Shown here piece by piece: positions 1 to 64,000 of a stretch of 64,000 nt of DNA. Origin of the DNA: Haplodiscus bocki (lineage: Eukaryota); the NCBI GenBank assembly GCA_965655095.1, contig OZ296656.1, positions 33,976,001-34,040,000 on the forward strand, in the 5' to 3' direction. Below the pieces are notes generated by a model. It was not told the DNA's origin and did no database searches. It was given only the letters and a program-made list of their open reading frames with translations. The position numbers and the translations under genes were made by a program. Every line of letters starts with the position of its first letter. Position 1 is the stretch's first letter.

Positions 1-169
1 AGAGAAGGGCTATTAAGACTTGGCTGAGTGTGCCGTTTGTATTTGCATGTTTTAATGTATTGGAATAAACATACGGCAATCACTTTTTACCGAGAGGCAG
101 AAAAAAAGACACGAATTGGTCTTTGAAAAAATCACTATCAGAGTCGGCTTTTTCTATGAAAGCACCGAT

Positions 170-480
170 TAACACAAAAGCGAAGCGGAACTTCGCAAGA
201 CATTCTGAGTTGTCAGTTGAAATCAAAGATGAAATTAACTGCTTAAAAGGTCCTGAGAGACACTTGAACCTTGATAGGATATATGATTGACACTTTGAGA
301 AATACTACACCATCTGTTTATCAAAAATTTGTTCCAAAATTTCAAAAGTAAACACTGAATGTCCTGACGTGAACAGAAAACGGATGTCTACTGTTACACC
401 ACGACGTTCACTTGCATACGAAATTGAACGTTTCTGCTAATTAAAGAGATCCATAATGTCATTTATGATCCTTCCTGCAT
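170..480 (+). repeat. Dispersed non-coding repeat, copy A
   Basis: gaacttcgcaagacattctgagttgtcagttgaaatca...gacactt...aatactacacca is shared with ~1350-1600 and ~11860-12250; boundaries approximate. Confidence 0.55.
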
Positions 481-627
481 TACCGATAGCTCAACAAATA
501 ATAATTGCACCAATTTTTAGCTGATGCATTCAAGCTTTTTCCACATAAAGAACGAAAAGTCACAGGTCACAATTTTCAATATGATTAAGTTCTTTTCAGT
601 TTCCAAGATATTTTTAAGTCGGTATTT

Positions 628-944
628 TCACACTTTATCCAGGTTGTACCTGGCAATCCATTGGAATCGGGGATGATATGACCCCAAGTAAAGGTAGCCC
701 TTGTGGTTCGCAGCTTCTGACACTTTCTGCGACCCATGACCTGTGGGGTCGCGGAGAACTCGGGTTAACTTGCCATGGTCATTGACATGTACGACGAGAC
801 CGTAACCTGGAACTAGGTTCAAAGGGTTCAACAGTTCCATCGCATGCAGCCATCTCAGAATAGTTCTCACGAAAGGTCGCTCAAATAGCAGATCGAAGAA
901 TCCTGACATCCGCGTGATTGGCAGCCCCACCCAGTAACCACCTT
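628..944 (-). CDS. APMAP: APMAP / strictosidine synthase-like protein, exon 3 of 3
   Basis: Acceptor actttcag|AA GGT GGT TAC TGG matches the exon 2 phase (DNIRKGEK-GGYWVG); LRDPTG...VSEA...GYLYLGSY; stop at 628-630. Confidence 0.9.
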
Positions 945-1349
945 CTGAAAGTGTACAGGCATGTAATAGTGAGAATGAATCACAATCCAATTGCTCAATT
1001 TTTTTCAGACGGTTTTCCTGTTTTCGATACTTTTTATTACATCGATATCAAACAATGCGACTCGTATCTGCCGAGGTTGAGAAACTCCGTAAAAATATTT
1101 GCTTCTTACCTTTTGTGTTCTGACCCACAAGTAAAAAAAAACAGGAATCATCGGTTCAATTTTTTTGTGCAACATCTCCCTTCCATATACCGAAACATTT
1201 CGAAAAGGCTGAATGAAACCAAACATCTTGAGTTCGTGGTTTTCTCGGTATAAAGAATGTAGTAAAGACTCCCCTACGAAAGTTTCGGCATTGCGAGACC
1301 CATGAAAAATTGACAATACCCAATTTTGGTCGGGAAAGCCAGCATTTTC

Positions 1350-1600
1350 CAACGTTTTTGCAACAAATTCTGACTTGTCAGTTGAGATCACGGCTCCCAA
1401 AAGACATTTGAAACCATGATCGGCGATGTGATTGACTTTTAGCAATACTACACTAGCTGTCAATAATTTTTTTCCGAAAAAGTCAAATTGAAACAGGTAC
1501 CTATCACAGGGTCTCATACTTGAAAATTGCAGGTGTCAATCATGTATTTTCAGCTTACGTCATTTTGCTCCCAAATGTTTAAGAAATTTGCACAGTAAAA
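1350..1600 (+). repeat. Dispersed non-coding repeat, copy B (APMAP intron)
   Basis: ttctgacttgtcagttgagatcacgg...aaaccatgatc...actacactagctgtc...ttttgctcccaaatgtttaagaa aligns with 11900-12240. Confidence 0.6.
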
Positions 1601-3151
1601 ACGCGAAAATGAACCACTACTTCTCGAAAGGACGCCATTTTTGGTTTTTGACCGTTTACACTGGATGACTAGACTCTCTGGAAACATCAAAAATGCAAGT
1701 TTTGGACAGGGCAAAAACTACACGTAAGTCGGTATCCAACACAAATTCTTCCTGTTAGTTTTGGTTATTCCCCAGAGCTTTTATCTTCAACACTTTTTTC
1801 ACAACTTTGAATTTTCAGAAGAAATTGCAAAAAGTAAAAGTATAATTTTAACATCCTATTTTAATACATTGATTTTCAAATTTAGTAGATTCAAGATGAA
1901 TTTTCGAATAGTTTTTGAAAACGTTTCTGCCGACAGATGATATCAGGTGTCGCAGAAACATCAGGGGCATCTATTGATGAAGGAAAATTCCAATTATTAA
2001 TTTTTTAAAGTTACGAAATTCTCAAAAGAATGCAAAATTTGGCCAAAAACCCATTTTCTAGTTTTTGCTCTATTCGTTGGAAATTTTTCAAACAAACACA
2101 AATATGTTCTCCTACAAATTCCAAGAATATTTTGTTTCTGGTACTTTTGTCCGAAATGATTATTCCCAAAGTTATTCGTGCTTAAAGTTGACTTATGCAT
2201 TAAAGTTGTCGCATTAATTAAATCACTACTGTATGCAGGGGGTATCGCAAACAAAATTTGGAAAATGCATATCATGGTAATTTGAAAAACTTAAGGATTG
2301 CAAAAATGTAGTTTGTGATAAAAAGAAAATTTTTGGATTATTTTGGTTTATGCGGGGGGGGGGGGGAATCGAGAGAAAGATTAGAAAATCATAAGAATTA
2401 TGTACTGAACTGAAAGGTGGTGTCACTGAAATTGGGCTGAAATGATCCGGAGGTGAAATGATGCCAAACCCAGAAATGGACATCACTGCCCGTGGTACTT
2501 GGTGGAACTAACTATGAAACGTATTCCTTAAATGCACCTTCAATTTATATTCTATTAATATTAGGTCATCTTACAACACCTTCAGCTTATGATTTCGAGG
2601 GGACAAATATACGTTTGGATGAACAAATCATTATACTGTTTTTGATGTGGCCAAGCTCGATCAATATCTAGTTCCAATATTTGGCATCAAAATGCAGTCA
2701 AGACGATTACATGCACTTGCTGTTACACAGAAAAATTAAGTTTTTAATTTTCGTGCTGAGTAATCATCAATAAGATACGTCTTAAAGCATGTTTTTAAAA
2801 GTTTGATTTTGAAAGCTGCATCAAAACTGGCGCGCCACTGCACCATGTGAGATAAACTCACCTTGTTTAATAATACGACCGACTTCTTCCACAAGTCAAA
2901 CCTTCAGCCGAAGAGACCTTCAGTTGGGGGTATTTTTCAAAAACTAGTAAATGAAATTCTACGGTATTTAGACAAAACAGCTCTTCTCAATAGCCTATTT
3001 TCAAAAAAGAATATCCCGAAAATCTTACACCCTTTCAAAAATGCTTTAATAAAAATCAGAATTTTAGAAGAACTCCAATAAAAAACGATTGTATCTGGGT
3101 TAGAGATTATTCAGCAAAATATGAGTCTCTATCTTTAATCAAGACACTAAC

Positions 3152-3626
3152 TTTCGCCTTTTCTGATATTATCAGGAAGACCAGGGATTCCGTCAGTGAA
3201 AACAGATAACCTTCCTGACTCTTTATCCACTTTGATAATCCTAGCCTTCAACGTTTCCGCAACTAGAATGTGACCAGGACTCCTGTTATCCATCTCAACC
3301 CCGTTTGGAAAACATAATGATGACGTCAGCACCGAAAACTCTAGACTCTTTCTGTCAAGTTTCAACAAACTTCCAGAACAGTCTGCTTCTAAGCCAATTT
3401 TGGGAAATTCCTGCCGGTTGTAACGGGAACTAGACGAGGTCAGATAAATTGAGGTCTCATCAACAGCTAGGGAGTTCAAAAACTTGTACGTTGATCGCGG
3501 TCCAGTTTCAAAAAGAACCTTTTCGGTATCGGTTTGTAAATCAAGCTCTACAAGTCCGTGATATGAATCAATTAGGAGAAGTTTTCGTTCATCCACAATT
3601 CGAAGTCCTAGAGGTCGCCCGCATTC
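3152..3626 (-). CDS. APMAP: APMAP / strictosidine synthase-like protein, exon 2 of 3
   Basis: Acceptor tttatttcag|GAA TGC gives ECGRPLGLR; IYLTSSS, LCFPNGV, LVAET and PGLPDNIR motifs; donor A|GTTAGT after 3152 (phase 1). Confidence 0.9.
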
Positions 3627-4337
3627 CTGAAATAAAAAAACCTCACATTAACTTGTCCAAACCTGTTAAAAAGATTCCAGAATTCATCGCCAAAATTATG
3701 GTTCTTGAAGAGTTACCTAAAAATTTTGGAAAGAAACGGTACAATCAACAGTTCAACCATTTGAGACAGTATCGGCGAGTTCATCTTCTATACCAACGCT
3801 TTGTTTGAGGAAGGCTGAATAGTGAAGTAGGACGGTACAACGCCTCACACCTCGACCCGCAAACTTCTTCAGTGACAACAATTTATAGATTTTGCAGTGG
3901 TTTCCAAATTCCCCAGACCTCACAACTATTGAAAATTTTTAGCACATCTTCAATCGTCACGTTGAGAAAGCTTTCCCCCAGAAACATCCGAATTACGCAA
4001 ACGAATCTCAACATGCTATAACTACAGAAATTGGGGGTCATTAGATGAGCTCAATTTCAGGGCGCCTTTTTCAGTATTATAAGATATAAGAAGCAAGGAA
4101 TTTTATTTTGAATATTTGCTATTTTGCGTTTTCTGTTTTATCATGTATGTAATTTTGACCTATCTATTTTGTTCAGTTATGGAGAAAGTTTGAATTTTGT
4201 CGGCTCAATTTTTTGTCGCGAACTATAGTTCCAACAGAAAATGGAATTCACATTTGTATTGCTCCATAGAAGCTAGCCCAATGCATTCTTTTCAAACAAC
4301 GTCGACCCAACAAAAAATTCAAAGACGGCCTCAAAAC

Positions 4338-4390
4338 AAAAACCGGGGTTATTTGAAAACAAGGGGTTATTTGAATACAAGGGGTTATTA
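4338..4390. repeat. Short tandem repeat, ~18-nt unit x3 (aaacaaggggttatttga)
   Basis: Three GGGGTTATT cores spaced 18 nt apart, seen directly. Confidence 0.8.
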
Positions 4391-6275
4391 CAAAAATGCT
4401 TCAATGCTCACAATATAAAAATGAATCACACTTTCCAGGAAATCTGGAATTCGGGGAATTAAAAAGTTAGCACACTAATTTTGGAGATTTCTATTCCCGC
4501 GTGGATTCAAATAGGGAACAATTTAAAGCAAATAGTGCCAAAACTTACACGCAATATTTCGAAGGAATATTTTCCTGAAATGAAAGTTTTTGGGCAGGAA
4601 ATTTCCAACTAGCCTATGGAACCTCATGTTGGAGAGCACCAAATATACCCCATATCCGGCCTGACTTCAGAATATAGTCCCCTGGTGGGCCTCGAATATC
4701 GAAGCATTTGATAACGAAGGGGACTTTATTGGGTAAATAACAATCGATCAGAGTCGACAAATGTTGTGTTTTATAGTATTTTCAAACTAATTATTCGTGA
4801 ATTCGGAAATGATCCACAAACATGAATCTTACTGAGCCATTTCAAGATATAGATGGCTTTTGATTCAAGGTGCTCAGAGCAAATTGATCGAGCCGTTATG
4901 GGGAAATTCCTTGCTCAAAATCAATCAAGCCTAAAGATTTTGTTTTCACTTAACAAGTTTTCGGGAAAAAGAAAAAGTATTTCAAAACTTTGAGTCACTA
5001 AGTCTTTTGTATCAACAGCAAGCTTCGGATAAAATCCTCGATGAACAATTTGACAGTGTCGTTATATAAAATTCTTCTACAATTGATAGATTTCTACCGA
5101 TTAAGTTTTCTGGCGTTTCTGAACATTTTTTCTTCGCAAATAAAATGAGCCACAAAAATTCCTCTAGATTGTCTCCCAATATGTTTAGCTTTGAATTTAA
5201 GTGGTTGATGGGAGCAATCGAAGGAACCGTTTTTGAGATAACTATTTTCGAAACCGATCAAAGTTTGCGAGGAACTTTTTACCGAGTAAGGAAAAGAAAC
5301 TTGAAAATACAATTCGCAAAGTGGTTTCTGAATATAGTTACCATTTGATCATACTCTAGATGAAATAATTATAAACGGTAGTTAGTGAAGAAAATTTTTC
5401 CAAATCGGAAACGCAAACTTCACTATACCTCAAATTTCGAAGTGTTCTTGCAAACTCCAAAACACTAAAACTACCTTTTTCTAGCAAAACATCTAATATT
5501 TTACACAAAATTTGGCTATTTTCGTACACTAACATTACAGGAGTTTGACATTTTTGTCACGCAAAATAGCCAAAATTTTCAATAATTATACGTCGGAAGT
5601 AAGTTAGTCTAATTCTGCGCGAAAAATAATGATTTCGTGGGGAAAATAGTGATAGGCAAAAACAGCAAAATTAGCGATTTTTGGTTAAATTCACACTAGC
5701 GGATACGTCAAATTTGTTAAAAACTGTTTTGCATGATTTGAGACAGACTTCTCACATTTTTGGAGTTCAAATTTGCTGATTAATCGGCTGCCCTCCAGCA
5801 ACTGTACGTGGAACTAACCCTTACCATATAGGAATTGAGATTGAAATCATTCGGAAGACCGCTACATAGTTGAGTGGTCTGAAAAAAAGGTCGACGTAAT
5901 CCCTATAATATCTTTCACCGTCCATTTAAAAAATGACCTGATAGGGCCGGAATCTCAAAAAATGTGCGCGCGGACAATTTCTCATGCCATCATTTGATCT
6001 AACATTTTAAAAACGATCCACTGTACATGCACAAAACTTAGTTTATTTTATTTGACTAAAAATGTCTGTTGAATAAGTCAACTGATCACAATTGAGGTTT
6101 TCTCTTTAACGGTGTTCTAATAATGGCTTCAAAATGTACCACAGAAAAATTTGGGTCCGGCGGGTTCTGCTTTTTCAAAACCGGTCCGGTATATGCCCGT
6201 ATAAAAGATTCCAGCCTGGTACACTTCTAATAACGTGCAACCATCTAAAAACACACAAATGACAAGCATGGTTAC

Positions 6276-6728
6276 CGTTTCGTTTGTGAAAGTCTCGCAT
6301 CTACTGTAAAGCGTTTCGGAAGAATTACTCTTCTCGTACAGCATGACAACTTTGCCGTCTGCAGTGCTGGTTATGATGGAGTCCTGGTAGAACTCGAAGC
6401 TTTCAGGTCCGGAGATGAGCCCGTCAAAAAGATGGTCCACAAACATCAACTCATAACCCTCTTCCGTATTACCCGTTTCAGTAGAATCCCCTTCAGGAGT
6501 GTTGACCTGTGACCTCTTATGAAGAGAAGACAAGTCCATTGGGGTCAAAGTGTAGGGGGCAGTGCACTGCCATAGACCATCAGTGAAGTATAGCACGGCG
6601 GAGATTAGGGCAACAAAAATCATATAAATCACAGTTCGTTTCAAAGCCTTGCAGAAGTGGCTGCAGAACCCACGACCCTCATTTGGGGACTTGATGCGCG
6701 CTGACACAATATGCTTTCTCGGAGGCAT
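6276..6728 (-). CDS. APMAP: APMAP / strictosidine synthase-like protein, exon 1 of 3 (N-terminal TM anchor)
   Basis: ATG at 6728; hydrophobic anchor VIYMIFVALISAVLYF; LFDGLISGPESF and TADGKVV motifs; donor ACG|GTAACC after 6276 (phase 0). The three exons total 1245 nt = 414 aa + stop. Confidence 0.88.
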
Positions 6729-6930
6729 TTCACAAAATTACATTATCAATCCTACAAAACGTATATAAAATCAGAGCATTGATAACGTTTCGTCTGTGTT
6801 ATAAAATCCTATACAATTGATATTTTATGTAGGTTGCAATTCAATGTTTTAAAAATTACAAAAAAGTGATAACTCTATATATTAACTCGACACAAACGAA
6901 AGAATCACAGGACAATTTTCGTAACTTTTG

Positions 6931-8049
6931 TCATCGGCATCTCGAAAGAGTACAAAAACTACAATTAGTTCGTACGTACGAAAGGATCAATCGGAACATA
7001 TAAACTTCAGAGTACATCTGTTGAAGATTCTGCCATGAAAAACGTTCCAGATCAACTTTGAAACACCGTTTTCTGAAACTTTCAACATTTTCAGAAGCCT
7101 TGCGGAGGAACTTCACAGCTTGCTGGGTTGTGGAATACAGGCAGTCCCTTCGTCAGATACTCCGGATAAACAAGACGCCGAGGAGACAACGGGTAGCATC
7201 CGTATTTTGCGATTCCTTGGAACTCATGATTGGCAGTTGATAACACAATGTCACTTTCTGCCAACCTGTGGAGTTAGTCCGATTTCCTCTCCAAAAAGCC
7301 AAATTCAGATATTATACCACTTTCGTGGAACTTTACTGATTTCATCGAACTCCTTCGGAATTGTGGAAATTTTCTCGCCCAAAATTGCGACGCTTAAGTT
7401 GCACTTCAAGTTTTCCAGAGTCTCCAAGATTTCCTTCAACAGCTGTGGATTTTTGTCGTGCTCCCATCTATGAGGCCAAACTATTTTTAGAACTCCAGAT
7501 TTTGAACTATCGGGAAAACTTGGCAGAGCGGAGAAGTCGACATGAACCGGCATAACGTCACATTTTCCTTCAATTTTGTTTATTGGTTTCAGATTAGTTT
7601 CCGGGACTTTTTTCAGTCTTTGTCGCAGTTTTCCAGAAACGATTCCCTGTTGAAGTTTGAGTTAACAAAACCTGATCAGCCGCTAAAGCACTGAAAATGT
7701 CGTTCTCGATATGTTGGAAATCTCGACCCAGGTTTTTGGTGACTGGATAAAGCATCTGATTTTCATGGAAGTACACAATTTTGTGACAGCCAACAAGATC
7801 CGGTCTCAAACCAACAAGTTCCGCTAAATTCACGACTGACGTGACAAATAGCCATGTATAAGCATGGTTCTCAGGGATAACTTGGGAGAAATACAAACTG
7901 CTGCACCTCGAACGCCAGTGCCACTTTGTCGCCGGAAGTGTGATCAAGTCGTACATTTTTCCAGGAACACCAAACAATATAAGATCTATCATATGTTTAT
8001 GAGAAACCCCATAAAATGATTCTAACACTAGAAGATACTTTTGTACCAT
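6931..8049 (-). pseudogene. GTDC1: GTDC1 (QTMAN, tRNA-queuosine mannosyltransferase) homolog, intronless and disabled
   Basis: Family motifs in order: ESFYGVSHK, LPATKWHWRSR, YFHENQ, IVWPHRWEHDKNP, STANHEF, GCYPL, LVYPE, FSW. The frame is broken by frameshifts near 7663, 7620, 7332 and 7147, an in-frame TAA at 7274-7276, and loss of the MLEAV-type segment near 7207. Confidence 0.85.
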
Positions 8050-9569
8050 TTTCAGCGAATCGGAAATTAACATTGATTCATTAGCCTAGTCCAAGTAATG
8101 TTAAAAATTCAGGCAGCATACAAACATTGGAGGGTTTCAATTTTGGAATCAATTCAGTTTGCTATTAGTTCTCTACCAATGTCGACATGGATGTCTCGTT
8201 TTAGGACACGCGAACTGTATTATTTGGTCAGACCAGTAACATATTTGCTTCTCCGATTCAATGACGTATTTTGTTTACTTATAATATTGACTTTACTTAA
8301 GTGAACTGCTGAACAAAAATTGTCGTTTTTGAAGCTCAGAATTTCAAACCAAGTTTCTTAGCTTTTCGAGAAGATTACAAAGGTTTTTATTTGATGAAAA
8401 TGTGCCAATAGTCAAAAAGTTTGAGACCTCCATTCTGGGACATTTTTCATCATTTTCAGTAGTAAAAACATAACATTCTTTTCAATTCTCAAACTAACCA
8501 TTTTGGAGAATTCACAATTTTTAGGTGCCGAAAATACGATTTACAGGTATTAAAATGTAGAGTAGGGATTTCACTTCACTTTATAATCCTGAATTTTCAG
8601 TATTGAAAAATTGTAAAAAATGATGTCTTCGGCGAGATTCAAAGCTAAATAATTGTAGCTGATAATTTTTCTGTATCTTTCGAAGATGAGATTTTTGAGA
8701 ACAGTTTCAAATTTGGCCAAAATCAAGGTAGTCATAGCTTTTCAACTAGCGGTCCGATTTTAAAAAACTAATAAAATCTTATGAAAAATCCAAGAACCTT
8801 TTGCTTTTACTGTTTTCTCGCAAAACTGTCGTGCTTGAAGTAGTTGGCCTCCAAACTCGCTTAATTAATAGTGAGGAGCTCATTCCATTAAAACAGTACT
8901 GCATTTCATGGAGATTCCAAATTCAAAGTCAGATATATTTTTGAAACTTGAGCACTGAAATTAAATAATATTTCAAATGTTCGTATTCATTTTCGCAATG
9001 TAAAACAAACCTGCAACGCTCAACGTCGACAGTGCCCGTACGGCTTAATATACTCAAAGGACGAAGCCTTGATGATACATTGAATTACTCTTTTTGTCAA
9101 TGAAAATCAATATATTGAAGGAAGTGACTGCTAACCGAGGGATAAATGGGAGCATCACGAAAGATTTTCTTTGTATTTTCGGGGGAAAATTAGAAAATGC
9201 AAAGTGGAGCCTAAAAGGATGCATGCTACGTTGGGAAAATTGGCGACTATTTGAGTGGCAGACAATCGAGGGCTTTTGCATTTAGGTTCTACAAGCACAT
9301 TAACACTCTCATTATATTGAAATCTCTGCAGCAATTTTTCTGCTCCACTATTCAGAACCTTGTGCAAAATGACAAAAGAACGTTCTCATGGATACTTCAA
9401 TTTGTGTAGTAATTAAAAATGTTAACTAAATGTTTATCATATTAGATAACTGCAGGTTAGTCTCTGAAAATTAACAACTCCCAGAACAGAAGAGAGATTT
9501 CGTGAGTAAAAACTCTACATAGTGTCATCTATCTGTAGTTGACTTTAGTTTCATGAGGTCAACTTCTTC

Positions 9570-10271
9570 TCAGCCTAAAGCCATTCTGTTAAGCGCAGAT
9601 CCTGCTTTAAACCATTCAATTTGTGTGTCGTTCATTGTGTGATTCAAAGCAATGATGTCTTCGGATCCATCAGAGTGTTTAACCAAGGCTTTCACTTGCA
9701 TTCCAGGTGCAATGTTTTCAACCTCTAGCAATGAGATTTTGTCGTCTGGAGTAATTTTGTCGTAATCCTCAGCCTGATCAAAAGTCAGCGGCAACAACCC
9801 TTGTTTCTTCAAATTGGTTTCGTGGATTCGTGCAAAACTTTTTACGATGATAGCTCGTCCACCCAAATGTCTAGGTTCCAAGGCTGCGTGCTCTCGGCTA
9901 GAACCTTCACCGTAATTTTCATCACCCACCACTACCCAGTTTACACCGTTAGCTTTGTAATATCTGGCTGTGTCCGGCACGGGAGCGTACTCTCCAGTCA
10001 ACAAGTTTCTCACTTTGTTCATTTCGTCGTTTTCTGCGTTCACGGCAGTGATCATGAAGTTGTTTGAGATGTTGTCAAGATGGCCTCTGTATTTGAGCCA
10101 GGGTCCAGCCGCGCTGATGTGATCTGTTGTGCATTTGCCTTTCACTTTCAATAGAACTGTCATTCCTTCGTACGATTTAGGGCTGAATTTGTCAAAAGAT
10201 GATAGAAGCTGAAGCCGTTGTGACTCGGGACTGACCTCGACTTTTAGACTTGCTCCATCTCCGGGAGGTGC
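9570..10271 (-). CDS. ACO2: Mitochondrial aconitate hydratase, exon 4 of 4
   Basis: Acceptor tttcag|GCA CCT; [44 protein letters not shown]; TGA at 9570-9572. Confidence 0.95.
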
Positions 10272-11859
10272 CTGAAACATTTTGAGACAGCTTTTGAATT
10301 TTTGCCTTGCAAATATTGAGACGATGAGAACGGTAACAAGGTTTTGTTACCTAGTGGTCTGTTTTGAAAAGTCAGAAATTCGGCAGATATCTCAGAAAAA
10401 CTCTCGCGGTAAACTTGAAAAAATCTTCAGATATCATGAAAATAGACCACAATAGCCAAAAAGTTGAGATACCATAGAAAAACTCAAAACGGAAGCATCA
10501 AGAATGTTAGGCAACAAGCGCTAGCGTTAGAACGATACGAAAACGTGGAATTGAGCAAATTTATCAAAAATTCCACTCACAGCGAAAAAATACACACTAT
10601 CCAGCCAAAAAATTCGCTTTTCATGGTCTGTTTCAATTTTTTGCTGCTTTGAATTGTTTGCAGTAATTTTCGGAGGTTTAGTGAATCAACAATTTTTTGA
10701 CGCGATGAAGAGTCACCATTTTGAAAAAGCAGAAGATGCGAATTAAATTGACAGATGAATATTTGAAACAAGTTCTTGAAAAGTAAGAGTAAATAGTGAC
10801 GTTCGCTCTAGCGTGCGGAAGCGACAAAAATTAATACAAAAGAAGAAAAGTAAAATATAAGTAGAATCATCCCGTTCACTTTAACGCTTAGCCTCGCTCA
10901 GTCAGTCAATCACGCCAGCGTTTGGGAAGAAATTTAAAAAATCTGTAGACATTAAGACAAGTTTCATGCCGGCAAAATGTTGACTAGTTGAAAACGGGGA
11001 TAAATATTTCGAGGTAGTTCTAAAAATATTTACCATATAAGATTCCTACATTAGTTATCTTGTCGGCTTTTGAAAAATAATCACATCGATTTTGAAAAAA
11101 AAATTTGAAAAAAAGAGGTTTTGTATGACGGAACATATTCGGATGCAAAGGTGATACAAACCGATATGTAATAAAATCTATCTGTGCCAGTTTGATAACG
11201 GGGTCGGGATTTGTGGAGATCCCGCATAATCCTTGCCCTCAAGTCCGGGCAAAATTCACCTCCGGCCGTTTTTAACCAGGCGAAAACATATACCTCTCAG
11301 CCTAGCAGTCATTTTTTTCGAAATGAGTGAGGTAAGGCTGAATTAATGGCAAGTCATTTATGCAATGATTCAGTTCTAAGCTCATCAAATCAATTCCCGC
11401 TTTTTAGCAGCAAATTCGACAGGTTTGACTTTCGGCTAAAAATGAAAATTCAAATCCACTTTTCTCGGAAAACTGCAAAAAAGGTTCCACGTGAACACAA
11501 GTTGTATATTGGCCCCAGGATGTCCTAGAATGATTGTCGATGTTTCTTATACGTTGAGTTTTTAGTCTACTTTTTGACCAATAGTTACGAAGCAACAATG
11601 AGCGATGTGGATTGGATGCAATTCCTACCCGCTACATCATAGAAAATGTAACCCCCTCTCAGTGGAGCACCTTAACAATTGTTCCAGTGACCGCTCAGTT
11701 GAGAAATTTCTTAACATGGCTTGTTCTAGCCGCACGGGTATTAATCAAACAATAGGGCCTACAACAAGCATACGGTAATATATACATATTCCTCTTAACA
11801 AAAAGAATCGGAATTAAAATTTCATGAAACTCTCTAGTTGGTGCTGCTGGATATGAGAA

Positions 11860-12250
11860 ACGTCAAACACCGAGGCAAAGCCGAACTTCGCACGACATTG
11901 ACTGGTCAGTTGAGATCACGGATTTGAAAAACGTTCAAAACCATGATCAGAGATGGGCTTGACACTTCTAAACACTACACCAGCTGTCGATCAAGAGTTT
12001 GTTCGAAGAAGTCAAACTGAAACAAGTAACTGCCACAGGGTCCCATACTCGAAAAGTCAATCATGTCTTTTAGGCTACACCATTTGCTTCCCAATGTTCA
12101 GGAAATTTGACCGTAAACAACGCGAAAATGAATAATACCTGCGAAAATGAATAATACATAAACTTACATTCAAAAAATGGATATGTTAATCATGTCTTTT
12201 CATGTTGCACTCTTTTGCTGCCCAATGTTTAAGAAGTACCTGCCGAAAGG
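11860..12250 (+). repeat. Dispersed non-coding repeat, copy C (ACO2 intron 3)
   Basis: gaacttcgcacgacattgactggtcagttgagatcacgg...aaaccatgatc...actacaccagctgtc; same family as copies A and B. Confidence 0.6.
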
Positions 12251-12337
12251 AGACCGTTCACACTAGACGACTAGTCTCTCTGATAAAGTCAAAATTGCCA
12301 ATTTTGGCCAGGATAGAAACTGCAAAAAACAACTCAC

Positions 12338-12973
12338 TTGATAAGTATCGACACCAGGGTCAAACCCCTTCGTTGGTAGTTGATCGCCAGCAGGGGGATC
12401 TAACACGAACTTGGTCCCGTCAGCAGCAGTGAGCTCATCCGCCATGGGGTTGAAATCGAGAGTACCTCCGAGCGACAGTGCAGTTACAATTTCCGGTGAA
12501 GCCACAAAACAATGAGTGGCCGGGTTGGCGTCATTACGTCCTATGAAGTTTCGATTATATGACGTCACAATTGTGTTTTTCTCACCCTTCTTCATTCCGT
12601 CAGTTCCGCTTCGATCCCATTGGCCAATGCAAGGCCCACAGGCATTAGCAAGAACCACGCCCCCAATTTCAGCCAAAGCGTTGGCCTGTCCATCCCTTTC
12701 AATTGTTGCCCTGATTTGCTCAGATCCAGGTGTAACCGTGAAATGTGTTTTGCATTTCACACCTTTGGATAGAGCCTGATTGGCAATACTAGCAGACCTG
12801 GACATGTCTTCGTAACTTGAGTTGGTACAACTACCTATCAATGAGACACTGATATTGTTTGGCCAGCCCTTCTCTTTAGCGACTGCTCCGAGCTTCGAAA
12901 TTGGGGTTGCCAGATCAGGGGTAAATGGACCGTTGATAAGGGGCTCTAGTTCCCTCAGGTTGATTTCAATAAT
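12338..12973 (-). CDS. ACO2: Mitochondrial aconitate hydratase, exon 3 of 4
   Basis: Acceptor ctacag|ATT ATT GAA; Fe-S ligand motifs IGSCTNSS and [11 protein letters not shown]; TSYNRNF; donor CAA|GTGAGT. Confidence 0.95.
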
Positions 12974-13281
12974 CTGTAGCAATTGATGAAAGGTTTCCGA
13001 TTTTTCGAAATACTTTCGTTTTGAAAGATGTTTCAGAGCCACAATCCGGAATGAGTTTTTCGGAACAATTTTGCAAAAAAAACGGATTCTATGGAAATAG
13101 AAATAAAAAAACTAAAAAGCTGCACAATACTACATGAAAAATGCAAAAGTGTATCGTATATTTAGTCACATATTTTACTACTTCAACTCATTTTTGTATT
13201 GCCAAAAGGTCCGGATTTTTCTTTTGCTGAATATGCAATTTTGCAAATCTCAAGAACTTTCGATTTACAAATGATACTTGC

Positions 13282-13685
13282 CTCGTCATACATGCACTCT
13301 TTGTCGGGTGAAAGGAGAGAGTAATTATCTCTAGCCAAGTTTGCAATACCAGATCTGTTAGTTGCTTTCAAATATTCGTCCATTCTCTCGCTATATGGAA
13401 ATACGGATGTGGTAGCTCCAATCTCAGCACCCATGTTGCAGATTGTTCCCATGCCTGTACAAGATATGCTCTCAACTCCAGGTCCGAAGTATTCCACAAT
13501 GGCACCTGTTCCACCTTTGACAGTCAGAATTCCAGCTACTTTCAGAATGACGTCTTTCGCAGCAGTCCAGCCAGACATGGATCCAGTGAGATGCACACCA
13601 ATCACTTTCGGGCATTTAAGTTCCCAAGGGATGTTTGCCATGACATCGACGGCATCGGCTCCACCAACGCCAATTGCAACAGCAC
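13282..13685 (-). CDS. ACO2: Mitochondrial aconitate hydratase, exon 2 of 4
   Basis: Acceptor aatag|GT GCT; [26 protein letters not shown]; ends YDE at a GAG|GCAAGT (GC) donor. Confidence 0.93.
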
Positions 13686-13854
13686 CTATTCAAAATTAAT
13701 GAGTTTTACTCGCTTCAATATAAAAAAATTGATGAAAATACTGAATCATTTCAGTGAAATAGCTAAACGCGTACAGAAAATTACATAGCAGCTTTTTCAC
13801 AACCATGTCTAGAATTAAAATTCTTTTTAGAACTCTGATTCATAAATCACATAC

Positions 13855-14425
13855 CCAATCCACCGGCATTCGGGGTGTGACTGTCAGTACCGATGAGAAG
13901 GCAACCTGGAAAAGCATAATTCTCAAGAACAATTTGATGTATTATTCCTGATCCAGGTTTCCAGAATCCAAGACCGTATTTTGCACCAGCAGAGGCAAGG
14001 AAATCGTAAACTTCTTTGTTTATATCCTTAGCTCTGGCCAAGTCTTTGTCCCCGCCAAGTTGAGCTTCTATCAAATGGTCGCAGTGGATAGTACTGGGAA
14101 CGGCAACTTTCGGAAGACCACTGGAGATGAACTGGAGTAATGCCATTTGAGCAGTAGCATCTTGAAGAGCCACTCTGTCAGGTCTAAGTTTTAGGTAGCT
14201 CACTCCCCTTTCAATTTCTTGGTTGACGGGATCATCCAGATGACTATACAAAATCTTCTCAGAGTATGTTAGAGGTCTTTGAAGACGCCCTTTTACTACT
14301 TTTAGGTTACTTTGCAATTTGTCGTACGATAAGTTACTTTCCGGTTCATGGCGACTCATGGCCACATTCGAGAGCGATCTGTTCCATGTTCGGAAGAGAG
14401 GGCTTTTCACTAGACCCAATTTCAT
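13855..14425 (-). CDS. ACO2: Mitochondrial aconitate hydratase, exon 1 of 4
   Basis: Transit-peptide-like N-terminus; [44 protein letters not shown]; donor G|GTATGT. The four exons total 2313 nt = 770 aa + stop. Confidence 0.95.
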
Positions 14426-16308
14426 TGTGCACTGAAATCAGCGACACGCAAAAAAATCATCAGAAAAGTCTAGAACTATCTATTGCTAATTCCTAACTCA
14501 ATTAAAAAGCATATTATTTGAGACTGAAATTCAAAAAGAAATCCTCTTCTATAATTAAACGAACAAACTAGTTCAATAATGAAAACTATACTGCAAATGT
14601 AACAATGCTTAAGCTCCAAAACAACTCTCTCAACTGCTTTAAAAACACCATCAACAACCTTTTCAGCTCAGTAATTTCGGTCAAATTTCAGATTGTTGTT
14701 GCTCTGTTCTGAGAGGAAGCTGATTCTGACTCAAATACTCGGAGACAAATGGACGTCTGGTTGATAGGTAGCAGACACTACGAAAATATGCTTCCCTCAA
14801 ATCGGAATACTGCTGCCGCCCTAAATGAAATCTGTTTTTCTCCTTTTTAGAAATTTTCTCTAGAATTCATTGATTTATTGCTTTCAATTCAAAAAAATAT
14901 TTATCAAGGAAAAATTATCCAATCTTGAACCTTTTTCAAAATTCTTGAGCTCATTTTTCGTAGATTTTCTTGCAGTAATTTCTATTGAGAAGTCCCTCAT
15001 TGAAGAGGGTAAGGACCTGTTATTGGAGCCAGTTCGCTCGAAACAGCAGTTCCGTCAAGCCCCACAAAACAGCAGAAACTATCAGCAACCTCTTAAACAG
15101 CAAATTAATTGAGACTCTACCCGACTTTAATTAACCGTGCTTTCATTCTTGAAATCCTATTTAGAGGGAATCCATAAAACAAACCGACATTCAGTCTGTG
15201 GCGCAACATTGTGAACAATGCAGTTACAACACACATACGGAACATCCGATAACCCGAAATTATTTGTATTCTGATCGAATTACAGCAGCCTAATTGCTCT
15301 GATAAACTCATTAAAGTTTCATATCATTTATGAAATTTGCCCACGAAAGCACGGCGAAATTCTGTGACAGACAATGAGAGCAATGATGGGTCAATTCATC
15401 TCATTCAAGGCACTGGGACTGGTCCGGACGCCAAAGATTGTTGCGTGGACATCTATATGGTTGCCAAAGGGCATACCGAGAAACTTCATTGATTGCCCTT
15501 TTATGTGGTTTTTGCGCTGTATCGGGGTTTGTAGAGTGCAAAACATCACCAGCATGAAACAACGCCGATATCACGAGTTTACTTTTATCAGATTCAAAAG
15601 AACAGTATGGTTGACGTGACAACATCCGCATTTCTGGGGTTGAGAATAATCATGAGGATGTATATGAGCGTGTGGTGGAGGCGGCAAACGATATCAGAGT
15701 GACTATATCCAAACAAGAGATCGGTGTGTGTCATTGCCTGCGCTCTAAAAATCCTGTATCACGCCCAATAATTGCAAAGTTTGTCCGACATGAAACCGAA
15801 TTTCGCGTTATAACACATAAAAGACATTTTAAAACGAAAATTGAAAAAATTGTTTTGGTGACTATGTAACACCTTCGCGCGCAAATCAAAGAAGAGCCCT
15901 TCGCCAGCTCCACGACGTGAAATATGATGTTATATCTGAGGAAGACGTAGCTCGAACTATGTCCAATATTGAAAGGCTGTTTTCGAACAATTTTTATGAT
16001 TCACGTAAATGGGACATGGAATTTGTTGAATCTGTATCTAACGCGTTTGGGCATTCTCGGTAATGTATTTTTCAAAGAAACGATCCCACCCAAAAAAACG
16101 ATCGAAAGTAAAATAAAAATTTACGAAAGACACTGAAAACAGTCGAGAATTCAATGAAAGCCTAATTTTTGTGATAAACTTATTAAATAGATTTTTCCCT
16201 TCGTTTTTCACCGCGTTGTTTGTTTATAGATAAATTGCGCGCTAGAGCCTGGACTTATCTTCTATCCCAAGTCCCGTCGCTCTAGCCGTAGACGGGTGAA
16301 GTCTGCTT

Positions 16309-16920
16309 ATGGTGTTTAGACTGATTGGTGCCAGCTCTTTGAGAAACTGCAAGACAGCTTTTCGATCAGAGACTCCTTTCAGTCGCATCGACGCCGAGGG
16401 AGGCCTTTCCTTCAACCCTCGAAGCAAGTGCAAACTTGCCCAAGAGTGGCTCCAAGGAGAACTTAGTGGAGCAAGTGGATTGGTTATCTGGCACGACGCT
16501 GTCAATAATACAATCAACAGCCACGAAAAAAACGACTTCCAACCGTGTCCCATTGCAGAGTTTATCCAAACCTTAGTATCGCTGAGATCACGCATCACGG
16601 CAATGGTTTACATACAACGAAATGACACTGATAACGTGTTGACAGCACTCAAAGAAACCGGCATTGACATCATCGACATCGAATCGAAGGTTGACTTGAC
16701 AGACAAAGAATTCGAATCTGAACTCCGAAAAGTCCATCCAAAAGTTACAACGGAATTGAAGGTATTGCAAGCCGTTACAGACCATATTAAAGAAGTGCTA
16801 TCATCCAACATCACAGTTGCCCAACAGTTGAAGAAGAAAAAGAACAACCGTCCAAATCGGCGACAGCGACAACGCTTCCAGAAAAGAAACGCAGGTAGTC
16901 CTCTAATTCGAGCTCTCTGA
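16309..16920 (+). CDS. Element-borne ORF0, 203 aa, divergent SGNH/GDSL esterase-like protein with a basic C-terminal tail
   Basis: Intact ORF inside the insertion; LIGASSLR, GGLS, VIWHDAVNN and VHP resemble SGNH blocks I, II, III and V; tail KKKKNNRPNRRQRQRFQKR. The fold assignment is by motif eye-match only. Confidence 0.6.
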   Translation: MVFRLIGASSLRNCKTAFRSETPFSRIDAEGGLSFNPRSKCKLAQEWLQGELSGASGLVIWHDAVNNTINSHEKNDFQPCPIAEFIQTLVSLRSRITAMVYIQRNDTDNVLTALKETGIDIIDIESKVDLTDKEFESELRKVHPKVTTELKVLQAVTDHIKEVLSSNITVAQQLKKKKNNRPNRRQRQRFQKRNAGSPLIRAL

Positions 16921-16943
16921 TCTCCTCAGTGCCTTGAGAGAAG

Positions 16944-17040
16944 GATCTCTGTTGGCGAGAGCTTGCTCAGTGCCTCGGGTCTGATCTCTGTTGGCACGAG
17001 CTTGCTCAATGTCTCGGGTTCCTGATCTCTGTTGGCGCGA
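16944..17040 (+). repeat. ~39-41-nt tandem repeat (2.4 copies) between ORF0 and ORF1
   Basis: gatctctgttggc..gagcttgctca.tg.ctcgggt units start at 16944, 16983 and 17024. Confidence 0.9.
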
Positions 17041-17076
17041 GAAGAATCTCCTAGCAATTCTGAACTCCGCCATAAT

Positions 17077-18113
17077 ATGCCGAACATCATGAGTCATAAT
17101 CACAATACGAGATTGACTTCGACCAAGTACCCTGGTGGTGCATGCGCAGGTGAATGTAAAGACGGCTCGGTAGCATGTATTCTGTGCAATTCATGGTATC
17201 ACGCAGGTAACTGCTCAGGATTACCATCAAGCATCTTGATGGCCATGTCAAAAACCTCTGGACTGGTGTGGCTGTGCAAATCTTGCAAAACGAAGGGTAT
17301 GGAACGGTTGTTGAAAGACGAGAAGCAAATTGACGCTAAGGCGCAGGAAACGATTGTTGCAAAGGTCAAGGAAGACAAACTCGATGAGATTAGAGACACC
17401 AACACGAAGCTGATTGAAGATAAACTGTCACTTTTCCAACAAAACTTTGAAGCTAAACTTGAAAACTTACTTTCAGGAGACCGAAAAAGCGCACAGAGCT
17501 GGCCCGAAGTTACCCAACGGAATGCTCCCTTGGTGAAAGGTTTGGGAACCATCATGAAAGAGACGATTGAGAACGAAAGATTGGAACAAGCAGATCAAGA
17601 AAAACGGGAAAAAACGTCATCTTTCATCGAGTACCTGAGAGTGAAAAATCGGAGGCCAGTGCGAGAACTGGAGATGACATCAAGTTTTTCCAACAGCTCA
17701 CCGAAGACGTACTAGGTATTGGTGACCTCAAACCAACAAAAGCAATCAGACTTGGAGCAAAGAAAACATCAAAGGACAGCGACGGTACTACTGCAGAACG
17801 AGTGAGTTCAAGACCACTGAAGATTGTATTGCCTTCCAAGGAGGATCAGGACTTACTTTTCAAAAATTTGAGAAAGTTGAGAGCAGCAGACAAATCATTC
17901 GCTTCAATCAGCGTTTCATACAACTTCTCGCAAGATCTGAGGAAGCAGACCAAGTTGAAAATTGAAGAGGCCAAAAACAAAGATGGAGAGAATGCAAAAA
18001 ACTACATGTACAGAATGAGAGGACCTCCGAACAGACTAAAGGTACAGAAACTGAAGCGGAAAGAGGAATTGTCAGCGGAGAGCCTAGACGATGCCTTCGT
18101 CGACAATCCTTGA
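17077..18113 (+). CDS. CR1 ORF1 (PHD finger, coiled coil, RRM-like C-terminus), one frameshift
   Basis: CAGEC...CILCNSWYH...C...WLCKSC PHD finger. Adding one A to the A6 run at 17609-17614 gives REKNVIFHRVPE...IRLG...RPLKI, continuous with ORF 17802-18113. Confidence 0.85.
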
Positions 18114-20972
18114 AGTTTTTTTTTCCAATACTGATGCGATGCCAAACAAAAAGGAGGAAATAAGTGCAAGGCTAGTAAGTGGGAAGCCGGATGTTTTCGG
18201 CTTGATGGAAGTAAAACTAAAAAAGCATGGCTTTGTGATGGAGGAAGCAGATATCGCTTATGAAGGATATGACGCATTCTACAGCAAACAAATTAACAAC
18301 AAGGAACATCGAGGTACAATAGTATACGTTAGGCAGGATATTGGGCTTCAGTCTAGTCGAGTTGAGATCAACGGATGCCCAGAAGACACTATTCTTGTTC
18401 AACTTTGTAACGGAAAAAAAGAAAAAATCTTGTTCGGGTGCGTCTATCCTCCCTGGAAAGCAGATACCCAAGAGCAACAGGCCTTAATGAACACTCTTAG
18501 AGCTGTATCACACATGAGTTTTACGCACGAAGTTATCGTAGGAGATTTCAATTTCCCGAAAATTGATTGGTCCTTGAACTGGAGACCGCTTAATGAGAAC
18601 AGTAACGAGCACTCATTCACTGAATTGGTAAGGGACTGCTTCTGGCACCAACACGTCCAATTTGCAACAAGAGGCAGAGGATCTGATGACCCTAGCATTC
18701 TTGATCTTGTCTTCACGGATGCAGATACAGAGATCGACGACATGCAGTGCCAAGCTCCTTTTGGAAAGAGTGACCATTCGGTGATTTCTTTCGAACTCTC
18801 CCAGGTGGAAAGAACACGCTGCAAAAAAGGAACAAGATGGAAGTATGCTAAGGGAGACTACGAAAGCATGCGCGAGGTACTGTCAAACAACCACTGGGTT
18901 GATGTACTCTCTACTGCCCCAAGCGTCAACGAAGCATGGAATCTTGTAAAAGAAAGAATCAGCGCAGCAGTAGAAAAGTTTGTGCCAAAAGCCATTTCCG
19001 GATCCACAAAACAGTTTTCGGTTCCCTTGGATAAAGAGCTCTTACAACAAATCCGAAAGAAGAACAGCCTCTGGAGAAAATACCTCAGAGTCAAAACAAA
19101 AACAGCTTACAACAAGTTCTGCAGAGCGAGAAATGATTTCCGGAGTCGAACAAGGTCCAAAGCTAGAGAAATTGAAGACGAAATTGCCCGGGAAGCAAAA
19201 CGAAACCCGAAGAGATTTTGGACCTTTGTGAACTCAAAAGTTAAAGCCAGAACTGGCATAAGTGACCTCGTCTTGGAAGACGCAGAGGTAGTATCCTCAG
19301 ACACCAGAAAGGCTGAAGTCTTGAATACCTACTTCAGCAGTGTTTTTGTAGAAGAGAAAACCCCTCCCCCGGAAATTGACGAATTTGTTGTCGACTCATA
19401 CATTGAGGAGCCCCTCATAACTGAATCAGCCATCAGGAAGAAGTTGGCAGAACTAAACAGGACAAAGTCACCGGGCTTTGACGAAATCCATCCTCATGTG
19501 CTTGCCGAACTGTCAAAAGTTTTGACTGAACCACTGCAGATCATTTTTTTAAGCACCATTGCTGAAAGCGAGCTACCCGAGGACTGGAAGGAGGCGAGGG
19601 TGACAGCACTCTTCAAGAAAGTTGACAAAAAGAAAGTGGAGAACTATCGACCGGTCAGCCTAACATGCATCGCATGTAAAGTACTAGAAAGCATTATCAG
19701 AGATGATATCATTTCCCACCTGACGTCGAACAACTTGATTTCTGATAGACAATATGGCTTCGTGAAAGGACGATCGACGAGTCTACAATTGCTGAAAGTC
19801 TTAGAAGAGTGGACACAGATTCTTGATAGAGGAGGAGGCATTGACTGCGTTTATTGTGACTTCCAAAAAGCCTTTGATAAGGTTCTATATTGGAGACTGA
19901 TGGCAAAGATCTGGTCATACGGAATTCGAGGAAAGTTATACCGATGGATAGAAACTTTCCTAACAAAGAGGAAGCAACATGTGGCTGTCAACGGTCAAAA
20001 CTTGTCCAAAAGTCTAGTCTTGAGTGGAGTCCCGCAAGGAAGCGTTCTAGGGCCACTTCTTTTCCTGTGATCTTCATAAACGACATACCTGCAGCTGTTG
20101 AGAATGAAGCATGGATGTTCGCAGATGATACAAAGATCTACCAAGAGGTGAACTGTAAGGAAGATGGTGAATCGCTTCAAAATGACCTCTACAGGCTTGA
20201 AGATTGGAGCAAAAAATGGCTGCTGCCGTTTCATCCGAAAAAGGCAAAGATCCTAAAGTTTGGAAGAGCCAAGAAGCTTGAACGAGAGTACTACGCCGAG
20301 CGAGGGAAACTACTACTGATCTCAAGCGATAATACTGAGACGGACTTAGGACTGACATTTGACACAGACCTGAAAATCGAAAAACACATTGCGAATAAAG
20401 TCAATAAAGCCAATCGATTGGTTGGCCTCATCAAACGGACCTTTCAATTGGATATTTTGAAGTTCAGATTCCTCTTCCGAGGCATTGTTAGACCGCACCT
20501 AGAGTACGCCACTTATGTATGGAACCCCACGTCAGTCAAACTCCAAAACCTCATCGAGAATGTGCAAAGAAGGGCTTCAAAACGTGTACATGAGTTAAAA
20601 GAGCTATCTTACGAAGAGAGACTGAAAAAACTTGACATGCCAACCTTAGCATATAGACGCTTGAGAGGAGATATGATTGAAGTCTTCAAAATGCTTACCA
20701 ACAACTCTGGGTACGATCAATCTGTGACGACAAGTCTGCTGACCCGTGAGGGGCACAATAGGACCAGAGGCCACGCACTGAAGCTGAAAATGAATAAAAG
20801 TAGAACTAGCCTTAGGAAGCATTTCTTCACACAGAGGGTGGTGAAAAAGTGGAACAACCTCCCTAGAGAGGTTATCGAATCCGTTAACACCACTACATTC
20901 AAATCAAGGCTGGACAAGTGCTGGGAGAAAAGAAAATTCATGTTGAGACCAACACAGATGAAGTTGCAGTGA
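18091..20972 (+). CDS. CR1 ORF2: apurinic endonuclease + reverse transcriptase, one frameshift
   Basis: VGDFN, LDLVFT, SDH (APE); NYRPVSLT, DFQKAFDKV, SGVPQGSVLGPLLF, FADDTK, VRPHLEY, RTRGH, FFTQRVV (CR1 RT). Frameshift at ~20065. Confidence 0.95.
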
Positions 20973-21016
20973 GGTCCAGTAACACTTGCAGTGAAAGAAG
21001 TCACTAGCATTGGGAG

Positions 21017-21067
21017 CTGTGAATAGAGGACTACCTGCTCACAGTACTGAACAGATGAACAGATGAA
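21017..21067 (+). other. LINE 3' stem-loop plus microsatellite tail
   Basis: CTGTGA (21017-21022) pairs with TCACAG (21039-21044) around an inner AGG/CCT stem, followed by TGAACAGA repeats; typical of CR1/L2 3' ends. Confidence 0.7.
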
Positions 21068-22376
21068 TGGATTTTTCACGTCGGTATTCGTTTGCTTAGA
21101 AAGTACTTTTGTAATTAAGAGCTATATTAAAACTTTTTGGCAATAATAGGCCATATATTGTAGGTTTTTCAGAAGAATAGTTACCAATTGTAAAAGAACT
21201 TCAAATGTTACAACTAAACAATTACTTGCCTATGATTTTTCACCTTGGTTTCAACGGAAAAGTCGGTGTCGTCGTTTATCTACACGGATCCGTCGAACAT
21301 GGCGTGGTATGCAGTAAAGCAAAGCCTTGTCACAAAATCATTGAATCAGCTAATAAGAACAACCAGTGTGTTGTTGTGGTTTGAATTGCTAGTAAATGAC
21401 ATTCCCAATTTAATAGTCTCCCCAGTTTTTATTGAACGCGAGTTGAAAGTTGATCTTCTGCGACAAAACAATTTGTCTAGTAGTCTAGTACTAGTCAAAA
21501 AACTGCAGCATAACGGAGTGACGCAACTACTGATGAATGCAATATGAAGTACCATAGATTCAGCAACTTGATTGATCATGTATTTCATAACCATTCCTTT
21601 GACAATCCTGACTGCGGTATACTTGATGCTGGTTTAACTAACCACTGTGCAATTTCTGTGAAACTGTCATTCGGTTGTTAAAATTATGATGATACTGAAA
21701 CTACATTTAATATTTTTCCTTTCATTCTTAAGGAAAATGCCAGAGAAGTTTATTTGGAACAACTTTCAAATAAACTAAAAATGCCCCATCTCTATGTTGA
21801 CCTTGATGAAAAATTTCAGATGTCCTTTGAACCCCTACAAAGTAGTAGTGAAATAAGCAGATCTGTAAGACAATGGAAAAAGAAAAATGTAAATCACATC
21901 AGTTTAGTAAAGAAATCAAAATCTCTATCTGTAAGAAAAACTTGCATTAGAGTGCTTCAGAGAATTACCAACGGCTTCGAAAAAAACAAGACTCACACAA
22001 ACCAGTCAAAAACCAATTTTGTTGTTAAAGAAGCCAACTGCAATTTCTTTCAACTGTTTTGTCAAATTGAATGAACAAACCATAAAAGTTCAACAAGTTG
22101 CTTAATGAAAGAACAGGTAAGAGGAGCGTGAAAACAAACATGAATTTTACTAATGAAAACAAAGACACCATCAAATCAGTTGATTGCAGATATGTTCAAT
22201 AAAACATTCTTCAACTTTGCAACTACTGCTGAAGGTCCAACGACACAAGAGCATAAATAAAGTATTGAAAATTTTGATATTAATGATGACAATATGTTTG
22301 CCTTCGCGATTAAAAAGGACTAAGTCTTTTTAAGACGATAGGTAATTTGAAAAACAAAAAAACCATTGGACTTGGT

Positions 22377-22704
22377 GTCTCATCTGAAGTGCTTGAAACT
22401 TCGCTTCCGGTGCCGAATCTTTTTTCAATTGATTTTCCTAATCTATCTATGTCACGCGATTGGTTCCCGAAGTACCTAAGAAACGCAAAAGTTAACCTTT
22501 TACACAAGTCGGAAGACAAAATAAGTATCAAAAACTATACGTCTCATCTGAAGTGCTTGAAACTTCGCTTCCGGTGCGTAATCTTATTTCAATTGATTTT
22601 CCTAATCTATCTCTGTCACGCGATTCGTTCCCGAAGTACCTAAGAAACGCAAAAGTAAATCTTTTACACAAGTCGGAGGACAAAATAAGTATCAAAAATT
22701 ATAC
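22377..22704. repeat. 164-bp tandem duplication inside the dead LINE ORF2
   Basis: 22377-22540 and 22541-22704 are nearly identical, with GTC microhomology at the junctions. Confidence 0.92.
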
Positions 22705-25049
22705 GTCCAGTTCGATTTTACCAGCTATTAGTAAAGTGCTCCAGAAAAACATATATGAACGAACTTTCTTCAATTTCCGATTGAAAAAATTTGCTCTACT
22801 CGAGGCAGTCTGGTTTTCACAGTAAACGAAGTACTATCGAAAGTCATGCTGAAAATAGAGATTACTTTATGCAAGGGAGTACTGATTCACTCACGTGTAT
22901 CTTGCTTGATTTGGGTAGGGCGTTTGAATCAAATAATCATCTAGTTTTATTACTTGAACTGAAAAAACATGGTGTCAGATGAATTTGTTTAACGTGATGT
23001 GGATCATACTTAAAAGAACGACCTCAGGGTGTTCAGGTAGATGATGTACTTCTGGATTTCCTGTACCTGCTGGTAGGAGTTCCGCAATGCTCAAATCGAG
23101 GGCCTCTATTGTTTTTAATATACACCAATGATCAACCAGGTGCTTCTGATTTTCCTGACTCAATTTAATTTGCTGACGACACGAATCCTATTTATCGTAA
23201 AAATCAGGATGAGTTGTTTTTGCTGAATAAAATTTTGAAAAAAATTACCAAATGGCTATCTGTCAATAGGCTTGCTTTAATTATAAATAAAACTTTTTTT
23301 TGAAATATCAAGGCGAAGATATTCATTTATCACACTCCATCACTGAGCAAAAAATTTATGTAAAGTTTTCTGAAATTTTATTCGATAAACATTTATAATT
23401 TAATTTTGATATACCTAAAAAATTGTCAAAACTTTATTCAGTAATAACACAATTAAGACGCTAAGTTAAAAAAATCTGTGCTTCTCCAGTACTATAATAT
23501 TTATATTAAACCGGTTATTGGATATGATCGCCTACTTTATAGCTGTACTTCAAAATAAAGATTGAAACCTAAATTTACAGAAAAAGATACTGGGACAAAT
23601 TTGTCTCGAAGCTCGTTTTTATCCGTCTGCAGAACTTTTCATTCAATTAAATGTTGTACATGTCTTAGTCTTTTCGACGGTTGAGCTTTTAATTTTTTTC
23701 CTAAATCAATTTTTACTGTTCTACCAATTGAAAATTTTAACTCGTTTTATGAGCGCAGAAAATCTAATGTTCGAACGAGAAAACCTCAACTTAAGCTTTT
23801 TTTTCTGCCAAATGAATGCGGCTCTGTTAGTCGTAATTCCTTTCATAACAGAGGTGCAAAGCTGATCAATCGCTTATTAGAAACAAGTTTGAGTACAGTT
23901 GAATTCTCGACAAAAATCGAGCGTAAAACATTGAAACTTTTGCAACATGTAAAAATGAAATGTCAAACTTCGAATACAGTTTTTCAGTGAGATTGCCCAT
24001 CATGTGCTCTTACTTTGTTCGGGTCGTCATCTCACATTTTGGTGGAATCCCTCTGATGGTGCTATTTATAATTTATATCTACATGTATTTACTTTTTTAA
24101 TATATATTTGTATTTATCTATAAATGTAATTCTTTTAATTGGTTATCATCAGAAAAATCAATTTCTTAGTCTCATTCTTTTTCCTAATTTCTGTAGAGCC
24201 CAAGAGGGGTGTCATCTGTTGCTAGCGCCAAAGAATCCCCGATATCTACCAAACGCATCTCTAGTCGGACATCTCCTAATTACATCGGCTGACAGGAAAG
24301 TGATTTCCAACGGGGAAAAATGAGAAGCAGACACCTAACGAAAACAACAAATTGCGATCAAACATCTCCGAACAACCGGGAAATTTGGAGTCGTTTGTCA
24401 ACAAAGCGGCCAGCAACCACAACAACCTGCCTCAAGTGAGAGGACAAAGATAGAACGAGAGAAAAAAGCGAGCTCCAATGAAAAAGACGAAAAAACAAGC
24501 GTCAGCCGGATGCTGGTTGTATTCTCGTAGCTTCCTGCTGCAGATTCTTTTAGCAGTCTTGGTGGAAACTGGAGACTGACAGGAGGAAAATCTCCCAAGA
24601 ATCAGCAGTCTGGTGTAATTGTTGTCTTGTTTTTTGATTTTTAATATACCACAAGTCGGCCACCTTTTGTGTCAGGTCACTGAAGCGATGATTCCAACAA
24701 AGCGTACTGCTTCGAATAGCTGTGTGGTATGCGAAATCCTTACAAGACTAGTGGAACCTGGTGCTGCGTTACATGTGCAGGTGAAACTCAACGCAGTACG
24801 AAACTGCAGCGGCTTTGAAACTTCCGGAAGGAAAATCAGAAAACAAAACCAGTTAGAACACAATCGTCAACAATGTGAAAACACTAATGAAAGATTTCTA
24901 CTATCTTATAAACGGAACTAACGTCAAGGCCCGTGCGCCATTTTAGAAGGAAGAAAACCAAACAAAAGAAAATAAATTCAACTATTTGGGCCAAGGCCGT
25001 CAAAGAGTTTGTTGGTAGACACTTTAGCTGAACAAGAAAAGAAAGTTAA

Positions 25050-27050
25050 AGAGAGAGAAAGAGAGAGAGACAGAGAGAGCATGTTTTATTGTCTTTAATG
25101 CACAAGTACATATGTCAACAGATTAGGTATAATTCATTCAAAATGGATTAACGTTTATATTACCGTGAAGTGTCGCAGGAAGTGAGAATGCTTTCATTCA
25201 CCTTCAATAGTTCGATAGTAGTCTTTATTGCTCTCTCATTTTTACAATTGATAAAAGCTACCAGAAAAGACGGCACTTCTTCCTCTATTAACACATTTTT
25301 AAGCACGCGCCTATTTATACTTTGGCAATAAAAAATGAGACGCTCAATTGAATCATATCCACCGCACCCACAGAGCGGGAGCTCAGCATTCCAACTACCG
25401 TATTTGAACATGATCAGTGCAAAGTAGTTGACCAAAAGCCTCAATGTAAAAATCCGTCAATTAGCAGAAACAATATTACGATCCAAAGTTCCGAGAAGTG
25501 TATTTCCTACAACCATTCCCTTGAATTCATTAGAAATTAACTCACTGTCAGTTTGTTTTCGCCAAATATGCAAGACTCATGAATTGAAACTAGAACACTT
25601 CCTCGACCCCTGCTGCAACAAAAATATCGCAAGTTTTCAAGCAATCCATCCTCTTTTGGAGATGAATGACTCCATTCATTTTGAAACAGACCTACATATA
25701 GTTACAAGTTCTTTTGAAATGTATAACGGCAAAGTTGAATTTTGAGCGACAGCGGTGAGATATTAAACACACTGATGATAGAACATTTTACTCGGAATAG
25801 GATTCTTAAGAAGAGCGAAAACCACATGTTTGTAAAACTTGTTGTACTTTGAAGAAACGTCAGTACTCACAGCAGTCCGCCATATCCCATCGTGTGATGA
25901 TGGATTGCCATCAAACCTGTGGTGAAAATTACAAGCAATTTTGGATTTGGTGTACACATTAAAAAATTTCAAACGAAAATCTTTCTAAATGCCTCAATTC
26001 ATAATACATGTACAGTTTTTCCAAATGAATACGTTGAAGGCCGTCAAATGTTTGTCATGACTTCTAATCTTCAATTGCCGATCTAATTGAACACCAAAAA
26101 CTTTGGTAACATCCGTGAGTGGAATGTTTGTAGCCTTTCCAACAACATTCAAAAGCAATTGCTCGATTTTAAAACTGTAATTGACTAAAATCCAGATTTC
26201 GCAAAACTCTTCGGGAGTTTCATACAGCGTAACGGATTCAAAGGAGAACATAGGCTCCTACTGTCATCAGCATACTTTTGTTTTGTTCCATAGTTTTACA
26301 GAAAATCAGATTTGAAAATTATGACTAGTAATAGAGAAGGAATCGCTTGTTGCTATACACCAATCGATGGAGTGAAAAGATTTCCCAAAGACTGGTTCAC
26401 TTCAATGCGATCACTTCTGTTTATCAAAAAACTACCAATTAGGGGTATGATTCTTCTAAGCAAACCCTCTTTAAGCAGACAAAAGTAAGTAAAACATAAT
26501 TTATGGAAGCAAAAGCCTTCTCTGAGTCGTGGAAAATAGCCACACAGGGATCTTTTGAAGCAATCTTGGTTTTGAGATCAGAAGTCGGCCGGTAAAGATA
26601 TATTATAGTTGAGCGTCGTCCCCTGAAAACAAATTGTTCAGCCCCCACTTCGATGCAATTTGACTTTCTCAATCTTTCATCAATAATAGGTTTCAGTACT
26701 TTGCCTAAAAGAGAAGCTAAATAGATGGGTCTACAAGAAGCAGCTTTTGCATATTTTGTCCCACTTCTTTCAAGAACCTAACCGACACCTTGTTGAATGG
26801 CCAGAAACCCGTATCTAAATACTTGTTAAACAGGTGTAAAAGTAGGCTGAGCGTAAAAAACATGAAGGATTTCTGAACCCGCAGGAGGAAGCCATAAGGA
26901 TCAGCAACGTCACGCCTCTCAACCCTACGGTTCGTTGCAACCAATTCATTCATATTTATTCTCTTGTTGATTTTAAAACAATTGTCGTTGATTGAATTTT
27001 GTTGACGATTGTATCTGGAGTCATTTAAAACCACATTAACCACTGACACA
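25050..27050 (-). mobile_element. Decayed non-LTR retrotransposon 3' half (RT + C-terminal Cys/His motif, (CT)n tail)
   Basis: HDSEKAFASINY resembles DFEKAFDSI; KVFGVQLDRQL; LCGCGGYDSIERLIFYC; on the minus strand AATAAA is followed by a CT microsatellite (25050-25090). Confidence 0.75.
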
Positions 27051-27128
27051 ACACAGTTGAGAAGAAATTTATCAAAAACGTCCGTCTCGGAAGTCTCCGC
27101 CTTGGAAAAAGACTTTCTCGAAACCTAT

Positions 27129-29340
27129 AGCCTTATCGGTGTCAGTACTCACTTTTCTCCATTGTGAATCAAAATCGGTACATTTTGTCATTGAACTTAC
27201 GGCGTGTTCAAGCATAGCGGAAAGGAAGTCCAAAAATTAGTTTCACCGATTCAAATGAAAATCTCAACGCAAATTTCGACATCATCATCAGAACAAATGG
27301 AGACATCGAGATTGAGGTCACAAAAATTAAGACCTGCGCCAATTTATCTTGAAAGTTTGCTGCGCAGCGTAATACGGATCCATAGCGTTTACCACTGCTG
27401 ATAAGATAGGACAACCATCAAAATGAACGTTGAAAAACCTGAAGAAAACAAACTTAACATGGAAAAGGCTCAACCAAATCGGAATTAAAATCCGAGAGAA
27501 ACCTGAAAAAAAAGTTCGACATTCAAAATTCGGAAACTTGAAAACAGAGGAAGAAGTAGCGTTACTTCAAGCTGACATCAAAAAAGATGTCAATAATTTG
27601 CAGATCATTTTGGCAAACATTTGACTGTTATACCATGAATTCTGATGAGGAAGGTAGAGAAAGCCTGTTATACATCTGCGAGTTCTCAGAGTTCAAAGTA
27701 CTTACAGAAAATAAGGTTCTGAAAAAGTTCAATTGTGCAATTATTTCATCGAAAAGCATTTTTTTTGGTTACTTCGATAAACCGAGCTCCATCTTGGACA
27801 ATTTAGAACAACAAAAGCTTTTGAAAGAAATCCTCAGAAACGTTTGAGATAACCGAACAGAAAATAACGTTTTGGGAGAAATGACAGTCTGCGAATAAGT
27901 TTAGAAAAAAAACAGTACAAACCGCAACACGACCATTGAAGAACACCAACTTCTAAAAGCTCTTAAAGACTATTATATGGACCGAAAAATTGACCACCTC
28001 ACGAGAGTTGCAAAAAAATAGAATCCTTAACTTCTGCAGCAACTAGGAACATAAATACGTTTTGTGTCTTCATTCATCTAGTACGTCCTATTATATATAA
28101 TAAATGTAATAAAAGGGGAAAGACAAACACGACCTCCTACAAGCGATACTCAAAACTACGAAGGTTGTTGCGCGAACACTCAATGGAACTACCGCAGAGT
28201 AATCTATTTAAGTTTTCATGCCGAAACAAATTGAACAACCTCCTCAACAAAATGATGGCAGCTAAGGAAAACTAAAACAATTTTAAAAGTGGCTTGCTAA
28301 GTGCGACCGGCGAATTTCTGCAGAAACGAAAATACTCCTCAACAGGCAAACGGAAGTGCTACTATAGCTGAGCAAAAAGTGATTAAAACGCTGAAAGAAG
28401 GAGTTGATTGGATATCTTCAGCAGAAATAAAACAAAGTAACGCGAGTTAAAAAGACGTTGAAGAAAAAAACATTATAATCTTATGGGCTCCAAGAAAAAA
28501 ACTGAGTTGAATTGAATATTAACGACAAAAAACAACATGAAAACTGGGGAGCTTCCTCAACGGATAACTAAAATTGGGCGAGACAAAACATTCAATGAAA
28601 CTCTGCACAGCCACATTGCAACAACAGGCAAGGAATTTGGAGGAATTTCAGGAGTTTTCTCAACTGGCGATTGAATTAAAGCAGATAAAAAAACTAGTAA
28701 TTGTCAAATGGATTGAAACTCACGGAGCAGATAAAGTTGAGTGCAATTGAAACACTGGAATTAGCAAAATCTAGAGGACGAGGGAAACCTAATCCTCGTA
28801 ATCAGTACCAAGTAAAAAATGGAACTGCTCCAATTCTGAGGTTATTCTAAATGAACCATGGAAAAACGGTGAAATGACTGATTTTTGAAAAAGTCCAATC
28901 AAAGCGAGGATATCAAAAAAGACAAAAAAGAAGAAGTCCGAATAACTAAACACCTGTAAATATGACCAAAGATCGTTACAAACTAAAATAACGATCCGTT
29001 GGACACACATTCTTGATTTTTTTTCGATGGAAACTGACTAGCCTAAAACCAACAGTTTGGCTTTGAACCCGGCAGTTCAATTTTGCAAGAGTATACCAGA
29101 AAACTGGAGAACCTGACCTCAGAAATTGATAAAGGCGAGGAAATTCACACGGTAAACGTTGATTTCTACGAAAGGTTTTGCCAGTGTTGCGCCCAACAAA
29201 CCCGTTCAAGCAATATTCAGATATGGGGTACGAAGCAAAAGATTCGCATGCCTTATCGCATTTTCGATCAATCGGAAACAATGAGTGAAAACACTTCTTC
29301 CTAAGCACCGTGTATCAATGGCGTAACTCGACCGGTCAAT
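27129..29340 (+). mobile_element. Heavily decayed, internally deleted CR1-like LINE
   Basis: EIDKGEEIHTVNVDF resembles LDKG..VD.IYLDF; YGVR and NRKQ remnants at 29120-29330; upstream K/E-rich ORF1-like fragments. Boundaries approximate. Confidence 0.5.
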
Positions 29341-31499
29341 GGAACTTCCGTTTCTGTACTTCTGTATCTCCTAAAAAGTCTAAAAGCATTGTATTGGCCA
29401 ATTTTAACAGGACACAATGAATACGACGAGATGAATTTTTTGAGATACTGCAGAGGTGATATCGGAATCTATAGGAGTCCTGGACAACGGTCGAAAAAAG
29501 GGCTGGTGCTTGTATGACAAAAAAGGCAAAAAGTCAAAGAAGACAAAGATGCAGAATCTCAAGAAGTGAGTTCCTCCAGCGATTGCTGAGGAAAACTTTT
29601 CTCAGAATAAACCCCACGCACTCAGTATCGAAGCCTACCTTCTTGGATATAATCAGCGCTTCAGCATGCAAACAAGGATCCGTCAGAACTCAGGGAAGCC
29701 ATCAACTATCTTGGGTGGATAACAGAGACTGGCACCGATGGCACTCCAACCTTGGTCAAACATCAATGAAAATTTTTCATGCTCCTGCAACGTCTTGTCG
29801 ACGTCTATCTCTGGGAAATCTCCGCGAAGATAGTTTGGCGCTCTAAAACTTTTCTGGAAGACACGTTTTCAAAGATCACGGAGTGAAACCGAAAGATGGC
29901 GGGAAGTTCTGGGAGATATCTTCGGAACCAATTTTCTTGGACGTAGTTGCAACAATTTGAATGTCTCAACTGAAAAAAGACAGCATTATCTGGGTCAAAC
30001 GTGTAGCAATGAGCACGATTGCTGCCATATTCGCCGAAAAGTTGATCAGGTGATAAATAAAGCTATTTTGATTGATGCGAGGAAGGTTGATAGCAACCTG
30101 AACAATACATGGCGTGGCAGAACGACAACCAATTCTCTGCCCGGAAAGACGCTGGAAATAAGGAACACTAACAAAGTTAAATCTTGCTTTTTGAATCGTG
30201 TTTTCGAAAAAGCTATTCCTTGTATGATTTAGCACTGCTGCCTTAATGAAGTTGTTACCAGAATAAAAAGTAACTCACAAGTGCTATGCGGCTAAGGGCA
30301 ACACAATATGAAATCGAAAAGTGCTTCGAAATTTGAATCAGGCGTTGCAAATGCAAGAAACTGCGATAGGCTGCAACGTCACCGAGTGCCGGCCAATAGC
30401 GATTACCATGCTCACGAAAAGCACAAAAAAGGTTAAAGAAAGTTTATATTGATTTCGGTGAAAGACACCGGTTCCTAGGATCTGCCAATGGATTGATGGA
30501 ATCAGCGGAAGCATTCCCGTTAGAGAAACTAGTTGAGTACACAGAAATCATTAAGGAACTCGGTCAAGAGACAACCAGATCTCCGTATATTGTTCAACCT
30601 GCGTTGGCCAAAAGTTCTCAACTTTCGATGAAGTACTTTTTGCTATGAACAAAAAGCAAAGAAAAATCTTTAAAACACAGACAAGTTGAGAAAACAAACT
30701 TGTTACCGAACATCAACGGTGGAGGTCATCACATTGCATAGTAGTTCACTTTCTTTTCTCTGCCTTTGAAAAAGAGTGACACAATCTTTTTGGTCCCCGA
30801 TGATAGGAGCAAGGATACGGACTGTTTGAAAAAGCTAACACCAAACGTAGATGGCGTCAAGTTTTTTGCAGTAGAAAAAAAAATTAGCGAGAAACGATGC
30901 ACTTGGTTGAAAAAAAAACAGAAAAACAGAAGATGAATGTCATCGCGTTGACAGAGGAGCTTGATTATTGTCAACAAAAAGCTGTTTCTTTAGTTTTCCA
31001 AAAAGAACAGTAGGATGGCTCTCCTCACTGCCTCATACGCTCTACAATTCTGTGCGAATGTCAAGTTTGCATCGCACTAAGGTACAAAAGGCAGCCAAAT
31101 TTATAAGACTGAATTGTCCTTCTAGACAAGCCTTCAGGATAATCCATCCCGTCCCACCTTCGGTTAACTCTACCCACGTGCAACAAGACGAGACACGTGA
31201 TATTTTCGCGTAAGAAATGCGTCTGTTCGGATGCAGAAAAAAGTCCAGACAATAGAGAAGGAAGCTTTAGAACACAAATCAGCGTGTACTCAAGATGAAC
31301 TTGCTGGGACATGCAAGGAAACAAGTTGTTGGAATCCAGTTCACGCGAAAGGTTTTTTGACCTTAAGACTTTAAAATTTTTATACTCTCTGCAAAGATAT
31401 CAAAAGTGCATTTGTGTTTCAGGAATCACTGCAAGAGCTGCAACATGAACAGAGAACATTCCACATGGAATATATAACTTTAAATCCTCTAGTGCAGGC

Positions 31500-33000
31500 C
31501 TCTCTGCCGCCAATGTTAACTGTGTTTGCTCTGAAATTCTTCAAAAGTTAGTACTGGAGAACTACTCTGTTGAAGGAAAAATAATTTTGCTCCACTACGC
31601 ATTGTAAAGAGGGTAGACAGCGAAGATTAGCTTGATTTAATTGGACGACCCTTTTGTTATGAATATTTTGCTTCAACAATATATCGATATACTGTGAATT
31701 TCCTGACAAGCACCTAATCGATAAATTACCAGCCCAAACGATGTTTAAATGCATTTCGGTTTAAACGTGACCGCTATTGACTTTATAGGCAGACTCTACA
31801 GCCTCCAGCGCATTGACAACTAGATACTTTCCACTGTCTATACCTGATCGCGATCTCCTTAAAGTTTCTTCAGTGAATATGGCTTTATTGTCACTCTAAA
31901 GAAACAGTAGATCTGTTTTCTTTACAAGGTTCAAAATGTCATTATTTGCATTTTTCGAAAAAAAATTATCAAAGTTTGTTGATTTTTGGAATTTTTGCGA
32001 ATTGGCCAACGACCACCAATATCATGAACTTTCTCCAGCGTGACCAAAAGTGTATTAGACAGCATTCAAATTGGAAAAACGATAACTAAAAATTAAAGAA
32101 GAGGTTTCTGATAAATGTGCTTTTCAGCTAGTTTTATTTCCACTGCCAGGCGACCATTTCGATTCATAACGTTGAAATCATTGTTCATCTCCGAGTCAAA
32201 ATCAATTCCCACTTGAGGTTATGTCACTACATACCCTCAACGCTAAAAAAGATTTTGTGTAGCTCAGCTCTGTGTTGATCGTTGATCGGACATAAATCTT
32301 GTTGAGTCAAAGGAAGCAATAAAAATTTTACAGTTTGTGGGACAAAAACAGCAGACCATTAGTAAAAGCCCGAGTTTTCAAGACATCAAAATCCCCTTGA
32401 ACATCGTTTTGATTTGCAATTGATTACTTTAAGGTTTTCGCAGTAACGGAAGCACTGAGTTATTAGACATTAAGTTAAGATTGTCTGCAAAAATTAGATA
32501 AAAACCAAAGGCTCTACAGCTTTTCCTTGAGGTGCGCCAGAAGTGACCAAAGCAGCAGAGGAAACATTTTCAAGGGCAAACACATTCGGTCCGATTTTCG
32601 ATAAACCAATTGAAGAGTTGAGCGAAGCCAAGACAAAGACCAAAAGTGATGAGCTTTCATGGCTTATGTAGCATGCGGCGAGGCACAGAATTGAAAGTCT
32701 TTCACACATTGATGTTGAGGTAAACCACAAGGACGCCTGAATCCCAATGCCAATAAATCTGCTGCAAATACAACAGTAGTTGAGAACCACTACCATGATG
32801 TTTCATGAAATCAGGGGTGTTGTTGAGTTATGCTAAGGCGTATATTGGGTCAGATGAAGTGTTATATTGTACGTATAACCAACGATAGTTTACCTGGAAT
32901 TTTGATCGGAGCATACAACTACAAGTAGTTTTGAAAACAAAAGAAGTGAACGCGTTTTCTTGTAAAGGAGCAACTTCTGACGTCTTCCAAAACCAAACTT
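31500..33000 (-). mobile_element. Decayed LINE RT fragment
   Basis: VTSGAPQGKAVEPLVFI resembles SGVPQGSVLGPLLF and is followed by a FADN remnant at ~32480-32550. Confidence 0.65.
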
Positions 33001-33899
33001 GAAGCGAAGTTGCATTTCCGATCACACATGAGACTGAACTGACACTAATAGAGAAAAATAATCAAGTCTTGATGCACGTGGAACATGGTAATTTATCCGA
33101 ACGCATCGCCAGACCGTCAGGGTTTTCTCAAAAAATCGTTTCTAAATAGGAAATTGTGATTAGCAGCAAACTTGGTTATATCGTTTCTTACAAGTGTGGA
33201 ATTGTAGTCCACCATATATGTTCTACTAGAAAACACAGAAACAGAATAGGCGTTGAAAGCACGTGGAATCGATGATTCATATGCAATTTGATCTTTTCAC
33301 ACTTTCGCGGCAGCTATGAATAAAAACGGATGCTACGCCGTCACTTGAATCATGCGCACAGTCGTTTGTTTCACATGTCTCCAATTTCTCTCTATCGGGG
33401 AGTTTCTTTATAGAGGAGTTTGTCTTTCGAGGGGATTTGCAATTGAAAGATCGTGAATCCTTAGATATTCATAAAATGCATTCAGTAGATTGTTCTTGCT
33501 TCAAGAATTCAGTGGTGTGGTAAGATTGGAAATGGGAATGAAGAGGACGCTTTGTACTCCTCCTTTGTGCGGACGATTTGGACAGCGCTGAGTATCAGAT
33601 TATTGCACGTAAATGCATTCTTGTTATTATAGCTTTTGTCAAAAGCAACGTGATCAAACAAAGCTCTAAGAAATTAGGGTGAAGTTGCGCCCTGAAACAT
33701 CCATTCATTTACACCATACAAGAAGAACGTAATGTTCTCCGACAAACCGACACTAGACACTAAAAGACAGATTTGATTTATTATTGGGAATCAAGTCCAA
33801 ATATTCCCAAATTGTGAAAGATCTTGCTGGATTTTCCGATTAGATTTCAGGAATTGAAGATATGCTTTTTTTCCGGGAAAATTGAACTCGTCCGAAGTA

Positions 33900-35300
33900 T
33901 AATTCTCAAGGACCATTTTGAATAGCTAATTTGAAGAATAGTTCAAAAACAAAAAAACGTTCTCCATTGCATTCTTTAAAAAGATGATTGAAATTTCGAC
34001 ATTCAAGGAAAACGATGGTTTTTTTATAAGCGCGAAGAGAATTTTGTTGTTACTAAATTCCGAGACACACGAAGAAGCAAACTCCTGTTGAATTGGAGAC
34101 AGATCACAAAACCTTATTTTCTTGTTTTTGAAGCAGGCGACAAGGACTCTTGCATAGTGACCATACGTAAGCTGAACTCTAGCCACAAAACTGAACGATG
34201 ACAGAAGGAAAATGTCAATATCAAAGATTTTGTGGGAAAAATACGCTTATGTGAGAAAAAGTAAAAAGCGAAGTTGTTGTACACATACTTCAAGCGATTT
34301 TGTGTTTTCTGAATGTCGTATTGTGACTAACAGTATATCATTCAGCAATCGATTTTTGTTTCGCCTGTTCGTAAACAAAAGGACCAGAAGCATATCAAAA
34401 TTGTTTTCCTATTTTGGAACCTTTCCTAAAACTTCCTCAACTTGTTACTGAATTTGTCAAGTCTCGTCAGGAAAACGGTTTTTTCTTCATTTTTTCTAAT
34501 CAATAAATTGTCAAAAAATTGTTGCTGAAGAATAACATTCTTTACGAAAGTTTCAATTTTTTTCTATGTACTTTTATACCATCGCAAAGCTTCTTGCCCA
34601 GACGGTGAACACTAACAAAGTATCCCATGAGGACTGAATTGACGAACGCCAGTAACTTTATCAACACTGTTTTAGAGAACACCAACGGGACGTCTATGAC
34701 CTCTTTCAGTAATCCCAGTTGAAAAAACAAATCTTGTCCCGAGTTTTATTTTGAGTTTAACAATTTTGTAGGATTTCAAAACGTGATGAGAACGATTCAG
34801 TACCTGAGGTTTTAAAGTTTTCCTTTCAAACTCTGGAAACCGGAGCATGTAAAGTTTCAAGATTTTTTGAGCCTTTCATGTGGATATACTTTCGATCGAA
34901 GTGAAAACGAAAACTTTGTTCCGGGTAGAAGAATGTTGTCATTGATGTACGAGTCAAACATCCACTCGCAATTTGGCTGGCTTTCGGGCCAGCCACCATC
35001 TCCCTTATACGCTGAAGCAGAGTCTGGAACTTCCTCATCCAATTTTCGACGGCGCTTCGTCTCTGATCACCTTAATCTATTTAAGTTATTAGCAAATTGT
35101 TTTGGAACCAGTCTGATTCCGTTTTTTGAGGAGCCATTTACTGTGAAACAATTTTTTCGGTTATCACAATGAGCAGCTAATCTTTCTGACATCTGGACTG
35201 TAATTGTTCATTGCCCTTTTGTCATGAGGATGTTTCTTACAACACTTTCTCTTAGTGTAAGTAAGGACATTCATTATGTCACTCTGTCTTCCCGATTGAG
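33900..35300 (-). mobile_element. Possible pogo/Tigger-like transposase remnant
   Basis: Weak ordered echoes of a CENP-B HTH (WLAR), D.PL.F, DG.K and LNV..I..LK motifs across broken frames. Confidence 0.3.
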
Positions 35301-35518
35301 ATAATCCGTTTCCTTTAAACAGTCTGAATTAAAATAATACCTAGTGTAGATGAAAAGCGGTCAATTTCCGTTTTGAAAACACTTTGGTTCAGAGTTCAGC
35401 GGGAGACTTGAAAAATTAGAACTTTTTACTTCATTTCTCTTACTGCATAGCATCATAGCTTCCACGAGCAATCTCCATCTTTGAAGAATGTTCAAGTAAT
35501 CAATTCACAGATTATGCC

Positions 35519-35645
35519 TGTTCTACTCCAAATAAATTGGTAAGAACAAATAGGTTTCTAATATTTAAATGTAACATGTGACTTTCTTGGTATAATCATT
35601 GACGGTGTTCCGAACATAACAACAGTGTATTGTTTACTAATATAT
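35519..35645 (-). repeat. Truncated 3' LTR of the Gypsy element
   Basis: Aligns with 46452-46585 (gttatg.tcggaac.ccg...gaaagtcacat...taccaatt...gagtagaaca). Confidence 0.8.
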
Positions 35646-36118
35646 ACCTTCCTTCATCATTCGTGTTCTCTCCGACACACTAACATACTTTCAACTGGGC
35701 CGTCTCAGTTGAAATTTATTTGGAGACATGTGCCTCTTCGATGATCTCTTAAATTCAATCGGTGTTGATATTAGTTTTCGACGTAAAATTTTAATATCTA
35801 CAGCACGGACCGTATGTTCGGTACCGTCTGCGGCATTTCTCGGTTGTTCCCTATATTTCCCTTCCAATGACTTTTTGAAACCTTTTCTCAAAACAATGTG
35901 TATGAATATTGGAAGTTTCCACAAACCGCCTTTACCGGTTTTCCCTTCGGTGATTTGTGTGACGTGCAGAAGGGGAATTTTCTTTTCTTGGCCATAATTA
36001 TGTGATACGTCACTTCTCTTTTTTCATTTCAGGCCACATAAATTGGTAACTGCTCCCGTGGTACCAAAACGCTCAATGTTGTTCAGTTGAACAAAATACT
36101 CTTGTTGTATTTGATTGT

Positions 36119-48328: not shown

Positions 48329-51300
48329 GTTTGGTGCGTTGGACCCATGACAGTCCAGCTTCACTTATAACCGAATGTCTCTAACAAGTGAGCATGATTG
48401 GTTTCGTAGATTGTTACTTCGGTAATTTCCTTGGTTTAACTAATTAGTGAGAGATAAGTGCAGAAGAAAGGGATAACAAAAATTCCGCAGCATAATTTGG
48501 TTTGTGCAGCTTACGTAAGAAATGAACTGAACAAAAGTGTGTAAGGTTTGTTTCTCTTGGAAGTAGCTACCGTTAGCCATTTATTCCCAGAAGTTCAATA
48601 ATATTAAGCCGATTGCAGCACCAAATCAACTTTATTCCGGGCGCACAAACACCAAAAATTGTCCACCTTTAATTGTCGTTTTTTACTGAGCAACTTGTTG
48701 TTCTTCTTGAGAACATTCTTAAACTGCTCTCCACTGACATGTGCATACCGGTCGCGCACCCGCCAAAATGATCGTTTCTCGGGAGTCTTGGGCTTGTTTA
48801 GGCAGAAAAGCACGACGACTTTTAAGGAATCAAAGATTTGGGACAATTGTTTGTCGAAGGACTTGGTAGGCGTATGAATTTCTACTCAGTACTGTGTTTT
48901 GGTACACTTAAAACTTTTCCAGCACATAACAGCCATGTTTTTGTTCGTTTGCAATAGGTCGGAGATTTCGACCAGACAAAATGACCAGATTTGTTTATTT
49001 TACATGAAGTTAACTAGATGGTATCACTAATATCGCGTCACACATAACGCTTAATCGTTAAACAAATTAAACGTTAATTATTAAAGCTAACCTTTTAGAG
49101 TGATGATTGATGATGGCGATGATGGGCGTAAAAAAAATTAAAAATCCGGTGGAAAAGATGAACAGTGGAATCAAAAAATTTTAACAAGAGGTATTTTCCT
49201 ATGGGCTCCTGCAGCTAACATGCTTGGTACAAACCGACTTCCTATTGGTGGCATGAAATGGCAGCATGCTGTCATTTTGATGTCGATGTGCGAAATGAAC
49301 TCGATCATAAATTTCCTTTCCGCTTACCGAACGGGACTCCTGACTCCCCTTCTGACTTGGTTTCGTTTTCTCTTCTTTTTGCCTTTTTTACTTGGACAAA
49401 CTATTTTGAGTCCATGTTCCCCTTCTCACTTTTTCTTTCGGGCAAATTGTTCTAAAACCAATTTCTCTTCCATTTTTGCTTTTCCTGGACTAAAAACTTT
49501 AAGGCCAACTCCCATTCAGTTCAATGCTCCAAGTTCAGTTTCTTTTCTGGCTTTAGAGAACTTCCGCTTTTTACCTATCCATTCCATACTCTTGCCACTG
49601 GAGTCTAAACAGTGTCCACAAACGCCAGCTTCGGTATTGGCGTGTGCGGATTCCTTGGAGGACCTTTGTTTCTGAAGCTAGAGTGAATCCGAAACTGAAG
49701 CAACCGCCAAAAGGTTCCTCGGAAGAGATTTAATTGGCGTTACATAATGGACCAACTCTCATTTTATCAGCTTCTGTGGTAATTTAGATTTCATTCTAAA
49801 TTCCCAAGATACAGACTAAAAACCCAGAAACCGTCCGTGTTGCAAATACTCTAAAATAGTTCCATTTTTTGTCTTGACATAAATTTCCTCATTTGATTCT
49901 ATTGCAATTCAGCTTTATAAAAGGAGAGTCCCAGAACAACACGTAGATCACTCAACTCCATCAACAGTATCTGTTAGTCAGAAGTTTTCCTACTCCAGAA
50001 TGAATACATCTTTCTGGTCACTAATAACGCTTTTTGCATTAATCCAGACGTAAAATAAAGCTGGTTTCCAAACAAAAAATAAATTAAAACTCAACCATTT
50101 TTAGGTAGACTGATAAATCCTTTTTGAATTCATAAGGTGCAGTAATTTTCGGGCCGACCATGAAATTTCCTTCCCGTAAAATCCGCTAGACAATTGTCTC
50201 GGTTGGAGAAAAAAGGAACTAAGAGAAAATCAGCAAGCGGCCGCTTGAAGCGACCTCTTGCCTGAGTCTTGGACACCAATTAAAACGTTTCTACTTCGAT
50301 AATAATTCCGGAGATTTATTCATGGATTGGAAAGTTGAAAAATTAGGATCTTTCAACCAATAGCTATGCTAATGCAAGTACTGAGTAGTAAATAAAAGAG
50401 CAAACAAATCCTAAAAATAAAACACTAGTAAAATCGTCCAGAATAGCTCACGCCTGGTCAAAGAAAGAAACCTAAGAGACCTGTATCGGTTGGCTGCGGA
50501 CTGCACGTCACCAGAGTCTGTACTAAAAGATAATATACATGAAAATAGTCCTGTTCAATTCACAGCTTGATCTTGACATCTTGGTTGCTGAAGGAGCAAA
50601 AGAAAAGACTCCTAAGATCTAAACCAGTCGAGGGCGAAATGCCAATTACTACGTGTAGACAAAAAACATAAAATATGAATAGTAAATGTATATAAGAGCA
50701 TAATATAAAACCTGTTAAAAAACCACGAAAGGAAAAAGCAGTGCGACAAAAACGAATATCATACTGTTCGCCGTAGCCGGAAGCTCCAAAAACATTCAAT
50801 CCTATAACGTGGATTTTTTCTGCATGCACTTCAGAATTGCCCTGAAAATTTTGCTTCTGTATCTTTTAAAATTTTGGATAACATTGATGAAATAACGCTA
50901 CAATTCCTTCGATTATTGTAAATTGTTCTTGAACGAAAATTACGTTCTGACTTGAACAACTTTTTCGATTTCTTCCACTTTCCGATAATCTGTTAAGTTG
51001 TTGATTAATTGTAACAGCTCTTACTTCAAAGATTCTAACATTGGAGCAAATTTTGAGGACATTAGTTACACGGGGACAGTGAAATTAAATATATCTAAGG
51101 GAGTTAATTTTGGTGATTGTTTCTGAAGAGACCAAGCATGTAAAGCACCTGTGGTTAAATTTATTTATCCTCAGACTGCCTTTATTTCACAATCTCCCCT
51201 TTCCTCGCCAGCAGCTATCTATGAATCAGTCCCCAGAGACGTACATTTGCAATTTAATTCGCTTAAACGCGTTTCATTTTCCTGTGTAAACTGAATAATT

Positions 51301-51699
51301 GGTTATTTCATTTCCTATTTTCCTTTCATCGCTCATAAATTCTTCCTACTGAACTTACGCAATTTTTGTTCAGGTAGCCAGTAAGGCAACAAAGTAGGAA
51401 AGATTAAAGCTTCAGAGACTCTCTTTGTTTATTGATAAAACAACTGACACACCGCACAGGTCGCTTTCATTTAAACAACAAATGGATCGTTAGTCATGCA
51501 ACGCTCCAAGCGAGAGTGAAAATTAGAACCAAATAGTAATTCCAATTTCAATTGTTTTTCTTCTCCCGTACATGCCTCTGCGACACTGAGAAGCCTGTCA
51601 ACTGTCAGAGCCCACAATTTTGAAACTGATTTCCTTTTACTGTTTCACTGTTTCATTAGAAGTGCGATGAATTCTTTTCCACTGCAACTGAAGACAAAA

Positions 51700-54600
51700 A
51701 TCTCGTTTTTTTTCTGCGTTCACTACTATTCTTCACATTGAGCCCCCGTTTTCGACACTTACGTAAGCTTTTTGGCCCTTTCCATTGAATTTTTAGGTAC
51801 TGTTTGCTTTCTGGAAAATTGAATTGTCCTGCAGGAAGTTGCAAAATTATCGTCATTCTTGTCATTGGTGTTGCGCACTGTTTCGAAAAGTCTCGACAGC
51901 TGGGTGGTTCTAGTTTTATTGCATTTTTTACAGGTTCATCATCCCACTTACCAAATTCCATCTGAGCAAACTGAGTGAGTTGAATGTATGAATCTTTTGA
52001 AACAGCATGTTTGTGAAACTCTTACAAATTGGTAGGACAATTGATGAACAGACTGTCAAATCAATGGTTTTCTTATGTAACAGACAAAATTTTCCGGCAG
52101 TCAAAACTTTTTGATAAAAGTTCTTTTCCTTTTGCTGGAATTATTGAAACTTCTTTTCCTCAAAAAGCGAAGATTTTGCAAAATCTTTTCATGCTTAAAT
52201 TTTTTCCGTTTTTTTCTACTGAACGCTTCCTAAACAAGAACCATTAAAAAGCAGAATTCATCTCGTATGTAAGAATTAATTGATAAAAAAGGCTCAATGA
52301 GTGAGGAAACACGGTGAAATTCCCTAAAGAAACTCCAAGAGGGATAGAGAAGAGGTACGATCAAGTCTGCCTACGCAAATATGGTACCTACGGGTTTCTG
52401 TTTCATTTTTTTAGTCGATTTCTTCCTGCGATTGACAAAAACTTCCGTCTTCCGCGGTTCTGCAAACTTCACGCAGGTGTTCTGAGGAAGTTAAAATCAA
52501 TTGGTAGTTATCCTGATCATAGCTGTATCCATAAAAAAGTAGGAAAGTAGGGTTACGATATCGATTGTCAGGGTGCATCGGTGCGTCGTTTTCCGTTGGA
52601 GATGGGGCTAGCAGCAGCTTTCTTGGTAAGGTCCATTGGAACCAAGTTCGCCTGATGAAATAGGTGAGTCACAGGAATCTTCGATTTTCCCATCTGTCCT
52701 CCGGTTTTTTTCATAGCGTGTGATCGCTTGCTTGTTGAAAAAGAAACAGAACGTTTCATGTACGCGGTTCTAAAGTTTCAATTGAGTTGCTTGAAATTGG
52801 TTGATACTAGCATGAGCTTTCTTTTGAAGCATGCCAGGTTTGTCAACGTGTCTTGCACTGGCAACAATGGGAATAATGTAAGTATGACCGATTGCCCATG
52901 TTTCTGTGGTACACCATGCATCATGAATTTCGTCCAGTCACAGACATTGCGTACCACAAATGAAGCTAATGTAGTCGTTACTCTGCCGAACATGAATTTG
53001 TTCCAGAACATGAAATAAGAGTGTTTCGGTTGCATTTGTGCAAGCGTGTTTTTCAGTGGTTAACATTTTTGGCCCTTCGTTAACGAGTGTTGCGAACAAA
53101 AGAGAGGAAAGTCATCACGGGTGAAGAATCGTTGAGCTAATCGGTCTGGATCTAAGTTCATGAGAAGATTCTTTTGTGATTTGTTGATTGAAGAAGAGTT
53201 CTCATACGGTCACAGGTATGGAAGTGTTGAAAAAAATTGAACTAGAGTGCTCCTTTGGACTCTTTTTACGCATTTGTCTATCAAGCAAGGAGTGTGCATG
53301 TTTTCGTGATCAGATGGCATAGAATTCTGGGGTGATTTGTTTCTACAGGCCAGATTGGTTCCCAAGTCCAACAGGGGCTGGTGTGATTATCTTTTCTAAT
53401 GAAAATAGATTGAATCAGTTCTCTCTTGTCAGACTTAAAGTGATTTTAACGAGGAAAATTTGCAGTTGTCATTTAGCAGCAAGATGAAAGATGTTGTCGA
53501 GGCTATAAGTGCTATAGTGGGACTAAAGAGAGCTCGGAGGTGTTGAGCTGGGTGGTACGTTTTAAACTATTCTTTTGAAAGATTTTGAAGACGTTTGCTT
53601 AGCTCTTTTCCGGCGCGGACTAAGTGAAGATGTTAAGGAGTGCAGGGAAACTTCGCGGGCTCAAGTACTAAGTCTTTGGATCAGTTTATGATACGAAGAC
53701 CGAGCACAGTCTCGGGGACTTTTAGAATTATAGCTGGTTATCTTGTGGAAACGTTTAGTGGTTTGATGGTGCATCTTAGTATGACAGAGTTTGGTATTTA
53801 CTGGCAAAATTACGGCTTAATTGTGATCTATCTAATATTGTAATTGGCACTATAACGTTTTTCACCTTGTACTGCAAGACTACCAGAAGTGTGCGAGTCG
53901 TAGTTAATGGTTGTACCTAATTTTTAAGATATATCGATGCTGGAGTTGTTTTTCTTTTTACAGTGTGCTTGGTCAACGAGTCTACCGATTTACAAATGCT
54001 CAGACAAACAATAACGATCGGTCGCGTAATCATCAAACTCGTTACCTCTGGAGCCGTAAAATGGAGCTTGACAAACACGATTACATCGATATTGTGTGAA
54101 AGGAAGAAGAAATTACATTCTGGCGCTGAAAAAATTAGTAAAACTATTTTATCATTCTTTTGAAACCTCGTTTGCTCTGGCAAGGTCATCTCAAGAGTCG
54201 GTTTTGGCTTGATTACGCAGAAAATGCGCTTTTTCAGATATTAAAGAAACCAGCATTGGTTTTTAGTTCTTTTCGGAATGTCAAGTTTTTCGAACGCCGC
54301 TGCTCAGAAAGTGTCATCAGTTTCACTATCCTCTCGTTTGTAGGTTTATGTTGAGGAAAAAATTGGGGTCTTGGTTTATCGCCTTTACCTCGAAAACTCC
54401 ATGAAGAATCTTTTCCGGTGAACTCTGAAGAGTTATGAGAGAAACCAAAAGCAGCAATTGGTCCTTATATTGTTGGTACTAAACATTTTTCATTGAGGTT
54501 CCTCCACAGGATTTGTTACATCTGAGTGTGGCCTAACTTCTAGGCAAGCTGCGGCACAGAAAGTTTGATATTGGTAGATTTATTGGATACTGGATCTTCC

Positions 54601-55200
54601 TGTTTTTGGGCAATCACCGTTTTAAAAGAGAAGCCGCAGAGGATATAGACCTTAATAACGAGCTGCGAGGAGGTTAAATATTTTCGCCTGAGTTTCAAAC
54701 TTACGTCTAGGTTGGAAGTTTAGGTTGGTTACTGTGAGAAGTATCTTCCGGGTTTGAGTCAATTAAATTACTGGGGCGACAAGCAGAGAACTCCACTTCG
54801 AGATGGGGATCATTCTGGGAGCGATCCCCACTTGGTTCCAGGTTTTATACATCAGTGTTCCGGAATGTTTCCGGAACGGTTCCGGAAAGTGTCCGTATCT
54901 GTGGGTTCAACGGAAATTCGTCTAATTTAAACAGAGCTCCCAAGATGCGGGACTTCGTCCTGTTGAATTCCTGGTACAATTTTTTAGTGACCCTGCCTTG
55001 AATTTCTTCAGAAACGTGCGTGATATATTCCTCAGTAATTCCCGGAACAGATAACTGATTCAGTGACTGGCTGTTCCTAGGATGTTCTTGTGTTTCCCTT
55101 AACACAGCTGCCAACTTTCGCTTGTTTTTTAACGTTGCCATCTCCTGAGGGGAGAAAATGTTAAACAGTGGTGAAGACCTAAAAATTTTGTGTTTTAAAA
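51700..55200 (-). mobile_element. Decayed LTR retrotransposon remnant (gag-like N-terminus at 54845-55141, pol-like remnants)
   Basis: ORF MATLKNKRKLAAV...RILGALFKLDEF looks like a repeat-borne gag leader; broken integrase zinc-finger-like H..C..C echoes near 52850-52980. Boundaries approximate. Confidence 0.5.
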
Positions 55201-55816
55201 ATGGTTCCTTGAGTTCAACGAAATGTAGATTCTTTTTAAATTAAAAAACACTTTCAATCAATAACAGTCAACTGAGTCGAAAAATGAAATAGCATTAATC
55301 AGTACAAATCAAACAAAATTAATAATTAATAGTACTTTCGTTTCTCTTATTTGTACCATTTCCCTGGCGGGAAAAATAATTGTTTACACGCCAATTCAAA
55401 GTACAAATAGGGAAAAGTACTTTAATCATGCTAAGTACAAAAGCGAAAAAGCCGGCCCTGGCGGGAAGTAAATACCTTTCCATCCATTTCTTCCCTTATA
55501 GGCCGCGTCTTTTCCATCTTTCGACGGAAAATGTGCGAAACTAATCCGTCAGAAATGGACATCAAAGTGATTATTTCTGCGCCGACACAATTAATATTGA
55601 AATCAACAAAAGATCAAACGTTTTTCCATAATAGGAAAATGTTAATAAATTCATCAGATTAGATAAAATAATAAAAAGAATTCGCGATTACATGCTAAAA
55701 ATGTACATCTGATCTTGCTGAGCATCGTTTAGAGACTTTTTGGACTGGAACTAGGCTTGTTCATAGTCCGTTCCTCATTTATACTGCTCTGTTCCTCGTT
55801 TCTACTAGGCTGTTCC

Positions 55817-55898
55817 GGAACGGTTCCGTATTCGCTAGTAGCACTGCTTATAGCAACGCTGCTATCGGAGTGAAAATGAGTGAATACGGAACTGTTCC
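55817..55898. repeat. Inverted repeat / hairpin
   Basis: ggaacggttccgtattcgct (55817-55836) matches the reverse complement of agtgaatacggaactgttcc (55879-55898) at 18/20. Confidence 0.75.
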
Positions 55899-56199
55899 AT
55901 AGTGCACAGCAGAATAGCACAGCATAAAATCAAGTGACGTCAGCAGATTGGTAGCGAGGGAACACGTACGGAATAAATTTTCAATTTTAAAGTCACGCTC
56001 TATAATTTGCTGTTGTTATTAAGCAAACTCATTGACATTGTCAATTTCAATTTCAATTATTGCACTAGTTCTTGAAAAGGTGGATTTATATTAATAAGTA
56101 CATAAATTAATTATAATAATAGCACCTTTAAGAATAGAATTAGACGGGTCGAAAATAGGTGAATATTCATTTGCTCTGTAACGGTTCCGTCCCAGTCTG

Positions 56200-59100
56200 G
56201 ATCTGTACACCGGAGTAATACGTAGACACTACGCATCATTTACATGAAATACATTAAATTTATAGATAGAAGATAAAGTTGAATGTTTGTCAGGTCTCCG
56301 TTAATCCCTAGACGGTCCGGGGATGTCCATTTCCTCTGGCAACACTTGCCCGCAGGCTTTGCAGACAAGCTGCGACAGTTAAAAGGTGTCAATTTTTCAA
56401 AAATGACAATTTTTTTTATCGTTAGGACGTCTTTGCAGAGATCCTGAGTTAACATTGGATTTGGTAAGAGCAGTTACATGCTTAAAAGGTGAAAGATCCT
56501 TGGAAACTATAAGTTTGTTTCTGTTTGATGATGTTCCTCACGTGTGCTGTACATTAAACATCAGAGCAAACTTGCTTATTCATGACTCGAAGAAAGTAGC
56601 CATGTGGGAGATACACCCGAAGTAGTATGCAGAGACGGGGCAACTATATACGGCATGTCACGACAAGGTATCAGATGTTTCACTGAGACAAAAGCCATTG
56701 GATTGTTTTCAAGTACCTGTTGTCTGTTTGTATCAGACCAAAATACTGCGGCAGGAAGTTCCTGATCAATCGTTGAGCCTGTTCCGAGAGAAGACCTATG
56801 GTTGGCTAGCCGCGAGATTTTGTCTTATATTTCATGTTGTCAACAGTTAAAGTTTCAATGGTTTATGGAGTTGTTTTGTCAATCCCTACTTTACACTTGG
56901 TTTGTTCCATAGAAAGAAGATTTTTTGGAGCAATGCGGTAGTTCAAAAATGGTAGGTTGAGGTTGACCTTTTATGGCGATACGTTGCATGGAATTGGTCG
57001 AGTCTGAGGAAGCACCATCCTCTAGTCATCGAGTGTCAATTCATTTTCTTTGATACATGGTTTGCTTGTGACAGTTCCAGATTACCACGCAGAAGTTTCG
57101 AGCCCGGTAATGAATTCTGGACCAAAGTGGAACTCCACCATCATGCTCGGAGTTTGATGGCAAATTCAGTTCCAAAAGGTTGAACAGCTCTATGTACTAT
57201 CAAAACCATAATTAGCATTGGTTGTGTCTAGTGACACAAACCAGGGGGTGGTCGTCATCAATTTGAATGGTCTCTAACGTTATCAAACTTTGAGTGAAGT
57301 CTAGGGCGATGTTTGGAAAGATATCCATGGGATTTTCATTCAGCAAAAATTCAAGTAGAACGTCAGTGCTCAGCTGATCAATAACGTTCATCGTCACTAC
57401 GAGATTGGGATACACTCAAATTGCGGTAACCGTGGACTATCGGGTTTCCATACGTAAGATTCGATGGAACTTTCTACTCAGAAAAAAATTCTGAGTGAGT
57501 CAAGCGTTTGACCTCTTCAACGAAGAATGGTGGTTAATCGGTTGTCTATTGATCTGCCGGCTAAGACAAGCAGACTGTTTTGATGTTGATTTTGAGGACT
57601 GACGTACCCATAAACTTGGCAAAAAAATTCCTGGCAAGGTTTATCAAAGTGGGTTTGAAACTTGATGCTTGTTATCTCAATTGGTGAGATAGTTCGCAGA
57701 AATCGATCTAGATTATAAAAGGAGATTTACTGAACATGGCTGTGTTGATTAGAGTCTCCATCCGTACTTTTTTCGCCCTGAAACATTGTCAATTAACTCT
57801 CACTCAATTGCAACATAGATTTAAGCAAGTATCTTTCACCTGTTATAAGGTGGAGCGTATTGATGTGTGTCCGTGACTGTGCATTAAAGTTTCGTCAGAA
57901 CCACGCGGTTCCAATTCTCAATGTGTAAATATTGATCTGACTGATTTTGCTTAAAGGATTTTGGTAACATACTAACTGATGGAACTGATGTAGATGCCAG
58001 TTCGCAATGGCGAGATTTTATTTAACACAGGCACATACTTTGATCAATTTGCAGGATCCAGAACCTGCTGCATTTGTGTAACTGATTGGTGATGCACTTC
58101 AGTGTTTCTTATCCTTTTCCAGTTTTCCGGGTTTTGTTCATTCGAAATGTCGAAAAGATGTGGCATGGGATCGAAATTCGAGATTGTATCGGTATTATCT
58201 CTGATGAGGGTTCAACGTCCGAAAAGATAGATTGAACTCTTTGTTCTAATAGCGATGGCCCTGGTCCTGGAAATGGCTACAAGAGTGTGGACTGCGACTG
58301 TTCACAGATGTCAACCTATTTTTGGGCTTATTTGCAACTGGAAATTACGGCTGGCGGCTTTGTCGTTACCCTCATGGGATCTGGTATATCTTAAAGGTCC
58401 GGAGTGTAGACAAGGGAATCAAAATTAGCAATCAGGAAAATCAAAGCTGGTATCAGTGACTGTTGTTCTACTAGTGGCCAAACTGTCCACTGACTGGATT
58501 AACTGGTAATGAAATGGAGCTTCCAAATGTTGAAACACAGAACTAGAGCTCATGATTCTGTATGAAACCTATTTTGAACAGAAATGATACATCCATACCT
58601 ATCAGTGTTCTCCCGTTTCAGTTGACCTTTTCTGGCTGGTTAGCCTACTGGGTGAAGTATTCTTGGTTCTGGTTTTTTCTACGCTGGTCTTGTTCCCTTT
58701 TGAAGCCTGAGTTTTCACTGAGAGCTGGTACATCTCGCATTTGTAGCGAGCGACTCTGCAATTGAGGTATGTATTGAACTCCACTTAGTATTGGAGCTCT
58801 CAGTCAATTCGGGTTTTTGGCTTCTGGTATTTCGCTATTCGCTTCCTCAATTGTTTCAATCAGTTCGGTTAAAAAATGTGCAACTCATTTTTCTTCTTCG
58901 ATGTCATGAAACGTTTTCGTTTCGGACTTCAGATTTGCATTCCAAATAGAAAAAAGGCTATCGTGGGATTCAGAGTTGGGAAAGAGTGGCCTGAACTTTT
59001 CTGCTACAAGCTTATTATAGGCCAAACGGGTGGAACCGCAATTGATGTTTGCCAGATGATTGTATGGGTTCATCCTGTTTGCCCACATCCGGTCCAAATG

Positions 59101-62100
59101 GTCATTTGAAGCAAAAGAGTAACCAACAGTGGGATCTGACTCGACTGGACCATTCAGTTGTTCAAATATTGCAAGACATGGAGGTCGACAGGTTCATCTC
59201 AGCTCTTCTTCTGCTGATGCGTTTTTACTGAAGATGAATTGTATGGAGTTGCTTCAGGGATGATTTGTAAGTTGTCAGGTTAAGTTCGCAGTTTTGGTCA
59301 CAATCATAGACTTAAGTATTTTCAAGGAGTCAAAAAGCTCCAAATAATTCCATATAGAAGTTACAAGACAGTGAATCAAATATATCTATTAACCGGACAA
59401 ATACATGACTTAAGGGATGAAAAATAGGTTGGATGAAACAAAAGAGTTATTTCCGTTGCAGCACATCTTTACTCCGAAGATTGCGAAAACACAGATTCTC
59501 AACCAATTAGAGGAAACAATAATATTTGAGTAATTTTGCGTCAGGCAGTCTCAGTGAATGCTATCAAGCGGTCGTAATGAAAATTCAAATGTGAAGTTTT
59601 TCTAAGAATTCCCCTTATTATACAAAAAGAAATTAATAAGAAAGAATAATTGTTCAAAGTAATCACTCCAAATTCACGTAGGAGGACTTCTGTACAAAGT
59701 TTTCTTTGAAGACTAATCTTTAAGTATAGGGGTTTTAGCCAAATTTTGGTCTAAAGTGTGCTTTTGTTCAAACGAAAAGATATAATCTATCAACTGCAAA
59801 ATCTTTTGTCGAAAAGTATCAACCAAACGTACCGTTAAACACAATTGTTGGGAAAGTGCAAGCAGATCAAATAACCGATTTGCTTTTCAATAGATTTCTG
59901 CTAGAGCTGCGTGACAAATTGCTCGAACAGAATCTAGTGTGTTCCAATTCTGCCTGACAAAGTCAATCGATTTGACTGCAAAAAAACTTCCCCCAAAGCC
60001 AGTGATTTGTATAACCAAGGGAGGCTTCTCTTGAAGACTATTATTTTGAGTTCTTTTGATTTTAACACTTTAACTTGGTGCTAACGCATTGTTGGAAAAT
60101 TTTTTTTATCTGTTAAGCAATAATCAAACAAAATGAATGTGCAACATATTTATTCTTCGTTGTACAAAGAAAAGAGAAAGGTTTTCAAGAACAACTCTGA
60201 CGCCTGAAGAGTCCTGCCTGTCTGTCTATCAAAATTGTCTCGGGTGTAGACGTCAGTATTATTTTCAAACACATTGATCTAGAATTGCCAATTTCATTTA
60301 TGTCAAACGAAAGTGAGAGTTTCGTTTCGTTTTAGTTCATTATTCGGTATTGGGCAAACTGTGCGAACTGCTTCGTTTTGTTTTGCGTTTCAAGTAAAAT
60401 TTGACGGAAAGTTAGCCAATTTTTAGTTATTTCCAGATGGGATGAAGACTTGCCGTGTTGGCCAACTTTGCCTGCCTACGTTACTAATCTCCTGGACCCT
60501 AAACCTAATACCATTGTCTTTGTCCTTAAACATAGAGTCTTCTGTCAAAAATTCGCAAACCAGAATTTTGATGTTTCCAATAACCTAACAGAACATACTC
60601 GTTACTCAACTGCCTCTATAGTTTCCACTAAATTGAACATGCTAATTGTCTGAAGTCCTCGAAGTCCTTTAGTGACCATGCCGGGATAAAATGGGTCGGT
60701 GTAACCACCGAAGGAGAAGCAGGTGGAGGAAACGATAGTGAAAGGGTGACCGAAAGGTTATAAAACCAAAAGCGTTTAGGGCGTGCAAACTCTTCATGCA
60801 TCCTCCCTAATTCTTTTGCAGGGAGAGGAGCTTCGACTTCATCGACAGCGTGAAGAATCGCAGTGTTTTTTAAACTCAACAGCTAGAGGATGGGCATCCG
60901 GTTCGTACCAATGACTGTCTCCTAACGGTAGCATTATTGTCTGAAAAATGCCAGTTTTTTCCTCAGAAGCAACAGGTTATTGTCATGGCACGAAAAAAAA
61001 TGTTGAAAAGGGTAGCTTAGGCAGGTTTTTGTTCGACTTTTGATGTTGGAACAAATTTCTTTATGCATACTTTATTCATGTTTGGGAGTGTTTTGCGGCT
61101 CCAGAAATGTTGAGCTCAGGGATCTTTGTGGCTCTGAGTTTGTATGTAAAATGTCGACAATATCATGGGAACTTTTTGTTTTTAGTTAAGATACAGTGTA
61201 TCTGTCCGAGTAACACACTACGGTGGTAACGAGTTTCACTTGGTTAGGAGGAAAGTCTGAAATCTGAGAAAAAGTTGTTTCGCCGGAGGTAGGTCATGAG
61301 GAATGCCTTTCGTTCTAACGTTTAGCATTTTCAGAAATTCTTCAACGGACTCCAATTTGTCAACGTTCAAAATGAAAGTAACGTCGCTTTCAGTCAAGAC
61401 AATTCTCACAATAAGTTGGAGGAAATGAAGCTTCAGTTGTTTGGGTTGGACCCTCCAAGTTTTTGTTTATGTATACCATCGTCCCCCATGAGGTCTGTTA
61501 ACCTTTAAGGGACAGTACCAATTACGGTATCAGTTTTTGATACGGTCTTTGCTATTGCGTTTTGTTAGCATCCTAGCGAAGTCGCTTGCTGGATGAAAGG
61601 ATGAAAGTGATTACACGTTATTTGACGTGTTTTTCCGGCGAAATTGAGTTTCTTTCGTCTAATATGTAATATTTTTTGAAGATCAGGATATTGCTCAAGG
61701 GAGTCAATTTTGTAGACTTACCGATGACGGATCTGTTGGAAAAGATTTGGGAAAGTAGTATCGCAACCGAGTTGACTCTTTATGTCTTGTTAGCAGCTGA
61801 TGCGGCGTTACTATGACTGAATTATAAACCATCGCCTCAAGTAAAAACTAGCCACTTCAACCAAGTATGACCCCAACGAAAGAAATGTCGGGAGTGGTCG
61901 CGTCAGAGATCAAACATAACAATATTCGATCTTGTTGTCCAACATGTCTTTTCGTTTGTGGAAGCTCAGTAGCAGGAAAGTCTTGAAGCAAAGATCCAGC
62001 TTGAAGGAAAGTTTGAGCCACTTCAGGTATAAACTGAGCACCGTTTCTGGATTTTACATAAGCAAGAGTACCGCGCCGGGAGAACCGGGAGAACGAAATC

Positions 62101-62300
62101 AAATAAATCTGAAAAGATTGACGGAAAGCCAAGTTTCTCTTCCGCAAAGAAGACATTTACCACGTCTATCGACTGTCTGTTTTCAACTTTCGTATGCCGC
62201 ACCAATGTCGGGCTTCAGTTCAAGACGAAAAAATCTTGAAACAAAGCCGGAATAATTTCTCAAAATCTCTACTTGTCGAATACCCTGAAAGAATTAACTA
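56200..62300 (-). mobile_element. Highly decayed Gypsy-like remnant (pol-like, possibly env-like 3' part)
   Basis: Coding-like composition with many stops and weak RT/integrase echoes at 58500-60700; no intact motif. Confidence 0.35.
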
Positions 62301-63289
62301 CTAAGGGATAACTTCAGAACTTAATCAATTGTTGTAATAAAAGTGAAAACTCAGAATCAAAATTTTGTAGTTGTATCAACCCTGCCAGGGTTGTTAAGAA
62401 CGCTTTGAACTGATTGAACTTCTGGTCGTATCTTTCGTTTTCTAATTCCTCGAGTAGTAATGTTTTCTCAATACAAAAATAGACCATGAACAACGCTTGG
62501 ACCTCATTTGATTTGATCCTGAACAGTACAATTTTCCAAATTATATTCTAATTCGGTTATTAATTATTAGCTGCAGTAGTTTGCCAACTTGACTGCTTTT
62601 TGTCTGTCGCCTGAATGATGGGCCACCATTGCATATTTCGTTAATTGGATCTTTAATAGAACCATTGTATGAAAAATATTGTCCATGGCAGAGAACTAGT
62701 ACCCAACAAGAATGGTTTTTTCAAAATCTGCAACCAAAAGTGGAAGCCTTAGCTGCAAGTGTCCTAAGCTTTTAAAAAAGAAGCGCTTCTGAATAGAGTG
62801 AATTCGTGTTAGAAAGTTCCGTCTAAACTTCGACTATTTCGACAACTGTTAGCTAAATGTCAATGATTTCGGTTTCAAGTTCTATTCTATCGATTTATTT
62901 GGACTCTTGTTATCCCAGAGAAATATCGTGTTTTTCAACACTTTTGGTCATCAAGAATTCTGCTGAGGAGAAACGTTCGTCTTAATTCTGCAGCGGTATC
63001 ATCGCGTGTAGAGAGCAGTCTCTCATGATCTCCCTGTCTAGACATCACTCTCTTGAAATGCACTTTTCTATCTTTATAACAGCTTAAAAATTTTACTTCC
63101 ACGTTTGTATGGGGAAGAACTGAAAAAGTCGTTCATCGAAGTTGAAGCCCAATCTGGCAGAAGATTTTTGAGCTATTCTGGTGATCGAATCAGACTCTGT
63201 TCGTTCACGTAGTTTGAATTGATGGGCCTTTTCTCACCTCTGTTTTTTTTGGTACCGATTTTTAGACCGGATTTGCGGGTTTTACGACA

Positions 63290-63372
63290 ATTCGGATCAA
63301 TGTCAGATTCGGACCAAATGCCGGATTCGGACCAAAGACAAATTCGGACCAAAAATTTAAATTCGGCCCAAA
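63290..63372. repeat. Five copies of an ATTCGGACCAAA-like core at 17-19 nt spacing
   Basis: Seen directly; resembles subterminal repeats of a MITE. Confidence 0.8.
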
Positions 63373-64000
63373 AAATTCCAGTAATTAACTTAATTACTTA
63401 ATTAGAAAACAAACATACGACCTTTTATCAACGTACAACTTGCCTATTCCTTTAGACGGGAAAGTCGAACATACTTTAACATTGACTAACCTCGTGTATG
63501 CAGCGTAACGAATAAACTAAATGATATACACACATTGTTTTCAGAAGATTGGCAAAATGCGTGTAAGCAAAAGACGCACTCACAATGCGTTCAAAATGAG
63601 TACATTCTTTTAAACCTGAATGACGTCAAAACGAAATCAATATACTAAAGATATTCTATTACGTATTTTTTGAGGTCAAACGAGACAAATAACCAGCTGC
63701 ACCTATTTTCAACTGACGGTTTTGAACATAACTTCAAGAAATCAGATGCAAGTTGCATCTCACTAGGACAACAACCTAGAAGGGACTTTAATTTCTTGTC
63801 ACCGGCTTTGAACATTTTTCTAACGGGTTAGCCAGCCCGCAGTCCAAATGTACTTCCGATCTCACAAGAGACAGTGTCTCTTGGATTAAACTGTACATCC
63901 AGTCATGTTAATGTTCTGAGACGCACTCCAGGAGGCTGCAAGGAGGCGTCACGACAAGAAATCAAATATCCCTTCATTTTTTTTTCTCAAAGACCATAGG

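What the first reader, a model, noticed from the sequence alone, without database searches (positions are those of the whole stretch)
16159..16190. Different LINE families start with the same 32-nt AG-ending leader: candidate spliced-leader (SL)-capped retrotransposons
Seen: the young CR1 begins exactly at its TSD with AGCCTAATTTTTGTGATAAACTTATTAAATAG. The old LINE family has AGCCTAATTGCTCTGATAAACTCATTAAAG at 15287-15316 (26/30 aligned) and AGCCTAAATGTTGTGGAAAACTTAATAAGCAG at 36127-36158 (25/32; 8 nt inside its TSD). Similarity between the two families stops right after the AG, while the two old copies stay colinear. A weak fourth echo lies at 27129-27153. Established: SL trans-splicing adds a common short exon to many mRNAs in several animal phyla, and retrocopied SL relics are known in dinoflagellates. 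Inference: LINE RNAs are trans-spliced and reverse transcribed through the SL. The integrated SL-terminal AG could then act as a trans-splice acceptor, regenerating a precise capped 5' end from read-through transcription without an internal promoter. This would be functionally analogous to the R2 5' ribozyme.
Basis: partly seen in the sequence, partly recalled or inferred. Interest (0 to 1): 0.88.

Follow-up and report, generated by a model that had tools for sequence, protein, structure and literature searches.

The report
Host spliced leader heading LINE copies
The shared 32-base start of these jumping genes is the worm's own spliced leader (already published for the acoel Symsagittifera roscoffensis), so their RNAs were trans-spliced like host mRNAs before being copied back into DNA.

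Summary
The 32-mer sits at 16159-16190 at the exact 5' end of a young CR1-like LINE. Decayed copies (26/32 each) head two colinear copies of an old, unrelated LINE at 15287 and 36127. The "fourth echo" at 27129 is chance (16/32).

The motif is a real spliced leader (SL). It is identical to the SL published for Symsagittifera roscoffensis (PMC9911081). The genome holds about 700 leader+GTAAGT genes, with a large tandem SL RNA-5S rRNA array on the same chromosome. About 840 further dispersed copies have unrelated flanks. In 29 sampled copies the leader is joined, always exactly at the exon end, to 14 unrelated bodies. Most of these bodies carry the PHD-finger ORF1 and endonuclease ORF2 of LINEs.

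About 20% of CR1 copies carry the leader on an internal 3' splice site 38 nt further in. Rare leader-leader and leader-spacer-leader copies suggest that inserted copies are transcribed from upstream and spliced again.

Reuse of the leader's own terminal AG stays untested, because no RNA runs were served.

The SL itself is known. SL-headed LINE families were not found in the searchable literature. This scan has reported the same thing on other windows of this genome.

The parts
16159..16190 (+). Genome-encoded copy of the host spliced leader (T instead of G at position 10), forming the first 32 nt of the young LINE
   Evidence: It differs from the published SL only at position 10. It lies inside the insertion, as shown by the empty paralogous site.
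16191..16308 (+). 5' UTR of the young CR1-like LINE, which follows the leader's terminal AG directly
   Evidence: In 32 of 40 scored genomic copies the leader and this body align as one piece.
16216..16229 (+). Internal pyrimidine-rich tract ending in ATAG. Other copies of the family carry the leader directly after it (alternative junction).
   Evidence: 7 of 40 copies in the genome and 3 of 10 full-length copies picked by ORF1 (L064-L066) read leader|ATAAATTGCG.
16309..16920 (+). First ORF of the young LINE (203 aa, no Pfam family)
   Evidence: A cluster of 25 near-identical proteins exists in a public assembly of the same species.
17032..17715 (+). ORF with a PHD-like zinc finger (weak hit in this copy)
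   Evidence: E 0.0016, below Pfam's cut-off. Other SL-headed families show the same motif, scoring above Pfam's cut-off in two of four.
18091..20972 (+). ORF2 with AP-endonuclease and reverse transcriptase domains, broken by a frame shift near 19890-20070
   Evidence: Exo_endo_phos, Exo_endo_phos_2, RVT_1.
21047..21069 (+). 3' end of the young LINE: short tandem repeats of ACAGATGA and no poly(A). The exact end lies between 21062 and 21069.
   Evidence: other copies end in the same repeats.
15287..15316 (+). Decayed leader copy at the 5' end of old LINE copy 1
   Evidence: 26/32.
15317..24190 (+). Old LINE copy 1, split by the young LINE into 15317-16158 and 21070 to about 24190. An RT remnant lies at about 22610-23294.
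   Evidence: tblastn E 4e-14 to the RT of another LINE.
36127..36158 (+). Decayed leader copy at the 5' end of old LINE copy 2
   Evidence: 26/32.
36159..41800 (+). Old LINE copy 2, colinear with copy 1. It has an RT remnant at about 40395-40802 and a (CTT)n tail at about 41670-41800, and it holds the uninterrupted site near 38700.
27129..27153 (+). Reported 'fourth echo': not a leader copy
   Evidence: 16/32 matches, well inside the chance range.

Best explanation
The 32-mer is a DNA copy of the host's spliced leader. Shown: the animal has SL RNA genes whose first exon is this sequence, and the published SL of this acoel is identical. Shown: many unrelated LINE families start with the leader, joined exactly at the exon's 3' end, inside the inserted unit and in unrelated genomic places. 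Inferred: LINE primary transcripts that begin upstream of an acceptor AG are trans-spliced by the host spliceosome. The capped SL-LINE RNA is translated, and the LINE's own endonuclease/RT copies it in full, so each full-length insertion starts with the leader. Inferred from alternative junctions, stacked leaders and leader-spacer-leader copies: splicing happens repeatedly, at more than one acceptor. At least some inserted copies are transcribed again from upstream DNA and re-enter the cycle. Not shown: that the leader's own terminal AG is the usual acceptor in such read-through RNA. The relic does offer a branch-point-like CTAAT 25 nt before an A/T-rich ...ATAG.
For: Identity: the leader matches the published SL 31/31, and only that paper and its preprint hold the sequence. 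SL RNA genes: 713 leader+GTAAGT sites against 0 for the control, and a tandem array on C9 from 72.47 Mb. Each unit holds a TATA-like box, the donor inside a stem, a U-rich Sm-like site, a terminal stem-loop and a 5S rRNA gene. Dispersal: 1554 sites at 3 or fewer mismatches and 986 exact. In 29 of 29 non-gene copies the flanks are unrelated (apart from one duplicated pair) and no intron bases follow the leader. These copies fall into 14 unrelated bodies. The representatives scanned show PHD ORF1 and endonuclease ORF2. The window gives a clean filled/empty site pair. Alternative junction after an internal pyrimidine tract + AG: 7/40 and 3/10 copies. Re-use of inserted copies: leader-leader overlapping on AG upstream of a CR1 copy; L007 with a fresh leader + 64 nt + relic leader + body; a contig with leader + 38 nt + leader. 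A leader variant (A at position 26) occurs 23 times, across CR1 copies of both junction types and mostly elsewhere. This fits a shared pool better than descent within one LINE lineage. Precedent at RNA level: about 30% of Hydra TE Iso-Seq reads carry an SL (PMC12220107).
Against: No RNA evidence was obtained. The only runs served are contigs of unknown kind that look like DNA. The alternative junction could also be a deletion between two ATAGAT repeats. The three alternative-junction copies share no diagnostic site, but a single origin is not rejected (p-AU 0.28). Stacked leaders and L007 could come from RT template jumps between SL-bearing RNAs. The 64-nt spacer of L007 has no other clear genomic match, so neither a parent locus nor a donor gene was found. 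Leader copies picked without regard to the leader have decayed as fast as the body (12/352 = 3.4%), so they give no sign of renewal. The CR1 tree is star-like, which a few master loci would also give.
Confidence: 0.85

Rival explanations
1. Master-gene version. Trans-splicing is real, but only a few master loci with their own upstream promoter and outron supply the RNA. SL-headed insertions lack a promoter and are dead on arrival, and the relic leader has no function.
For: The CR1 tree is star-like, with internal branches of 0.2% or less. The two junction types are intermixed, as alternative splicing of one master RNA would give. One copy reads leader + 118 nt + body with no relic leader in between, as expected from a further upstream acceptor in a master's outron.
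Against: No copy with a non-leader upstream region was seen among 11 copies picked by ORF1; the one copy without a leader is simply 5'-truncated. Leader-leader and leader-spacer-leader copies show a relic leader inside a precursor RNA. A composite of leader + 199 nt of one family + leader + another family exists (L019), and a second locus has the same spacing.
Confidence: 0.3
2. Templated leader. The leader was captured by trans-splicing once or a few times per family. It is then inherited as part of the element, because an internal promoter in the 5' UTR starts transcription at the leader's first base, as in classical LINEs.
For: The relic decays at the same rate as the body. Two CR1 copies share the rare T at position 10, and two share A at position 26. 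LINE internal promoters that start at +1 are well established (own knowledge: jockey, I factor, L1).
Against: All 14 sampled families with unrelated bodies carry the canonical leader (one with a single substitution), although that sample was selected for near-perfect leaders. An old family whose copies differ by about 20% includes a member with a perfect leader (L008). The A26 variant is spread over many families rather than one lineage. The two T10 CR1 copies are not close kin. Alternative junctions need a precursor that extends upstream of the acceptor.
Confidence: 0.2
3. RT template switching. On reaching the 5' end of an uncapped LINE RNA, the RT jumps onto SL RNA or an SL-bearing mRNA, as in human U6-L1 chimeras. 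No trans-splicing of LINE RNA is needed.
For: Occasional odd 5' ends look like jumps: L022 (a partial leader lacking its last 6 nt, then a full leader) and possibly L007 and L069.
Against: A jump onto SL RNA would carry intron bases, and 0 of 29 copies do. The junction is always the exon end, and the body start is constant within a family.
Confidence: 0.05
4. A shared LINE promoter motif, a 5'-end swap between families, or site-specific insertion into SL RNA genes (NeSL/SLACS type).
For: A separate LINE that inserts into the SL RNA genes of this genome is described in an earlier, unchecked note of this scan (s1-364264).
Against: The motif is the first exon of about 700 SL RNA genes and the published SL. 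The flanks of the dispersed copies are unrelated and are not SL RNA gene sequence, and the window copy sits inside another LINE.
Confidence: 0.01

Closest known systems
Spliced leader of Symsagittifera roscoffensis (Martinez et al., G3 2022, PMC9911081)
   Same: The sequence is identical over 31 nt. The SL RNA genes have a donor, stem-loops and many copies.
   Different: The paper describes the leader on mRNAs and the SL RNA genes. It does not mention leader copies at LINE 5' ends, the 5S linkage or the dispersed copies.
Relic spliced leaders on dinoflagellate retrogenes (own knowledge: Slamovits and Keeling 2008; PMC5585692, PMC12014239)
   Same: A DNA-encoded leader at the 5' end of retrocopies shows that a trans-spliced RNA was reverse transcribed. 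A stacked leader cut at an internal AG occurs here too.
   Different: There the leader tags host gene retrocopies, and stacking is common. Here it heads autonomous LINE families in an animal, and exact stacking was found once in 1.5 Gb.
SL on transposon transcripts in Hydra (PMC12220107)
   Same: Host SL trans-splicing acts on TE RNA.
   Different: That is RNA-level evidence only. Leader copies in the genomic elements were not reported in the passage read.
R2 HDV-like ribozyme and L1Tc ribozyme/Pr77 (PMC3185411; own knowledge for R2)
   Same: If the relic leader serves as acceptor, the outcome is the same: a defined 5' end cut out of a co-transcript, with no need for an upstream promoter.
   Different: The means differ (host spliceosome, not self-cleavage), and a capped 5' end is added. 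No Rfam ribozyme is present at 15000-17000.
NeSL-1, SLACS, CZAR, CRE (site-specific LINEs in SL RNA genes; own knowledge)
   Same: A link between LINEs and the SL system.
   Different: Those elements insert into SL RNA genes. The copies here are dispersed and carry only the leader exon as part of their own RNA.

Membership tests
Spliced-leader exon of an SL RNA | The same short sequence caps many unrelated mRNAs and is not encoded at their loci | tested here: met
   It matches 31/31 the leader reconstructed from unmapped transcript 5' ends, with 30.2% of genes trans-spliced (PMC9911081). My own RNA check was not possible.
Spliced-leader exon of an SL RNA | Gene with the leader followed by a GT donor, in many copies | tested here: met
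   713 leader+GTAAGT sites against 0 for the control, and a tandem array on C9 from 72.47 Mb.
Spliced-leader exon of an SL RNA | Donor inside stem-loop I, then a single-stranded Sm site, then a 3' stem-loop | tested here: inconclusive
   The fold shows both stem-loops (-27.3 kcal/mol, z -3.3). The U-rich stretch between them only resembles an Sm site, and binding is untested.
Spliced-leader exon of an SL RNA | Linkage to 5S rRNA genes (frequent, not obligatory) | tested here: met
   5S rRNA scores 118 and 104 bits downstream of the SL RNA in L031 and L004.
Retrocopy of a trans-spliced RNA | The leader lies inside the inserted unit, at its exact 5' end | tested here: met
   Filled site in old copy 1 against the empty site in old copy 2.
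Retrocopy of a trans-spliced RNA | The junction coincides with the exon's 3' end, with no intron bases | tested here: met
   29 of 29 non-gene copies and 10 of 10 copies picked by ORF1.
Retrocopy of a trans-spliced RNA | SL-LINE junctions present in RNA with a non-templated leader | not testable with these tools
   No RNA run was served, and the runs laid are contigs that look like DNA.
CR1-clade LINE (young element) | ORF2 with AP endonuclease and RT | tested here: met
CR1-clade LINE (young element) | 3' end of short tandem repeats instead of poly(A) | tested here: met
   ACAGATGA repeats in the window and in 8 other copies.
CR1-clade LINE (young element) | RT groups with CR1 in a phylogeny | not tested
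   No reference RT set was at hand, so 'CR1-like' rests on architecture only.
Site-specific LINE of SL RNA genes (NeSL/SLACS type) | Inserted at a fixed position within SL RNA genes | tested here: not met
   The flanks are unrelated and are not SL RNA gene sequence.
U6-L1-type chimeric retrocopy | The 5' partner is the whole small RNA | tested here: not met
   Only the exon is present; 0/29 copies carry intron bases.
Ribozyme-processed LINE 5' end (R2, L1Tc) | Self-cleaving ribozyme at the 5' end | tested here: not met
   No Rfam match at E of 1 or below in 15000-17000. An undescribed ribozyme is not excluded.

The most novel reading that the evidence does not exclude
LINEs of this animal have given up their own promoter. 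The relic leader (branch-point-like CTAAT, an A/T-rich tract, then AG) is a portable 3' splice site. Any insertion lying in sense within a transcribed region is then cut out of the read-through RNA and given a fresh capped leader, so every such copy is a potential source. This would be a spliceosome-based counterpart of the R2 and L1Tc ribozymes, and possibly a general LINE strategy in SL trans-splicing animals.
Probability: 0.35. Interest if true: 0.8.

Novelty: new variant of a known kind. Interest (0 to 1): 0.6.

Why it matters
How LINEs obtain a complete, translatable 5' end after each jump is a long-standing question. Known answers are internal promoters and 5' ribozymes. Here, many LINE families in a bilaterian carry the host's spliced leader in their DNA. 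This shows that the RNAs that jump are host-processed, capped, trans-spliced molecules. It also offers a natural tag for full-length insertions, for dating them, and for asking whether trans-splicing lets promoter-less copies stay active. A practical consequence follows: about 840 near-perfect dispersed leader copies, and many more decayed ones, will confuse SL-based gene annotation and operon calls in this genome.

Tried and rejected
I did not work around it. Later genome searches asked for counts and coordinates only.

3. RNA evidence: the run search returned four runs of unknown kind, kept as contigs. Their depth profile looks like DNA, with the leader at about 2000 times the unique flank. 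They cannot show starts, strands or trans-splicing.

4. The T/G variant at leader position 10 proved uninformative. Only one SL RNA gene has T. Three retrocopies have it, in two families. The two CR1 copies with T are not close kin. Independent mutation cannot be excluded.

5. A test of whether alternative-junction copies form a clade was undecided (0 shared diagnostic sites, p-AU 0.28).

6. A search for a parent locus or donor gene of the L007 spacer found nothing clear.

7. Pfam on pieces of the old family found nothing. tblastn with LINE RTs from this genome did find RT remnants.

8. Target-site duplications of the old copies were not found.

9. The bacterial promoter/terminator scan is irrelevant to an animal genome.

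10. Literature searches for SL-headed LINEs in animals found none. The library is incomplete, so this is not proof of novelty.

Full report
**1. What is in the window**

The reported 32-mer is at 16159-16190. Variants lie at 15287-15316 and 36127-36158. Against the genome's main leader form they score 31/32, 26/32 and 26/32 without gaps. No other site in the 64 kb exceeds 20/32. Shuffled sequence gives about 0.2 sites at 22/32 or better. The "fourth echo" at 27129 scores 16/32 and is chance.

The element that starts at 16159 runs to about 21069.
- It has a 118-nt 5' UTR and a 203-aa first ORF.
- A second ORF has a weak PHD-finger hit.
- ORF2 carries AP-endonuclease and reverse transcriptase domains and is broken by one frame shift.
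- The 3' end is made of ACAGATGA repeats.

This is a CR1-like architecture. I did not place the RT in a tree.

The young element interrupts old element copy 1 (15287-16158 plus 21070 to about 24190). Old copy 2 (36127 to about 41800) is colinear with copy 1 and shows the uninterrupted site near 38700. The leader is therefore part of the inserted unit and is its first base. The only duplication at the site is up to 5 nt (ATGAA), and it cannot be told from the element's own 3' repeat.

The old family has RT remnants with about 30% amino-acid identity to the young element's RT. It shares no DNA similarity with the young element beyond the leader.

**2. The motif is the host's spliced leader**

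The whole genome (1.5 Gb; the window is C9:33,976,001-34,040,000) holds 1554 matches at 3 or fewer mismatches and 986 exact matches to the main form. The reversed control gives none.

Leader + GTAAGT occurs 713 times at 2 or fewer mismatches. It includes a tandem array on the same chromosome from 72.47 Mb, with units of 1.7-2.9 kb. Each unit has these parts:
- a TATA-like box about 38 nt upstream;
- the leader, then the donor GTAAGT inside a stem formed by the leader's 3' half;
- a U-rich Sm-like stretch and a GC-rich terminal stem-loop (fold -27.3 kcal/mol, z -3.3);
- a 5S rRNA gene about 130 nt downstream.

The unit length varies in steps of a 168-bp minisatellite.

A full-text search found the sequence in one paper and its preprint: the genome report of the acoel Symsagittifera roscoffensis. 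Its leader was rebuilt from transcript 5' ends that do not map to the genome. It is identical over 31 nt, and 30.2% of genes are trans-spliced. The genome is that species or a very close relative. A public assembly reached through the look-up of encoding contigs shares a locus with it, flank included (L070 = L003).

**3. Many LINE families start with the leader**

Of the 30 sites fetched, one is a solitary SL RNA-5S gene (L004, the only SL RNA gene with T at position 10).

The other 29 have these properties:
- Their upstream flanks are unrelated, apart from one duplicated pair.
- No intron bases follow the leader.
- Their downstream sequences fall into 14 unrelated groups.
- Most groups show the same architecture: an ORF1 with a PHD finger, then an ORF2 that opens with an AP endonuclease.
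- None is an obvious host-gene retrocopy.

One group is the window's young family. Another (L008) is related to the window's old family at 77-79% and carries a perfect leader.

Unselected DNA in the fetched loci holds further decayed leader copies, roughly one per 25-30 kb. The process is therefore old and continuing.

**4. Signs that splicing, not inheritance alone, puts the leader there**

(a) The junction is always the exon's end.

(b) The young family has two junctions.
- A BLAST of leader + 368 nt of body scored 40 genomic copies. In 32 the leader runs straight into the body. In 7 it is joined 38 nt further in. In 1 it is separated from the body by 118 unrelated nt.
- Eleven copies picked by their ORF1 protein, not by the leader, gave 7 canonical, 3 alternative and 1 plainly 5'-truncated.
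- The alternative junction lies directly after a pyrimidine-rich tract ending ...TTTATAG (window 16216-16229), a textbook 3' splice site.
- Caveat: both junctions read ATAG|AT, so a deletion between 6-nt repeats would give the same product.
- The three alternative copies share no diagnostic substitution in 2.3 kb, and one shares five sites with a canonical copy. Still, an AU test does not reject a single origin (p 0.28), and the tree is star-like.

(c) A leader variant with A at position 26 occurs 23 times, against about 2-3 expected for an average single substitution.
- It is found on CR1 copies of both junction types but mostly on other sequences.
- No canonical SL RNA gene carries it. Two sites have it followed by GT.
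- This spread fits a common pool of leader RNAs better than descent within one LINE lineage.
- Its source is unresolved. It could be a variant gene, or a recurrent copying error at one leader position.

**5. Are inserted copies used again?**

Several copies look as if they were transcribed from upstream and spliced again.
- One CR1 copy carries two leaders that overlap on AG. The upstream leader is joined to the relic right after the relic's first AG. This is seen in L069 and, from coordinates, at C2:94,693,359-94,693,420. It is the only such site in the genome.
- L007 reads fresh leader + 64 nt + relic leader lacking its first 4 nt + body.
- A contig reads leader + 38 nt + leader (table 5c).
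- By coordinates, C6:48,951,913-48,952,342 reads leader + 34 nt + leader + alternative-junction body.
- L019 is a composite: leader + 199 nt of one family + leader + another family. A second locus has two leaders at the same spacing.

Each case can also be read as an RT template jump between SL-bearing RNAs. The L007 spacer has no other clear match in the assembly.

Leader copies picked without bias have decayed as fast as the body (12/352 against about 3%), so they neither support nor exclude it. The relic does look like an intron end: a CTAAT branch-point-like motif 25 nt before an A/T-rich ...ATAG.

**6. RNA**

The run search returned no run on record as RNA. The four runs served are contigs whose depth (leader at about 2000 times the unique flank, LINE body at about 50-60 times) looks like DNA. 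I therefore could not test expression, read-through or the origin of the leader on RNA.

**7. Comparison and novelty**

The leader and its genes are already published. Known relatives of the phenomenon are:
- relic leaders on dinoflagellate retrogenes;
- SL on about 30% of Hydra TE transcripts;
- LINEs that insert into SL RNA genes;
- ribozyme-processed LINE 5' ends.

No ribozyme family matches the 5' regions here. I found no paper describing animal LINE families whose genomic copies begin with the host leader. The library is incomplete.

Earlier notes of this scan on other windows of this genome reached the same reading. I treat them as agreement, not as independent proof.

**8. Verdict**

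The reading as SL-capped retrotransposons is supported. The proposed reuse of the leader's AG is open. This is a new variant of known kinds, of moderate to high interest.

Noticed in passing
L031-L060 (G000 C9:72,472,247 onward), L043:1-954 and 1929-3026: The SL RNA genes sit in a large tandem array together with a 5S rRNA gene. Unit length varies in steps of a 168-bp minisatellite in the spacer.
   Followed up: partly
L005, L009, L013, L023 and L016, L018, first 40 nt after the leader: Two related LINE families carry, right after the junction, a 13-14 nt complement of the leader's 3' end. The RNA 5' end folds into a 14-bp hairpin that mimics stem-loop I of the SL RNA. Its function is unknown. 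It would bury the relic's terminal AG.
   Followed up: partly
23 sites genome-wide (e.g. G000 C7:85610121-85610152); also L065, L068 and window 36127-36158: A leader variant with A at position 26 is about ten times more frequent than an average single substitution. It is spread over several families and is not encoded by any canonical SL RNA gene in the assembly. Two sites (C3:122315960, C5:31733012) have it followed by GT.
   Followed up: partly
L019:1501-1764; G000 C3:132332698-132332964: A composite 5' end: leader + 199 nt of one LINE family + a second leader + another family. A second locus shows two leaders at the same spacing, which suggests the composite itself was copied.
   Followed up: partly
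G000 C2:64767908-64768428 (minus strand): A CR1 copy whose perfect leader is separated from the normal body start by 118 nt that are neither leader nor CR1. This may be a trace of an upstream acceptor or of a master locus. The letters could not be fetched.
   Followed up: no
L022:1475-1532: A partial leader (lacking its first bases and its last 6 nt) lies directly upstream of a complete leader. It looks like an RT template jump at the RNA 5' end.
   Followed up: no
window 36673-38543: Old LINE copy 2 holds about 1.87 kb that copy 1 lacks, with minus-strand ORFs of 136 and 180 aa and no Pfam hit. It is probably a nested insertion.
   Followed up: no
window 22377-22704: A tandem duplication of a 164-nt unit (95% identity) lies inside old LINE copy 1.
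   Followed up: no
window 41670-41800: A long (CTT)n tract follows the 3' end of old LINE copy 2. It is possibly the family's 3' tail.
   Followed up: no
L004 (G000 C11:90,775,172-90,778,203): A solitary SL RNA-5S unit outside the main array is the only SL RNA gene with T at leader position 10, and its intron differs slightly.
   Followed up: partly
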